Shown here: in pieces, positions 1 to 64,000 of the stretch
Layout: the number at the start of each line of letters is the position of its first letter
Numbering within the stretch: position 1 is the stretch's first letter
From: Chitinophaga pinensis
GTDB taxonomy: Bacteria > Bacteroidota > Bacteroidia > NS11-12g > UBA9320
Length of the DNA: 64,000 bases
Assembly (NCBI GenBank): GCA_945907065.1
Contig: CAMDSC010000002.1
Span: forward strand, 96,803-160,802
Direction: 5' to 3'
The notes under the pieces: model-generated
The model's database searches: none
What the model was told of the DNA's origin: nothing
Seen by the model: only the letters and a program-made list of their open reading frames with translations
Translations under genes and position numbers: made by a program

Positions 1-1509
1 AGTTGGGGATGATTTAGTAAACAAATTATTCGTTATCATATTACTGTCATTTCCCCAAAACAATGTAGATGCTCCTATAAAAATAGCACCACTTGCTGAG
101 TTGGTATTTGCTGATCGAACTACGCAATTCCGAATTGTATTTCCAATAGCATCGTTTTGCATAGTGATTACTGTTCCTGTAGTACTTGCATTATTAAAAT
201 ACAATTCTCTTGAGGTACCAGAACCACCCGGACGTCCGTCAAAAGTTACTTTATAGGCATTATCCATAATAAATAATGCAGTAGCATTATTACCCGCTAT
301 TACAAGATTTGTAGCTCCTGAAGCTGGTCTAATTGTTAATCTCGGATTATTATTGAGTGAGCCACATATATTGCTGGTAAATTTTGTTATAGTAATTGGA
401 AACGATTCACCAGCACTTGAATAGCTATTCTGTAATTCTAAATTAACATTTCCATTCAATCCCTTTATTTTAAGAGAATCTATGGCCATTTTTATAGATG
501 AAAAATTTCCGGTAGAACCAATAGTATATGTTCCGCTCATTGGCGTTTGCGCTCCATACAAAATCATCGAAGTTAAATTGGTATCATTCGTTTGATTGGC
601 ATCTGATGAGTACTTGGTCCATGACTTAATGGTTAAAGCGCCTTTCATAGCGGCGGTATTTAAAGTTGTAAGATGTATGGTATCCGTAGCACACGAAGCC
701 AAAGTTCTTGTAAAAGTTTTTGTGTAGGTTCCTGAGGCGGCACCTGACAATGTCATCGATACTGGGATTGACGCTGATATGGAATTTGACCCCTGATTTT
801 TAATTTGTACAATAAATGGATCAGAAGCTGCACCGCAAAAATTGCTTGGATTTATTAAACTTGTAATTCCAACGTCATCAGTTCCACTGCTCAATGTAAT
901 GGTATAGTCTTCTGCTTCACCATAGTTATAAACAGTGCAACCATTGTCATTACCTGTGCAAGAACTGTAGGTAGTACGGATACGCATACGGGTCGTTCCT
1001 GAGAAACAACTGGACGGGATAGCCCCACTAAAATAGGTCAGCGAGGTTACACCTGGATTAAGATTACCTGAACCACTGCACCAGCCTGTTGAAATATATT
1101 CACCGGCATCGGCAAAGTCATTATCGGCATTTAAGTCAATCCAAACACCCACACCAACGGCATAAGAAATTCCGGTTGTAAACCCAAAAGAGTAGGTTTT
1201 ACCTGTTTTAAGAGTAAACATTGGTGCACTGCTTAAAAGAGTGTACTGGCCAGCAGATGCCTCACAACCATAATTGGGCGCTCCAGCATGGGCCTTGGTA
1301 TAAACAACGGTGGAACCATCCAAAATTTCAACAGCATTAATCGACATAAAGTAGGTTGTGCAATTACCGCTCTGGCTGTTGTAATCAGGATTACAATATG
1401 GAGATTGTGCCTTGACATAAATTCCTGATATCAAGAATAAAATTAGTATTAAGGATTTTGAAAAAACATAAATTAAATTTTTTGTAACTTGAGTAAATTT
1501 TTTTTTCAT
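1..1509 (-). CDS. Secreted GEVED-domain surface protein, partial. The N-terminus is in the window; the C-terminus runs off the 5' edge.
   Basis: ATG at 1507-1509 on the minus strand opens a reading frame with no stop down to position 1. The N-terminus is a signal peptide (MKKKFTQVTKNLIYVFSKSLILILFLISGIYVKAQ). A 'YNYGEAEDYTI' GEVED-type motif is present, and the protein is Thr/Ser/Gly/Asn-rich like Bacteroidota surface proteins. Confidence 0.5.
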   Translation of the reverse strand, partial: MKKKFTQVTKNLIYVFSKSLILILFLISGIYVKAQSPYCNPDYNSQSGNCTTYFMSINAVEILDGSTVVYTKAHAGAPNYGCEASAGQYTLLSSAPMFTLKTGKTYSFGFTTGISYAVGVGVWIDLNADNDFADAGEYISTGWCSGSGNLNPGVTSLTYFSGAIPSSCFSGTTRMRIRTTYSSCTGNDNGCTVYNYGEAEDYTITLSSGTDDVGITSLINPSNFCGAASDPFIVQIKNQGSNSISASIPVSMTLSGAASGTYTKTFTRTLASCATDTIHLTTLNTAAMKGALTIKSWTKYSSDANQTNDTNLTSMILYGAQTPMSGTYTIGSTGNFSSIKMAIDSLKIKGLNGNVNLELQNSYSSAGESFPITITKFTSNICGSLNNNPRLTIRPASGATNLVIAGNNATALFIMDNAYKVTFDGRPGGSGTSRELYFNNASTTGTVITMQNDAIGNTIRNCVVRSANTNSASGAIFIGASTLFWGNDSNMITNNLFTKSSPT

Positions 1510-1874
1510 ACGTTTCTATTTAGATTTTTTTAGGTTTCTTACTTTTTAAAAGTTTTGTAAAAGAATGTAAAGTGAACCGAATAACAAAATTTTAATTAAC
1601 AAAATATCACTTAAACATTAATTAAAATATTAAGTCATTGATTTACAGTATATAATTTTTTATACCTGTATAATAAACGACAATCTACTTTTTAATTTTG
1701 CTACTCTAATTTTATCTATCAATAGTTCTCCCGTTATTATTGTAAAAACTTATTTTTGCGGCTTGTCTTTTAAAGATAAAACAGAAAGCAAATTATGAAA
1801 TGCCCATGGAAAAGAGGTAACTCAAAAAAAGGCATTCCATATGACAAATGATTAAAAATAAAAATCAATTACAT

Positions 1875-2963
1875 ATGATAGAATATAAAGTAATAGGAGT
1901 AATGTCGGGAACATCAATGGACGGGGTTGACCTGGTTCATTGCACCCTGAATCAAACGAACGGAAAATGGAATTATAAAATCAATGCGGCCAAAACTTTA
2001 GACTATGATGAAAAATGGAGATTACGATTATCTAAACTTCGTTCACAATCGGCTTATAATTTTGTTAGAACCGATCGCTATTATGGCGAGTACATTGGTT
2101 TGTTAATTAATGATTTTTTGCATGAAACTAATCTTACAGCCGATTTAATTTCGTCTCACGGTCACACTATTTTTCACCAACCTGAAAATAATTTAACGAC
2201 ACAAATCGGAGATGGAAATGCAATATCAGCTGTAACCGGTATTCCATCGGTTACCAATTTTAGAGCAATGGATGTAATCCTTGGTGGACAAGGGGCTCCA
2301 TTAGTTGGCATAGGTGATAAACTGCTATTTAGTGAATATGACATGTGTTTAAATATTGGAGGTTTCGCCAACATTTCTGCTAATGTGAATGGAAATTATG
2401 TGGCGTATGACATTTGCCCTGCCAATATTTTATTAAATCGCATTGCTCGCGAGTTTGATATGGAATTTGATGAAGATGGCAAAATAGCTGAAACCGGTAA
2501 AATAGATTATGACCTTTTGGCTAACCTAAATAATATAGGTTACTATAATGAGGCTTACCCTAAATCATTAGGCCGCGAGTGGATAAACCAAAATTTTTGG
2601 GGTATCGTGCGTGAATGCAAAATAGAAAAGCAAGATAAAATGAAAACTTTGGTAGATCATATTGCCGGTCAGATAGGTCAAAACATAGATGATTTGGCCG
2701 ATGGTGATTCATCAAAAATAAAAGTATTAGCAACAGGTGGCGGAGTTCTAAATCCTGTGCTTATTGATTATATTAAATCGAACACTGATGCCGAGATTGT
2801 AGTGCCCGATAATCAACTTATAAATTATAAAGAAGCCTTAGTTTTTGCACTTATGGGTGTATTAAGAATTCAAAACCAACCCAATGTTTTAGCAAGTTTC
2901 ACCGGTGCTGATTCAGATTCAGTGAGTGGTTCATTGCACGGTGATTTTTCTAAGTTGGTTTAA
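1875..2963 (+). CDS. anmK: Anhydro-N-acetylmuramic acid kinase
   Basis: N-terminus MIEYKVIGVMSGTSMDGVDLV matches the AnmK 'GxMSGTSxDGxD' ATP-binding signature. Length is ~360 aa. The ORF track begins at 1848; the internal Met at 1875 fits AnmK N-termini better. Confidence 0.8.
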   Translation: MIEYKVIGVMSGTSMDGVDLVHCTLNQTNGKWNYKINAAKTLDYDEKWRLRLSKLRSQSAYNFVRTDRYYGEYIGLLINDFLHETNLTADLISSHGHTIFHQPENNLTTQIGDGNAISAVTGIPSVTNFRAMDVILGGQGAPLVGIGDKLLFSEYDMCLNIGGFANISANVNGNYVAYDICPANILLNRIAREFDMEFDEDGKIAETGKIDYDLLANLNNIGYYNEAYPKSLGREWINQNFWGIVRECKIEKQDKMKTLVDHIAGQIGQNIDDLADGDSSKIKVLATGGGVLNPVLIDYIKSNTDAEIVVPDNQLINYKEALVFALMGVLRIQNQPNVLASFTGADSDSVSGSLHGDFSKLV

Positions 2964-2980
2964 ATAGATTTTGAGATATG

Positions 2981-3094
2981 AGTACAGAGATATGAGAAAT
3001 GTGACTTTGATAAATATATTATTTACCAAAGTTTTTATTTCTAACTAATAAATACTCAATAATCTCATTTTTCAAAGTCTCATATCTCTGTACT
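2981..3094. repeat. Large intergenic inverted repeat: ~22-bp arms and a ~63-nt AT-rich loop between anmK and the downstream gene.
   Basis: 5' arm AGTACAGAGATATGAGA[aatgtg]ACTTTG (2981-3009). 3' arm CAAAGTCTCATATCTCTGTACT (3073-3094). The 3' arm is the near-exact reverse complement of the 5' arm apart from a 6-nt bulge. GAGATATGAG is directly duplicated inside the 5' arm. Confidence 0.4.
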
Positions 3095-3123
3095 TAAAAT
3101 CTCTATACTAAATATCTAAAAAA

Positions 3124-4353
3124 ATGACTTCTTTATTAAAAAAATTTGAACATAAACAACCTGAAATTGTATTTGAGTGGAAAGACTCGGAAACAGAAGC
3201 GGAAGGTTGGGTAGTTATCAATTCATTGCGTGGCGGCTCAGCCGGCGGTGGAACCCGAATGAGGAAAGGACTTAATAAACATGAAGTAGTTTCATTGGCC
3301 AAAACCATGGAAGTAAAATTTACAATTGCTGGGCCTCCAATTGGTGGTGCCAAATCCGGCATAAATTTTGACCCAAGTGACCCTCGTAAAAAAGGAGTTT
3401 TGCAACGCTGGTATAAGGCGGTTTACCCTCTATTGAAACATTATTATGGAACCGGAGGCGATTTGAATGTAGATGAAATTCATGAGGTGATTCCAATTAC
3501 TGCTGAATTAGGTTTACTTCACCCACAAGAAGGAACTGTTAATGGGCATTTAAAAAATTATTCGCCTGATGAAAAACTCAAATCTATCAGCCGTTTGCAA
3601 GCTGGAGTAAGTTTAAAAATAACCGATGAACGTTTTTCACCCGATGTAAATCGTGGCTATAATATTTCGGATATGATTACCGGATGGGGAGTAGCCGAAG
3701 CGGTTCGCCACTATTATGAAATTTGGGGCGGCTTAATGAAAGGTAAAATGGCCATCATTCAAGGCTGGGGAAATGTGGCCGCGACTGCCGCTTGGTATTT
3801 GAGTAAAAACGGAGTACTTATAGTTGGTATTCTTGATCGAACTCATGGTTTAATAAATAAACAAGGAATGACTTTTGAAGAAGTGAATGCATTGTTTTTA
3901 AACAAAAAAGGGCACACTTTGGTTTCGGATAATCTAATATCCTTTGAGGAAGCAAACGAACAGATTTGGAGCCTTGGAGCCGAAATTTTTATACCCGCTG
4001 CAGCTTCCCGATTGGTAACCGAACAGAATGTAATACAAATGATAGAAGGTGGCATGGAAGTGATAAGTTGCGGAGCAAATGTTCCATTTGCAGATGAAGA
4101 AATTTTTATGGGAAAAATAAGCCGATTGGCAGATGAAAACATGGCTGTTATTCCTGATTTTATTGCCAACTGCGGAATGGCTCGTGTATTTGCTTACCTA
4201 ATGAAACAAGAAGCTGAAGTTAATGATGTTGCTATATTAAAAGACTCTTCTACAATCATAAAAAGTGCTTTGATGCGGGTTCACCAATTTAACCCTAAAC
4301 ACACGGGTTTATCAAATAAAGCTTTAGAATTAAGTTTAACTGACTTGGTTTAA
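3124..4353 (+). CDS. Glu/Leu/Phe/Val-dehydrogenase-family amino-acid dehydrogenase (short form)
   Basis: Gly-rich substrate/catalytic motifs LRGGSAGGGTRM and AGPPIGGAKSG, followed by a Rossmann-like GWGNVAATAAWYL dinucleotide-binding segment. Length 409 aa. Confidence 0.55.
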   Translation: MTSLLKKFEHKQPEIVFEWKDSETEAEGWVVINSLRGGSAGGGTRMRKGLNKHEVVSLAKTMEVKFTIAGPPIGGAKSGINFDPSDPRKKGVLQRWYKAVYPLLKHYYGTGGDLNVDEIHEVIPITAELGLLHPQEGTVNGHLKNYSPDEKLKSISRLQAGVSLKITDERFSPDVNRGYNISDMITGWGVAEAVRHYYEIWGGLMKGKMAIIQGWGNVAATAAWYLSKNGVLIVGILDRTHGLINKQGMTFEEVNALFLNKKGHTLVSDNLISFEEANEQIWSLGAEIFIPAAASRLVTEQNVIQMIEGGMEVISCGANVPFADEEIFMGKISRLADENMAVIPDFIANCGMARVFAYLMKQEAEVNDVAILKDSSTIIKSALMRVHQFNPKHTGLSNKALELSLTDLV

Positions 4354-4359
4354 TTTTAA

Positions 4360-4384
4360 TTAGGAATTTGGAATTGATTGGCAA
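4360..4384. repeat. Short dispersed repeat TAATTAGGAATTTGGAATTGATTGG (a related copy is at 39892-39920).
   Basis: The tandem GGAATT-like hexamers here are nearly identical to AATTAGGAATTGGGAATTAGGAATCAGG upstream of the deoxyhypusine-synthase-like gene. Confidence 0.35.
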
Positions 4385-4386
4385 TT

Positions 4387-5004
4387 CTATTTTCTCTTAA
4401 TCTTCACGGGACTTTTTAGAGGCGGCTTGTAATAGGGATTATCTTCTGGAAATTCAAGTTTCAATTCATCCACTATATACCAGTTATTATTAAGCTGAAG
4501 GGCTACAAATTTTATAGTAAACTCCCGTTTTGATTTATGGCAAAATAAGGTGATGTAGGCAAAAGCATTCTCTTTTTCGTCCTTTCCCTCTTCTATTTTT
4601 ACTTTATCTTTTTCACAGGTTTTAAACTTTAATTTATTGGCTTTAGCCTTAGCATTCAAAACTTTAAGCTGCTTGGTAACTCTAAAATTAATTGTGTTAT
4701 ACTTAATCCGTATTACTTGTGGATTGTTCTTTATTTCAAGACTATCAAAGGTTTCTTTTAAAATTGCCAAAGTTGGAATTAAGCTTATAAAATCATCTTT
4801 TGTTTTTTGTTGCAAAGCCCACCAAGCTGTCTCAGCCAATTCTTCTGTAGTTTTAAATTCCCAAACTTTTTGAACCGAGGTATCTGCAATCTCTCCTTCG
4901 GTTTGGGCAAATGAATTACAGGCTATTAAAATTAGAAAAGCAAATCCTACTAGTTTTTTTGATAGGTATTGGAAGGAATTATTTAGAACAAAAAACCAAT
5001 TCAT
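4387..5004 (-). CDS. Hypothetical secreted protein
   Basis: 205-aa ORF with an N-terminal signal peptide (LVGFAFLILIACNSFAQ). It lies immediately downstream of, and on the same strand as, the vWA membrane protein. No recognisable motif. Confidence 0.45.
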   Translation of the reverse strand: MNWFFVLNNSFQYLSKKLVGFAFLILIACNSFAQTEGEIADTSVQKVWEFKTTEELAETAWWALQQKTKDDFISLIPTLAILKETFDSLEIKNNPQVIRIKYNTINFRVTKQLKVLNAKAKANKLKFKTCEKDKVKIEEGKDEKENAFAYITLFCHKSKREFTIKFVALQLNNNWYIVDELKLEFPEDNPYYKPPLKSPVKIKRK

Positions 5005-5029
5005 AATTTATAACTCATAGTTCATATTT

Positions 5030-7201
5030 CTAATAAGCTCCATTCCTCTTCCTTATAAACCACTCAGCAGTTATCAAAAACAGAATTAAGAAAAATACCC
5101 ACTTTTGGTTAATCAGATCGCGGTAATCTTTTTGTTCATACATTACCGGCTTCACTGTTCCTTGTTTTTTTATTAATTCTGCCAATTTATCCAAATCTTC
5201 AAAAGACACAAATTTTCCGCCTGTGGATGTAGCCAGTTGTTTTAATAGATCATGATTGGCTTTGGTTTCAATATATTCCAATTGCATTGGTTTTACAATT
5301 ACCAAGCCTTTGGCTATTTCATTATTTCCACCACTAATTACAAGGGCTAAATAGGTATAAGTACCTGGAGCTAATATACCTGCATCCAATTTATAAGCAT
5401 TGGTAGTACGGCTAAAATTGTAGTTATAATTTTTACCCTTTTCGTTGGTTAAGGTTAGTTTCACTTCAGCCTTATTTACCAATTCATAACTTTGGTTATA
5501 ATATTCAGCATTGAATTGAACTGGTTCATTTTCATAAAACGTATTTTCTACAGTGTATACTCTAAATTTTCGTTTATCATTCCTAGCCACTAAATATTGA
5601 ATGGATTTACAAATTAAATCATTGCTTACATCGTGGTTATTATTTCGGTCAAAATCAATCAATCGCCACCGCCAAAAACCTTCTCCTGTAAAAAAACCAT
5701 AACGGTTATTATCATCGTCATTAAAATAAATTAAAGGTTGGTCGGTTTTTACACTTCCAATTTGCTGGTAAACCATAATCTGTGATTTATCTTTAAAACT
5801 AAAATTGCCAAATGCTACTGAAAACGGAGGGAAATAAGGCAGATTGGATTTTAAAGCATCACTGGTTTCAAACAAGTAAAAATCCTGATTAATTATACCA
5901 GTAGTTTGATTATACCCGCCTCCTGTTTGGTTAAACATCAATCCAACTTTCAGACTGTTGAATAATGACAGATTTATTTGCCTACCCAAAACAAAAAGTA
6001 AAGGAATTTTATTAACTTTTAATCCTTCAATTAATGGCAAGTTATTATTACCGGCCGGTAATTGATGCAATATTACCAAGTCAAAATCTTTCGCTTTATC
6101 TAGCGAAGGATTCCCCGTCATATCCACCTCCACTTGGTAATTTTTATTCGATTCAATAGCTTGCCTAATAGCCGAAATATCAGGATGAGGACTTCTTGCC
6201 GCAATCAATACTTTTTGCCGAGCATCTATTACTTTAATAAAAAAATCACGGCGATTATTTAGCCATGTTATTTCATCATTTAAATTAGTAAGGATAGCTG
6301 TATAGTGCATCACACCTGGTTTTGATGCTTCTAAATCTACAGTTACCGATTTAAAATCACTCACGCTAGAAGCGGTTATACGAGATTCAAAAACTTTGTT
6401 CTCGCCGTTCAAAATTGAAAGCATATAAGTTTGTCCGGCACATTTATCAGCCTGAACATCAATAATTGCTGGAAATGTATTGTTCAAATACGCAATTGAA
6501 TTGGTTCTGATATTCGAAATTTTTAAATCTTTTTTTGTAATTGTATCACCCAAGCCGACTGTAAATACTGGAAATCTTGTGTTTTTTGAAGCATATACAG
6601 GATTGGTTCCTTTATTATAAATCCCATCACTTATAAGCACCATTCCACCCACATTACTGCCCGAATACACATTGCTCACCTCTTCAAACAAGGCTGAAAT
6701 ATCGGTCTGCTTACCTTTAAAATCAGGCTTATCTTTCACTTCCGGTTTATTACCAAAAAGGTAAGGTTGTACTTTTATTTCATTACCTATTTGGTTTTGA
6801 AAGGTTGTAAAAAAGTTAGTTAATTTTTTGCGATAAAGCGCTGAATCGGCCTGATTAATGATAGATTCAGAATTATCAATAGCCAATATCATTATTGGTT
6901 TTTCTACCTCACTGCTAATATATTTAAGCAAAGGATTGAGCAGCAAAAATGCAATTATACTTACAGATAAAAATCGGATTACTGCTATTACCCAGGTCCA
7001 AAGCTTTTGATTATTATCAAATAAAATGCTATGACCGCGGCCATAAAGCACAAATGCATACCCACCTCCGGCAGCTATACAAAATAAAATGAACCAAAGT
7101 GGATACTCGGTAAAAAACTGGACCGACATGAATGGCAAAAATAGCGCTAACCGATGGGATTTTTTTGGCAGATTAAGGTAATTTTTTGTCTCAAATTTCA
7201 C
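5030..7201 (-). CDS. vWA-domain membrane protein (BatA-like N-terminus, C-terminal TM anchor)
   Basis: Two or three N-terminal TM helices, then a MIDAS-like 'ILAIDNSESI' vWA start and 'VLISDGIYNKG'. There is a hydrophobic C-terminal helix (KWVFFLILFLITAEWFIRKR). Length 723 aa. Confidence 0.5.
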   Translation of the reverse strand: MKFETKNYLNLPKKSHRLALFLPFMSVQFFTEYPLWFILFCIAAGGGYAFVLYGRGHSILFDNNQKLWTWVIAVIRFLSVSIIAFLLLNPLLKYISSEVEKPIMILAIDNSESIINQADSALYRKKLTNFFTTFQNQIGNEIKVQPYLFGNKPEVKDKPDFKGKQTDISALFEEVSNVYSGSNVGGMVLISDGIYNKGTNPVYASKNTRFPVFTVGLGDTITKKDLKISNIRTNSIAYLNNTFPAIIDVQADKCAGQTYMLSILNGENKVFESRITASSVSDFKSVTVDLEASKPGVMHYTAILTNLNDEITWLNNRRDFFIKVIDARQKVLIAARSPHPDISAIRQAIESNKNYQVEVDMTGNPSLDKAKDFDLVILHQLPAGNNNLPLIEGLKVNKIPLLFVLGRQINLSLFNSLKVGLMFNQTGGGYNQTTGIINQDFYLFETSDALKSNLPYFPPFSVAFGNFSFKDKSQIMVYQQIGSVKTDQPLIYFNDDDNNRYGFFTGEGFWRWRLIDFDRNNNHDVSNDLICKSIQYLVARNDKRKFRVYTVENTFYENEPVQFNAEYYNQSYELVNKAEVKLTLTNEKGKNYNYNFSRTTNAYKLDAGILAPGTYTYLALVISGGNNEIAKGLVIVKPMQLEYIETKANHDLLKQLATSTGGKFVSFEDLDKLAELIKKQGTVKPVMYEQKDYRDLINQKWVFFLILFLITAEWFIRKRNGAY

Positions 7202-7274
7202 AATAACTGAATAACTTAATAACTCCGTAACTCTATTTCTTGTTTTTTATCTATTTTGCTCCAACTTTGTAACT

Positions 7275-7757
7275 ATGAAAAAAATTCTATTTATCTTGAT
7301 TGTTTTTGTAAGCTTTTTTTCAAACGCTCAAAAGATAACCGTACTTGACGATGAAAATGGATTTAGAGATATTCATTTTGGTGATAGTCTTTCGCTTTAT
7401 CCTACCATGAAAGCATTCGAAAAATCCAAGGACAGCAACTTTACTTATTATAGAAAAACAGATGATAGCCTAGTATTTGTAGAAGCAAAAGTTGATATTG
7501 TTTATACGTTTTACAAAGGTCAATTATCAACCGTTTTTGTCCATGCATTAGATTCATTGGGCAGCAGAAAAATTTTAAACTCTTTACAAAAATCATATGG
7601 TCCGGGATATCAACAGGATAAATACATGGAAACTTATCTTTGGTATGGCAGATTGGTCAATCTTTCCTATTATGAAAATGTAAATACATTTTTGGCCAAT
7701 GTATATATTAGCTCAATAAAAATGCAGCTAAAATCAGAAGGCCGAGACAAATATTAA
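7275..7757 (+). CDS. Hypothetical secreted protein
   Basis: Signal peptide MKKILFILIVFVSFFSNAQ; 160 aa; no recognisable motif. Confidence 0.45.
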   Translation: MKKILFILIVFVSFFSNAQKITVLDDENGFRDIHFGDSLSLYPTMKAFEKSKDSNFTYYRKTDDSLVFVEAKVDIVYTFYKGQLSTVFVHALDSLGSRKILNSLQKSYGPGYQQDKYMETYLWYGRLVNLSYYENVNTFLANVYISSIKMQLKSEGRDKY

Positions 7758-7843
7758 ACCATCCATCACTTTTTATATTTAAAAAACTTCTTGTTTTTTT
7801 TGTAATTAATGTCTTTACTTTGTCAAAGTAATGACTTTAAAGT

Positions 7844-10096
7844 ATGAAAAAAAATCTACTTCTTCCATCCATTTTTGTTCTTCTATGTGTTCACTTTAGT
7901 AATTTTTCACTCGGGCAAGGAACCCCTGAAGTATTATACTACAAGTTTAACAATTCAGGTTCATCTGTTCCTAATTTAGCCAGCTCGCCTCCATCGGGCA
8001 CCTCTACCGGAACAGTAAATGGAGCTCTCAGCATTGGCGGCTCAGTTGCATGCGGAAGTACAGCATTGATTGGCTCAGGTGGAACAAGCAATACCGATTA
8101 TTTCGATACTAAATGGGCGACAGCTACTTCAGGATCATGGACAATATCCTTTGTTACCGATAGTATTTTAAATACTACTACCCTATATTATTTATTTAGT
8201 GATATTACGGCTGGCTCATTAAGATGTTTTACAGGTGGTGTAGCAGGTGCTGGAAATTGGATTCTTCGGGGAGGTTTTAATGATGTATTAATAACCGGAG
8301 GAGCTTCAACAAGTGCTGCGGTAAACACATTTGTATATGATGCGGCTGCAAATAATATTTATGCCTATTTAAATGGAAAATTGGTTAATACTGTGGCCCA
8401 AACTAGTTTCACGCAAAGTAGCACTGGTACATTAATTTTATCTGGTTATAATTCTTTGGCCGGATTAACCCCTCGGGGTAAATTGGACGAGTTCAGATTT
8501 TATAGCCATGCATTAACAGCTAAAGAAGTTGCCAGATTAATGTATACAGGAAAATCTAGTGGAACGGTAAACCTTGTGGCTTGTGGTACAACCTTTAAAA
8601 GCCCAAGTGGAAGATTTACCTGGACAAAAAACGGAACCTATTATGATACTATTCCAAATGCTGTGAGTTGCGATAGTTTTATGACTATAAACCTGAGTTT
8701 CAAAAGTCATTCTTATGCCACCATCAACCCTACTGCGTGTGATTATCTTGTTAGCCCAAGCAAAAGTTTTTTATGGACAAAAACCGGAACATATACCGAT
8801 AAATTAAGAAATAAGGCTGGATGCGATAGTATTATTACCGTGAATTTAACTATTAAAAACAGTACAAACTCCTTACTTAAATTAAACAAATGCACTAGTT
8901 ACACAAGCCCAAGCGGAAAATACACTTGGACCACTTCAGGAAAATATTACGATACCATTCCCAACAAAAAAGGATGTGATAGTTTAATGACTATAACACT
9001 TACAATGGGCAAAACCACTACCAATTCGATATCGGTAAAAGCTTGTGATAAATATACAAGTCCGAGTGGAAAAAGAACCTGGACTAATACAGGAACTTAT
9101 AAAGATACAATAATTAATAGCACCGGCTGCGATAGTATTTTAACCATTAGTTTAACTCTAGGTAAAAACACAGCAAGCACAATTATATCAAAGGCTTGTG
9201 ATAAATATAAAAGTGTGAGTGGAAAATACACTTGGCTTACCTCGGGAACATATATGGACACTATTCCAAATAAAAAAGGATGCGACAGCATAATAACGAT
9301 AAAACTAACAGTTAACAAAAGTACTTACGTACAAATTAGTCCTGTTACCTGCGGTAAATATACAAGCCCAAGCGGAAAATATACTTACACATTTTCAAAC
9401 TCATTTTTTGACACTATACCTAATGCCAAAGGATGCGACAGTATTATTTTAATTGATGTAAAGGTTAATCCCAAAACTTCGGCTACAATATCCCGAACCG
9501 TGTGCAAACAATTTGTGAGTCCAAGCAAAAAACATGTTTGGACCATTTCGGGTAAATACTATGATACCATTCCCAATCGCAGAGGATGCGATAGTGTAAT
9601 TACAATTAATCTTACAATTAATAATGCAACTGTAGCTGTTACACAAAAAGGCCCGAGGTTAAAGGCATTGGCCGATGGATTGTTTTATCAATGGTTAAAT
9701 TGTAGTGCTAATTATCAAAAGATATCAGGAGCTACTAATCAAGAATATTTAGCTACAGCTTTGGGTAAATATGCCGTTGAAGTAACCGAAGGAACTTGCG
9801 TTGATACCTCAGTTTGCCTTGATGTAACAAATTTGCAAATTGATAAAAACAGCTATAATAATTCTCTTTTTGTTTTCCCAAATCCTGCTAACGGCCAGTT
9901 TACTATTTCATCAGTCAAACCCTTAAATAATGCTTCAATAAAAGTGATAAACGCTTTGGGTGAAACCATACTACAAAAAAACAACGTATTTGGGAACTCA
10001 GTATTTATTGATATTTCAAGCCATAGCAATGGAATATATTTTATTGAAATTGGCGAAAAAGAAAATTCAGGAAGAGTTAAATTGATTAAATACTAA
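7844..10096 (+). CDS. T9SS cargo protein with an N-terminal lectin/LamG-like region, seven tandem ~45-aa two-Cys repeats, and a Por C-terminal sorting domain.
   Basis: Signal peptide present. The repeat consensus is C-x-(K/Q)-Y-T-S-P-S-G-K-Y-T-W-T-x-S-G-x-Y-x-D-T-I-P-N-x-K-G-C-D-S-x-I-T-I-x-L-T, seen seven times between ~8560 and 9610. The C-terminus (FPNPANGQFTIS...GIYFIEIGEKENSGRVKLIKY) is a typical T9SS CTD. Confidence 0.65.
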   Translation: MKKNLLLPSIFVLLCVHFSNFSLGQGTPEVLYYKFNNSGSSVPNLASSPPSGTSTGTVNGALSIGGSVACGSTALIGSGGTSNTDYFDTKWATATSGSWTISFVTDSILNTTTLYYLFSDITAGSLRCFTGGVAGAGNWILRGGFNDVLITGGASTSAAVNTFVYDAAANNIYAYLNGKLVNTVAQTSFTQSSTGTLILSGYNSLAGLTPRGKLDEFRFYSHALTAKEVARLMYTGKSSGTVNLVACGTTFKSPSGRFTWTKNGTYYDTIPNAVSCDSFMTINLSFKSHSYATINPTACDYLVSPSKSFLWTKTGTYTDKLRNKAGCDSIITVNLTIKNSTNSLLKLNKCTSYTSPSGKYTWTTSGKYYDTIPNKKGCDSLMTITLTMGKTTTNSISVKACDKYTSPSGKRTWTNTGTYKDTIINSTGCDSILTISLTLGKNTASTIISKACDKYKSVSGKYTWLTSGTYMDTIPNKKGCDSIITIKLTVNKSTYVQISPVTCGKYTSPSGKYTYTFSNSFFDTIPNAKGCDSIILIDVKVNPKTSATISRTVCKQFVSPSKKHVWTISGKYYDTIPNRRGCDSVITINLTINNATVAVTQKGPRLKALADGLFYQWLNCSANYQKISGATNQEYLATALGKYAVEVTEGTCVDTSVCLDVTNLQIDKNSYNNSLFVFPNPANGQFTISSVKPLNNASIKVINALGETILQKNNVFGNSVFIDISSHSNGIYFIEIGEKENSGRVKLIKY

Positions 10097-10112
10097 ATAT
10101 TTTAAAAAAAAA

Positions 10113-10156
10113 ATAAAAGCGAACATTTGACTAAACTCTTTTGATCGCTTTTTTAT
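10113..10156 (+). terminator. Putative intrinsic terminator downstream of the T9SS cargo gene.
   Basis: AAAAGCGA ... TCGCTTTTTT inverted repeat with a ~22-nt loop, followed by a T-run. Confidence 0.35.
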
Positions 10157-10220
10157 TTACCTTTTGCTTAAATTGCTTGAAACCCACAAGGATTAATCCT
10201 ACTTTTACCATCTGATTTCT

Positions 10221-13046
10221 ATGGAAAAAAAATTATTTTTATTGGATGGTATGGCCCTTATTTACAGGGCATACTTTGCATTTAACCAAAATCCTAGGCT
10301 TACAAGCAATGGGGTAAATACTTCAGCAGCATTTGGATTTACCAATACCTTACTTGATATTTTACGTAAAGAAAAACCTACCCATATAGGGATAAGTTTT
10401 GATACTGCCGCACCAACGGAACGACATATAGAATTTGAAGCTTACAAAGCCCACCGCGAGGCTATGCCAGAGGATTTACGCTCTAATATTCCATTTATTT
10501 TTAAAATTATTGATGCTTTTAATATCCCCATGTTTAATATGGATGGATATGAAGCCGATGATGTAATAGGCACTTTGGCAAAAAAAGCAGGGCAAAAAGG
10601 ATTTAAAACCTATATGATGACCCCTGATAAAGACTTTGGCCAATTGGTGGATGAAAATATTTTTATGTATAAACCCCCTCGCATGGGCAATACGTTTGAA
10701 GTATTGGGAGTAAAAGAAATATTATATAAATGGGAAATAGAACGGGTGGAACAAGTTATTGATATTCTTGGATTGTGGGGTGATGCTGCTGATAATATTC
10801 CGGGTGTACCGGGGGTTGGTGAAAAAACGGCTAAAAAACTGATTCAGGATTATGATTCCATTGAAAACCTTTTACAAAACACCCATATGTTTAAGGGCAA
10901 GTTGCAGGAAAACCTTATAAATTTTAGTGAACAGGCCTTGCTATCTAAGCGACTGGCAACCATTAATACCAATGTTCCCCTTGAGTTTGACGAAGTAGCC
11001 TTGCGTAAAGAAGACCCTGATGCGGAAAAAATAAAGGCTATTTTTACTGAACTGGAATTTAAAACACTGGCCCAACGCGTTTTAGGAACGCCGGTAACTC
11101 AAACTGTGGCTGCTGCTGCATCCTCAACCAAAGTAGACAAAGCTACTGCCAACGGTCAAGTGGATATGTTTGCCATACCATCCCATACCGCTGAAATATT
11201 GGCCAATGAAATTGAAGCTTCCAATGAAATTTTTAAAACAATTAACGATACAAAACATACCTATCATTTAGCTACTTCAGAATCTGAGATTAAAGAATTG
11301 TTAGCCGAATTTGATAAACACAAACAGTTTTGTTTTGATACCGAAACTACCGGTTTAGATGTTTTGGTAGCCGAAATTGTTGGTCTTTCCGTTTCTTTTA
11401 AAAAACAGGAAGCCTGGTATGTTCCTTTTTCAGCAAATCGCAAAGAAGCACAGGAATTATTGAACCGCTTTAAACCTTACTTTGAAAATGAAAGCATTGA
11501 AAAAACGGGACAAAACATAAAATACGACCTTTCCATACTTGCCAATTATGGAATTGAACTGAAAGGGAAATTATTTGATACCATGCTGGCCCATTATCTA
11601 TTGGAGCCCGACCAAAAACATGGAATGGATATTTTATCCGAAAAATATTTGGGTTACAAACCCGTTTCCATTACCGAACTAATTGGTAAAAAAGGAAAAG
11701 AACAACTTAACTTTCGTGAAGTAGACATTGAAAAAGCAAAGGAATATGCTGCCGAAGATGCGGATATTACCTGGCAATTGGGCGAAGTTTTTAAGCCCAT
11801 GCTTAAAGCCGAGCATACCGAAAAAGTTTTAACCGATATAGAAATGCCACTTGTTCCGGTTCTTGCAAGCATGGAACACGAAGGAGTAAAAATTGACAAC
11901 TCGGCTTTAAAAGAGCTTTCCACCCAATTACTAAACGATTCGCTTGAAATAGAAAAGGAAATTTATGAACTGGCCGGGGTTAAATTTAACATTGCCAGCC
12001 CCAAGCAATTAGGCGAAATTCTTTTTGATAATTTAAAACTTGACCCAAAAGCTAAAAAAACCAAAACAGGTCAATACCAAACCGGTGAAGAGGTTTTGAG
12101 TACCATGGTTCATTTGCATCCTTTACCGCAAAAAGTTTTAGATTTTCGTCAATTGCAAAAACTTAAATCTACCTATGTGGATGCATTGCCATTATTGATT
12201 CACCCTTTAACAGGGCGGGTTCACACATCCTACAATCAGGCGGTGGCAGCCACCGGACGATTGAGCAGCAACAATCCAAACCTTCAAAATATCCCGATAC
12301 GAACCGAAAAAGGAAAAGAAATTCGTAAAGCATTTATACCGCGGGATGAAAACCATATTTTGCTAAGTGCCGATTATTCGCAAATTGAATTACGGATTAT
12401 TGCTTCTATAAGCAAAGACCCCGGAATGATTGAGGCTTTTAATCAGGGCATCGATATTCACACGGCCACAGCTTCCAAAGTTTGGAATGTGCCAATAGAC
12501 CAAGTGGACAACGACATGCGACGAAAAGCAAAGACCGTAAATTTTGGAATTATTTATGGTATTTCAGCTTTTGGGCTTTCACAGCGGGTAGGAATAAGCC
12601 GTGGCGAAGCCAAAGAAATAATTGATAATTACTTTGAAAAATTTATTGGCATAAAGCAATACATGAGCGATACCATTAATTTTTGCCGCGAGCATGGGTA
12701 TGTGCAAACCCTTGCCGGCCGCCGCCGTTACATTCGCGATATTACCAGCAACAACCGCACGGTAGTTGGCTTTGCCGAGCGAAATGCCATTAATGCCCCC
12801 ATACAGGGAAGCGCTGCCGATATGATAAAACTGGCCATGATTGAAGTTGACAAAAAATTGAGAGAACATAAATTTGAAACCAAAATGATACTTCAGGTGC
12901 ATGACGAATTGGTATTTGACGTGCCAAAAAATGAATTGGCCGAAGTAACTCCGGTAATTATTAAAGCCATGGAAAATGCTATGAAACTGGAAGTGCCGGT
13001 AGTCGTAGAATCAGGAAACGGGATGAATTGGTTGGAGGCGCATTAG
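10221..13046 (+). CDS. polA: DNA polymerase I
   Basis: 5'-3' exonuclease N-terminus (LFLLDGMALIYRAYFAF). Polymerase motifs RRxYIRDITSNN and QVHDELVFD. Length 941 aa. Confidence 0.95.
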   Translation: MEKKLFLLDGMALIYRAYFAFNQNPRLTSNGVNTSAAFGFTNTLLDILRKEKPTHIGISFDTAAPTERHIEFEAYKAHREAMPEDLRSNIPFIFKIIDAFNIPMFNMDGYEADDVIGTLAKKAGQKGFKTYMMTPDKDFGQLVDENIFMYKPPRMGNTFEVLGVKEILYKWEIERVEQVIDILGLWGDAADNIPGVPGVGEKTAKKLIQDYDSIENLLQNTHMFKGKLQENLINFSEQALLSKRLATINTNVPLEFDEVALRKEDPDAEKIKAIFTELEFKTLAQRVLGTPVTQTVAAAASSTKVDKATANGQVDMFAIPSHTAEILANEIEASNEIFKTINDTKHTYHLATSESEIKELLAEFDKHKQFCFDTETTGLDVLVAEIVGLSVSFKKQEAWYVPFSANRKEAQELLNRFKPYFENESIEKTGQNIKYDLSILANYGIELKGKLFDTMLAHYLLEPDQKHGMDILSEKYLGYKPVSITELIGKKGKEQLNFREVDIEKAKEYAAEDADITWQLGEVFKPMLKAEHTEKVLTDIEMPLVPVLASMEHEGVKIDNSALKELSTQLLNDSLEIEKEIYELAGVKFNIASPKQLGEILFDNLKLDPKAKKTKTGQYQTGEEVLSTMVHLHPLPQKVLDFRQLQKLKSTYVDALPLLIHPLTGRVHTSYNQAVAATGRLSSNNPNLQNIPIRTEKGKEIRKAFIPRDENHILLSADYSQIELRIIASISKDPGMIEAFNQGIDIHTATASKVWNVPIDQVDNDMRRKAKTVNFGIIYGISAFGLSQRVGISRGEAKEIIDNYFEKFIGIKQYMSDTINFCREHGYVQTLAGRRRYIRDITSNNRTVVGFAERNAINAPIQGSAADMIKLAMIEVDKKLREHKFETKMILQVHDELVFDVPKNELAEVTPVIIKAMENAMKLEVPVVVESGNGMNWLEAH

Positions 13047-13075
13047 GAATGCCAAAGACATTTAAGGATAATTAT

Positions 13076-13639
13076 CTACCCTTTCACCTTCAAATTATTA
13101 AAAACCCCATTGGTTATATTTACTGAATCCATGCGAATGGCATTGTTAGGGTCAGTATAATCCAACAAAAGAGCTTTGGCCGAAAAAGTGCCCGACATTG
13201 TATTGGCAGTATTTTTTGTCACATTAATAGTTCCACCTTCCAAGTACCATTTTTTGTCATCGGCATCTATATAAAATCCTATGCCGGTGTATTGGTCGTT
13301 TTCAATACTGAACACTTTACCTGAAGCAACTACTCCTTTGGGCATTGGGATAGCTATATCCAAATTAAATTTACCAGATTTGGCAAATCCTGTAAAGTAA
13401 GTTTTGCCACCATAATCTGCCTGAACTTTTGAAAATTCGATTTTTTGGCCATTAAAATAAAGGCTAAAATCAGGATTGGTATTTAAGCCGGTTACATTAT
13501 TTCCTCCACCACCACCGTTGTTGGTAGTGTCTTTTGGTGTAACGATTGGATTTACAGGGTCATCGCCACCTTGGCTGCAAGATGCAAATGAAAAAGCCAT
13601 TAAAAAGGCTGCGAATAGGTTGTTTATTTTTCTTATCAT
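13076..13639 (-). CDS. Hypothetical lipoprotein
   Basis: Signal peptide and lipobox ...FSFASC. The post-Cys SQGGDD is acidic, which may be a surface-export signal. A Gly/Asn-rich linker follows. Confidence 0.5.
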   Translation of the reverse strand: MIRKINNLFAAFLMAFSFASCSQGGDDPVNPIVTPKDTTNNGGGGGNNVTGLNTNPDFSLYFNGQKIEFSKVQADYGGKTYFTGFAKSGKFNLDIAIPMPKGVVASGKVFSIENDQYTGIGFYIDADDKKWYLEGGTINVTKNTANTMSGTFSAKALLLDYTDPNNAIRMDSVNITNGVFNNLKVKG

Positions 13640-13702
13640 AAAAAGTGAACGGCGAAAATAAAACTATTTTGGTACTCTCAAAAATGAATTAAGTTTGCAA
13701 TT

Positions 13703-14446
13703 GTGGGTAACCTTTATTTTGCATCCGATTTTCATTTGGGTATTCCTAATGCACAGGAAAGTTTAATTCGTGAACGAAAATTAGTGGCGTGGCTTGAATC
13801 CATTGCCCCCAATGCCGATGAACTATTTTTGGTTGGTGATGTTTTTGACTTTTGGTTTGAATACAAATATGTGGTACCCAAAGGCTACACCCGTCTGTTT
13901 GGTTGCCTAGCCAAATTAGCGGATAGCGGAATAAAACTCCATTTTTTTAAAGGCAATCACGATATGTGGATGTTTGGGTACTTTGAACAGGAATTTGGTG
14001 CTATCATTCATAGTGATGAATATATTTTTGAACGAGATGGTAAGAAATTTTTTATACATCATGGCGACGGACTTGGCAAAGGCGATGAAAATTATAAAAT
14101 GTTGAAAAAAATATTCAGAAGTGATCTGTGCCAACGCACGTTTGCTTTTCTTCATCCTTCGATAGGTATTGGAATAGCCAATTATTTTTCCTCCAAAAGC
14201 CGCTTGGCGCAAATGCAATTTGAAAATGAGGAGATTGATATAGAGAAAGAATGGTTGGTGCAATATTGCAAAGAGGTGTTGCAAACTAATCATTACGATT
14301 ATATGATTTTTGGACATCGCCATTTAGCTTTGGATGTACCGATGGGTAATACTTCACGTTATATAAATCTGGGGGATTGGTTTAAGTTTTATACCTATGC
14401 CGAGTTTAATGGAACGGATGTTGCTTTGTTAAAATACAATCCATGA
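13703..14446 (+). CDS. lpxH: UDP-2,3-diacylglucosamine hydrolase-like metallophosphoesterase
   Basis: GTG start. Calcineurin-like motifs YFASDFHLG ... GDVFD ... GNHDMW, and LpxH-like length (247 aa). Confidence 0.7.
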   Translation: MGNLYFASDFHLGIPNAQESLIRERKLVAWLESIAPNADELFLVGDVFDFWFEYKYVVPKGYTRLFGCLAKLADSGIKLHFFKGNHDMWMFGYFEQEFGAIIHSDEYIFERDGKKFFIHHGDGLGKGDENYKMLKKIFRSDLCQRTFAFLHPSIGIGIANYFSSKSRLAQMQFENEEIDIEKEWLVQYCKEVLQTNHYDYMIFGHRHLALDVPMGNTSRYINLGDWFKFYTYAEFNGTDVALLKYNP

Positions 14447-15330
14447 TAACCTTAGCCACCAAAACACAGGAACACAAAAGAATCACGAAGTACATTGTGA
14501 AACTTAGTGACTTTATGCTTTCGTGGCAAAAACTTTTAATCCTTTTAATTCTTTTTTGCTCATTCAATCTCAAACCTGAATTTAGTTTAGAAGCGGAAAT
14601 AAAAGGTCAGTTTAAATTCTTTACCACCGATAAATTGGGAAACGTATTTGTGTTAACCCTAAAAAATGATATTCAAAAATTTGATAAAAAAGGAAAGAAA
14701 TTAACCGAAGCAAATTTTAAGGTAATGGGCGATGCCACAATGATAGATGCAGGAAATCCTTTAGAAATTTATGTTTTTTATAAAGACCAAAACAAGCTGG
14801 TGTATTTTGATAATATACTAAACTACCGTGGCGAAACCGACCTTTATAAAACTCTTGGCGTAAATAATATCCAAGCCGTTTGCCGCAGTTACGACAATGG
14901 CTTTTGGTTTTTTGACCCCGATAATTTTAAACTTAAAAAAGCTGACAAGCAAGGTGACTTACAATCCGAATCCATTAACTTAGCCAATATTGCCGACACC
15001 ATTTTATCCCCTCAAATGCTTTTGGACGACGGAAAATTTGTTTACCTCAAAACCAATAACGACCGCTTATTGGTATTTGATATTTTAGGAAATTATATCA
15101 AAACCATTCCTTTAGAAAAATTCACATCGTTTCAAACTAAAGAAGAAAAACTTATTTATTCTACCTTCTCTGATTTGTTCATTTACAATCCTTCTACTTT
15201 TGAAAAAGATTCCTATAAACTGAATCAAAATACCCTTTTCAACAACGCGTCTTTTTTAAACATTCGATTAGAAAATGACCGCTTGTATCTTCAGGATTCA
15301 GCCAAGATTGGGGTATATTCAGCCCCCTAA
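14443..15330 (+). CDS. Hypothetical protein, possibly secreted if it starts at Met 14515.
   Basis: ATGA overlap with the upstream gene. The internal MLSWQKLLILLILFCSF looks like a signal peptide. No recognisable motif. Confidence 0.45.
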   Translation: MITLATKTQEHKRITKYIVKLSDFMLSWQKLLILLILFCSFNLKPEFSLEAEIKGQFKFFTTDKLGNVFVLTLKNDIQKFDKKGKKLTEANFKVMGDATMIDAGNPLEIYVFYKDQNKLVYFDNILNYRGETDLYKTLGVNNIQAVCRSYDNGFWFFDPDNFKLKKADKQGDLQSESINLANIADTILSPQMLLDDGKFVYLKTNNDRLLVFDILGNYIKTIPLEKFTSFQTKEEKLIYSTFSDLFIYNPSTFEKDSYKLNQNTLFNNASFLNIRLENDRLYLQDSAKIGVYSAP

Positions 15331-15341
15331 CCCCCAAAGGG
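15322..15341. repeat. Left copy of a 20-bp GC-rich inverted-repeat pair (GCCCCCTAACCCCCAAAGGG). It overlaps the stop codon of the upstream gene.
   Basis: The reverse complement of 15881-15900 matches this copy at 19 of 20 positions. Each copy also contains a CCCC-AAA-GGGG mini hairpin. Confidence 0.5.
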
Positions 15342-15355
15342 GAAATCAAAAAACA

Positions 15356-15829
15356 CTATTTTCCACATTTTTTTTCAATAAAACAAAACTGCTCTTTATC
15401 CCATCTCTTTTTAGATGTTGCCTTTTTATGCCTGTTTAAATAATACAAACTCTTAGGGCAGTTATTCAAAAAATTATAATCTAAAGATAACATCCAAAGT
15501 GCTACTGAATATTTCGGTTTATGATTAATAGCTTTTTCTAAAGTTTGAATGCTTTTTCTTAAACGGTTGGTATCATTGGTAAACGCATACTGAATATAAT
15601 AGGCATAACCCAAGTCATAATAATACTGCTGAATATTTTTCTTTAATAAATTGGTATCAAAAGCTTCAAGTTTTATCACAGTTCGATTAACCAATTCTTT
15701 ATCCTGCTTCCCACAGGTTAATGAAGTCAAACTATCTCGTATTTCATTATAATCAATATTTTGAGCGCTAGACTTCTTGTGAAGTAGAATAAAAATAAGT
15801 GCTAAAAATACTACTTTTAATAGATTCAT
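15356..15829 (-). CDS. Hypothetical small secreted protein. It is the only gene enclosed by the 20-bp inverted-repeat pair.
   Basis: 157 aa; signal peptide MNLLKVVFLALIFILLHKKSSAQ; no recognisable motif. Confidence 0.45.
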   Translation of the reverse strand: MNLLKVVFLALIFILLHKKSSAQNIDYNEIRDSLTSLTCGKQDKELVNRTVIKLEAFDTNLLKKNIQQYYYDLGYAYYIQYAFTNDTNRLRKSIQTLEKAINHKPKYSVALWMLSLDYNFLNNCPKSLYYLNRHKKATSKKRWDKEQFCFIEKKCGK

Positions 15830-15880
15830 TCAGCTACGAAAATAAGACTTTCAAGATTCATATAAGTTTGTTTAGTTCAC

Positions 15881-15900
15881 CCTTTGGGGGTTAGAGGGCT
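15881..15900. repeat. Right copy of the 20-bp inverted-repeat pair (CCCTTTGGGGGTTAGAGGGC).
   Basis: Reverse complement of 15322-15341 with one mismatch. Related to GGGGGTAGGGGG downstream of groEL. Confidence 0.5.
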
Positions 15901-15904
15901 TTTA

Positions 15905-15914
15905 ATATATCTTT
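15905..15914 (+). promoter_or_regulatory. Candidate Bacteroidota sigma-A -7 element (TAnnTTTG) upstream of prfA.
   Basis: TATCTTTG lies ~10 bp upstream of the likely prfA ATG at 15923. Confidence 0.3.
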
Positions 15915-15922
15915 GCAGCCTT

Positions 15923-16996
15923 ATGCTGGATAAGCTGGAAGCCATACACGCCCGATTTAAAGAAGTAGAACTGCTGCTAAGTAGTGCCGATACGATGTCG
16001 GACATGCAAAAATTTAAACAACTGAATAAAGAATACGTTGACCTAAAAGAGGTGGACGAAGTATATCAGGAATACCGCGTTTTAGTAAAAAATCTTGCCG
16101 AAGCCAAACACATTCTCAATACCGAAAAGGATGATGAATTAAAGGATATGGCCAAAATGGAAATTGAGGAATTAACAGCCCGACAGGAAGTATTAGAAAA
16201 AAATACCCGAGCCATGTTACTTCCCAAAGATCCTGAAGATGCAAAAAATGCCATCTTAGAAATAAGAGGCGGAACAGGCGGCGATGAAGCCAGTATTTTT
16301 GCTGGTGACCTTTTAAGAATGTATCTTAAATATTTTGAAAAGAAAGGCTGGCAAAGTGCCATACTGGATGAAAATGAAGGTTCTGCCGGTGGATATAAAG
16401 AAGTTGTGGTGGAAGTAAATGGAAGAGATGTTTATGGAACCATGAAATTTGAAAGTGGGGTGCATCGTGTGCAACGTGTTCCCGAAACCGAAGCCAGTGG
16501 ACGGGTTCACACATCTGCTGCAACAGTTGCCGTTTTACCAGAAGCAGAGGAAGTTGACTTTTTCTTAAACCCTGCAGATGTAAAAATGGAAACCTCGCGA
16601 AGTGGAGGAGCAGGTGGACAAAATGTAAATAAAGTTGAAACCAAAGTTCAACTTACACATGGGCCTACCGGTGTTGTGGTAATTTGCCAAACAGAACGAA
16701 CGCAGTTAAAAAACCGGGAAAAAGCGATGAACATGTTGCGGTCAAAATTATATGAAGAGGAAGTAAGAAAGCACGAAGCGGCCATTGCAGGAAAACGAAA
16801 AACCATGGTGAGTACCGGCGACAGAAGTGCTAAAATAAGAACCTACAATTACCCTCAAGGCCGGGTAACAGACCACAGAATTGGGTTGACGCTTTATAAT
16901 TTGCCCGAAGTAATGAATGGCGACATTCAGGAAATTATAGAACAACTTCAATTGGCTGAAAATGCTGAAAGAATGAAAGAAGGAGGAATGGCTTAA
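15923..16996 (+). CDS. prfA: Peptide chain release factor 1
   Basis: RF1 motifs [22 protein letters not shown] and [20 protein letters not shown] (GGQ). Met at 15923 ([12 protein letters not shown]) fits an RF1 N-terminus. The ORF track starts earlier, at 15884. Confidence 0.9.
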
Positions 16997-17002
16997 TTTA
17001 TA

Positions 17003-17020
17003 AGTTAAAAACTAAAAGTT
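17003..17020. repeat. Copy of the dispersed 17-18-bp motif AGTTAAAAACTAAAAGT, immediately after the prfA stop.
   Basis: Identical 17-mer at 22212-22228. Reverse-complement copies at 22244-22260 and 39955-39971. Confidence 0.5.
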
Positions 17021-17466
17021 TGAAAAATATTGTACCTATATTAATTCTACTTCTCATCAGCTGTCAAACTATTAATAAAAAAAATATGACAAAATCTATC
17101 ATCACTACACCAAATGCTCCTGTTCCTATTGGACCATATAACCAAGCCGTATTGAGCGGAAACACTTTATATATTTCCGGAGCTATTGCCATTGAAGTAT
17201 CAAGCGGCCAAATGATTCAAACCAATATTGAAGCTGAAACTCATCAGGTGATGAAAAATCTTGGCGAAATATTGAATGCCGCCAATATGGATTACTCAAA
17301 CATTGTAAAATCTAGCATTTTTGTAACCGACCTTGGAAATTTTGCAAAAATAAATGCGGTATATGGCAGTTACTTTAAAACCGATTTCCCGGCTCGTGAA
17401 ACCGTTCAGGTTTCAGCATTGCCCAAAGCTGCAAATGTTGAAATATCTGTGATTGCTGTAAAATAA
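17020..17466 (+). CDS. ridA: RidA/YjgF-family reactive-intermediate deaminase
   Basis: Core PIGPYNQAV...GNTLYISG...ARETVQVSALPKAANVEI. A hydrophobic N-terminal extension (MKNIVPILILLLISC) may be a lipoprotein signal. An alternative start is Met at 17086. Confidence 0.8.
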   Translation: MKNIVPILILLLISCQTINKKNMTKSIITTPNAPVPIGPYNQAVLSGNTLYISGAIAIEVSSGQMIQTNIEAETHQVMKNLGEILNAANMDYSNIVKSSIFVTDLGNFAKINAVYGSYFKTDFPARETVQVSALPKAANVEISVIAVK

Positions 17467-17492
17467 AAAACGGGGTTTCCCCCGTTTCAAAT
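17465..17492. terminator. Bidirectional intrinsic terminator between convergent ridA and the OMP gene.
   Basis: A-run, then ACGGGG-TTTC-CCCCGT hairpin, then T-rich tail (aaaataaaaaACGGGGtttcCCCCGTttcaa). Confidence 0.6.
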
Positions 17493-17519
17493 TATATTAA
17501 ATATTTAAGGATTACTTAC

Positions 17520-19019
17520 TTAAAATTTTGAAGTAAAGGTAATAACCATTGTGTTTCCTGAAAATTTATTCTCAGCTATAGCTTGGGGACGGCTATTATC
17601 ATTAAGTACATAAGGTTGAAAAACATCTTTACCAAGAGTATGAACCAAGCCAAAATCCAATGCCCAAGTTTTGTCTTTTATTCCCAATCCTCCTGTTACA
17701 TAATCCGAACGTTGATTAGTGTTAGTGCTTTCCAAAAATGGTGAACCATAACTTGCAAATCCACCTCTTAACCTAAATTCATCCAAAACTAATTCGCCAC
17801 CAACTCTATAATTAATAGCGGTAGTATATTTTTTACGGATATCATCATTCGCTATTTCCATAGCATTGTTTCCATCAGTGCTTCTCAATCGCATGGCTGA
17901 ATAATCCACTCCTTCCATATCAGCACTTATAAAACCCATTTTACCAATAATACCAGTTGCACTTAAAGTATAACGGCCTGGGGTTTGCAAACTATATTCG
18001 TAATTTCCCTTTTTGCTATCAAAATTAAAATTTGTACCATTTCGGATGGTTGAATTTATTGAAAAATCGTAGGTATCAGTTAAATTAATAATTTGCGGAG
18101 TTTGCAAACTTGCTCCAAATCTTAAATAATCATGAGGCTTAACAATTATCCCCAATCGTCCTGAAAAGCCACCGCCACGGGTATGCAAATTTTCGGAATA
18201 TGTAAAATTATCCATTGAATAAGGGCTCACATTAGCAGGGTCATTTGTTTCTGCATGAGTTCTGGTTTCTTTAAAATTAACTGAAGTATAACTTATGGTT
18301 GCTCCCAAATAAACCACATCGCTATAATTGCCAGCCAATGAAAAATTATATTCATTCATCCCACCACTTTGTTGCATTACTCCTTTTTGATTAATATTAT
18401 GAAATATGGGGCTAGCATTGGCTGCATATTTTCTATCGCCTATTGAATCAAACAGGTAAGATTCCCAAGCCATTGTGGTTTTTGAAGAAAATCCATTATC
18501 AAAATCGTCGTCAGAAGCACGAATTTGTTTAACAGTTGAGCCATTGGCACGTTCTGCAAAATAATCCATTAAGCTGGTTTGAGTATTAATTCCTTCAAAA
18601 TTAATAACCCGATTAAAATCAGCTACTCTGGCCATATTCATAGCAAATGTGTAATTTTTCCAACCCCGTTCATCTTTTTTAGTAGCAGTTTGATTGGCAA
18701 ACACCAACCCAAAATTGGGTATGTTCATTTTAAAAACATTATCTGCTACAGAATTACCCATATAAGTGCTAACATTTTTATTATTAATAAATCCTGCCGA
18801 AAAACTGAACTCGCCCTTTTTATACTGCGCCAATCCAGCTGGGTTTACTGATGCTGAAGAAACATCGGCTCCTAATGAACCAACCGCCCCAGCAATTGAC
18901 ATAGACTTGGCAGTACTTCCAAATTTTTTGTTGGTATAACGAATGGCATCCATGTCATTTTGTGCCATGGCTTGGAAACAAAACAATCCCATAAAGCCTG
19001 AAATTATAAACTTTTTCAT
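17520..19019 (-). CDS. FadL/OmpP1/TodX-like (PorV-like) outer-membrane beta-barrel protein
   Basis: Signal peptide MKKFIISGFMGLFCFQAMAQ. N-terminal segment SMSIAGAVGSLGADVSSASVNPAGLA resembles the FadL-family 'AGxGxA...NPAGLA' plug motif. Gly/aromatic-rich beta-strand periodicity, and a C-terminal ...TSKF (terminal Phe). Confidence 0.55.
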   Translation of the reverse strand: MKKFIISGFMGLFCFQAMAQNDMDAIRYTNKKFGSTAKSMSIAGAVGSLGADVSSASVNPAGLAQYKKGEFSFSAGFINNKNVSTYMGNSVADNVFKMNIPNFGLVFANQTATKKDERGWKNYTFAMNMARVADFNRVINFEGINTQTSLMDYFAERANGSTVKQIRASDDDFDNGFSSKTTMAWESYLFDSIGDRKYAANASPIFHNINQKGVMQQSGGMNEYNFSLAGNYSDVVYLGATISYTSVNFKETRTHAETNDPANVSPYSMDNFTYSENLHTRGGGFSGRLGIIVKPHDYLRFGASLQTPQIINLTDTYDFSINSTIRNGTNFNFDSKKGNYEYSLQTPGRYTLSATGIIGKMGFISADMEGVDYSAMRLRSTDGNNAMEIANDDIRKKYTTAINYRVGGELVLDEFRLRGGFASYGSPFLESTNTNQRSDYVTGGLGIKDKTWALDFGLVHTLGKDVFQPYVLNDNSRPQAIAENKFSGNTMVITFTSKF

Positions 19020-19057
19020 AATTATAAATTAATTAATATTTAAAATCGTAATCGAAC

Positions 19058-20647
19058 TTATCTGCCTCTGCCTTTTGAAGATGGGGATGAAGAACCACCT
19101 GAATTGCTTCCTGAAGGAGTCGTCCCGCCTCTATTTCCGCCACCATCATATGAACGGGGTGAAGGTGTATTTTTAGGTTCTTCCCTCCTTTGGTAATTAT
19201 TATTAGAAGGTTGATCATTTCCTCTGCTCCTGTTTTCAGGTGTTTCAGAACTTCGGCTCCTAGTTTTTCTTTCCTCCTTAGGTTGGTCATAAGTCGTATT
19301 TGGAGTATTATCTGGCTGATATGATCTGGTTCTATTTTCGCGTGTTTCTGTATTTTTTCCTCGTGTACCTGGAGTTGCTCCACTATTAGAGGGAGTTTCA
19401 TTACCACGAGAAGGAGTTTCATAGCTTCGTTCTTCCACAGTTGTTCTCCTATCTATTTCTCTCTTTCTACCAGAATTGTCACCATCGGTTCCTGTTGTGG
19501 TTCCATTATTATTGTTACCAGTTCTTTCTGAATTACTATTATCAGAGGATCTTGTGGTTCCCTTATTTCCATCACCAGAGGTCGCTTCTTTACTATTATC
19601 ATTTATTCTACCACGAGTATCCTTTGGATTATTACTACCATCATTTCCAACCATTTCTCCTCTTTTATCTTTTTTGGGATCATAAGTTGTGCCACCATCT
19701 TCAGGGTCTTGCTGCACCATTCCTCCTCTACTACGAGGTGAAATTTGGTCTTTACGTGAGTTAGAAGATGTATTACTTCCTATGGTTTCACGAGGTCCTG
19801 TCATTTTACCTTTATCTGGCCTATATCCTCCACCATTGTTTCCTCCATTATTGGTTGAATAAACATGCACCGGGCGATACCATGGACTATTATAATTATT
19901 GTAACCGCCATAATATCCACCATAACCGTTATTAAATCCCCCGTAGCCATAACCGCCATAACCGTAAGGATTGTAGTACCCATAAGGAGTTCCACCATAA
20001 TATGCATTAGAATAATAACCCCAACCTCCAGAGTAACCATACCAAGGATCATAAAAATTATTGTAGCAAGGATAATAGCTGGTCCTCCAACCCCAAGCAG
20101 GATAACCATAGTTATAGCCTACATTCCAGCCGTTCCAAGTATTATATCCCACCCAAAAACGATTTCGTGCGGGTCTATTCCATCCCCAAGTTGGGTTGTT
20201 GTAATAAGAGTTGTAATAACCACCGCCTTGTCTGTAATTATTATATAATGCATCACTATAGCCATCACTATAGCCATCACCATATCTCAATCGTTGAAAC
20301 GAACGCCCATAAGAAAAATCATCGTCATCATCATAGTTATAATCATTATTGTCAGAATAATTGTAATTATCATTTCTTGAAGAACTGTTAGGTTCTCTAA
20401 CTATTTCTTCAGCCTCCCCTTCTTTATATTTTTTATAAACAGGTTCTTCTACCGGGGTAGTTTGGGTATCGTATTTACTATTATCTACCTGAGTTGGTTC
20501 ACTTTGTTTTGGGGTAACTTCTTTTACATCCTTAGAGGTTGAGTAAACATCATCATACTGACCCAAATTATTACTTCCATTTTGTTTTAAGGTATTACAG
20601 GATCCAAGAACCAATAAAATAACGCTTAATTGTAATAGTGTTTTCAT
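19058..20647 (-). CDS. Lipoprotein with a Tyr/Gly/Asn/Trp-rich low-complexity domain and an Arg/Ser/Thr/Asn/Gly-rich disordered C-terminus
   Basis: Signal peptide plus LGSC lipobox. An acidic Asn/Asp/Tyr segment follows. Then ~180 aa of GYG/YGG/NNY/W-containing sequence (e.g. YYGGTPYGYYNPYGYGGYGYGGFNNGYGGYYGGYNNYN). Then ~240 aa dominated by R, S, T, N, G, E and D. The many overlapping ORFs in other frames are what repetitive DNA typically produces. Confidence 0.6.
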   Translation of the reverse strand: MKTLLQLSVILLVLGSCNTLKQNGSNNLGQYDDVYSTSKDVKEVTPKQSEPTQVDNSKYDTQTTPVEEPVYKKYKEGEAEEIVREPNSSSRNDNYNYSDNNDYNYDDDDDFSYGRSFQRLRYGDGYSDGYSDALYNNYRQGGGYYNSYYNNPTWGWNRPARNRFWVGYNTWNGWNVGYNYGYPAWGWRTSYYPCYNNFYDPWYGYSGGWGYYSNAYYGGTPYGYYNPYGYGGYGYGGFNNGYGGYYGGYNNYNSPWYRPVHVYSTNNGGNNGGGYRPDKGKMTGPRETIGSNTSSNSRKDQISPRSRGGMVQQDPEDGGTTYDPKKDKRGEMVGNDGSNNPKDTRGRINDNSKEATSGDGNKGTTRSSDNSNSERTGNNNNGTTTGTDGDNSGRKREIDRRTTVEERSYETPSRGNETPSNSGATPGTRGKNTETRENRTRSYQPDNTPNTTYDQPKEERKTRSRSSETPENRSRGNDQPSNNNYQRREEPKNTPSPRSYDGGGNRGGTTPSGSNSGGSSSPSSKGRGR

Positions 20648-20736
20648 GATAAAAATATTTAATTATGCATTTAGTTTTAACTTTGCATTTTAATAAAAAC
20701 AATTCCTATACCAAAGATACAATATAAATTTAATAG

Positions 20737-22212
20737 ATGGCATTTCAAAAAATAAAACGGGAGGACGATTACTCAAAATGGTACAACAATTTAGTTGTAA
20801 ATGCAGATTTGGCCGAGCATTCGGCTGTTAGAGGCTGCATGGTTATTAAACCTTACGGTTATGCTATTTGGGAAAAAATGCAGCAGCAATTAGACAAAAG
20901 GTTTAAAGAAACTGGACACAGCAATGCCTATTTCCCTTTGTTTGTTCCCAAAAGTTTATTTGAAGCCGAAGAAAAAAATGCCGAAGGCTTTGCTAAAGAA
21001 TGTGCCGTAGTTACGCATTACCGCTTAAAGTCGGACCCAAATAATCCGGGAAAACTTATCGTAGACCCTGACGCAAAATTGGAAGAAGAACTGATAGTTA
21101 GACCTACCTCAGAAGCCATTATTTGGAGTACTTACAAAAACTGGATTCAAAGTTACCGCGACTTGCCTTTGCTCATTAATCAATGGGCCAACGTGGTGAG
21201 ATGGGAAATGCGAACCCGTCTATTTTTAAGAACTGCTGAATTCTTATGGCAAGAAGGACATACTGCTCACTCTACTAGACAGGAGGCGATTGAAGAAGCA
21301 GAACGTATGTTAGATGTGTATGCCGAGTTTGCCGAAACTTTTTTAGCAATTCCGGTTATCCGAGGGGTAAAAACTCCGAATGAACGATTTGCCGGAGCCG
21401 AAGAAACTTATACAATTGAAGGGATGATGCAGGATGGCAAAGCCCTACAAATGGGAACTTCACATTTTTTAGGGCAAAATTTTGCCAAAGCATTTGATGT
21501 AAAATTTGCTACCAAGGAAGGCACTCAGGAATATGTGTGGGCCACCAGCTGGGGAGTAAGTACCCGATTAATGGGGGCTTTAATCATGGCTCACTCCGAT
21601 GATGAAGGATTGATTTTACCGCCAAGCATAGCACCTATTCAGGTAGTTATAATACCTATTTATAAAGGCGAAGAAGAATTGGGAACCATTTCTCAAAAAG
21701 TTAAACCTTTGCAGGAAGCTTTAAAAAAAGCAGGTATTTCGGTAAAATATGATGACCGCGATACGCAACGTAGCGGCTGGAAATTTGCCGAATATGAATT
21801 GAAAGGTGTTCCGGTTAGGATTGCTATTGGCCCTAGAGATTTACAAAATAACACGGTTGAAATAGCCCGTCGCGACACCAAAGAAAAAATGAGTTTGAGT
21901 ATGGATGGACTAACCGAAACAATTCAAAATCTTTTGGAGGAAATTCAAACAAATATTTATACCAAAGCCAAAAAATACCAACAAAGCAATATTAATGAGG
22001 TAAATACCTGGGCTGAATTTGAAGCCGCTTTAGAAAAAGGTGGATTTGTCAGTGCCCATTGGGATGGAACCCCTGAAACTGAAGAAAAAATAAAAGATGA
22101 AACTAAGGCTACAATTCGTTGCATTCCTTTAGATAATAATTTAGAAGAAGGAGTTTGTATACTAAGCGGAAAGCCAAGTAAGAAAAGGGTTTTGTTTGCA
22201 AGGGCGTATTAA
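20737..22212 (+). CDS. proS: Proline--tRNA ligase (archaeal/eukaryote-like class II form)
   Basis: N-terminus ...[36 protein letters not shown], class II core, and a C-terminal Zn-binding-like tail. 491 aa. Confidence 0.9.
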
Positions 22213-22260
22213 GTTAAAAACTAAAAGTATAAAATGATTTTCAACTTTTAGTTTTTAACT
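22212..22260. terminator. Perfect 17-bp palindrome (AGTTAAAAACTAAAAGT-15 nt-ACTTTTAGTTTTTAACT) between convergent proS and the ferredoxin gene.
   Basis: The two arms are exact reverse complements. The element begins at the proS stop codon. Both half-sites recur elsewhere in the window. Confidence 0.6.
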
Positions 22261-22269
22261 TTTAACTAT

Positions 22270-22602
22270 TCACTCCCCAGTCCCCTCTCCCAACTTCACC
22301 TCTAACCCATCCAATTCAGGGGTTAGCTTAAGCTGGCAACTAAGGCGACTGTATGGAATATCCAATAAAAAGGCATCATCCAACATCGCTTCTTCATCTT
22401 CCGACATGGGTGGCAAAGCCCTACTGTTGCAAACCACCACATGGCATGAGGCACACATAGCCATTCCTCCACAGGTTGCTTTTATTTGCATATCGTTGGC
22501 ACGGATAGCCTCCATTAAATTTAGGCCCATATCCGTAGGTACCTTTATTTGATGTTTATTTCCTAAAAGGTCGGTAATATTAATATTTATCACTGCTTCC
22601 AT
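22270..22602 (-). CDS. 2Fe-2S ferredoxin (adrenodoxin/putidaredoxin type)
   Basis: Cys ligands in ATCGGMAMCASCHVVV plus a downstream C (SRLSCQ). 110 aa. Confidence 0.8.
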   Translation of the reverse strand: MEAVININITDLLGNKHQIKVPTDMGLNLMEAIRANDMQIKATCGGMAMCASCHVVVCNSRALPPMSEDEEAMLDDAFLLDIPYSRLSCQLKLTPELDGLEVKLGEGTGE

Positions 22603-22608
22603 TTTCTA

Positions 22609-23616
22609 TTAAAAAGCTTTAACACCACTTACTGTGGTATATTTTAGCACAAGGTTTTTATCGGGATAAATATACTTATGGGCCGATTGCACCATAAGTG
22701 CAGCTTCGTGAAATCCACACAAAATCAACCTTAACTTTCCGGGATAATCATTAATATCACCAATGGCATATATGCCGGGAATATTGGTACTGTAATCCTG
22801 CGGATTTACTTTTATTGATTCCTTATGTAGATTTAAATTCCAATGTTTTAGTGGTCCAAGCTTGGGTGAAAGTCCAAATAATGGTATAAAATAATCGGCA
22901 GAAACCTTTGTAATTTCATCGTTGTCAAAATTTGTAATTTCCAAATTTTCAAGCTTTCCGACTCCGTTAATACCGGTTACTTCTGAATTAAGAACTAATT
23001 TAATTTTGCCATTAGCTGCCAAATCGTTTACTTTTTTTACCGAATCCAAATGCCCGCGAAAACTAGTTCTACGATGAATCAAGGTTACGCTTTTAGCCAC
23101 ATCTGCCAAAAAAATTGTCCAATCCAATGCTGAATCTCCTCCACCCGATATTACAACGTTTTTATCTCTGTACTTTTCAGGGTCTTTTACAATATAATCC
23201 ACGCCCTTATCTTCAAAATCAATAAGGTTTGGAATTTCAGGCTTTCGCGGTTCAAAACAACCCAAACCTGCGGCTATTGCTATAACCGGTGCCAAATGCT
23301 CTGTACCTTTATTAGTAGTAAGTTTCCAGCGTCCATCTTCCATTTTTTCGATATGCTCGGCCCGTTCGCCCAAAGTATATCCTGGCTTAAAAGGCTCAGC
23401 TTGTTTTGTAAGATTTTTAACCAAATCTCCAGCCATTACTATTGGGAAACCTGGAATATCGTAGATTGGTTTTTTAGGGTAAATTTCGGTAAGCTGTCCT
23501 CCTGCTGTAGGTAATGAATCTATAAGATGGCAATGAAGTTGGACAAGGCCAGCCTGAAACACAGTGAACAAACCACATGGTCCGGCTCCTATTATTAATA
23601 TATCGGTTTCAATCAC
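22609..23616 (-). CDS. Ferredoxin--NADP+ reductase (thioredoxin-reductase-like, YumC type)
   Basis: N-terminal FAD-binding DILIIGAGPCGLF and a second Rossmann VVISGGGDSALDW. 335 aa. Sits directly upstream of the ferredoxin. Confidence 0.8.
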   Translation of the reverse strand: MIETDILIIGAGPCGLFTVFQAGLVQLHCHLIDSLPTAGGQLTEIYPKKPIYDIPGFPIVMAGDLVKNLTKQAEPFKPGYTLGERAEHIEKMEDGRWKLTTNKGTEHLAPVIAIAAGLGCFEPRKPEIPNLIDFEDKGVDYIVKDPEKYRDKNVVISGGGDSALDWTIFLADVAKSVTLIHRRTSFRGHLDSVKKVNDLAANGKIKLVLNSEVTGINGVGKLENLEITNFDNDEITKVSADYFIPLFGLSPKLGPLKHWNLNLHKESIKVNPQDYSTNIPGIYAIGDINDYPGKLRLILCGFHEAALMVQSAHKYIYPDKNLVLKYTTVSGVKAF

Positions 23617-23803
23617 TCGTTTTTGTTATAAAAATAATTGGCTGCAAAGTTACATTTGAAAAACAGATTAAAGTAGAATAAAGTTTTTATTATTGATCAA
23701 CCTATTCTTAGTTTAACTTTAGTTTTTATAATAAATCAGGTTTTAATGCCTTGATTTTACTCAATGAAATTATATTTGTAAAGCAAAAATAATTTGCCAT
23801 CTT

Positions 23804-24340
23804 ATGATGAACTATATTTATCAAGATAATCTTGAAACCCCTCGCCTTATTACCTGAAAACTTACTTTGGATAACATTTTACCTTGGACTGTTCTTTTTA
23901 AAGATAAAGAGGTAGTTGAATATTTCCCTGCATTTAAAGGTTCGGATGAAGAACGATCTACCCAATGGATTAAACGGCAACAAAGCCGATATGAGGAAAA
24001 TAAATTTGGACTTCAAGCTCTTATTGATAAAAAAACAAATCAGTTTATTGGTCAATGTGGCTTGCTAATGCAGGAAGTGGATAGGGAAACTGAAATTCAA
24101 GTAGGGTATCATATTTTTAAAAGATTTTGGGGTCAAGGTTTTGCGCCCGAAGCTGCCAAACTTTTTATTGATTATGCCTTTAAAAACAACTTAAGCAATT
24201 CTATTATTTCAATCATCAATATTAATAATATCAGATCGCAACAGGTGGCCGAAAAAAACGGTTTGGTAAGAGAAAAACAAACGAATTGGCTTGACCTTAA
24301 TGTTTATATTTATAGAATAAAGAAAGAGGATTGGAGGTGA
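23804..24340 (+). pseudogene. GNAT (RimJ/RimL-like) N-acetyltransferase interrupted by an in-frame TGA at 23855-23857. The alternative intact ORF starts at TTG 23867.
   Basis: The reading frame gives MMNYIYQDNLETPRLIT-[TGA]-KLTLDNILPWTV... This matches the canonical RimJ/L N-terminus 'LETERLILRPLTLDD', with the stop at the position that is usually Arg (CGA). Downstream GNAT core QVGYHIFKRFWGQGFAPEAAKLFIDYAF. Confidence 0.45.
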
Positions 24341-24441
24341 AATATTAATTTCTTTCTTTTTGCGAATAAAAAATTCTAAACTTTGAAGTTGTTATCTATC
24401 CAATTGATTTGTATAAATAACTTTGCACCTTGAAATAGATA

Positions 24442-25071
24442 ATGGAAAACTTTGACCGAAAAAAACACTGGGAAACGATTTACCAAACGACAGAACTTAA
24501 AGATGTAAGTTGGTTTCAGCCTAGTCCTGAAACTTCATTGAATTTTTTCAACGAAAATAATGTACCGTTGACTGCCAAAATAATAGATATTGGTGGTGGT
24601 GATAGTTTTTTGGTTGACTATTTACTCGATTTGGGTTATCAGGATATCACGGTACTTGATATTTCTAAAAATGCTCTGGAACGGGCCAAACTTCGCTTGG
24701 GTATTAGAGCAAATAGAGTGAAATGGATAGTAGCGGATGCAGCTAATTTTAACCCCTCAGAATTATATGACTTTTGGCACGATAGGGCAGCATTTCATTT
24801 TTTGACAAACGAACAGGAAATAACTACCTATCTCGAAACAGTTCAAAAAAGCATAAAACCAAATGGTATTTTGGTAGTAGGAACTTTTTCGGAACAAGGC
24901 CCAAATAAATGCAGTGGTATTGATATCAAGCAATATTCAGAGGTATCAATGACTGAAAGATTAAAGGCTTACTTTGAAAAAATAAAGTGTATTACCGTTG
25001 ACCATAAAACCCCCTTTGATACCATTCAAAACTTTGTTTTTTGCAGTTTCAGAAAAACACAATCGACTTAG
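24442..25071 (+). CDS. Class I SAM-dependent methyltransferase
   Basis: Motif I IIDIGGGDSFLVDYLLDLGY and motif post-I ITVLDIS. 209 aa. Confidence 0.7.
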   Translation: MENFDRKKHWETIYQTTELKDVSWFQPSPETSLNFFNENNVPLTAKIIDIGGGDSFLVDYLLDLGYQDITVLDISKNALERAKLRLGIRANRVKWIVADAANFNPSELYDFWHDRAAFHFLTNEQEITTYLETVQKSIKPNGILVVGTFSEQGPNKCSGIDIKQYSEVSMTERLKAYFEKIKCITVDHKTPFDTIQNFVFCSFRKTQST

Positions 25072-25157
25072 ATTAACTAGTGCCACATTTTCTTTTTTAA
25101 GAACAATTATTATTAAATCATCGTTTAAAATTTATTTTTAATGGCGTTATTTGCAGC

Positions 25158-26351
25158 TTGATGGATACCAGACTTGCTAACAGGGTTTATTATTTTGAAG
25201 AATCGCAAACCTTGGAGATGGCCAAAAAAGCCCGCGAGCTATCGGCTAAAGGTATAAAAGTAATTAATCTTAGCCTTGGCGAACCGGATTTTGCCACCCC
25301 AAAACATATTATTGATGCTGCAAAAAAAGCCATGGATGATGGTTTTACAAAATACACACCAGTAGCAGGATTTGCAGATTTAAGGCAAGCTATTTCAGAT
25401 AAATTTTTACACGATAATGGACTCAATTATTCTTTAAACCAAATTGTAGTTTCTTCAGGAGCAAAACATTCAATAATGAATGTGATATTGGCCTTGATAA
25501 ACCCAGGTGACGAGGTTATAATTCCTAATCCTTACTGGGTAAGTTACAGTGAAATGGTAAAGTTAGCTTCAGGCAAACCTGTATTTGTTCCTTCTAATAT
25601 TTTAAATAATTATAAATCACCTGCCAGTGCTATTGAAGCAGCTATAACAACAAAAACAAAAATGTTCCTTTTTTCCTCACCCTGCAATCCCAGTGGTTCG
25701 GTTTATAGTAAAGCAGAGTTAAAGGAAATTGCAGATGTTTTTGCAAAATATCCAAACATTTATATTGTATCGGATGAAATATATGAGCATATAAATTTTG
25801 TTTCAAAACACGAAAGTATTGGGCAGTTTGAATCGATATCGGATAGAGTAATTACTATAAATGGTGTAGCAAAAGCGTTTGCCATGACAGGATGGAGAAT
25901 AGGTTATATTGGTGCTCCTGAGTATATAGCCAAAGCCTGTGAAAAACTGCAAGGTCAGTTTACAAGCGGTGCCAATAGTATTGCTCAAAAAGCCACTTTA
26001 GCAGCTTTGCAAGGCTCATTAGAACCTACAAAAGCTATGGTAGCTGAATATTTAAGTCGAAGAAATCTAGTATTAAAGAGATTGGAAGAAATACCGGGTA
26101 TTACATCCAATATGCCAGATGGAGCCTTTTATGTTTTTCCTGATTTTAGCTATTTTATTGGCAAAACTTTAAAAGGTAGAACCATTAGTTCAACCCGTGA
26201 TCTTTGCTATTATTTACTTGAAGAAGCCCATGTTTCTGTAGTATCAGGTGAGGCATTTGGCAATCCTGAATGTATCCGTATTTCATATTCATTAAATCAA
26301 AATGATTTAAATTTTGCCTTTGACAAACTTAAAGTAGCCTTAACAATATAA
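25158..26351 (+). CDS. PLP-dependent aminotransferase, class I (aspartate aminotransferase-like)
   Basis: INLSLGEPDF, SPCNPSGSVY, and the PLP-Lys region NGVAKAFAMTGWRIGY. Confidence 0.8.
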   Translation: MMDTRLANRVYYFEESQTLEMAKKARELSAKGIKVINLSLGEPDFATPKHIIDAAKKAMDDGFTKYTPVAGFADLRQAISDKFLHDNGLNYSLNQIVVSSGAKHSIMNVILALINPGDEVIIPNPYWVSYSEMVKLASGKPVFVPSNILNNYKSPASAIEAAITTKTKMFLFSSPCNPSGSVYSKAELKEIADVFAKYPNIYIVSDEIYEHINFVSKHESIGQFESISDRVITINGVAKAFAMTGWRIGYIGAPEYIAKACEKLQGQFTSGANSIAQKATLAALQGSLEPTKAMVAEYLSRRNLVLKRLEEIPGITSNMPDGAFYVFPDFSYFIGKTLKGRTISSTRDLCYYLLEEAHVSVVSGEAFGNPECIRISYSLNQNDLNFAFDKLKVALTI

Positions 26352-26362
26352 AAATTATTTAA

Positions 26363-27343
26363 ATGTCCATTTCTTCTCAGATAGAATCCTTTTCAAAATT
26401 GAAAATTGTAGTAATTGGTGATGTAATGGTTGATGCCTATTATTTTGGGTCGGTTGATAGAATTTCGCCAGAGGCCCCTGTACCTGTTATTTCAGTTTCT
26501 AAAAAAGATCACAGACCGGGAGGAGCGGCAAATGTTGCCTTAAATTTAATAAGTTTTGGAGCAAAAGTTTTATTGTGTTCAGTTATTGGTTCGGATGAGG
26601 AAGGCCGAGAATTGATGTCACTTTTAAATAATGAAAAAATTGACACAAGCGGAATTTTTACGGACAACTTGCGACCCACTACAATGAAGACTCGCGTAAT
26701 TTCAAGCAATCACCATTTATTGCGAATTGACCATGAAACTACCGAATATATTTCCTCTGAAACCGAAAATTTTTTAATAGATTTTGTTAATAAATCAATC
26801 CATACAATTGATGCTATTATTTTAGAAGATTACAATAAAGGGTTGTTGACTGAACGGTTAATTTCGGAGGTGATTTCAATTGCTAATCATAATAATATCT
26901 CTACCATCGTTGATCCAAAAAAAGAAAATTTCTTTGCTTATAAAAATTGTACTCTTTTTAAACCCAACCGAAAAGAAATAAAAGAAGGGTTAAAAACAGA
27001 TTTAGATTTAACACTAACTGCCAATGTTGAGAAAGCTGCTGATGAACTAATGAATATTTTGGGCTGTAAAAATATTATGGTGACTCTTTCCGAAGATGGC
27101 GTATTTGTAAAATCTGCAAAAAAATCTGCACACATCAAAGCGCATAAGCGAAAAATTACCGATGTTAGTGGTGCTGGAGATACGGTGGTTAGTTTAGCTG
27201 CTCTTTGTTTAGCTTCAGGTATGGAACTATCCCAAACGGCAGAAATAGCTAATATTGCCGGAGGCTTGGTTTGTCAAAAAGTAGGTGTTGTGCCTATTAA
27301 TAGCAATGAACTTATAGAAGAAATTAAGAGGTTGAAAATTTGA
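26363..27343 (+). CDS. D-glycero-beta-D-manno-heptose-7-phosphate kinase (RfaE/HldE domain I, PfkB family)
   Basis: KIVVIGDVMVDAYYFGSVDRISPEAPVPV and the C-terminal PfkB signature DVSGAGDTVVSLAA. Confidence 0.7.
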   Translation: MSISSQIESFSKLKIVVIGDVMVDAYYFGSVDRISPEAPVPVISVSKKDHRPGGAANVALNLISFGAKVLLCSVIGSDEEGRELMSLLNNEKIDTSGIFTDNLRPTTMKTRVISSNHHLLRIDHETTEYISSETENFLIDFVNKSIHTIDAIILEDYNKGLLTERLISEVISIANHNNISTIVDPKKENFFAYKNCTLFKPNRKEIKEGLKTDLDLTLTANVEKAADELMNILGCKNIMVTLSEDGVFVKSAKKSAHIKAHKRKITDVSGAGDTVVSLAALCLASGMELSQTAEIANIAGGLVCQKVGVVPINSNELIEEIKRLKI

Positions 27344-27401
27344 GAATCAGATATACACATCTTAACCACGTTCAATTCTTGTCATTTTCTAATTACTACC
27401 T

Positions 27402-28901
27402 TTGCAACCAATGAAAAAAATTTCATCTGCATTAATTTCTGTTTACGACAAAGAAGGTCTTGAGCCAATCTTAAATATGCTCCAAAAGTTGGGGGTAAAA
27501 ATTTATTCAACCGGCGGCACACAAACTTTTATTGAAAATTTAAATATGGAAGTAACCCCTGTTGAAGAACTAACCGGGTTCCCTTCCATACTTGGCGGAA
27601 GAGTGAAAACTTTGCATCCAGCAATATTTGGAGGAATTTTATATAGAAGAGAAAACCAACAAGATATTGAAGAAATAGAAAAATTCGGAATTCCGCCAAT
27701 TGATTTGGTAATTGTAGATTTATACCCTTTTGAAGAAACCTTAGAAAACAAAGGTTTGGAAGATGAAGTTATTGAAAAAATAGATATTGGAGGAGTTTCA
27801 TTAATACGTGCAACAGCTAAAAACTTTAGCAATACAGTTATAGTAGCCAATAAAAATTTGTATCCTCAATTATTAAAACATCTGACGGAACAGGAAGGGA
27901 ATACTTCACTCGAAACACGAAAGTATTATGCTGAACAAGCTTTTGCTACTACATCGCATTACGATACAGCTATTCATAATTTTTTTGCAGGCAAAAAAAA
28001 TTACGAATTGAGGTATGGTGAAAACCCACATCAAACAGCAACATTTACTGGAAATTTAGAAACTCTTTTCAAAAAACATCAAGGCAAAGAATTGTCTTAT
28101 AACAATCTTTTAGATATTGATGCCGCACTTGCATTGGTAATTGATTTCCCTAAAACTGAACCGGTTTTTGCTATTATTAAACATAATAATGCATGCGGAT
28201 TGGCAATTAGGCCTACACTTCATGAAGCCTATTTAGCAGCCCTTGCCGGCGATCCTGTTTCGGCATTTGGTGGAATATTATGTTGTAATGCCGAAGTAGA
28301 TGCTGCTACAGCTTTGGAAATGGACAAGTTGTTTTTTGAAATAATTATGGCTCCAGGCTATTCTGCAGAAGCTATTCAAATTCTTCAAAGCAAGAAGAAC
28401 AGAAATATTCTTGAAATGATAGATACCAAATTACCAAATCAACTTTCGAGAACGATATTGAACGGAACACTTACTCAGGATCGTGATTCAATAACAGAAA
28501 CTATTTCAAATTTTAATACGGTGACGAATACACAACCAACAGATGCCGAAAAAAGAGACATGGTAGTAGCCAATATTTTAGTGAAACACACAAAATCAAA
28601 TGCTATAATTTTGGTAAAAGATAATCAGTTACTAGCATCAGGTACTGGTCAAACAAGCCGAGTAGATGCACTAAATCAAGCTATTCATAAATCAAATCAT
28701 TTTGGATTTTCTTTGAAAGGCGCTGTAATGTCGAGTGATGCTTTTTTCCCTTTCCCTGATTGTGTAGAAATAGCTCATAATGCAGGAATCAGCGCTGTAA
28801 TTCAGCCAGGCGGTTCAATAAAGGATAATCTTTCTATCGATTATTGCAACGCAAATAATATGGCAATGGTGATTACAGGAAACCGCCATTTCAAGCATTA
28901 A
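27402..28901 (+). CDS. purH: Bifunctional AICAR transformylase / IMP cyclohydrolase
   Basis: MGS-like N-terminus ALISVYDKEGLEPILNMLQKLGVKIYSTGGT and ...GGRVKTLHPAIFGGIL. 499 aa. Confidence 0.9.
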   Translation: MQPMKKISSALISVYDKEGLEPILNMLQKLGVKIYSTGGTQTFIENLNMEVTPVEELTGFPSILGGRVKTLHPAIFGGILYRRENQQDIEEIEKFGIPPIDLVIVDLYPFEETLENKGLEDEVIEKIDIGGVSLIRATAKNFSNTVIVANKNLYPQLLKHLTEQEGNTSLETRKYYAEQAFATTSHYDTAIHNFFAGKKNYELRYGENPHQTATFTGNLETLFKKHQGKELSYNNLLDIDAALALVIDFPKTEPVFAIIKHNNACGLAIRPTLHEAYLAALAGDPVSAFGGILCCNAEVDAATALEMDKLFFEIIMAPGYSAEAIQILQSKKNRNILEMIDTKLPNQLSRTILNGTLTQDRDSITETISNFNTVTNTQPTDAEKRDMVVANILVKHTKSNAIILVKDNQLLASGTGQTSRVDALNQAIHKSNHFGFSLKGAVMSSDAFFPFPDCVEIAHNAGISAVIQPGGSIKDNLSIDYCNANNMAMVITGNRHFKH

Positions 28902-29000
28902 TAGAATAATAAACTTGAGTAAAAATATTTTTTTTCAATTAGTAACAAAACACCTCAATTCACAATAAATTTGTAAGATTTTTAAACAGAATTCGCTTTA

Positions 29001-30023
29001 ATGGGCATTTTTAACTTTTTAACACAAGAATTAGCTATAGACTTAGGCACGGCAAACACCTTAATAGTTTATAAAGACAAAGTAGTAGTGGACGAACCAT
29101 CCATTATTGCTAAAAACAGAACTACTGGTGAAATAATTGCAATAGGCAAAGAGGCTCAAAAAATGCATGGCAAAGCCCATGAAAACATTAAGACTATAAG
29201 GCCATTAAAAGATGGTGTAATAGCAGATTTTGAAGCCGCCGAGCAAATGATTAGGGGAATGATTAAGCTTATCAATCCTAATAAAACCTTTTTTAAACCT
29301 CAACTTAAAATGGTTATTTGCATCCCTTCAGGCATTACCGAGGTAGAAAAACGAGCCGTAAAAGAATCAGCAGAAAGGGCCGGTGCCAAAGAAGTATATC
29401 TCATACATGAGCCTATGGCAGCTGCAATAGGAATTGGTATTGATGTGGCCGAGCCAATGGGCAATATGATAATTGATATTGGAGGCGGAACTACAGAAAT
29501 TGCAGTTATAGCTTTGTCAGGTATTGTTTGTGACCAAAGTATTCGTGTTGCCGGTGATGATTTTACCGAAGATATTATTGAATACATGCGTCGTCAGCAT
29601 AATCTATTAATTGGTGAAAGGACGGGAGAAATGATAAAAATTGAAGTTGGTTCTGCCCTTCCTGAATTGGATAACCCACCAGAAGATTACCCGGTTAATG
29701 GACGTGACCTTATGACTGGAATTCCAAAACAAATTTTTATTTCTTATTCTGAAATTGCCCTGTCACTGGATAAATCTATTTCTAAAATAGAAGAAGCGGT
29801 ATTAAAAGCATTGGAACTTACCCCACCTGAACTAAGTGCTGATATTTACAAAACCGGATTATACCTTACCGGTGGTGGAGCTTTGTTGAGAGGTTTAGAT
29901 AAACGGATTTCTATAAAATCAAAACTACCTGTATATGTAGCTGAAGACCCACTTCGTGCTGTAGTTAGAGGAACCGCTTATGCGTTAAAAAATCTTGAAT
30001 CTTTTAAATCAATAATGCAATAA
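29001..30023 (+). CDS. mreB: Rod shape-determining protein MreB
   Basis: LAIDLGTANTLIV..., actin-fold phosphate motifs, 340 aa. Confidence 0.95.
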   Translation: MGIFNFLTQELAIDLGTANTLIVYKDKVVVDEPSIIAKNRTTGEIIAIGKEAQKMHGKAHENIKTIRPLKDGVIADFEAAEQMIRGMIKLINPNKTFFKPQLKMVICIPSGITEVEKRAVKESAERAGAKEVYLIHEPMAAAIGIGIDVAEPMGNMIIDIGGGTTEIAVIALSGIVCDQSIRVAGDDFTEDIIEYMRRQHNLLIGERTGEMIKIEVGSALPELDNPPEDYPVNGRDLMTGIPKQIFISYSEIALSLDKSISKIEEAVLKALELTPPELSADIYKTGLYLTGGGALLRGLDKRISIKSKLPVYVAEDPLRAVVRGTAYALKNLESFKSIMQ

Positions 30024-30048
30024 TTAACAAACCCATCGGGGAAACTAA

Positions 30049-30879
30049 ATGCGTAATTTTTTCCTCTTCATACAACGTTATTCTCACTTCTTTTTGTTCC
30101 TGATTCTTGAATCTGTGGCATTTTATGCTATTTATTCTTTTAATAATTATCATCACGCCGTATTGTTAAATACTTCCAATAATGTGAATGGTTATATTCT
30201 TACACAGCGTTCAAATATTACGAAATACTTTACACTTGGAGAAGAAAATGAAAGGCTTCAATTAGAAAACAATGCTCTACGCAAGCAAGTTTTAGAATCT
30301 TATTATATTGATAAAGGAGATACCATCCGAAATACCGATACTGCTTTCCGTCAAAAATTTACATACATACCGGGTAATGTTATTCAAAATTCAACCGATT
30401 TAGTTAATAATTATATTACGATTGATAAAGGCACACGGCACGGTGTAAAAATAAACAAAGGAGTAATTGGTCCGCAGGGATTAGTTGGAAGAGTTGTGGC
30501 TGTTTCTGAAAATTTTTGTATTGTAATGTCTGTACTTAACAGTAAGTTTAGTATAATACCAAAGTCAACAAATAATGCCTACCTCGGAAAACTTGCGTGG
30601 AAAGGCGGCTCTCCATATTATGTAACAATAGAAAGGATTAATAAATTTAATTTAATAAAAAAAGGAGATATTATAAAAACTTCAAGTTCCAAAATTTTTC
30701 CTGAAAACTTAACTATTGGAAAAGTTGTAGAAGTAAAAACGGATCCTGGTAATTCATATTTTAATGTAAAAATAAAATTAGCTACAAACTTTACAAATTT
30801 GCGAAGTGTATACATAATTAACAATTTGCAAATTGAGGAAATAGAAACATTAGAACAACGCATACAAGGTGGCAATTAG
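30049..30879 (+). CDS. mreC: Rod shape-determining protein MreC
   Basis: TM anchor, coiled coil, and a beta-rich core GVIGPQGLVGRVVAVSENFCIVMSVLN. Lies directly after mreB. Confidence 0.85.
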   Translation: MRNFFLFIQRYSHFFLFLILESVAFYAIYSFNNYHHAVLLNTSNNVNGYILTQRSNITKYFTLGEENERLQLENNALRKQVLESYYIDKGDTIRNTDTAFRQKFTYIPGNVIQNSTDLVNNYITIDKGTRHGVKINKGVIGPQGLVGRVVAVSENFCIVMSVLNSKFSIIPKSTNNAYLGKLAWKGGSPYYVTIERINKFNLIKKGDIIKTSSSKIFPENLTIGKVVEVKTDPGNSYFNVKIKLATNFTNLRSVYIINNLQIEEIETLEQRIQGGN

Positions 30880-31387
30880 TATACTCAGACATATATTCGC
30901 TTTTATTATACTTGCAGGGTTGCAGGTGTTAATATTGAACGGTTTAGATATAAGTAGTTATATTAATCCGCAGGTATTTATTCTATTTTTATTGTTACTA
31001 CCAGTTAATACAGAAATTTGGTTTTGTCTAATTGCCGGTTTTATTAGTGGTTCCATTGTAGATGGATTATCAAACACAAATGGAATTCATGCTTTTGCCG
31101 GAACAGCTTTAGGCTACTTTCGTTTTTTTTATATAAAATTTTCTTTAGACAAAGAAGAAATAGAAAGGGGAATGTCGCCCAACTTAAAAAATATGCCAAT
31201 AAGTTGGCACTTTTTCTACCTACTTATTTGCTCTTTAATCTATCATTGGATCGTTTTTTTCATGGAAGCCTTTACGTTTACAGGGCTAGGGGCATTAACA
31301 CTAAAATCAGTAACAAGTGCAATAATTGCAACTTTTATTATGTTACTAATAGGTTTTTTATTTAGCCGCAAAACTACCAATGTCTGA
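30869..31387 (+). CDS. mreD: Rod shape-determining protein MreD
   Basis: Polytopic hydrophobic 172-aa protein overlapping mreC by 11 nt in the conserved mreBCD position. Confidence 0.6.
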   Translation: MAISILRHIFAFIILAGLQVLILNGLDISSYINPQVFILFLLLLPVNTEIWFCLIAGFISGSIVDGLSNTNGIHAFAGTALGYFRFFYIKFSLDKEEIERGMSPNLKNMPISWHFFYLLICSLIYHWIVFFMEAFTFTGLGALTLKSVTSAIIATFIMLLIGFLFSRKTTNV

Positions 31388-33371
31388 AGGAAGTAGCCGC
31401 AATCAATCATTAATGATATCTGTAATAGCTATCGGATTTGTATTTGCAATAAGGCTATTTTATTTGCAAGTAATAGATACTTCATATGTCGATTTTGCAA
31501 ATGCTAATTCAAAGAAAATTTTAACAATTCATCCAAACAGGGGCTTGGTTTATGATAGAAATAATAAGTTAATTGCCTTTAACGACAATTTTTATGACTT
31601 GATGATTTCATATCCTTTTGCTCTTAAAAACTTTGATACAATTGGTTTTTGCGAAATTTTAGAAATTACAAAAACTGACTTTATAAAACGGTTAAAAAAA
31701 GCGGATAAGACTGTTTACAAAGGAAGTGCCGTATTTTATAAAAATTTGGAACAATATAAATATGCCGCCTTACAGGAAAGGATATATGATTTTGAACGCT
31801 TTTATATTGATATTAAAACCGACCGCAAATACAAAACTAATGCAGGAGCTCACGTTTTGGGCTATATAGGAGAAATATCTAAAAAACAATTAGAAGCACA
31901 AGATGAAGAAAACTATTATTCGAAAGCTGATTTTGTAGGCCTTACCGGTATCGAAAAATATTATGAAAAGGAATTAAGAGGTGTAAAAGGTGAAGAAGTA
32001 ATATTAGTAGACAGCCGTGGAAGGCAACAAGGAAATTACTCAAAGGGCAAGTATGATAAACAGCCCATTGCAGGCTTGAAAGTATCAACAACATTAGACC
32101 TAACCCTTCAGGAATATGCTGAAAAGTTAATGCAAAATAAAATGGGTAGTGTTGTAGCCATAGAACCATCTACCGGTGAAATTCTTACCCTCGTTTCTAG
32201 CCCTGGTTACAATCCTGATGATTTATCCATACGTAACAAAAGAAAAAATTACGGAAAACTATTAACCGATCCCACCAAACCTCTATTTAATAGGGCAGTA
32301 ACCGCAGCTTATCCGCCAGGGTCTGTTTTTAAACTATTAAATGGATTAATCGGGTTACAGGAAGGGGTTATCTATCCCGAAACCTCTTTCCCGTGTTATC
32401 GAGGTTTTAGTATTGGCCATCTGCATGTAGCTTGCCATCCTCATCCACCCAACTTGGATTTGAGGGGAGCTGTAGCAAATAGCTGTAACGCCTATTTCTG
32501 CAACGATTTCAGGGAAATACTTGAAAACCCAAAATATAAATCGACCCGGGAGGCTTATATCAATTGGAAAGATTATATGCTGCAATTTGGTTTAGCTGGA
32601 AAATTGGGTTCTGATATAAATTTTGAATCGAAAGGTAATATACCAAGTCCTGAGTTTTATGACAAAATGCACAATGGTAAATGGGGGTTTTCCCGATTAA
32701 TTTCGCTATCTATTGGTCAAGGAGAAATACTTATCACCCCACTTCAAATGGCCAATGTAATAAGCACAATAGCTAACCGTGGCTATTATTATACTCCACA
32801 TTGTATCCGAAGGGTTGATGATAAGCCAGCTATACCAAAAAAATTCAAGGAAAAACATAGAATAAAAATTGATCGTCAACATTTTGAAACTATTGTGGAA
32901 GGTATGGCAGGAACCTTATTAAACGGAACTGCTACTGGCGTAAGAATTGACGGTATTGAAATATGTGGAAAAACAGGAACGGTGCAAAATCCTCATGGCA
33001 AAAACCATGCAGTATTTATGTGCTTTGCTCCAAAGGATAATCCCAAAATAGCCATTGCATGTATAGTAGAAAATGCAGGATTTGGTGGAACCTGGGCAGC
33101 TCCAGTAGCCACATTAATGATCGAAAGATATTTAAAAAAAGTAGATACCACTTCTCGACCCGATTTAGAGAAAAGACTATTAAATGCTTATTTTCTATCA
33201 AAACTAAAACCATCGGATACACTCAGAATTAAATTTATAAAAGATTCAACACGAAAAGCTAAAAATGATTCGACGGAACGTAAAAGAAAAAATAATAATA
33301 ACAAGGCCGAAAATTTGCCTCTAAACCGTGATTTAGTTTTAAACAAGGATGAGAGAGAAGAAAATAATTGA
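31380..33371 (+). CDS. mrdA: Penicillin-binding protein 2 (peptidoglycan D,D-transpeptidase)
   Basis: SxxK (GSVFKL), SxN-like, and KTGT motifs. N-terminal TM helix. 663 aa. Confidence 0.9.
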   Translation: MSEGSSRNQSLMISVIAIGFVFAIRLFYLQVIDTSYVDFANANSKKILTIHPNRGLVYDRNNKLIAFNDNFYDLMISYPFALKNFDTIGFCEILEITKTDFIKRLKKADKTVYKGSAVFYKNLEQYKYAALQERIYDFERFYIDIKTDRKYKTNAGAHVLGYIGEISKKQLEAQDEENYYSKADFVGLTGIEKYYEKELRGVKGEEVILVDSRGRQQGNYSKGKYDKQPIAGLKVSTTLDLTLQEYAEKLMQNKMGSVVAIEPSTGEILTLVSSPGYNPDDLSIRNKRKNYGKLLTDPTKPLFNRAVTAAYPPGSVFKLLNGLIGLQEGVIYPETSFPCYRGFSIGHLHVACHPHPPNLDLRGAVANSCNAYFCNDFREILENPKYKSTREAYINWKDYMLQFGLAGKLGSDINFESKGNIPSPEFYDKMHNGKWGFSRLISLSIGQGEILITPLQMANVISTIANRGYYYTPHCIRRVDDKPAIPKKFKEKHRIKIDRQHFETIVEGMAGTLLNGTATGVRIDGIEICGKTGTVQNPHGKNHAVFMCFAPKDNPKIAIACIVENAGFGGTWAAPVATLMIERYLKKVDTTSRPDLEKRLLNAYFLSKLKPSDTLRIKFIKDSTRKAKNDSTERKRKNNNNKAENLPLNRDLVLNKDEREENN

Positions 33372-34632
33372 TACAAATACTTTTGACTGGCCAATAATAC
33401 TAATTTATACAGTAATGGTATTGTTTGGTTGGTTCAATATTTATTCAGCCTCATGGAATGAATCAACGGGCAGTATTTTTGACCTTACTAAAAATTACGG
33501 GAAACAATTTTTATTTATTTGCATATCAGCCTTCATAGCTATATTTTGGTTATTTCTTGATCATAAAATTTTTAATCTTTTTTCATATGGAGTATACGGA
33601 ATTCTTGTTGCTCTTGTGATCAGCGTTTTTGTTTTGGGTAAAGAAGTGGCAGGTAATAAAAACTGGATACCAATTGGGAGTTTTAATCTCCAACCTGCTG
33701 AATTTGCTAAATACGGGGTTTCATTAGCGCTGGCAAAATTTTTAGGAACACCGGATGCAAGACTAAAAGATAAGAATACTTTAAGAATGGCTTTGGCTAT
33801 CTTTTTAATACCTATGGCACTAATTTTAATTCAAAAAGATACCGGTTCCGCTTTGGTTTTTTTATCATTTAGTTTGGTTCTGTATCGCGAGGGCCTATCT
33901 GGTATTTGGTTTATCATGGCTTTGTGTGCTATTATAATATTTATACTAACACTCTATTTTGGATCTATTTGGGTATCTGGAATTTTTGCAGCCATAGCTT
34001 TGTTATTTTACATATTTAGTTCACGCCGAAAATATCTAACATGGCCAGTTTTATTGGTAACCATAGCAGTTATAGGCTTTAGTTCTAGTATTAATTTAAT
34101 AATGGACAATGTACTTAAAGACCATCAGAAAAAACGTATTCTCGTTACTTTCGGATTATTAGAAGATTTAAAAAAAGAAGGGTATAATGTTCATCAATCT
34201 AAAATAGCTATAGGTTCGGGAGGAATCATTGGCAAAGGATATTTACAAGGCACTCAAACCAAGTTGAGATATGTGCCAGAACAACATACCGATTTTATTT
34301 TTTGTACTATAGGGGAAGAATGGGGCTGGATTGGGACCATGATACTTCTTATACTTTTTGTAACCCTAATTGCCAGAGTATATTATTTAGCAGAGCGACA
34401 AAAAAACCGATACAATAGAATTTATGCCAATTGCGTTGGTTCCATTCTATTATTCCATTTCACAATTAATATAGGAATGACCATTGGTTTGGTACCGGTA
34501 ATAGGGATTCCGCTACCTTTCTTTAGTTATGGAGGCTCATCACTTATCGGATTTACTGTATTATTATTTACACTTATCCGATTGGATGCTACAAGGTCTA
34601 CAGAGATGAGTACATTAAAAGATATGTACTAA
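33349..34632 (+). CDS. rodA: Peptidoglycan glycosyltransferase RodA (SEDS family)
   Basis: Ten-helix hydrophobic profile and a SEDS C-terminal region ...PLPFFSYGGSSL. Overlaps mrdA by 23 nt. Confidence 0.9.
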   Translation: MREKKIIDTNTFDWPIILIYTVMVLFGWFNIYSASWNESTGSIFDLTKNYGKQFLFICISAFIAIFWLFLDHKIFNLFSYGVYGILVALVISVFVLGKEVAGNKNWIPIGSFNLQPAEFAKYGVSLALAKFLGTPDARLKDKNTLRMALAIFLIPMALILIQKDTGSALVFLSFSLVLYREGLSGIWFIMALCAIIIFILTLYFGSIWVSGIFAAIALLFYIFSSRRKYLTWPVLLVTIAVIGFSSSINLIMDNVLKDHQKKRILVTFGLLEDLKKEGYNVHQSKIAIGSGGIIGKGYLQGTQTKLRYVPEQHTDFIFCTIGEEWGWIGTMILLILFVTLIARVYYLAERQKNRYNRIYANCVGSILLFHFTINIGMTIGLVPVIGIPLPFFSYGGSSLIGFTVLLFTLIRLDATRSTEMSTLKDMY

Positions 34633-34637
34633 AACTT

Positions 34638-37600
34638 TTAATTGACCTTTACTCCAATATCCATAAGTTCCAATTCTTTTTGCATGGTTTGGTTCCAGTC
34701 CACCTTTATCTGCCTGCTAAAAAGCTCTGTTTGATGATTGGTTTCCGTATCCTTTACAGAAATTTTAAGTGTTGCTGGACCTTTATTTTCTTTAGTAAGT
34801 TTAATAATCTGATTTAAAATTTCCTTATTAATTTGAGTAGATTTTAATTGAAGCTGAATACTTTTTAAATTGGTTGAACGCAAATCAGCCAAGTAAGTCA
34901 TTTTATTAAACTTTAATTCCAATTCATCAGGATTGCGGAAACTTGGTGTTGTTGACAAAAAACCATATAGCATTGCGTTCAATTGAAGAAACGGACGGTA
35001 GGTGGCAAAATCTTTCCCGAAAAGTGCAAAATCCTTGGCACCACTATAATCCTCAAGAACAAACTTAGCCCATGGTTTTCCTGTTTTGGTAACTCTTTCT
35101 TCAAAAAAAGTTACGATTCCCCCAATTTTCATATCCTTTCCTTTGATGGAATTTATATCTTCCAATTCAGAAATTTTTGTATTGGTAAATAAATCCATAT
35201 CCATTTTAAAATTATCCAAAGGATGACCTGAAATAAACATTCCGGCTACTTCCTTTTCTTTGTTTAATTTTTCAATAGGATTCCACTCTTCTATATATTG
35301 CAGTTTTGGTTCCTGAATATTTCCACCACTGGATTCGCCAAACAAACTGTTTTGGTTGCTAAATTTATTGTCTTGCATTTGGCCACCATATTTAATAGCC
35401 ATTTCAATACCGTTAATTAAAGAACCAGACGATTTTTCCATATATTGGGCACGATTATAAGTTCCCCAGCTATCAAAAGCACCTGCCAATGCCAAAGCTT
35501 CCATAGATTTTTTATTTACTGTACGTAAACTTGCCCGTGACGTCAGGTCAAAAATACTTAAATAGTTTCCTCCAATTTGGCGTTGATTAATAATCTCAAT
35601 CGTTGCAGCATCTCCAATTCCCTTAATTGCTCCCAATCCAAACCGAATTTCACCTTTTTTATTAACTGAAAAATTAACAATACTTTCATTGATATCTGGC
35701 CCTTTTACAACTAAACCCATCCGTTTACACTCATCCATAAAGAAGGTTATCTGGTCAATGTTTCCACTATTATGGGTAAGGATAGAAGCCATAAACTCAG
35801 GCGCATAATGAGTTTTTAAATAGGCCGTTTGATTGGCTAAATAAGCATAACAAGTTGCATGAGATTTATTAAAAGCATATTGAGCAAACGCTTCCCAATC
35901 GGTCCAAACTTTTTCACAAACTTTAAGGTCGTGGCCATTGGCTGTGCAACCTTCCATAAAGGCAGCTTTCATTTTGTCCAAGGTGCCTTTATCTTTTTTA
36001 CCCATGGCTTTTCGCAGGGTATCGGCATCGGCTTTACTAAAATTAGCAAGCTTTTGCGACAGCAACATCACCTGTTCTTGATAAACCGTAATTCCATAGG
36101 TACTTTCCAAAAATTCCGACATGCCTTCTATGTCGTAGGTTATTTTTTCACGGCCATGTTTACGGTTCACAAAGTTGGGGATGTATTCCATAGGCCCTGG
36201 ACGATACAATGCGTTCACTGCAATCAAATCCTCCAATCGTGTAGGTTTTAAATCGCGAAGCACCTTTTTCATTCCGTCACTTTCAAACTGGAATACCCCA
36301 TTAGTATCTCCCCTTTGAAACAATTCCAAAGTCTTTTCATCATCGAGCGGAATTTCATCAGGAATAATTTGAACGTTGTGATTATTTTTTATTAACTCAA
36401 TGGCATCTTTAATAATGGTAAGGGTTTTCAATCCCAAAAAATCCATTTTTAATAACCCTGCATCTTCCACCACTTTGCCATCAAATTGTGTAACCCACAT
36501 GGCAGAATCTTTGAGGGTGCAAACAGGCAAAATTTCAGTTAAATCACTCGGCGCAATAATTACCGCCGATGCGTGAACACCAGCATTTCTTACCGAACCT
36601 TCTAACAACCGGGCTTCTTTTAAAACCCGTCCTTGTAAACTATTTGTACCAATAATTTCACGAAGCTTTAAAATCCCTGTGATATCATCTGGATTATAAA
36701 TATCTTTTAACTTAGCCTCCGGCAAATCAAAAACCTGCTCATAAGTAACTCCCGGTGATTCAGGCACTAATTTTGACAACATGTTTGATTCATCCAAGGG
36801 CAATTCTAAAGCACGGGCTACATCTTTTATGGCCGATTTAGCTTTCATGGAACCATAAGTAATGATTTGTGCTACCTGGTTTTGACCGTATTTATCGATG
36901 ACATAATCAATCACTTTTTGCCGTCCGGCATCATCAAAATCTGTATCAATATCGGGCATGCTCCCTCTTTCCGGATTTAGGAACCTTTCAAAGAGCAACT
37001 GATATTTCACTGGATCAATATTAGTAATACCAATGCAATAAGCCACTGCTGAACCAGCCGCCGAACCGCGGCCCGGACCCACGGCCACACTCATTTTTAT
37101 AGCTGCTTCGCAAAAATCAGATACAATCAAAAAATAACCGGCAAAGCCCATTTTTTTGATAACAGATAATTCAAAATCCAAACGTTCCTGAACTTCAGAA
37201 CTTATTTCACCATAGCGTTTTCTTGCTCCTTCAAAAGTTAAGTGATGCAAGAAATCATCTGAATCAGTAAAAGGAGGTGGCAAAGGAAAGGCCGGCAACA
37301 TCACTTGCTTTTTTAAATCCAGCTTTTCTATTTTATCAACGATTTCAATAGTATTTTCTACAGCATGAGGAACATCACTAAACAAAGTAGACATTTCCTC
37401 TTTAGTTTTAAAATAGAACTCATCGTTAGGAAAACCAAATCTTTGACCTTTAAAATCTCCTTTAGGCGTACTTTGCACATCGCCTGTATTTATGCATAAC
37501 AATATATCATGAGCGTTGGCGTTCTCCTTATCCAAATAATGCGAATCGTTGGATACAATCATCTTCACATTATACTTTTTAGAAAAACGCATCAGCACTT

Positions 37601-38165
37601 CGTTCACTTTATCCTGCTCTTCCATCTTGTGGCGTTGCAGTTCGATGTAATAATCCTCGCCAAATAAATCCAACCACCATTTAAACTTTTCTTCGGCAAC
37701 ATCCTCTCCTTCTTTCAAAATAGCCTGAGGGATTTCAGCCCCAATGCAACAGGTAGTTGCAATCAGACCTTCGTGATATTTTAAAATAAGTTCCTTATCA
37801 ATTCTAGGATACTTACCATACAAGCCTTCTATATATCCGAGCGAACATAATTTGGAAAGGTTTTTATACCCTTCGTCATTTTTGGCTAACAGCAATTGAT
37901 GGCGGCGCACATCTCCAGCTTCCCTTGAAAACTTATTTTTAAACCGGTCTTCTACCACGTAAAATTCGCAACCCACGATAGGTTTTATCCCTTTCTTGTT
38001 GCACTCCGATACAAACTTAAATGCCCCAAACATATTGCCATGATCAGTAATGGCAATGGCTTTCATTTCATCGGCCACCGCTTTTTTTACCATACCTTCT
38101 ATACTGCTTGCTCCATCGAGCAAACTAAACTGGGTATGGCAATGAAGGTGGGCAAAATCGAGCAT
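34638..38165 (-). CDS. dnaE: DNA polymerase III alpha subunit
   Basis: PHP-domain N-terminus MLDFAHLHCHTQFSLLDGA...AITDHGNMFGAFKF. 1175 aa. Confidence 0.95.
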   Translation of the reverse strand: MLDFAHLHCHTQFSLLDGASSIEGMVKKAVADEMKAIAITDHGNMFGAFKFVSECNKKGIKPIVGCEFYVVEDRFKNKFSREAGDVRRHQLLLAKNDEGYKNLSKLCSLGYIEGLYGKYPRIDKELILKYHEGLIATTCCIGAEIPQAILKEGEDVAEEKFKWWLDLFGEDYYIELQRHKMEEQDKVNEVLMRFSKKYNVKMIVSNDSHYLDKENANAHDILLCINTGDVQSTPKGDFKGQRFGFPNDEFYFKTKEEMSTLFSDVPHAVENTIEIVDKIEKLDLKKQVMLPAFPLPPPFTDSDDFLHHLTFEGARKRYGEISSEVQERLDFELSVIKKMGFAGYFLIVSDFCEAAIKMSVAVGPGRGSAAGSAVAYCIGITNIDPVKYQLLFERFLNPERGSMPDIDTDFDDAGRQKVIDYVIDKYGQNQVAQIITYGSMKAKSAIKDVARALELPLDESNMLSKLVPESPGVTYEQVFDLPEAKLKDIYNPDDITGILKLREIIGTNSLQGRVLKEARLLEGSVRNAGVHASAVIIAPSDLTEILPVCTLKDSAMWVTQFDGKVVEDAGLLKMDFLGLKTLTIIKDAIELIKNNHNVQIIPDEIPLDDEKTLELFQRGDTNGVFQFESDGMKKVLRDLKPTRLEDLIAVNALYRPGPMEYIPNFVNRKHGREKITYDIEGMSEFLESTYGITVYQEQVMLLSQKLANFSKADADTLRKAMGKKDKGTLDKMKAAFMEGCTANGHDLKVCEKVWTDWEAFAQYAFNKSHATCYAYLANQTAYLKTHYAPEFMASILTHNSGNIDQITFFMDECKRMGLVVKGPDINESIVNFSVNKKGEIRFGLGAIKGIGDAATIEIINQRQIGGNYLSIFDLTSRASLRTVNKKSMEALALAGAFDSWGTYNRAQYMEKSSGSLINGIEMAIKYGGQMQDNKFSNQNSLFGESSGGNIQEPKLQYIEEWNPIEKLNKEKEVAGMFISGHPLDNFKMDMDLFTNTKISELEDINSIKGKDMKIGGIVTFFEERVTKTGKPWAKFVLEDYSGAKDFALFGKDFATYRPFLQLNAMLYGFLSTTPSFRNPDELELKFNKMTYLADLRSTNLKSIQLQLKSTQINKEILNQIIKLTKENKGPATLKISVKDTETNHQTELFSRQIKVDWNQTMQKELELMDIGVKVN

Positions 38166-38282
38166 GGGTTTTTAAAAATATGGGTGAACCACAAAGTTAA
38201 ATGACAGAGAGGGATTTTTTGTTGGGGGTGGATAAGATGGGGAAGGAATATTTAAAGCTTTTTCTAATCAAAAGAAATAAAT

Positions 38283-38828
38283 TTGAGGTTATATTCTAAA
38301 ATAAAAAAAATGGAAAACCTTAAATACCCCATCGGAAGACTTGTTCTTACTGAACACTATGCCGCCGAACAAATAGCTGAAAAAATAAATGACTTGAAAA
38401 TTTTCCCGAAAGCTTTAAAAAAAGTGGTAAGTAACCTATCGGAAACTGACCTAACCAAAACCTACCGCGAAGGCAGTTGGACAGTAAAACAACTCGTTCA
38501 TCATATTGGTGAAAGCCATACCAATTGCTATATCCGGCTTAAACTGGCATTGACGGAAGAACACCCAATCATCAAACCGTATGATGAAAACCTTTGGGTA
38601 AAAACAAAAGAAAATGAACTGTTACCTATTTCTGTTTCTCTTCAAATTATTGAGGCTATGCATACCAAATTGGTAACACTTTTGGAATCCCTGACTGAAA
38701 CAGAATTATCCAGAACATTTTTTCATCCACAATACCAACGCACTTCACGGATTACTGATTTAATATCGCTGTATAGCTGGCACGGGAAACACCATTTGGC
38801 GCATATCGGGCTAGCGTTGGGGAATTGA
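38283..38828 (+). CDS. DinB/YfiT-family protein (putative metal-dependent hydrolase or thiol transferase)
   Basis: DinB_2-like His triad region WTVKQLVHHIGESHTNCYIRL ... WHGKHHLAHI. Start may be Met 38310. Confidence 0.65.
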   Translation: MRLYSKIKKMENLKYPIGRLVLTEHYAAEQIAEKINDLKIFPKALKKVVSNLSETDLTKTYREGSWTVKQLVHHIGESHTNCYIRLKLALTEEHPIIKPYDENLWVKTKENELLPISVSLQIIEAMHTKLVTLLESLTETELSRTFFHPQYQRTSRITDLISLYSWHGKHHLAHIGLALGN

Positions 38829-38852
38829 ACCTATTTGCGATGTAAAAATATC

Positions 38853-38906
38853 GCACAGAGCCATGGAGTTTTGGAGTTTTATTTCTCCTCCGTGTCTCCG
38901 TGCGAA
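38853..38906. repeat. Long-loop palindromic element (ATCGCACAGAG ... CTCCGTGCGAA). It sits in an ~80-bp convergent intergenic gap, with its 3' arm ending 3 nt before the stop codon of the minus-strand gene.
   Basis: Reverse complement of the 3' arm, TTCGCACGGAG, pairs with the 5' arm TCGCACaGAG. A second copy is at 60321-60386. Confidence 0.45.
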
Positions 38907-38909
38907 CTA

Positions 38910-39884
38910 TTACCATCCCAACACCTTGGCAAAAACCAATGGTGCTACAATGGTAGCATCTGATTCAATAATAAATTTAGGAGTATTTATATCTAATTTT
39001 CCCCAGGTAATTTTTTCATTTGGCACAGCTCCTGAATATGAACCATAGCTGGTTGTGCTGTCACTTATCTGGCAGAAATAACTCCAAAAAGGCACATCAT
39101 GCCATTCCAAATCCTGATACATCATAGGAACCACACAAATTGGGAAATCGCCGGCGATACCGCCACCAACCTGAAAAAATCCAACGCCTCTTCCTGAAGA
39201 ATTTTTACGGTACCAATCACTTAACCAAATCATATATTCAATTCCGGACTTCATGGTGGTAGGTTTTAAATCCCCTTTTATACAATAGGAAGCAAAAATA
39301 TTTCCCATGGTGCTGTCTTCCCATCCCGGACAAATGATTGGTAAATTCTTTTCAGCGGCAGCAATCATCCAACTGTCTTTTGGGTCTATTTGATAAAATT
39401 CTTTTAAAGAACCATTCAGTATCATTTTATACATAAACTCATGGGGTAAAAGTCTGTCACCATTGGTGTCGGCTTCTTTCCAAAGTTTATAAATTTGACC
39501 TTGTAACCTACGGAAAGCTTCCTCCTCAGGAATACATGTATCCGTAACACGGTTCAATCCTCTTTCTAATAATCCCCATTCTTCCTGTGGAGTTAAATCG
39601 CGGTAATTTGGTATTCTTTCGTAGTGGTCATGAGCTACCAAATTCATCAAATCCTCTTCCAAGTTGGCTCCTGTGCAAGAGATAATTTGCACCTTATCCT
39701 GTCGAATCATTTCTGCTAATATTTTACCTAACTCTGCCGTACTCATTGCACCGGCAAGTGTTATCATCATTTTTCCTCCTTCATCCAAATGGGTGATGTA
39801 GCCATTGGCAGCATCTATTAAACTGGCAGCATTAAAATGCAAAAAGTATTTTTCAATAAACTCGGTAATTGGTTTTTGACTCAT
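38910..39884 (-). CDS. Deoxyhypusine-synthase-like protein (homospermidine/deoxyhypusine synthase family)
   Basis: ITLAGAMSTAELGKIL...IISCTGANLEEDL and the C-terminal GGGIAGDFP NAD-binding region. 324 aa. Confidence 0.75.
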   Translation of the reverse strand: MSQKPITEFIEKYFLHFNAASLIDAANGYITHLDEGGKMMITLAGAMSTAELGKILAEMIRQDKVQIISCTGANLEEDLMNLVAHDHYERIPNYRDLTPQEEWGLLERGLNRVTDTCIPEEEAFRRLQGQIYKLWKEADTNGDRLLPHEFMYKMILNGSLKEFYQIDPKDSWMIAAAEKNLPIICPGWEDSTMGNIFASYCIKGDLKPTTMKSGIEYMIWLSDWYRKNSSGRGVGFFQVGGGIAGDFPICVVPMMYQDLEWHDVPFWSYFCQISDSTTSYGSYSGAVPNEKITWGKLDINTPKFIIESDATIVAPLVFAKVLGW

Positions 39885-39891
39885 GCGGCAA

Positions 39892-39920
39892 AGATAATTA
39901 GGAATTGGGAATTAGGAATC
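39892..39920. repeat. Second copy of the GGAATT-type short repeat (AATTAGGAATTGGGAATTAGGAATCAGG).
   Basis: Near-identical to 4360-4384. Confidence 0.35.
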
Positions 39921-39954
39921 AGGAAATTATATAACAACTCATCATTTATTAATA

Positions 39955-39971
39955 ACTTTTAGTTTTTAACT
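39955..39971. repeat. Reverse-orientation copy of the 17-mer ACTTTTAGTTTTTAACT.
   Basis: Identical to 22244-22260. The flanking ATTAACTTTCAC also resembles 22261-22272. Confidence 0.5.
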
Positions 39972-40000
39972 ATTAACTTTCACTTTAATTTGCCCCCGCT

Positions 40001-40936
40001 TTGAAAAAAATAATTGGATTCCTTAAAGACTATTTAAGAAACGAATTGAAACCGTGGTTTCTTTTTAGCATCCTGATTTTTATGGCGGGGTATGTTTTTA
40101 TTGAATACCATTATAATTGCACCAATTGGCTGGAACTGCAATATCATGATACCATCACAGATATAGTAATTCAATACCTGATTTTTTTGTTTCCATTTAC
40201 AGTAGGCTATTTACTTTACAGCTCATTTTATAACGACTGGGGCTTGTGGCACAAACCATTATTTTGGTTTCTGCTTTTATTTGCACCTTTGGTTTTTAGC
40301 CTTCGCTCGTTTATTAATTATTTCAGTAATGAAATTTATTCCCAATTGCCCACCGGCCGAACGGCTTTTTTTTACTACCGCTGCACTGCCGTTGTAATTC
40401 GTGATTTGGTAATTGTGCTTCCTGTTTTGGTTTATTGGTGGGTAATGGACAAAAACAAAATGCCTTTTTATGGTTTTACTCTTAAAAATTATGACACCAA
40501 ACCCTACCTAGTGATGCTTGGTATAATGATTCCTTTGGTAGTTTTAGCCTCATATCAAAGTGATTTTTTACATCAATATCCCAAAGGGTTTCATCTTGAC
40601 CCATTAAGTATGGACAACAAAGGCGATCAAAAATATTTCTTTATTTATGAACTGTTTTATGGCTTTGATTTTATCTTTATAGAATACTTTTTCAGGGGAT
40701 TTTTATTGTTGGCTTTCTACCGGCATTTTGGCTGGGGATGCATACTGCCAATGGCTTGTTTTTATGTAGCCATTCACTTTGGAAAACCTTTGGGCGAAAC
40801 CATCAGTTCCTTTTTTGGAGGAACTATTTTAGGAATATTAGCCATTCGAACAGGCTCAGTCGCCGGTGGAATTATTGTACATTTGGGTGTGGCTTGGTTG
40901 ATGGAGTTTACAGCATTGTTGCATAAAATTTTATAG
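40001..40936 (+). CDS. CPBP-family intramembrane glutamic endopeptidase (CAAX protease-like)
   Basis: Polytopic membrane protein carrying the three CPBP motifs: IEYFFRGFLL (EExxxR), FYVAIHF (FxxxH) and IVHLGVAW (HxxxN/W region). Confidence 0.55.
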   Translation: MKKIIGFLKDYLRNELKPWFLFSILIFMAGYVFIEYHYNCTNWLELQYHDTITDIVIQYLIFLFPFTVGYLLYSSFYNDWGLWHKPLFWFLLLFAPLVFSLRSFINYFSNEIYSQLPTGRTAFFYYRCTAVVIRDLVIVLPVLVYWWVMDKNKMPFYGFTLKNYDTKPYLVMLGIMIPLVVLASYQSDFLHQYPKGFHLDPLSMDNKGDQKYFFIYELFYGFDFIFIEYFFRGFLLLAFYRHFGWGCILPMACFYVAIHFGKPLGETISSFFGGTILGILAIRTGSVAGGIIVHLGVAWLMEFTALLHKIL

Positions 40937-40939
40937 TTC

Positions 40940-43039
40940 GTGCAAAACCAATTTCTCCTTACCCCCATCGAATATCTCAAAGGCGTTGGCCCTTTAAAGG
41001 GAGAAGTATTGAAAATGGAATTGGGTATTTTTACATTTGGAGATTTATTAAATCATTTCCCATTCCGGTATCTGGACCGTTCCAAATTTTTTACTATAAA
41101 AGAGTTAAACGAAGACATGCCTTTTGTGCAATTAAAAGGTATAATTACAGAAATACACGAAATTGGGGAAGGCCGTGGCAAAAGACTTTCAGGCACATTT
41201 AAAGACCAAACGGGCGAATTAGAATTGGTGTGGTTTCAACATATAAAATGGATAAAAGACACCATTTCAGTAAATAAAACCTGTATTATCTTTGGTAAAC
41301 CCTCTTTGTTTAACCATACTTTTAACATGGTTCATCCGGAAGTAGAATGGATAGAAAACGACAAACCATCTAAAGGAATGCAACCGGTGTATGCCACCAC
41401 AGAAAAACTAAAAAGTCATAAAATAGATTCCAAGGCTATTTATAGAATGTTGCAAGTTCTTTTTGAAAACAAAGCGTTGAGTATCGAGGAAGTTTTACCG
41501 AATTATTTATTGGCTAAATATCAACTGGAACCTAGGGAAAAAGCATACAGAATGGTGCATTTACCAGCTACCACTGCTGAATTTGCCGCAGGCCAAATGC
41601 GATTCAAATTTGAAGAACTATTTTTTTTAAACGTAAAAATAGCCGGACTGAAAAACAAGCGAAAACGCGATGTAAAAGGATTTGTGTTTAGCAAGATTGA
41701 TTATAATTTTAATACCTTCTATAAATTTCATTTACCCTTTGAACTTACCGAAGCCCAAAAAAAAGTACTGAAGGAAATACGGGCCGATATGGCTACTGGC
41801 AAGCAAATGAACCGCTTGTTGCAAGGCGATGTGGGCAGCGGAAAAACAATAGTGGCTTTACTTTCTATGCTTATTGCCATTGATAACAGAACTCAGGCAG
41901 CCATTATGGCTCCTACGGAAATATTAGCTAATCAGCATTTTGAGATCATCAGTCAAATGGTTTCGGGTTTAGGTTTACGAATAGGAATGCTTACCAGCAA
42001 TACCAAAAAATCAGCCAAAGCCAAAATTTTAGAAGCGTTAATTGAAGGGCAAATTGATATCATGGTAGGAACCCATGCTTTGATAGAAAACGATGTGATT
42101 TTTCAAAATCCAGGATTGGTAATTATTGATGAGCAACACCGGTTTGGCGTAGCCCAAAGAGCCAAACTTTGGAACAAACAACAAACGCCACCACATGTTT
42201 TAGTAATGACCGCTACTCCTATTCCCCGAACTTTGGCAATGACGGTTTACGGTGATTTAGATGTTTCAAAAATTGACCAAATGCCACAAGGACGAAAAGC
42301 TATAAAAACCGTTCATCGCTATGAAACCAAGCGGCACGAAATTTTTGATTTTTTAAAATCGGAAATAGCTAACGGCCGCCAAGCGTATTATGTTTACCCT
42401 CTCATTGAAGAATCTGAAACCTTGGATTATCAAAATCTAATAGATGGTTTTCATAATCTCAAACAAGTTTTTCCAGAAACTAATTATAAAATTGGGATGG
42501 TACATGGCAAGATGAAAGCCAAGGAAAAAGAAATTGTGATGAATGCATTTAAACGCGGCGAACTAAATATGCTGGTAAGTACAACAGTTATTGAAGTGGG
42601 GGTAAATGTGCCCAATGCTAGCGTTATGGTTATTGAAAATTCAGAACGGTTTGGGTTGTCGCAATTGCATCAGCTTAGGGGAAGAGTAGGCCGTGGTGGA
42701 GAGCAATCGTATTGTATATTATTATCCTCCGTAAAATTAGGACAGGTGGCCAGAGAACGAATTAAGGCAATGCTTGACACAACAGATGGTTTTGAAATTG
42801 CCAATTTGGATTTAAAACTTCGCGGCCCTGGCGATTTACTAGGAACCCGTCAAAGTGGATTATTAGACTTAAAAATTGCTGACCTGGTGAAAGATGAAGA
42901 TTTACTTATTAAGACCCGTTTAGCAGCTGATGAACTTTTAAAAGATGACCCTTTATTAATGAAACCTGAAAATATACGATTGCGGAATTGGTTTGAACAA
43001 TTGAAAAAAGTAAAGGGCGATTGGAGCAGAGTGAGTTAA
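40940..43039 (+). CDS. recG: ATP-dependent DNA helicase RecG
   Basis: Wedge-domain N-terminus; helicase motifs GDVGSGKT, DEQHRFG, and the TRG-like QLRGRVGRG. 699 aa. Confidence 0.9.
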   Translation: MQNQFLLTPIEYLKGVGPLKGEVLKMELGIFTFGDLLNHFPFRYLDRSKFFTIKELNEDMPFVQLKGIITEIHEIGEGRGKRLSGTFKDQTGELELVWFQHIKWIKDTISVNKTCIIFGKPSLFNHTFNMVHPEVEWIENDKPSKGMQPVYATTEKLKSHKIDSKAIYRMLQVLFENKALSIEEVLPNYLLAKYQLEPREKAYRMVHLPATTAEFAAGQMRFKFEELFFLNVKIAGLKNKRKRDVKGFVFSKIDYNFNTFYKFHLPFELTEAQKKVLKEIRADMATGKQMNRLLQGDVGSGKTIVALLSMLIAIDNRTQAAIMAPTEILANQHFEIISQMVSGLGLRIGMLTSNTKKSAKAKILEALIEGQIDIMVGTHALIENDVIFQNPGLVIIDEQHRFGVAQRAKLWNKQQTPPHVLVMTATPIPRTLAMTVYGDLDVSKIDQMPQGRKAIKTVHRYETKRHEIFDFLKSEIANGRQAYYVYPLIEESETLDYQNLIDGFHNLKQVFPETNYKIGMVHGKMKAKEKEIVMNAFKRGELNMLVSTTVIEVGVNVPNASVMVIENSERFGLSQLHQLRGRVGRGGEQSYCILLSSVKLGQVARERIKAMLDTTDGFEIANLDLKLRGPGDLLGTRQSGLLDLKIADLVKDEDLLIKTRLAADELLKDDPLLMKPENIRLRNWFEQLKKVKGDWSRVS

Positions 43040-43041
43040 AT

Positions 43042-46000
43042 TTATTTATGCTTTCGGTCATACTTTTTTTTCTGCCATTTAGGAAAAAAGTAATCCAATT
43101 CCTTACGATAATAAAAACCCACTCCTGAAGTATTTATCGGTTTATTATTAACATTTATAGGGTCGTTTGCCCGATTATTAAAACCTCTAATCAATAACCT
43201 TCCATCCTTTTTTACTTTATAACTAACATTCACATCATAAGATGTATTGCCCGATTGACCGTACGTACCGCCTATTTCAATGCGGTCGTTATATAACTTT
43301 CGTTTTAAAGATAAAATAATTTGTTTATTGGCATCACTACTTGTAGCTGACTGATAATTTACTGCAGCCTCCCAGTTGGGATCTATTTGCCTTAGCCAAC
43401 TATTTACCTGATTGGTAACAAAAGCCCCAATACTGTTTTCAAAAGAACTTAATGCATTATTGCCGCTAGAAGCTGTACCAGCCGAATTTATGGGAGCAAA
43501 AGAATTAAAAACCAAAAGATTAATAAATTGTTTGTTGGTTTCTTCTTGGTCGGCTCGTATTTGGTTTATTGCATTATTTAAATCCAAATTGGCAAAAAGA
43601 GTAGATTGGTTATCTTTAGAAAGATTAATACCTAATCTAATATCCGGCTTAAACAGATTATCTTTCATATAAATTTCACAGTCTACTGCTACATTATTTG
43701 TGGTTTGAGAAGTGGACGTGCTTGGCAATATTACTGATGGATCGGCTTTAACTGTGGTAATTGCAACAATGTCAACCATCGCATTCAAAGGGTCTCCTTC
43801 CCAGGTAATTTTGCTACCACTTTTTACCTTTAATTTTGTATTTACAAGATTATTTAGAGCTGTAAAATTATAACGCCCTTTATCAATAACATAACTTCCA
43901 AACATATAAAAATCTCCAAAAGTATTAAGCTCCATTTTGATATTACCATTTCCAGCCACACTCATCACATCATCAAATTTTGCATCAAATATCATATTGA
44001 CTTCCGCATCGGTGGTTACATCAAAATTAAAATCCATGGTAATACCACTTAGTTTTTTTGTTTCAGTCGAAATCATATCAGCTCTCAAATCAACAATCTT
44101 TATATAGTCGGGACCTGTGTTTTCGGTTGTGCTGGAAAGTGGAAGTGAGATAACTGTCTTAGGTCTTGTTTTAGCATAAATACTTAAATAAATCTGATCA
44201 ATTGTACCAGTAACTTTCAATTTACCATCCACAAATGCAGTTCCAAAAAACATATCATTTTTATCTTCGGTAAGGTCCATACAGTTAAAATTTTTAAGGT
44301 CATTCATAAAAATATCAAACCGGAAATCATTGAAATTTTTATGATAAATTTTACCGCCTGCCAACGCTACGGATCCATACTTATCTTTTACCTTAAATGT
44401 TCCTAAATCGATTTTCTTTTCATCAATTAATACATTTGCAAAATCAACTTTTAATGGCAAACCTAAATAGTCCATAAAAAAGCTTGCATCTTTAAGTACT
44501 ATTTTTCCATCAATATCAGGTTTGCTTAAAGCTCCTTTTACATTAATAACTCCATTTGCCAAACCAGTAATATTTGAAAACAACCCTTCGGTAAACATTT
44601 CAAAGGGCTTTATATTAGTTTCATTTAGGGTGCAAACCAAATCAATTTTATCATTATTTGGGGTTAAATCAACATTTCCAAGTATTGATAAATCATTTAT
44701 TAATCCATTTTTAATAGTTCCGTCAATATCCATTTTATAAGGACTACCATGGGAGTGAGAATTTAATACCACATCTCCTACTGAATCCTTGTTATAAGCT
44801 AAATTATCAATCGTAAGGCTTGACTCTACAATTGGACGATTGTTGGAACCATTTAGTGTTAAATTTCCATTAATGATTCCCTGAATTTCGGAGTTCCACG
44901 TTTGTAATATTGGATTAATTTCAGCTAAATTAAAGTTAGAAATATTTAATTTAAGATTTTCAAACTTTTTTTCGCCAGCCAAACCATTTATTGACAAGGA
45001 TTGATTACCTTTAGAAATGATAAAGCTATCAACGGAAAGATTAGATTGAGCATAGTGTAAATGGTTTTGATTATTTATTATCCAAGGTTTTTTATAAAGA
45101 TAAATTACAGAATTGGCAAGTTTTAAATCTATGGCCCCTTTCGAAAAAATAATATTTCCACCTGAAATAATACTAACATCTTGCAATGTATCAGATGTAT
45201 TTAATCTAAAATTAATATCATTGCCTCCCATATCTGCAGCTAAATTTATGTTATCCGTCAAAAAGCTATCGGTAACATATAAAGCACTTGATTTTGTAGT
45301 AAATGTAAGCCTTTGCCCGGGTTGTTTTGAACTTTCGATGGCTACTTCTTTAAATGAATAGTCAGTATATTTTACGTACTCAGCTCTGGCTAAAATATCC
45401 ATGCTTTGCGAGGTGGAATTATAAACTCCTGTTGTTGTCAATTTGGAAAATGTAAGCTCAGGCATTACTAATGCTGATAAAAACCGTGAATCACTTATAT
45501 CCACATCAAAACGAATATTAACAGGGTTGGCTTTAGTTTTTAATTTGGCATAATAGTCAGGAAACAAATCATAAAGCAAATTATCAATTGTTGATTCAAA
45601 TTGACTAATCTTAAATTGACCTGTAATATTAATGTTTCCTAAAATACTGTTTAGCACCACCGAACGCTGTTGATATGGCCCAAAAGCATTAAGATCAATT
45701 GTTCCTAATTGATATATACTGTCTTTTCTTTCCAATACTACATGGTTCAAAATAGCACTAATTTTCATATCATCAATGTCGTTGCCTTCAAACGATATGT
45801 CAACATTATCAATTTGGTTTATATTAATATCACCATAGCCAAGTTTTGCTAAATTTACAACTCCAAGCTTTGCTTTAAAATCCCCACCAGGGCTTTCCTT
45901 ATTCAAATCAAACATCCCGTTGAAACTTAGATTTACATTCGGATCCTTTATATCAAACGTCCCGTTGAATACTTTTTTTTCAAGCACTCCATCAAAAGTT

Positions 46001-47436
46001 GCGTTGGAATAATCATAGCCATCGTAGATGAACGATACAACATCACCTTGCAATTTTGTGTTCAAATCTTTCATTGTAAATCCTTTTCCATCGGCTACGG
46101 TAAAAAATGTAGTGGTACCAAATAACCCATCATTGAGAAGTTTGCCCATATTAAAATTAAATGCCTCTACTTCGCCCTTATATTCCTCGGGTTTCCCATC
46201 TGGAAATTTCAGATTAAGATCCGTCCGGATATTACCAATCGTAGTTTCTATTAATCCTTTTGTGGTAAAATCTTTAATTACACCTGTAAATGTTCCGGTA
46301 TAGCACAATGAACCAATTCTTAAAAGTTCTTCAGGGAATTTGGTATTGATTAAATCCTGAATGGATGAAGGATTAGCCGTCAAGTCAAAAATAGATAAAT
46401 CAAATGCAAGTTTATCCATATTGGTTAGGTCTTTTAATAAAATATCACCTCGCAAATGGTTTAATTTTCCTACAGTAATATCCATTTTTTGGCCTTTCAA
46501 ATTAGCCAAAGTACCAGTTACACTGCCCATTATTATAACCGGAAATTTATATTTTAGCAACTCATCTGAAAAGTAGCTAACATCTTTCATACTAACGACA
46601 GATTTTGACAAATTAACATCCCATTTTACACTATCAATAAAGTTGGAAAGCTGTTCATAGTCCTTATATTTAAATTTTAAATAATTCCCAATTTTTGAAT
46701 AGCGGGTTTTAAAAATTAAATCTTCAAACTCCATCATAGTGCTAGAAATGGTAGTATTGGCCGAAAATTCTTTTACTTCAAAACCAGATTTTTCTTTAAA
46801 AGTTAATGTTTTAATTCCCAAATTTAATGAATCACCAATAAGATTGAAAGGTTTAATTTGAGCATTTATATGCTGATAAACCATATTGGATTCGTCAAAT
46901 TTTCGACCTTTTGTTTGGGTATCATTTTCGTTTTTAAAACAATAATCTACATTTTTGAGCTCAAGATTTTTTATAAAGAGTTTGAAAGGAACAAATGGTT
47001 TATTTGATTTAGGGCGGGGTGGGGAAAAATAATCAATTATAAATTGATAGTTAAAATCCCTCAGACCTTTATGAACAATCATGTTCACTTTTGTATCTTC
47101 AAGTACTGCATGACGAATTCTTGCCAGTTGAAGTTTATTATCAAAAATAATTTTGTAATTAAAACTAGTCTTCAATTTACCGAAGTACGCTAAGGTGTCT
47201 CCTTGCCTGTCTTCAATATACAACCCCTCTAAAACCAAATTATTTACTAATTCAAAATCAATAGATTTTAAGGCAACTCTAGTCTTTAATTCCTTAGATA
47301 AATAGTTAACAGTTTTTTGTGCAGCCCAATTTTGAAAAGGCCGACTTCGCAATAAAATATATCCAATTGTGACAAAAAAAACCACAAAGCATACGCTGAG
47401 AAGAAATCCTCTTGATATTTTTTTAAGTATTTTCAA
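43042..47436 (-). CDS. tamB: Translocation and assembly module protein TamB (AsmA/DUF490 family)
   Basis: Single N-terminal TM anchor, ~1460-aa beta-rich body, and a C-terminal DUF490-like IGGTYGQSGN...RGFNNRA. Confidence 0.6.
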   Translation of the reverse strand: MKILKKISRGFLLSVCFVVFFVTIGYILLRSRPFQNWAAQKTVNYLSKELKTRVALKSIDFELVNNLVLEGLYIEDRQGDTLAYFGKLKTSFNYKIIFDNKLQLARIRHAVLEDTKVNMIVHKGLRDFNYQFIIDYFSPPRPKSNKPFVPFKLFIKNLELKNVDYCFKNENDTQTKGRKFDESNMVYQHINAQIKPFNLIGDSLNLGIKTLTFKEKSGFEVKEFSANTTISSTMMEFEDLIFKTRYSKIGNYLKFKYKDYEQLSNFIDSVKWDVNLSKSVVSMKDVSYFSDELLKYKFPVIIMGSVTGTLANLKGQKMDITVGKLNHLRGDILLKDLTNMDKLAFDLSIFDLTANPSSIQDLINTKFPEELLRIGSLCYTGTFTGVIKDFTTKGLIETTIGNIRTDLNLKFPDGKPEEYKGEVEAFNFNMGKLLNDGLFGTTTFFTVADGKGFTMKDLNTKLQGDVVSFIYDGYDYSNATFDGVLEKKVFNGTFDIKDPNVNLSFNGMFDLNKESPGGDFKAKLGVVNLAKLGYGDININQIDNVDISFEGNDIDDMKISAILNHVVLERKDSIYQLGTIDLNAFGPYQQRSVVLNSILGNINITGQFKISQFESTIDNLLYDLFPDYYAKLKTKANPVNIRFDVDISDSRFLSALVMPELTFSKLTTTGVYNSTSQSMDILARAEYVKYTDYSFKEVAIESSKQPGQRLTFTTKSSALYVTDSFLTDNINLAADMGGNDINFRLNTSDTLQDVSIISGGNIIFSKGAIDLKLANSVIYLYKKPWIINNQNHLHYAQSNLSVDSFIISKGNQSLSINGLAGEKKFENLKLNISNFNLAEINPILQTWNSEIQGIINGNLTLNGSNNRPIVESSLTIDNLAYNKDSVGDVVLNSHSHGSPYKMDIDGTIKNGLINDLSILGNVDLTPNNDKIDLVCTLNETNIKPFEMFTEGLFSNITGLANGVINVKGALSKPDIDGKIVLKDASFFMDYLGLPLKVDFANVLIDEKKIDLGTFKVKDKYGSVALAGGKIYHKNFNDFRFDIFMNDLKNFNCMDLTEDKNDMFFGTAFVDGKLKVTGTIDQIYLSIYAKTRPKTVISLPLSSTTENTGPDYIKIVDLRADMISTETKKLSGITMDFNFDVTTDAEVNMIFDAKFDDVMSVAGNGNIKMELNTFGDFYMFGSYVIDKGRYNFTALNNLVNTKLKVKSGSKITWEGDPLNAMVDIVAITTVKADPSVILPSTSTSQTTNNVAVDCEIYMKDNLFKPDIRLGINLSKDNQSTLFANLDLNNAINQIRADQEETNKQFINLLVFNSFAPINSAGTASSGNNALSSFENSIGAFVTNQVNSWLRQIDPNWEAAVNYQSATSSDANKQIILSLKRKLYNDRIEIGGTYGQSGNTSYDVNVSYKVKKDGRLLIRGFNNRANDPINVNNKPINTSGVGFYYRKELDYFFPKWQKKKYDRKHK

Positions 47437-47486
47437 CTGCTAACCTGCGAATTTAACTAAAATTGCACCTTTAAAAGGATTGCAAT

Positions 47487-48515
47487 ATGCATACCAACGC
47501 CCAACCTGTCCAAAATATTACCCTTTTAGCCATTGAATCATCATGTGATGACACTGCAGTGGCTGTCATTTGTGATGGAAAAATACTTTCAAATATTATT
47601 ACCAGTCAGGATGTTCATCAAAAATATGGTGGTGTGGTACCTGAACTTGCATCAAGGTCGCATCAAAAAAACATTGTTCCTGTGATAGATTTAGCCTTAA
47701 AAAAAGCCAAAATTTCGCTAAAAGATTTGGATGGAATAGCTTTTACACAAGGCCCGGGATTATTAGGTTCTTTGTTAGTTGGAAGTAGTTTTGCAAAGGG
47801 TTTGGCTCTTTCATTAGATAAACCTTTGGTTGCCGTAAACCATATTGATGCTCATGTTTTGGCACATTTAATTGAAAATCCAAATATTCCTTTCCCTTTT
47901 TTATGCCTTTTAGTTTCGGGTGGTCACACCCAAATTGTAAAGGTAAATTCGGTCACAAATATGCAAATATTAGGAAAAACTATTGATGATGCAGCTGGTG
48001 AAGCCTTTGATAAAGCTGCAAAAATATTAGGACTTCCTTATCCCGGTGGGCCTCTTATTGATAAATATGCAACTACTGGAAACCCTTTGGCTTATAAATT
48101 TTCATCAGGAAATGTACCCAATCTTGATTTTAGTTTTAGTGGATTTAAAACTGCCGTTCTTTATTTTGTGAGAGATAAAATGGCGAAGGATGCAACTTTT
48201 ATCGATACTAATCTGTCTGATATTTGTGCCTCCATTCAACATACAATTGTGACATATTTATTATCTAAATTAAAAACAGCTGCCTTGCAAACCAAAATTA
48301 AACATATTGCAATAGCTGGCGGGGTGGCTGCCAATTCAGGATTAAGAAATAATTTGAAGTTTATGGCTGCTAAGCAAAATTGGTCTACATACATTCCAGC
48401 TTTTGAGTATTGTACTGATAATGCGGGAATGATAGCCATGGCAGGATACTATAAATTTTTGGCTGGCGATACTGTAGGAATAGATGTTGCGTCATTTGCT
48501 TCGTTAAAAAAATAA
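47487..48515 (+). CDS. tsaD: tRNA N6-adenosine threonylcarbamoyltransferase
   Basis: LAIESSCDDTAVAV..., HxxAH metal motif (NHIDAHVLAHL), and GGVAANS. Confidence 0.9.
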   Translation: MHTNAQPVQNITLLAIESSCDDTAVAVICDGKILSNIITSQDVHQKYGGVVPELASRSHQKNIVPVIDLALKKAKISLKDLDGIAFTQGPGLLGSLLVGSSFAKGLALSLDKPLVAVNHIDAHVLAHLIENPNIPFPFLCLLVSGGHTQIVKVNSVTNMQILGKTIDDAAGEAFDKAAKILGLPYPGGPLIDKYATTGNPLAYKFSSGNVPNLDFSFSGFKTAVLYFVRDKMAKDATFIDTNLSDICASIQHTIVTYLLSKLKTAALQTKIKHIAIAGGVAANSGLRNNLKFMAAKQNWSTYIPAFEYCTDNAGMIAMAGYYKFLAGDTVGIDVASFASLKK

Positions 48516-48530
48516 ATTTTGGAACAATAG

Positions 48531-49394
48531 TTGATAAAACACAACAAAATGTCAAGATTACTTAAAACTCTAATAATTATATTAACTACCTTGTGGTTTA
48601 ATACTAATATTCAGGCTCAGGACGGTATAGACACCGCTCTATTTAAACAGTATAAAGTTAAAAAAATGTGGGTCTGGGTAAAGCTACCAATTTTGCCAAG
48701 TAGAACCATGGATGACAGTTGTAAAGCTGAAATTTATGAAATTGACACATTCACAAGAATCACGTATCAAAATAAAGCTATGAATTGCTATGGATGGGGC
48801 GGCTCATCTGAAAGTTACAATACTTATGATACATTGGATAGAATTATATTATCTAAAACCATTTTGGAAGAAGAAGTTATTTATAGCAAATATTTCTATA
48901 ACGCTAAAAATGACATTTTAAAAATTGTGCAAACCAGCCTTCAAAAACCTGACAGCTTTGTTATTAAAAATTTTTATATTTATAATAGCAAAGGAAAAGT
49001 TAGTGAAATGAAAAATTTAGAAATAATTGGAAGTGATACCACAAAGTATATTACAAAATACAATTATGATAAGGCAGACAATATAAAAACAATATGGACC
49101 TACACAGGGGATTTGCAGCTCATCCAAAAACAAAATTTCGAGATTACACCAATTAGCAAAAAAATCCTCGAATTTTCAACGGAAACCAAATTACCAAAAG
49201 AGTCATTTACACGAGGTTGGAATTATTATAATTTTGATGCCCAACTTAGCCGAACCCAATACAGTAATAATACCTGGACAGAATTTGTATATAAAGACAA
49301 TGGCCTTTTAGACCAAACTCTTAGTTATAACATGCAAGGAAAACTTAATTCATGGAAACGTTATTACTACGAATTTTATGAAAGTGGTGAGTAA
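48531..49394 (+). CDS. Hypothetical secreted protein
   Basis: Signal peptide (MSRLLKTLIIILTTLWFNTNIQAQ from Met 48549). 287 aa. No recognisable motif. Confidence 0.45.
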   Translation: MIKHNKMSRLLKTLIIILTTLWFNTNIQAQDGIDTALFKQYKVKKMWVWVKLPILPSRTMDDSCKAEIYEIDTFTRITYQNKAMNCYGWGGSSESYNTYDTLDRIILSKTILEEEVIYSKYFYNAKNDILKIVQTSLQKPDSFVIKNFYIYNSKGKVSEMKNLEIIGSDTTKYITKYNYDKADNIKTIWTYTGDLQLIQKQNFEITPISKKILEFSTETKLPKESFTRGWNYYNFDAQLSRTQYSNNTWTEFVYKDNGLLDQTLSYNMQGKLNSWKRYYYEFYESGE

Positions 49395-49749
49395 TTTTTT
49401 ACTAATTTTTATTGGCGGAGGAGTTGGTGCTTTATTGCGTTATGGGTTTTCGTTGTTTATTAAAATTTCACCTTCAGGTTTTCCTCTTGCCACATTTTGG
49501 GTAAATGTAATCGGGTGTTTTTTTATCGGGCTTTTGTATTCCTTTTTAAATATTGAAAACCAAGCATTACGATTATTGCTAATTGTTGGTTTATTAGGAG
49601 GGTTCACAACCTTTTCATCATTTGGAAATGAAACCATCCAACTTATAGAAAAAGGCCGCCACCAAACTGCCTTTTTTTATGTAATTTTGAGCAATATATG
49701 TGGGTTAGCAGCCGTTTATTTAGGTACCAAAATTTCTTCAATAATATAG
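49378..49749 (+). CDS. crcB: Fluoride ion channel CrcB/FluC
   Basis: Four-TM 123-aa protein with GGxGAxxRY (GGGVGALLRYG) and LGGFTTFSSF motifs. Confidence 0.8.
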   Translation: MKVVSNFLLIFIGGGVGALLRYGFSLFIKISPSGFPLATFWVNVIGCFFIGLLYSFLNIENQALRLLLIVGLLGGFTTFSSFGNETIQLIEKGRHQTAFFYVILSNICGLAAVYLGTKISSII

Positions 49750-51011
49750 TGCGACGCAAAATAATAATCTTCTTTTTATTTTTCTTAATCGAGGTTTCAA
49801 CCTTTGCTTCAAAAATTTTGATACCTATGGATAATTCCCAAAAAGACCATCTAAAGGCATATGGAATTGCGTATTGGATTTTAACATTTGACAAAGAAGT
49901 GGAGTGGCTATTGAACTATCGAGGAGGTAGTTTTATGGTTGATAATATTGATAAATTTGAAAAGGAGTGTTTGCTTAGAGGGGTTAGTTATCAAAAGATA
50001 ACCGATGGAGCTGCTCAAGATATTTATTCAGAAATAGCCAATCCTGCTGTAAATATGGAGGTTGTAAAATTATTGAAAGCCCCAAAAGTGGCCGTGTATA
50101 GTCCTAAAACTAAGCAACCATGGGATGATGCTGTAACTTTGGTATTAACCTATGCCGAAATACCCTACGAAACCATTTTTGATGATGACGTAATGGAAGG
50201 GAAATTGCCTCTTTATGATTGGCTTCATCTACATCACGAAGATTTTACGGGACAATACGGTAAATTTTGGGCAAGTTATCATCAGGCAGATTGGTACAAA
50301 GAACAAGTGGCAGAAGCAGAAGCTATTGCAGCCAAACACGGATTTAACAAAGTATCGGACTTAAAATTGGCAGTAGTAAAAAAAATCAGAGACTTTACTT
50401 TAGGCGGCGGATTTTTGTTTGCTATGTGCAGCGCAACTGATAGTTATGATATAGCATTGGCCGCCGATGGAGTAGATATTTGCGAATCAATGTATGATGG
50501 CGATGGGGTAGATCCAGATGCTCAATCCAAGTTACAATTTGACAACACATTTGCTTTCAAAAATTTTCAGTTAGAGATGAATCCTTATGTATATGAATAT
50601 TCAAATATTGATATGCAGGTTTCGGAACGACCTGTGAGTGAGGAAAATGATCTATTTGTTTTATTTGATTTTTCAGCCAAATATGATATTGTTCCAACTA
50701 TACTTTGCCAAAACCATGAAAAGGTTATTAAAGGATTTATGGGTCAAACAACTGCTTTTCGTAAAAGTTTAATAAAGAGTGATGTATTAATAATGGGGCA
50801 AAATCAATCATTGGGTGAAGCCAAATACATGCACGGAACTTTGGGCAAAGGCACCTGGACTTTTTACGGAGGCCATGACCCAGAGGATTACCAGCACATG
50901 GTAGGTGAACCACCAACTGAACTTTCATTACATCCAAACTCACCCGGATACAGGCTTATTCTTAACAATATTTTGTTTCCTTCAGCTAAAAAGAAAAAGC
51001 AAAAAACATAA
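49749..51011 (+). CDS. Hypothetical secreted protein
   Basis: In-frame GTG at 49749 overlaps the crcB stop and gives a signal peptide (V)RRKIIIFFLFFLIEVSTFA. ~420 aa. No recognisable motif. The ORF track starts earlier, at 49698. Confidence 0.45.
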   Translation: MRRKIIIFFLFFLIEVSTFASKILIPMDNSQKDHLKAYGIAYWILTFDKEVEWLLNYRGGSFMVDNIDKFEKECLLRGVSYQKITDGAAQDIYSEIANPAVNMEVVKLLKAPKVAVYSPKTKQPWDDAVTLVLTYAEIPYETIFDDDVMEGKLPLYDWLHLHHEDFTGQYGKFWASYHQADWYKEQVAEAEAIAAKHGFNKVSDLKLAVVKKIRDFTLGGGFLFAMCSATDSYDIALAADGVDICESMYDGDGVDPDAQSKLQFDNTFAFKNFQLEMNPYVYEYSNIDMQVSERPVSEENDLFVLFDFSAKYDIVPTILCQNHEKVIKGFMGQTTAFRKSLIKSDVLIMGQNQSLGEAKYMHGTLGKGTWTFYGGHDPEDYQHMVGEPPTELSLHPNSPGYRLILNNILFPSAKKKKQKT

Positions 51012-51027
51012 ACATCATTTCGGCTAA

Positions 51028-52170
51028 TTGTCAGGCATCTACGTTCATATCCCCTATTGCACCAAGTCTTGCTTTTATTGCGATTTTCATTTTTCGGTTA
51101 ATAAAAAAAGTATGCCCGAAATGACCGAGGCTATTCTTAAAGAAGTCGTTTATTTTGGTAAAAAAGGAATGCAGGATTTTTTTTATTCCAAACCCATTGA
51201 TACCATTTATTTTGGTGGTGGAACCCCATCCACATTACCGATTGAGGATATTACCAAAATTTTAGAAACTATTTACGCAAACTATACTGTAGCCAATAAT
51301 CCTGAAATTACCTTAGAAGCCAATCCGGATGATTTAACGGAGGACTATTGCCGACGACTTAAGGTTACGGGAATAAATAGGCTGAGTATTGGAATACAAT
51401 CCTTCTATGATGAACACCTTAAATGGATGAACCGTTCGCATAATGCCGAACAAGCGGAAAATTGCGTTAAGAATGCTATTGACGCAGGAATTACCAATAT
51501 CAGCATTGATTTAATTTATGGCTTTCCGGGATTGATGGATACCCAATGGGAAGCCAATTTGCAAAAAGCCCAAAATCTTCCTATTAATCATTTATCCTGC
51601 TATTGCCTTACTGTGGAGGAAAAAACTCCATTAAAAAAATTGATAGAAACCGGACGATACAAAGCCCCTGATGAGGATATCGCCACCGGTCATTTTAATA
51701 CGCTTGTAAATTGGGCTAAAACCAATCATTGGGAGCATTACGAAATTTCAAACTTTTGCCGAAATGGATTTTATTCCAAACACAATACCGGCTACTGGCA
51801 ACAAAAACATTATTTGGGAATTGGACCGTCGGCTCATTCCTATAATAGTGCAGAACGCCGATGGAATGTGAAAGATAATAATTTATACATTCAAGGCTGG
51901 GAGCAAAATCAAACTTCCTTTGAAGTTGAAATTTTAACCCCAACCGAAAAATTGAATGATTTTATTTTAACATCCCTGCGAACTCAATGGGGTTTGGATA
52001 TTGCTGTGGCAAGTGAAATATCAGGAACTGATTTTTTTAAAGAAAATAAGGAATTGATAGACATGTACGTTTCTATGGGTTTAATGGAAACTGATAAATC
52101 TATTTTGAAACTCACGAATGAAGGAAAACTTTATGCAGAAGGAATTGCGGCTGAGTTTTTTGGAGAGTGA
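51028..52170 (+). CDS. hemW: Radical-SAM heme chaperone HemW (HemN-like, oxygen-independent coproporphyrinogen oxidase family)
   Basis: MSGIYVHIPYCTKSCFYCDF (CxxxCxxC) and ...YFGGGTPS. Confidence 0.85.
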   Translation: MSGIYVHIPYCTKSCFYCDFHFSVNKKSMPEMTEAILKEVVYFGKKGMQDFFYSKPIDTIYFGGGTPSTLPIEDITKILETIYANYTVANNPEITLEANPDDLTEDYCRRLKVTGINRLSIGIQSFYDEHLKWMNRSHNAEQAENCVKNAIDAGITNISIDLIYGFPGLMDTQWEANLQKAQNLPINHLSCYCLTVEEKTPLKKLIETGRYKAPDEDIATGHFNTLVNWAKTNHWEHYEISNFCRNGFYSKHNTGYWQQKHYLGIGPSAHSYNSAERRWNVKDNNLYIQGWEQNQTSFEVEILTPTEKLNDFILTSLRTQWGLDIAVASEISGTDFFKENKELIDMYVSMGLMETDKSILKLTNEGKLYAEGIAAEFFGE

Positions 52171-52177
52171 TTATTTA

Positions 52178-52639
52178 TTACCGTCGGTTCAAACCGACGG
52201 CAATGGTAGCCTCCTTTATCAAATCTAACTCAAATCCTCTGCTCATTAGCCAGGTTATAATTTTTTGCTGGTCTTTCCAATCTGATTTAGTTGGCAATTT
52301 TTTTTCTATTAATTGCACCAAACATTCCCAATAATCTTTGTCATCAATTTCTTTCATCGCTGCTTTTATACAATAGTCAGAAATTTTTCGGGCGGTTAAT
52401 TCTCGTTTAATTTTTAATCTTCCCCATTTTTTGGTTCTAAATTTTCCTCCGGCAAAAGCTTTGGCAAAACGTTCTTCGTTTAAAAAATTAGTTTCGATAA
52501 GCCTTACCATCACCTCATTTACAGTATCGGTATTGCAGCCCAGTTCATATAATTTATTTTTAACCTCCTGATGGCAACGCTCCTGATAAGCGCAATAATG
52601 CTGAGCTTTGGCAAGTATTTCGGGCTGAATGAACGACAT
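52178..52639 (-). CDS. recX: Regulatory protein RecX
   Basis: 153 aa of three-helix repeats. KAQHYCAYQERCHQEVKNKL...FLNEERFAKAF is typical of RecX. Confidence 0.75.
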   Translation of the reverse strand: MSFIQPEILAKAQHYCAYQERCHQEVKNKLYELGCNTDTVNEVMVRLIETNFLNEERFAKAFAGGKFRTKKWGRLKIKRELTARKISDYCIKAAMKEIDDKDYWECLVQLIEKKLPTKSDWKDQQKIITWLMSRGFELDLIKEATIAVGLNRR

Positions 52640-52666
52640 TGGTTAATGCGAAATTACTAAAATTTG

Positions 52667-52721
52667 ATTCCTAAAAATTGGGGACAATTTTATAAAAAAA
52701 TACTTTGTAATTTTTAGGAAC
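52667..52721. promoter_or_regulatory. 13-bp inverted repeat (ATTCCTAAAAATT / AATTTTTAGGAAC) in the divergent recX-dcd intergenic region.
   Basis: 12 of 13 positions are complementary. The halves are separated by ~30 bp and could be an operator or a promoter-associated palindrome. Confidence 0.3.
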
Positions 52722-52761
52722 AACGAAAGTACTTTTATTAATTTGCAGCCCCCAAACAAAA

Positions 52762-53298
52762 ATGATTTTAAGTGATTTAAGAATTCTTGAGGAGATAGAA
52801 AAAGGATCTATTTTAATTGAGCCGTTTCGCAAGGAATGTCTTGGTACAAACAGCTATGATGTACATTTGGGAAAACACCTTGGTTGTTACAAAGACAGGG
52901 TTTTGGATGCAAAAGCGCATAACAAAATTGATTTATTCGAAATCCCTTTGGATGGTTTTGTTTTGCAACCCGACACCCTTTATTTGGGAGTAACAGAGGA
53001 ATACACTGAAACACACAAACACATTCCTTTTTTGGAAGGAAAATCAAGCACAGGCCGTTTGGGAATTGACATACACGCTACCGCAGGAAAAGGCGATGTG
53101 GGATTTTGCAATACCTGGACTTTAGAAATTTCGTGCACACAACCGGTTAGAATTTACAGGGGAATGCCCATTGGACAATTAATTTATTTTATGGTAGAGG
53201 GTGAAATTGAAACCCTTTACAACAAAAAAGCAAACGCCAAATACAGCAAACGCACCATCAAGCCTGTAGAAAGCATGATGTGGAAGAACAAATTTTGA
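52762..53298 (+). CDS. dcd: dCTP deaminase
   Basis: MILSDLRI..., GKSSTGRLG, and trimeric dUTPase-fold motifs. 178 aa. Confidence 0.85.
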   Translation: MILSDLRILEEIEKGSILIEPFRKECLGTNSYDVHLGKHLGCYKDRVLDAKAHNKIDLFEIPLDGFVLQPDTLYLGVTEEYTETHKHIPFLEGKSSTGRLGIDIHATAGKGDVGFCNTWTLEISCTQPVRIYRGMPIGQLIYFMVEGEIETLYNKKANAKYSKRTIKPVESMMWKNKF

Positions 53299-53399
53299 TA
53301 ATGATGCCATTTTAAATATACGAACCTCGGCCTGCTTCCTGGTCGGGGTTTGTTTTTTTATTTTGCCACTAAAACAGATAGACACAAAAAATCAAACAA

Positions 53400-54062
53400 A
53401 TGAAAATTCCTTGGTATAAATATATTCTCTCTTATTTTTATTTGGTAACAATCAAAAAAATCCCTTCCGAGTATAATCCAGGATTGTGCATTCAAATGGA
53501 AGCTGGAAGATTATTACTAAACACCACGAATGCCAACTACAGCTACGGCAATCTTCACAAAGTTTTTGAAGAGGTTTTTGAACTGATAGAAATAGATAAC
53601 AATCCTCCTGAAAAACTACTTTTATTAGGTTTAGGAACCGGAAGCATTATTGATATTTTACAACGTCAATATGGTTTGCACCCTCAAATTACAGCTGTGG
53701 AAATTGACCCTGCTATTATTGATTCTTTAAAATTTTGGAATAAAACAGACCTTGAAAAAACAGAAATTATTCAAGGAGATGCGTTTGAGGTTATTAAAAA
53801 TCTAAAATCTGGGTATAATTTAGTAATTGTTGATTTGTTCATCGATTTGGATGTGCATCCACAAATTCATAGCAAGGAATTTATCGAACAAATTAAATTT
53901 TTATTAGCACCTGAAGGCGAAATATTGATTAACTACGTGGTAAATACCAAACTGCAAAAACAAGAATTTACCGAATTTCAGCTTCTTTTATTAAACTATT
54001 TTAAAGAAATTAAAGGACATGAGGTAATGAACATGAATAGAGTTTTAGAGTTAAAAACTTAA
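53400..54062 (+). CDS. Spermidine-synthase-like class I SAM-dependent methyltransferase-fold protein
   Basis: LLLGLGTGSIIDIL ... ITAVEIDPAIID ... GDAFEV ... LVIVDLF pattern. Confidence 0.45.
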   Translation: MKIPWYKYILSYFYLVTIKKIPSEYNPGLCIQMEAGRLLLNTTNANYSYGNLHKVFEEVFELIEIDNNPPEKLLLLGLGTGSIIDILQRQYGLHPQITAVEIDPAIIDSLKFWNKTDLEKTEIIQGDAFEVIKNLKSGYNLVIVDLFIDLDVHPQIHSKEFIEQIKFLLAPEGEILINYVVNTKLQKQEFTEFQLLLLNYFKEIKGHEVMNMNRVLELKT

Positions 54063-54089
54063 ATCACAAATCATTCTATCTTTGCTGCA

Positions 54090-54890
54090 ATGGAACCAAT
54101 AAGTAGTTTACAAAACCCTTTAATCAAACTTATACAAAAGCTTGATAAAAACCGAGAACGGAGAAAACAAAATCTGATTCCGGTTGAAGGATTAAGGGAA
54201 TGCAGATTGGCAGCGGATGGTGGTTTTAACATTGAAAAAGTTTTGTATTGCAGCGAATATATTTCTGAACTTTCTTTAAGAACCGAGTTGAATTTATCTT
54301 CAAAATCACTTTGTATTAATATTTCTCCCAATGTATTTGACACCTTGGTTTACCGCAAGGGAATAGCCAATTGTTTGGCATTAATAAACCCCAAAGACTA
54401 TCGTTTTTCAGATATTGATACCTCCAAAAATCTTTTAATTTTAATTATTGATTCGGTAGAAAAGCCCGGAAATTTAGGAGCAATGTTAAGAACCTGTGAT
54501 GCCGCCGGAGTGGATGCCATCATCGTTTGTGACCCGCAAACAGATGTTTATAATCCCAATTGCATACGGGCAAGTCTTGGTGCTACATTTACAAAAAAGG
54601 TTATTGTAACTACTGCGGAAGATTGCATTAATTGGCTTAAAAAGAATTCTATAAACACCTTCGTTACTTATCTTGAATCTGCCCAAAACTATACCTTGGA
54701 AGATTTTACCAAACTAACGGCTATTGTTGTTGGCTCTGAAGCTTATGGTATAAAAGACATTTGGTTAAACAGCGGTTTTAAAAACATTATCATCCCCCAA
54801 TTTGGCAAAGTAGATTCAATGAATGTGGCTAATTCAGCAGGGATTGTGATTTATGAGGTGATAAGGCAACGAAACCTTTCGAGAGATTAA
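54090..54890 (+). CDS. TrmH/SpoU-family RNA 2'-O-methyltransferase
   Basis: SPOUT motifs LILIIDSVEKPGNLGAMLRTCDAAGV and IVVGSEAYGI ... SMNVANSAGIVIYE. Confidence 0.8.
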   Translation: MEPISSLQNPLIKLIQKLDKNRERRKQNLIPVEGLRECRLAADGGFNIEKVLYCSEYISELSLRTELNLSSKSLCINISPNVFDTLVYRKGIANCLALINPKDYRFSDIDTSKNLLILIIDSVEKPGNLGAMLRTCDAAGVDAIIVCDPQTDVYNPNCIRASLGATFTKKVIVTTAEDCINWLKKNSINTFVTYLESAQNYTLEDFTKLTAIVVGSEAYGIKDIWLNSGFKNIIIPQFGKVDSMNVANSAGIVIYEVIRQRNLSRD

Positions 54891-54915
54891 AAACCCTCGA
54901 AAGGTTAAAATTAAA

Positions 54916-56904
54916 TTAATGCACCAGCACAAATTTCCCTGATTTAAATTTTCCATCCACGCAATACCTTAAGAAATAAACCCCTGCCGGATAATTGGTC
55001 AAATCAATTTCTTTATAATGTTCATCGCTTGCTACAGGTATTTTCATAAGTAATTTTCCGTTGATATCGGCTATATAAAGTTCAGAAATACTCGCATTTA
55101 TTTCAACCTTCAAAATTCCGCGGCAAGGATTTGGATAGTATTTCAAAAACCAATCATCGGGTTTGTTATACACTGTTCCGGTTGAATCCTTTGCAGGATT
55201 TGGGTTTTGAACAAACGATGAATCTTTATTGGTACTCTCAGGCTGGTTGTGTTGCAACGAATCAATTCTTGCAGTATTCACTGTTTGATTGCATTCCGGC
55301 ATAAAAATATACTGTTGCGATAAACGGATTAATAAAATATTTAAGGTTTCTACGTCAAATTTATCAGTGCTTGGTGCAATATGCTTATCTCCTATTCCGC
55401 TGTGGTCGGTAAGAAAAATATAATTACCATTGGTAGCCAAAGCCATGCTTCGCATCAAATATTCACTGGCTTTATCAATCCCGCTGCAAACGATTGGAAC
55501 AATTCGAATTCCTTTTTCGGCAGCCATAATGGTATATTTATTAAGCTTTTCCATGGTTTCTTTATCATGGTGAGGTGAGGCATCCAATACCAAAAACATA
55601 ACTCTGGCTCTTGAATCTTCCCGCCACTTAAATTTACCAATGGCTACTTCCATAGCAGCATCCACTCCTTCGGGTTCATCCCCTCCACCATCTGCACTTT
55701 GGGCTTTCATAAAATCCATTACTTTACTAATATCAGAAGTCAAATCTTGCTGAACGGTTAAATAAGCATCTTCCTTGTCTCGGTAAAAAACGCTACCCAT
55801 ATTTAAGTTTAAGCCAGGATTTCCTTGTTTTACTTTTTCTATTACATCATACAATTCTGCCTGTAGATAACGAATTTCATCCCCCATGGAACCAGTGGCA
55901 TCCACTGCAAAAACGATATCCATATTTAATGGCTGCTTGCAAGCCGCCGGAATTACAAGCTTATTTATTCCCTGATTAAATGCAGAAGCATCTTTAATTG
56001 TAAAAATTTTCCCGTTATAAATAGCTTCTAAGGTGTACTTGCCTTTTATCAAATCGGTTGAATCATATAAATTGGCCCATAACTCTGCTTTTCCTGTATT
56101 GTCGGTATGGCTTTGCCAAATTGCTTTTCCAAATGGGTCTTTAAGAATTACTTTAATATCGGTTAACGGCGACTTGCTTTCATTGGTAATCTGAACACTG
56201 AACCGATGTTTTGGCAAAATTCCCCAATAAGTAATAAATGAATTCAATTCGCCTTTGCTCAAATCTTCCCATAGACTCCATTTGCTAAAATCATTAATCT
56301 CTCCTGCCGTTAATGTCCCGGCTTTCACATCACTGTTTATACCTCCTGAAGCATAAGTTACTCTGTCTCCTGAAACTCCTTCACTTGAAATATCTTCAAA
56401 TGACATGGCTGCACTAGTTGCCGAACCACTGCTTGTGTAAGATAGCGATGGTGCCGGTGAAGCATAGTAATCCTTTGCTCCGCCCCTGCTTGGCGTAAAT
56501 TTCATAACCTCTACAGCAATTGTTCCTTCTAATTTCTTCTCATCTATTTTTACAATTGTTGAGTCTTCTATAATTCTCTTCTTTTTAGCTAAAAATATTT
56601 TCTTGTTAATTACAGTATCCTTTTTAGGATTTACATTATAAGATTCGGAAAAAGTGTTATACCCGATATAGTTATAGTTAACTTTAAACTTTCCCGGTGT
56701 TAGGGTCAATTCAAAATTGCCTTTTGTATCTGTCAACGTTTTAAAAGTTGCTCCAGATGTTAAATTTTTGACCGAGACTTCACAGGCAATTAATGCCTCC
56801 TTTGTGGCTTTGTCTTTCACACTTCCTTTAAAAAGGATTTTTGTCTCAGGCGATTTGTTAAACAAACCCCAAATGGAGAAAAAGAATATTATCAGGTATT
56901 TCAT
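54916..56904 (-). CDS. T9SS cargo protein with a CarboxypepD_reg-like domain, a vWA domain, and a Por C-terminal sorting domain
   Basis: Signal peptide. The N-terminus (GSVKDKATKEALIACEVSVKNLTSG) is a carboxypeptidase-regulatory-like beta-sandwich. vWA start DIVFAVDATGSMGDEI. C-terminal YYPNPCRGILKVEINASI...GKFVLVH T9SS CTD. Confidence 0.65.
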   Translation of the reverse strand: MKYLIIFFFSIWGLFNKSPETKILFKGSVKDKATKEALIACEVSVKNLTSGATFKTLTDTKGNFELTLTPGKFKVNYNYIGYNTFSESYNVNPKKDTVINKKIFLAKKKRIIEDSTIVKIDEKKLEGTIAVEVMKFTPSRGGAKDYYASPAPSLSYTSSGSATSAAMSFEDISSEGVSGDRVTYASGGINSDVKAGTLTAGEINDFSKWSLWEDLSKGELNSFITYWGILPKHRFSVQITNESKSPLTDIKVILKDPFGKAIWQSHTDNTGKAELWANLYDSTDLIKGKYTLEAIYNGKIFTIKDASAFNQGINKLVIPAACKQPLNMDIVFAVDATGSMGDEIRYLQAELYDVIEKVKQGNPGLNLNMGSVFYRDKEDAYLTVQQDLTSDISKVMDFMKAQSADGGGDEPEGVDAAMEVAIGKFKWREDSRARVMFLVLDASPHHDKETMEKLNKYTIMAAEKGIRIVPIVCSGIDKASEYLMRSMALATNGNYIFLTDHSGIGDKHIAPSTDKFDVETLNILLIRLSQQYIFMPECNQTVNTARIDSLQHNQPESTNKDSSFVQNPNPAKDSTGTVYNKPDDWFLKYYPNPCRGILKVEINASISELYIADINGKLLMKIPVASDEHYKEIDLTNYPAGVYFLRYCVDGKFKSGKFVLVH

Positions 56905-57136
56905 GTTTTATATTTAAAAGGTGGATGCATAAGGAATAAAATTTCCATAAAAATATTTTTAAACTTTAAATTTTTATAAAAACGGCTCACTTTTACCCAA
57001 AGACAATACCAAGTAATATCTAAAGGTAAACGCAGATTTTGGAATTCATCTCTTTTATTTATTAGCAATTTTAATTTCGTCTGCCATTTCTATGACATTT
57101 TGACTTTTTAAAACTATCAAACCTTTAAAATTTCCG

Positions 57137-57153
57137 TTGGCATGGCTTATGCA
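57137..57153 (+). promoter_or_regulatory. Sigma-54-like -24/-12 element (TGGCATGGCTTATGCA) ~35 bp upstream of groES.
   Basis: Matches the TGGCACG-N4-TTGCW consensus at 14 of 16 positions, with correct GG/GC spacing. No CIRCE inverted repeat is present upstream. Confidence 0.25.
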
Positions 57154-57187
57154 AAGCAGTATTCAGTAAATAAAACTTAAAAATTAT

Positions 57188-57457
57188 ATGAACATACAAC
57201 CATTAGCCGACAGAGTATTAGTTGAAGCCGCACCGGCCGAACAAAAAACTGCAGGTGGTATCTACATTCCTGATACTGCCAAAGAAAAGCCACAAAAAGG
57301 AACTGTAGTAGCTGCAGGACCGGGCAAAAAAGATGAGCCTGTAACTGTAAAACCAGGTGACACGGTATTATTTGGCAAATATGCCGGAACCGAAATTCAA
57401 GTGGAAGGTAAAGATTACCTTATCATGCGTGAGTCTGATATTTTGGCAATCGTTTAA
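57188..57457 (+). CDS. groS: Co-chaperonin GroES
   Basis: [13 protein letters not shown]...[23 protein letters not shown]. Confidence 0.95.
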
Positions 57458-57481
57458 TTTTAAACCTTATAATTTTTATAA

Positions 57482-59128
<1,647 letters not shown>

Positions 59129-59130
59129 AA

Positions 59131-59188
59131 AGTCCCCCTTGTGTGCCAGCTTTTTGAGCGATGGCGAAGGGGGTAGGGGGATGTTTTT
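59131..59188. repeat. GC-rich hairpin element downstream of groEL (TCCCCCTT-26 nt-AAGGGGGTAGGGGGAT).
   Basis: C5/G5 tracts stand out in an AT-rich genome. The GGGGGTAGGGGG core resembles GGGGGTTAGAGGG at 15884-15897. Confidence 0.35.
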
Positions 59189-59207
59189 AAACTCCCTCCC
59201 CATAAAA

Positions 59208-59247
59208 CAAAAAAAATCCCTAGCTGAGAGGTTCGGGATTTTTTTTG
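59208..59247 (+). terminator. Intrinsic terminator of the groESL operon.
   Basis: AAAAAAAA-ATCCC-tagctgagaggttc-GGGAT-TTTTTTTT. Confidence 0.6.
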
Positions 59248-59321
59248 TTTTATAGCCCACGGTTTAAACTATCAACTATATAATTAAATTGTAAACTAAT
59301 AAATTTTTATAAATTCGTCCC

Positions 59322-60314
59322 ATGCAAATAGGAGTGATAGGTGGAGGAAGCTGGGCCACAGCTTTGGTTAAAATACTAACCGACAACGAGCAAAATAAAT
59401 CCATCCAGTGGTGGCTTAGAAGTCAGGATACGGTGGACCATATCCTTCAACACAAACACAATCCCAACTACATTTCTTCGGTTGAAGTGCACACCGAAAT
59501 TGTAAAACCAACTACCAATATTAATGAGGTTATACAATCTTCGGATATTATTCTTTTTGTTATTCCTGCTGCCTTTTTGGAGGATGCTTTAAAAAATACC
59601 AATACAGATAGTTTTAATAACAAAATAGTGGTTTCAGCTATTAAAGGATTGGTTCCGCAAACCGGACAAATTGTAGGTGAATATTTTGAAACAAAATATA
59701 ATTTAAGCCGAAGCAATATTGGTGTAATCACCGGACCATGCCATGCCGAGGAAGTAGCTTTTGAAAAACTTTCATACTTAACCGTTGCTTCCGAATCTGA
59801 AACTACAGCTTCCAAAATACAATTGCTTTTAAATAACCGTTATATAAAAACCAATATTTCGGATGATATTTACGGAACGGAATATAGTGCCGTGCTAAAA
59901 AATGTGTATGCCATGGCATGCGGTATCTGCCACGGAATGGGATGCGGCGATAATTTTCAGGCAGTGCTTATTTCCAATGCCATTCGTGAAATAAAAAGGT
60001 TTATCAATGTGGTTCATCCTATAAAGCGCGACATCAATGATTCCGCTTATTTAGGCGATTTATTGGTAACCGCTTATTCTCAATTCAGCCGCAACCGTAC
60101 CTTTGGAAGTATGCTAGGAAAAGGCTATTCAACAAAAGCAGCCCAGTTTGAAATGAACATGATTGCCGAAGGGTATTATGCGGCCAAAACTATTTTTGAA
60201 CTCAATAAAAAGTACAATGTAAATATGCCGATTCTGGAATTTGCACATAGTATAGTGTATGAAAATGCAAACTTGAGAGAAGCTTTAGAAAAATTAGAGA
60301 ATAATATAGACTAA
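59322..60314 (+). CDS. gpsA: NAD(P)H-dependent glycerol-3-phosphate dehydrogenase
   Basis: MQIGVIGGGSWATALV dinucleotide fold ... GPCHAEEVA. Confidence 0.9.
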   Translation: MQIGVIGGGSWATALVKILTDNEQNKSIQWWLRSQDTVDHILQHKHNPNYISSVEVHTEIVKPTTNINEVIQSSDIILFVIPAAFLEDALKNTNTDSFNNKIVVSAIKGLVPQTGQIVGEYFETKYNLSRSNIGVITGPCHAEEVAFEKLSYLTVASESETTASKIQLLLNNRYIKTNISDDIYGTEYSAVLKNVYAMACGICHGMGCGDNFQAVLISNAIREIKRFINVVHPIKRDINDSAYLGDLLVTAYSQFSRNRTFGSMLGKGYSTKAAQFEMNMIAEGYYAAKTIFELNKKYNVNMPILEFAHSIVYENANLREALEKLENNID

Positions 60315-60320
60315 ATAATT

Positions 60321-60386
60321 TCGCACGGGGTCACAGAGAGCACAGAGACAAAAATAAAACCCTCAAACCTGTGTCTCCGAGCGAAA
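60321..60386. repeat. Second copy of the long-loop palindromic element (TTCGCACGGGG ... CTCCGAGCGAA). It sits in an ~80-bp convergent intergenic gap, with its 3' arm ending ~10 bp before the stop codon of the minus-strand gene.
   Basis: The arms pair at 9-10 of 11 positions. Same architecture and position as 38853-38906. Confidence 0.45.
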
Positions 60387-60393
60387 AACACTC

Positions 60394-62601
60394 TTATTTC
60401 TTGCAACAAGCATCCCCAAACGGGAAATATTTTACACCTCCATTCACTACAAATCCATCCAAAGGGGCATAAATATCCCTAAAATTAGGATTGCTTAATG
60501 TTCCTGTGTATATAGTATCAAACCTAGTTTGACGGGCATCCAGGAAGTTTTCAAAATTGATAAATACCGAAAATTTCTCCCAAAGCTTTTCTACCATAAA
60601 TCCGCAAATCCAATAGTCTTTCCCAATTTTTCCATCACTCAGGGTTTGCTTCCCAAAATAATACCCCTCCAAACCCACTTTCCATTTACCTTCTATTTCA
60701 TACATCAAAACGGTATTTAGCCTGTGCTTGGGAGTTAACGGCATTCTTTTTAAGCCCGAATCGGTATGCAAATCGGTATGGGTAAAGGTGTAACCTAAAA
60801 ATAATTTAAAGTCTCCAAACCCAACTTTGATATTGGTTTCACCGCCTTTGGTATCAATGTGTCCGTTGAAATTCTCTAATCGGTTATAATCCAAATCTGC
60901 TGGGGTTATATAAAATTTTAGCATAAGCGGCGATAAAATTCGAGTATAAAAAAATAACTGGTTAATATTAAACGACAATTTATTATGTGCCAAATAAAAG
61001 CGGTAATTAATGTCACCATTAAGACCATAACTTTTTTCCATACTATTTACATTTTTTGAAATTGGTTGCAATTTTTGGTAAAGAATACTTTCAGTAGCTT
61101 CAGTAAAAATGGTAGGGGCCTTATAACCCATTCCTCCTCCCAAACGATAGGTTAACGCAGGATTTTGTTTGTATAAAAGTGATAATCGAGGAAGAAAAGC
61201 TGTCCCATAATCTATAACATGATCTACTCTTAAGCCACTTTCAATTGTTAGTTTCTTTGCAGCTTTCCATGTATTTTGGGCAAATGCACCTATGGTATTT
61301 TGGATATAATCCAAATCAAATAGGTATGAATTGTCATGCTTAAAATTCTCAGTCCAAACATTTAACCCACCAATCCATTCCAATTTTTTTGAAGCTTTTA
61401 AATAACTTAATTCGGTAAATGAATTGGTTTGCTTTCCATTAAATGTATAAGTGTATGTTGTTAATTTTCTATCAAAATAAGCAACACTATTTTTAAAATT
61501 GAAAACGCCATCATTTTTGGTTTTATGTTCAATATGAAATTGGCTCGAAATCCTTTTTGTGGCATTATTCTCAAAGTATCTTCCGGTAATCCCGGTATCT
61601 CCGTTTATCAATGAAACATTCCCTCCTTTTCTTTCTTCTGTCACACCGGTTACTCCAAACATAATTTTTGTTGTTTTATTCGGGTAAAAATATACTCTGG
61701 GATTAAATGTGTAGCGTTCAAATTTGGGGATAGCCGTTAGCCCAGTTCCTGAAGGATCAAACGCTCCATTACTATTTCGGGCGGCATAAAGCGTAAACCC
61801 AAACTTACCCTTTCGTTTGCCATAAAAGGCATTAATATCCAAACCTTTAGCACTCGTGCCATTCAAAAACACTTTCATATCTCCATCCTCCGTTGGGGTT
61901 TTTGAAATTAAATTAACCATACCTGCAATGGCTCCGCCACCGTATAATGTAGAACTGGAACCTTTAATAACTTCGGCTTGTTTCAAATCCAAAGGAGGAG
62001 TTTGCAATAATCCCAAACCACCCGAAAAGCCTGAATACAAAGGAAACCCATCCTTTAAAATTTGGGTATAGCGCCCATCCAAGCCTTGTATTCTTATACT
62101 TGCATTGGCACTGGTGGCTGATGTTTGTTGGGTTTGAATACCGGTACTTTCTGCCAAGAGCATCCTAATATCACCGGGTTTCATATTTCCTTTTTCTTCC
62201 AACTCCTCCCCTGCTATGTATTCCACACGGGTTGGAATATCTTTAATACTTCGGCTGCTGCGGGTAGATGATATTTCTATTTCTTCCATTTCTTCTTCCA
62301 AAGATTGAAGTTGAATTTTTAAAGTATCGGTATTTGTAAGTGGAAAATTCAAAGTATCATAGCGGGTTTCATAACCTACAATTCGCCAAGTCAGTAATTG
62401 CTTTCCATTTGGAATATTAAGCAAGTTTATTACTCCTTCCTCATCAGCTACTCCACCAATTTTTGAAGGTTTTAAATAAACAGTTGCCCCCTCTAATGTT
62501 TCATTGGTAGCGGCATCTGTAACTTTTGCTTTTAATATATTTTGTGCATTTAAGGTATTTATTCCCAAAAGAAATAATACCAATAATTTTAGTTTTGTCA
62601 T
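60394..62601 (-). CDS. TonB-dependent outer-membrane receptor with an N-terminal CarboxypepD_reg-like domain
   Basis: Signal peptide. The N-terminus (KAKVTDAATNETLEGATVYLKPS) is a carboxypeptidase-regulatory-like domain. Plug region IKDIPTRVEYIAGEEL...IRIQGLDGRYTQILKDG is TonB-box/plug-like. 735 aa. The C-terminal tail ...KYFPFGDACCKK is unusual. Confidence 0.8.
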   Translation of the reverse strand: MTKLKLLVLFLLGINTLNAQNILKAKVTDAATNETLEGATVYLKPSKIGGVADEEGVINLLNIPNGKQLLTWRIVGYETRYDTLNFPLTNTDTLKIQLQSLEEEMEEIEISSTRSSRSIKDIPTRVEYIAGEELEEKGNMKPGDIRMLLAESTGIQTQQTSATSANASIRIQGLDGRYTQILKDGFPLYSGFSGGLGLLQTPPLDLKQAEVIKGSSSTLYGGGAIAGMVNLISKTPTEDGDMKVFLNGTSAKGLDINAFYGKRKGKFGFTLYAARNSNGAFDPSGTGLTAIPKFERYTFNPRVYFYPNKTTKIMFGVTGVTEERKGGNVSLINGDTGITGRYFENNATKRISSQFHIEHKTKNDGVFNFKNSVAYFDRKLTTYTYTFNGKQTNSFTELSYLKASKKLEWIGGLNVWTENFKHDNSYLFDLDYIQNTIGAFAQNTWKAAKKLTIESGLRVDHVIDYGTAFLPRLSLLYKQNPALTYRLGGGMGYKAPTIFTEATESILYQKLQPISKNVNSMEKSYGLNGDINYRFYLAHNKLSFNINQLFFYTRILSPLMLKFYITPADLDYNRLENFNGHIDTKGGETNIKVGFGDFKLFLGYTFTHTDLHTDSGLKRMPLTPKHRLNTVLMYEIEGKWKVGLEGYYFGKQTLSDGKIGKDYWICGFMVEKLWEKFSVFINFENFLDARQTRFDTIYTGTLSNPNFRDIYAPLDGFVVNGGVKYFPFGDACCKK

Positions 62602-62744
62602 GTTTGAAATTTAAAATTGAATTTTGTTTTGCTTATTCTTTCACACAAATGACAAATATTAAAATTTGACATGCTGAAGAACGTAGCATCTCTGACCGTA
62701 AAAAGATTCCTCCTTCGTCGGAATGACAAAAGGAATCAGGTTTT

Positions 62745-63047
62745 CTACCCTAATTTGGGTGGTTGCCAAATAGATGGCAAAAACTTTGAAGATGACTCAA
62801 TAACAAAATGAAATAGATTATTTTCACTTATATAAGGAACAATTAAATCTATTGAAACCAACTGCTCAATAAATACGGAACTGCAACAGGCGCAATTACA
62901 AAAAGGTTGACATTCTTTATGTCCTTCTGTTTCATCCTTGCAATTATCCTGTTTTTCACAATTTATTTCTCCCCCAATACTATCCTGACAAGGCAATGAA
63001 ACAATGCTTGCAAAATAGATACATAAAAGAGTTATCAGGGTTTTCAA
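62745..63047 (-). CDS. Small Cys-rich secreted peptide (speculative ORF, TTG start)
   Basis: 100 aa. Signal-like N-terminus KTLITLLCIYFASIVSLPC, then a cluster of 7 Cys in 30 aa (CEKQDNCKDETEGHKECQPFCNCACC). No ATG start, and promoter evidence is weak. Confidence 0.25.
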   Translation of the reverse strand: MKTLITLLCIYFASIVSLPCQDSIGGEINCEKQDNCKDETEGHKECQPFCNCACCSSVFIEQLVSIDLIVPYISENNLFHFVIESSSKFLPSIWQPPKLG

Positions 63048-63084
63048 AATCAGGCGTAAAAATACAAAATTCCTTTAAAACTAA

Positions 63085-63115
63085 AAGCGACCCGAAAGCC
63101 GCTTTTAGTATGGAT
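63085..63115 (-). terminator. Putative intrinsic terminator downstream of dnaK (minus strand).
   Basis: AAAAGCG-acccgaaagc-CGCTTTT inverted repeat 20-45 nt after the dnaK stop. Confidence 0.4.
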
Positions 63116-63132
63116 AATATCTTAATTTTAAA

Positions 63133-64000
63133 TTATTTCACCTCTTCAAAATCAACATCTTGGGCAGTATCATTTCCTGCATTTGCATTGGCTGTCTCAG
63201 GCTCACCACCTTCAGTTGGATTAGCCTGCCCTTGCTGCTGTTGAGCATTATACAAATCCTGAGAAGCTGCTTCCCAAGCTTTATTTAAAGTTTCGGTTGC
63301 TGAATCTAATTCGGCTATGTTTCTATCCTGATGTGCTTTTTTCAAAGCGTCTTTGGCTTCAACAATGGCTGTTTTTTTATCCTCAGGTATTTTATCACCG
63401 AACTCGGTCAATTGTTTCTCAGTTTGAAAAACCAATGAATCAGCAGCATTCAATTTTTCTATTTCTTCTTTAGCTGCTTTGTCAGAATCTGCATTCATTT
63501 CGGCTTCCCGTTTCATTCTTTCTATTTCATCCTTGCTCAATCCTGAAGAGGCTTCAATACGAATTTTTTGTTCTTTACCCGTTCCCTGATCCTTAGCACT
63601 CACATTTAATATTCCATTTGCATCAATATCGAATGTTACTTCAATTTTTGGCAAACCGCGTGGTGCCGGTGGAATCCCATCCAAATGAAATTTCCCAATA
63701 GTTTTATTATCACGTGCCATTGAGCGTTCTCCCTGTATTACATGTATTTCTACAGATGGTTGACTATCACTTGCTGTGCTAAAAACCTCGCTCTTTTTGG
63801 TTGGAATGGTAGTATTAGAATCAATTAATCGGGTCATTACACCACCCATAGTTTCAATTCCTAATGATAATGGGGTAACATCCAAAAGCAATACATCTTT
63901 TACTTCCCCGGTTAAAACTGCACCTTGAATAGCAGCCCCAATTGCTACTACTTCATCAGGATTCACACCTTTAGAAGGCTCTTTCCCAAAAAAATCTTTA
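63133..64000 (-). CDS. dnaK: Molecular chaperone DnaK (Hsp70), C-terminal part. The gene continues beyond the window.
   Basis: ...[42 protein letters not shown]..., substrate-binding and lid domains, and the terminal EEVK-type tail (DVDFEEVK). Confidence 0.95.

Follow-up and report, generated by a model that had tools for sequence, protein, structure and literature searches.

The window analysed here, 64,000 nucleotides of one contig (CAMDSC010000002.1, positions 96,803 to 160,802) from Chitinophaga pinensis, carries on its minus strand a gene for a 529-aa lipoprotein and, downstream of it, one for a 499-aa outer-membrane barrel. Both reading frames lie where the initial annotation had put them; the gap between them, given there as 39 bp, measures 38 bp. 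The features of the locus, with the evidence for each, are as follows.

17467..17488, minus strand: hairpin resembling an intrinsic terminator (9 pairs, of which 5 G-C) with a T run behind it, 32 nt past the barrel stop
17520..19019, minus strand: gene for a FadL/OmpP1/TodX-family outer-membrane barrel, 499 aa (homologues, family profile)
18837..18845, minus strand: NPA motif of the hatch domain, N59-P60-A61 (conservation, EcFadL alignment)
19020..19057, minus strand: gap of 38 bp between the lipoprotein and barrel genes (no terminator-like site)
19058..20647, minus strand: gene for the disordered lipoprotein, 529 aa (ORF, homologues, signs of purifying selection, AlphaFold2)
19058-19060, minus strand: stop codon of the lipoprotein gene, not part of the product
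19061..19834, minus strand: basic Arg/Ser/Thr/Asn/Gly/Pro tail, aa 272-529 (composition, G284/R286, net charge)
19835..20371, minus strand: Tyr/Gly/Asn/Trp block, aa 93-271 (57 Tyr/Trp/Phe, invariant positions, lowest pN)
20372..20596, minus strand: acidic N-terminal block, aa 18-92 (composition)
20540..20554, minus strand: DDVYS motif, aa 32-36, family-wide DD[VIL]Y[YS], at +15 from the lipid Cys (conservation)
20597..20647, minus strand: signal peptide and lipobox, aa 1-17, ...VLGS-C17 (Cys17 conservation)
20712..20719, minus strand: candidate Bacteroidota-type -7 promoter box, TATCTTTG, matching TAnnTTTG (consensus match only)
20737..22212, plus strand: proS (prolyl-tRNA synthetase), divergent conserved neighbour, given as context outside the unit (ORF, related loci)

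The short, terminator-free gap between two genes on the same strand and the strong terminator that follows the barrel were counted as evidence of operon structure. The lipoprotein and barrel genes form an operon encoding an outer-membrane unit conserved across Bacteroidota. The candidate -7 box lies 65-72 nt upstream of the lipoprotein ATG at 20647, between that gene and the divergent proS; a TTTG at 20746-20749 is a possible -33 element, at a spacing of 26 nt that exceeds the usual. Two plus-strand reading frames inside the lipoprotein gene (19441-19764 and 19865-20248) were dismissed as shadows of its biased codon content. The pair sits among housekeeping genes.

Composition and conservation of the lipoprotein

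The lipoprotein starts with a signal peptide bearing an LGSC lipobox. It is exported and lipidated at Cys17, and past the signal peptide it is predicted to be disordered. AlphaFold2, run with 89 sequences, gave a pLDDT of 44 and the signal helix as sole secondary structure. The three compositional blocks described initially were recovered as an acidic block (aa 18-92), an aromatic block (aa 93-271) and a tail (aa 272-529). Tyr, Trp and Phe account for 57 of the 179 aromatic-block residues, and over aa 130-290 the composition is 22% Tyr, 22% Gly, 15% Asn, 7% Pro and 6% Trp, with aliphatics almost absent. This block holds the conserved stretch YDDDDDFSYGRSFQRLRY (aa 105-122) and also a WGWNRP...FWVGYNTWNGW...WGWRT stretch. 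The tail is rich in Ser, Gly, Asn, Thr and Arg (31 Arg vs 15 Lys), and contains a GPRETIGSN...DQISPRSRGG stretch (aa 284-309), scattered [RST]SYxxP-like motifs and a C-terminal GRGR.

No characterised family takes in this protein, in keeping with the initial annotation. There was no Pfam or NCBIfam match for the whole protein, the isolated aromatic block or four homologues (Pfam scanned to E<=10), and the profile run against PDB sequences returned noise only, namely a BamD signal-peptide region and a reaction-centre M subunit. The lipoprotein's own family is large, comprising 2146 clusters at E<=1e-10, every one unnamed or "hypothetical"; the 20 members that were looked up were "hypothetical protein" only, and all came from metagenome-assembled genomes. 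Members share a common build of lipobox Cys, DD[VIL]Y motif, acidic block, Tyr/Gly/Asn/Trp block and Arg/Ser/Thr/Pro tail ending in RR, and YYGPR is a further family-wide motif. The mean net charge is -6.7 for the acidic block and +23 for the tail, whose mean length is 274 residues. Of 245 members, 219 end in R or K, and the C-terminal RR is found family-wide. Arg outnumbers Lys 2.9:1 in the tail and 12:1 in the aromatic block, as against 1:1 in the partner barrels.

The lipid Cys17 is invariant in an alignment with eight relatives. Over 70 family members it is 99% conserved, D32, D33 and Y35 of the DDVYS motif are 96-97% conserved, and G284 and R286 of the tail 90-91%; the membrane-proximal DDxY is the best conserved element of the family. 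The DD[VIL]Y motif falls 8-15 residues past the lipid Cys in 68 of the 70. In at least seven members without the Cys, it sits 1-7 residues past a predicted signal-peptidase-I site. That these Cys-less members keep DDxYY right past the predicted cleavage site is consistent with a docking role for which the lipid is not needed.

In comparisons with three relatives, pS is about 0.7-1.0, which amounts to saturation at synonymous sites. Non-synonymous sites diverge by 0.05-0.20 in the aromatic block, where constraint on the protein is strongest, and by 0.26-0.47 in the tail. This substitution pattern indicates that the gene is under purifying selection. Conservation and pN/pS together rule out a frameshift or assembly artefact, which the initial annotation had named as a way in which the Y/G-rich region might mislead. 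An origin of the low complexity by recent expansion of DNA repeats was likewise ruled out for this gene, in which Tandem Repeats Finder detected only three short arrays of 2-3 copies each. Such expansion does occur in the tails of distant homologues.

The protein had been called FUS-like. Its composition bears this out: the aromatic block agrees with the prion-like or FUS-type pattern, which is a disordered composition rich in Tyr/Gly/Ser/Asn/Gln and poor in charged and aliphatic residues, and in being disordered and Tyr/Gly(/Asn)-rich with few aliphatics it resembles the FUS low-complexity domain, FG nucleoporins, the PEX13 YG domain and loop EL3 of Bacteroidota BamA. FUS also has Tyr-rich and Arg-rich parts in one chain. 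The authors of the BamA work note that EL3 resembles hydrogel-forming YG/FG domains. The likeness does not extend to residue positions, which are kept here: Trp, Arg and Gly positions of this most constrained block are invariant among eight relatives, and positional identity is 0.377, vs 0.26-0.28 once shuffled. The block is also longer (~150-180 residues vs 38 in EL3) and lipid-anchored, with conserved Trp/Arg positions. As far as can be told, the lipoprotein is an undescribed kind of bacterial protein, whose disorder is conserved over ~500 residues that carry short linear motifs as well as blocks of Tyr/Trp and of Arg.

Surface lipoproteins of Bacteroidota carry an acidic export signal in the six positions after the lipid Cys (PMC12578637). 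Acidic residues at +1 to +6 are absent from 66 of 70 members of the present family, and the other four have one each; with this signal missing, the lipoprotein is probably on the inner leaflet of the outer membrane, facing the periplasm. The cell-surface placement proposed initially is thus doubtful as judged from sequence, although exposure via a dedicated partner may be compatible with the missing usual signal.

The FadL-type barrel and its relatives

The barrel sequence alone had no Pfam match, and Pfam and NCBIfam scans together yielded for it only a sub-threshold PilA4 match, which was treated as chance; PF03349 is borne by many of its homologues. Against the PDB, the barrel family profile matched TbuX (1.8e-12), PaFadL (1e-8), and CymD and EcFadL (about 1e-5). 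The fold is a barrel with an N-terminal hatch inside the lumen, as in the FadL/OmpP1/TodX family, and the hatch carries an NPA motif that corresponds to N33-P34-A35 in an alignment with EcFadL; among 70 barrel sequences N59 and P60 are invariant and A61 is at least 90% conserved. The protein is a 14-stranded FadL/TodX-type channel. With PF03349 in the homologues and profile matches to TbuX and FadL, the initial description of a FadL-family barrel downstream on the same strand, in an apparent operon, stands. Channels of this type pass hydrophobic molecules. We know of no classical FadL channel whose gene lies downstream of one for an obligate partner lipoprotein.

The barrel shares with the FadL/TodX/TbuX channels (PF03349) the hatch, the NPA motif and significant profile similarity. 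It exceeds them, however, by about 70 residues, and its N-terminus carries a conserved extension of 7 residues relative to EcFadL, in which region D24 and R27 are invariant. The position of EcFadL D348 is not conserved but is Ser in the barrel family, so that its substrate may differ. The DSSP string of the model has a strand break at residues 135-136, which is compatible with a kink and proves nothing.

The further label PorV-like fits only in part: PorV is found by the family profile, but in sequence the barrel belongs to the transporter branch (TbuX, FadL), and its structure is farther from PorV. That the barrel is a PorV-like type IX secretion shuttle, with the lipoprotein as its cargo or adaptor, is hardly credible. 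PorV scores below FadL, TodX and BamG by structure and matches in sequence at the N-terminus only; neither porU nor any other type IX gene adjoins in any locus examined; the C-terminus of the lipoprotein is RR and no folded sorting domain; and PorV of F. johnsoniae, Fjoh_1555, is a distinct gene from Fjoh_4941, the FadL homologue considered below.

The top Foldseek match of the barrel is BamG of B. thetaiotaomicron, and by structure BamG is as similar as FadL. The BamG-BamH and BamG2-BamH2 pairs (PMC12578637, PMC12611786) likewise consist of a FadL-fold barrel and a lipoprotein; a conserved N-terminal segment binds the barrel, that of BamH being wedged into the FadL-like BamG, and the BamG2 and BamH2 genes form one operon, as the present genes do (PMC12578637). 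The conserved N-terminal extension of our barrel, and the disordered Tyr/Gly/Asn-rich loop of Bacteroidota BamA, would also suit a BamG/BamH-like pair that serves as an alternative or accessory module of the BAM complex. We nevertheless consider such a module improbable. BamG has no detectable sequence relationship with the barrel, whose family profile found no BamG chain (9hiv_F, 9hjm_F, 9n2d_B) in the PDB to E<=10, unlike TbuX, FadL and PorV. BamH is a folded surface lipoprotein (Pfam DUF4270) with the acidic export signal, whereas the lipoprotein here is disordered, lacks that signal and has no Pfam match at E<=10. F. johnsoniae BamG and BamH are Fjoh_1412 and Fjoh_0823, which are not proS neighbours, and the purified BAM complexes list no pair of the present kind (PMC12578637, PMC12611786).

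Conservation of the pair across Bacteroidota

Pairing with a FadL-like barrel in related genomes had been set beforehand as a check on the initial annotation, and the pairing proved to be conserved across the phylum. Genomes were scanned for barrel loci with a 12-sequence alignment, a 70-sequence alignment being too diverse. A lipoprotein built in the same way precedes the barrel at ~70 loci, counted at species level, whose upstream sequence is long enough; in most of these the order is proS, lipoprotein, barrel, with proS divergent, down to about 30% barrel identity. A cultured Hymenobacter isolate has proS, the lipoprotein and then a 511-aa gene that is a candidate barrel by position. A mirror-tree comparison did not discriminate (r = 0.41 for lipoprotein and barrel vs 0.40 for the lipoprotein/ProS control).

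A low-complexity protein encoded beside an outer-membrane barrel is also found in curli (CsgA/CsgG) and Fap (FapC/FapF), and the initial annotation had pointed to such a secreted fibre subunit with its channel. The conserved adjacency of the barrel gene and the Tyr/Gly/Asn-rich, prion-like composition would agree with a surface fibre, functional amyloid or matrix, formed by a self-assembling lipoprotein exported through the barrel as CsgA is via CsgG and FapC via FapF. Several observations make this very unlikely. The lipobox means that the protein is anchored, not released, and it has no acidic surface-export signal; AlphaFold2 with 89 sequences shows zero beta structure and no repeat-built beta-solenoid; Tandem Repeats Finder gave only the three short arrays of 2-3 copies; and the barrel is from an unrelated, plugged family. 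Nor did we find at the locus a CsgG- or FapF-type channel with nucleator or chaperone genes; accessory genes of this kind are absent nearby, and proS is the only conserved neighbour of the pair in the related loci examined.

The lipoprotein-barrel pair is without characterisation so far. In F. johnsoniae the gene order is Fjoh_4939 (proS), Fjoh_4940 (a lipoprotein predicted to face the periplasm) and Fjoh_4941 (a FadL homologue), and both Fjoh_4940 and Fjoh_4941 were detected in the membrane proteome (PMC12045153). They rise 2.6- and 5.6-fold upon TamL depletion, for which the authors suggested a functional link; the two are known from mention in a proteomics table only (PMC12045153). As at our locus, proS is followed by a lipoprotein of unassigned role and then a FadL homologue, and on gene order and annotation class only, Fjoh_4940 and Fjoh_4941 are probably orthologues of the lipoprotein and barrel.

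A possible role for the unit

We tentatively prefer, as a reading that may well be right, a FadL-type channel whose cognate partner is a disordered lipoprotein that probably faces the periplasm. The lipoprotein would stay on the inner leaflet of the outer membrane and face the periplasm, where a Ser/Thr/Asn-rich tether of 8-15 residues would keep the near-invariant DD[VIL]Y close to the membrane. This motif may dock the lipoprotein onto its partner barrel, as the conserved N-terminus of BamH binds the FadL-like BamG. The disordered blocks may self-associate, to go by their composition alone: charge contacts and contacts of Tyr/Trp with Arg could draw the acidic, Tyr/Trp/Gly/Asn and Arg-rich (~+23) blocks together into a mesh that is tethered to the membrane next to the channel. 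Such a mesh might take in or pass on hydrophobic or amphipathic cargo such as fatty acids and lipids, or it might instead link the channel to peptidoglycan or the inner membrane.

A linking role could also be the main one, with the lipoprotein as an envelope tether or spacer that reaches from the outer membrane to peptidoglycan or the inner membrane by its Arg-rich tail and a sugar-stacking aromatic block, and the barrel as a co-expressed neighbour or anchor. A tail averaging 274 residues and net +23 with strong Arg preference, the probable periplasmic orientation, the housekeeping surroundings of the genes and the rise of the putative F. johnsoniae counterpart under outer-membrane stress all agree with this. 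We regard it as unlikely: Pfam and NCBIfam scans found no known peptidoglycan-binding domain, and a tether leaves unexplained both the phylum-wide adjacency of a FadL-type barrel and the top conservation of the membrane-proximal DDxY.

The channel with a cognate disordered partner, our preferred reading, can be carried further, to a membrane-tethered, self-associating Tyr/Trp-Arg mesh that would be a bacterial counterpart of the PEX13 YG domain or the FG-nucleoporin phase. Coupled to a FadL-type channel, it would form a selective, hydrophobe-friendly phase in which lipids or fatty acids travel from the outer membrane to other parts of the envelope or back, Bacteroidota-wide; this extension is speculative and unlikely.

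The outer-membrane biology of Bacteroidota has lately been shown to be unlike that of E. coli, with a BAM complex that has a FadL-like subunit, a surface dome and a Tyr/Gly-rich BamA loop. The pair described here adds another phylum-wide outer-membrane unit, one that is expressed if Fjoh_4940 and Fjoh_4941 are its counterparts; since these probable orthologues are in a genetically tractable organism, the question is directly testable. Should lipoprotein and channel act together, they could reveal the route that hydrophobic molecules take across the periplasmic side of the outer membrane in Bacteroidota; the pair could also offer a bacterial example of a disordered phase that transports or tethers.

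The lipoprotein gene and its surroundings

Both minus-strand reading frames were found where the initial annotation had placed them, and together they have the appearance of an operon:

17467-17488, minus strand: terminator-like G+C-rich hairpin of 9 pairs with T run, 32 nt past the barrel stop codon
17520-19019, minus strand: barrel gene, ORF of 499 aa
gap between the barrel and lipoprotein genes, minus strand: 38 bp, no terminator-like hairpin inside
19058-20647, minus strand: lipoprotein gene, ORF of 529 aa
20712-20719, proS/lipoprotein intergenic region: candidate Bacteroidota -7 box TATCTTTG, by consensus match only
20737-22212, divergent, upstream of the lipoprotein gene: proS

Just past proS, an ORF resembling 2Fe-2S ferredoxin (110 aa) and one resembling ferredoxin-NADP reductase (335 aa) are neighbors at 22270-23616 on the minus strand; a copy of the reductase also adjoins proS in two other loci (L005 and L006).

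The lipoprotein begins with a signal peptide and LGSC lipobox, and composition counts bear out the three blocks described initially: an acidic part (aa 18-92), an aromatic block (aa 93-271) with 57 Tyr/Trp/Phe per 179 residues and aliphatics nearly absent, and a tail (aa 272-529) of S, G, N, T, R, D, P and E that includes 31 Arg and 15 Lys. The protein aligns over its full length with 8 close homologues. Against three relatives, synonymous sites of its gene are saturated (pS about 0.7-1.0), and non-synonymous divergence rises from 0.05-0.20 for the aromatic block through about 0.12-0.30 for aa 266-312 to 0.26-0.47 for the tail. The only repeats that Tandem Repeats Finder flags in the gene are three short arrays with 2-3 copies each. 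The alignment, the divergence pattern and the scarcity of repeats therefore exclude a frameshift, an assembly artefact (the first annotation had named a strain-specific event of either kind as a concern) and recent repeat expansion as sources of the window gene. A distant homologue (L003, 4345-5943) carries 33- and 102-nt tandem DNA repeats in its tail, and their identity, up to 93%, points to recent repeat gain there; in some lineages (L001, 4282-5961, and the same L003 gene) the basic tail has grown into tandem TPSRS/PSRSA-type repeats.

In other frames, four ORFs (100-130 aa) overlap with the lipoprotein gene (19441-19764 and 19865-20248, plus strand; 19801-20109 and 19033-19422, minus strand). 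Their translations are odd and His/Tyr/Ile-rich, and they appear to mirror the skewed codon usage of the Tyr/Gly/Asn gene rather than to be genes. Across that gene the plus strand (19000-20000) has an AT skew of -0.20 to -0.30 and a negative GC skew, probably reflecting the extreme amino acid composition. Another low-complexity envelope linker is encoded at 13076-13639 (minus strand), a predicted lipoprotein of 187 aa with lipobox FASC and a Gly/Asn run, TTNNGGGGGNNVTG, past the anchor.

Family of the outer-membrane barrel

Pfam and NCBIfam scans of the barrel alone gave no match, yet among its 148 homologues many have PF03349 or bear the name OmpP1/FadL family transporter. A profile built from 70 homologues matched, in the PDB, TbuX (E 1.8e-12), the FadL proteins of P. 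aeruginosa (E 1e-8) and E. coli (E about 1e-5), CymD (E 3e-7) and, over the N-terminal 70 residues only, PorV (E 4.5e-6); it recovered no BamG chain, even at E<=10. Structural comparison gave 30.0 for E. coli FadL, 29.9 for P. aeruginosa FadL, 29.0-29.8 for BamG chains, 29.1 for TodX, 26.1 for PorV and 12.3 for FapF, and the Foldseek ranking was consistent with this order. N59 and P60 of the barrel are invariant and A61 nearly so, aligned to the hatch motif N33-P34-A35 of E. coli FadL. Homologue annotation, profile, structure and NPA motif place the barrel in the FadL family, and by its sequence it is nearer to the transporter branch than to BamG or PorV. Of the initial label "FadL/PorV-like", then, the first half stands and the second is loose, given the lower structural value and the short N-terminal match. 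A PorV-like role is extremely unlikely, the type IX gene context being absent at the loci examined.

The mature N-terminus extends 7 residues beyond that of E. coli FadL and contains D24 and R27, which are invariant in a 12-sequence alignment. Residue 20, the first past the predicted signal-peptidase-I site, is an invariant Gln, which fits the general habit of Bacteroidota of leaving an N-terminal Gln (pyroglutamate) after signal peptidase I.

The Bacteroidota BAM complex offers the closest analogue in architecture. According to two papers of 2025, it includes an essential FadL-like barrel, BamG, and a surface lipoprotein, BamH (Pfam DUF4270), which inserts its conserved N-terminus as a wedge between strands of BamG; one operon encodes the paralogues BamG2 and BamH2, and the F. 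johnsoniae genes are Fjoh_1412 (BamG) and Fjoh_0823 (BamH) (PMC12578637, PMC12611786). Bacteroidota BamA also has a disordered loop rich in Tyr, Gly and Asn, likened by the authors to hydrogel-forming YG/FG domains (PMC12578637, PMC12611786), and this is a Tyr-rich precedent for the lipoprotein. That the window pair is itself a BamG/BamH-like module is nonetheless improbable, since the sequence tests failed and F. johnsoniae BamG and BamH are assigned to other genes.

Conservation of the pair and the lipoprotein family

We examined the contigs of six barrel homologues (54%, 43%, 38%, 31%, 30% and 29% identity). An unannotated lipoprotein of the same build lies directly upstream of the barrel in all six, with proS divergent and upstream of the lipoprotein in five. 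A barrel scan taking one genome per GTDB species yielded 80 loci, 78 with Bacteroidota names or metagenome-bin labels, the other two being a Chlorobiota bin and an "uncultured bacterium". The same-build lipoprotein precedes the barrel at every locus with enough upstream sequence, across gaps of mostly 15-130 bp and in a few cases as much as about 260 bp; proS usually adjoins, and the genes past the far side of the barrel differ among loci. The conservation check proposed at first thus came out positive: the two genes are kept adjacent across the phylum. An envelope tether, with the barrel incidental, would leave this adjacency unexplained, and we consider it rather unlikely. A cultured Hymenobacter isolate has proS, then the lipoprotein, then a 511-aa gene. 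The pair is also present on a GC-rich contig (L009), where the lipoprotein tail is Pro- and Ala-rich and proS is not adjacent, and in the bin labelled Chlorobiota (L065), so that it may extend past Bacteroidota into the wider FCB group.

A TamL-depletion study of F. johnsoniae lists three adjacent genes in the same order as proS, lipoprotein and barrel of the window: Fjoh_4939 (proline-tRNA ligase), Fjoh_4940 (a signal-peptidase-II "periplasm-facing lipoprotein, function unknown") and Fjoh_4941 (an OMPP1/FadL/TodX protein) (PMC12045153). The latter two were both detected in membranes and rose 2.6-fold and 5.6-fold on TamL depletion, and the authors took their proximity as a possible sign of a functional link (PMC12045153). 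Synteny and annotation class make them probable orthologues of the window pair.

We found no relatives of the lipoprotein in Pfam, NCBIfam or the PDB; neither Pfam (2025 copy) nor NCBIfam (2026) contains a model for its family. An exhaustive profile search nonetheless shows the family to be large, with 4517 clusters of 50% identity at E<=1e-3, of which 2146 reach 1e-10 and 563 reach 1e-30. Where members carry a name it is "hypothetical protein", save one from Hymenobacter cavernae (P0198) that UniRef names "Prolyl-tRNA synthetase", almost certainly an annotation error taken over from the neighboring proS. AlphaFold2 with an 89-sequence alignment predicted zero secondary structure beyond the signal helix (pLDDT 44). 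The fibre or amyloid system envisaged initially is very unlikely: the lipoprotein is lipid-anchored with no beta structure predicted, the barrel is of the wrong family and accessory genes are absent.

Motifs were surveyed in 70 distinct members from loci adjoining barrel homologues. The lipid Cys is kept in 99%, and positions +1 to +6 past it have no acidic residue in 66 of the 70. DD[VIL]Y[YS] follows 8-15 residues past the Cys in 68, with 96-97% conservation at both D positions and at the Y. The members also share an acidic-aromatic stretch closed by R-x-R-R-F (aa 103-121 in the window protein) and a basic C-terminus, and near the aromatic/tail boundary stands YYG-x-R (G284 and R286 90-91% conserved). 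Among 245 family proteins, the last residue is R or K in 219 and the ending is RR in 108. The Cys is absent in at least 7 of the 245, which have an A|Q signal-peptidase-I type site and then DDxYY within 1-7 residues; the anchor can thus be lost while the motif keeps its N-terminal place. Cys-less members are L058, P0180, P0202, P0235, P0279, P0283, P0289 and P0332.

Family means for the three lipoprotein blocks (R:K in partner barrels, 1:1)
N-terminal block: 74 aa; net charge -6.7; S, T, D, Y, E, N; R:K about 1:2
Aromatic block: 150 aa; net charge -3.7; Y 23, G 17, N 11, S 9, W 7%; R:K 12:1
Tail: 274 aa; net charge +23.4; S 19, N 11, R 11, T 10, P 9, G 9%; R:K 2.9:1

Across the family the blocks keep their composition. 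Positional identity in the 70 sequences is higher than composition by itself would give, at 0.377 for aromatic blocks (0.26-0.28 shuffled) and 0.245 for tails (0.15-0.16 shuffled), the real values being somewhat inflated by kinship.

A possible docked unit

A barrel with the FadL fold and NPA motif is accompanied by a conserved, lipid-anchored lipoprotein, predicted to be disordered, that lacks a canonical surface-export signal and has a near-invariant motif at a short, fixed distance from its N-terminal anchor. By analogy with BamH on BamG, DDxY would dock the lipoprotein onto the barrel close to the membrane, which fits the members that lack the anchor and keep the motif at the extreme N-terminus. 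The lipoprotein would face the periplasm, where the Tyr/Trp block and Arg-rich tail may associate mutually or with envelope polyanions, and the tethered mesh so formed would receive hydrophobic cargo from the channel or hand it on; alternatively it may link the channel with peptidoglycan or with the inner membrane. We propose tentatively, at slightly under an even chance, that barrel and lipoprotein make up a single functional unit of this docked, periplasm-facing, mesh type, with lower confidence in any specific cargo; a membrane-tethered, condensate-like transport phase seems unlikely.

The F. johnsoniae pair has been remarked on in passing by one paper (PMC12045153). The barrel adds a member to an already known family, and its partner belongs to a family without a named member. 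Pairing of outer-membrane barrels with cognate lipoproteins is a familiar theme, but no other conserved disordered partner of roughly 500 residues that has Tyr/Trp and Arg blocks is known.
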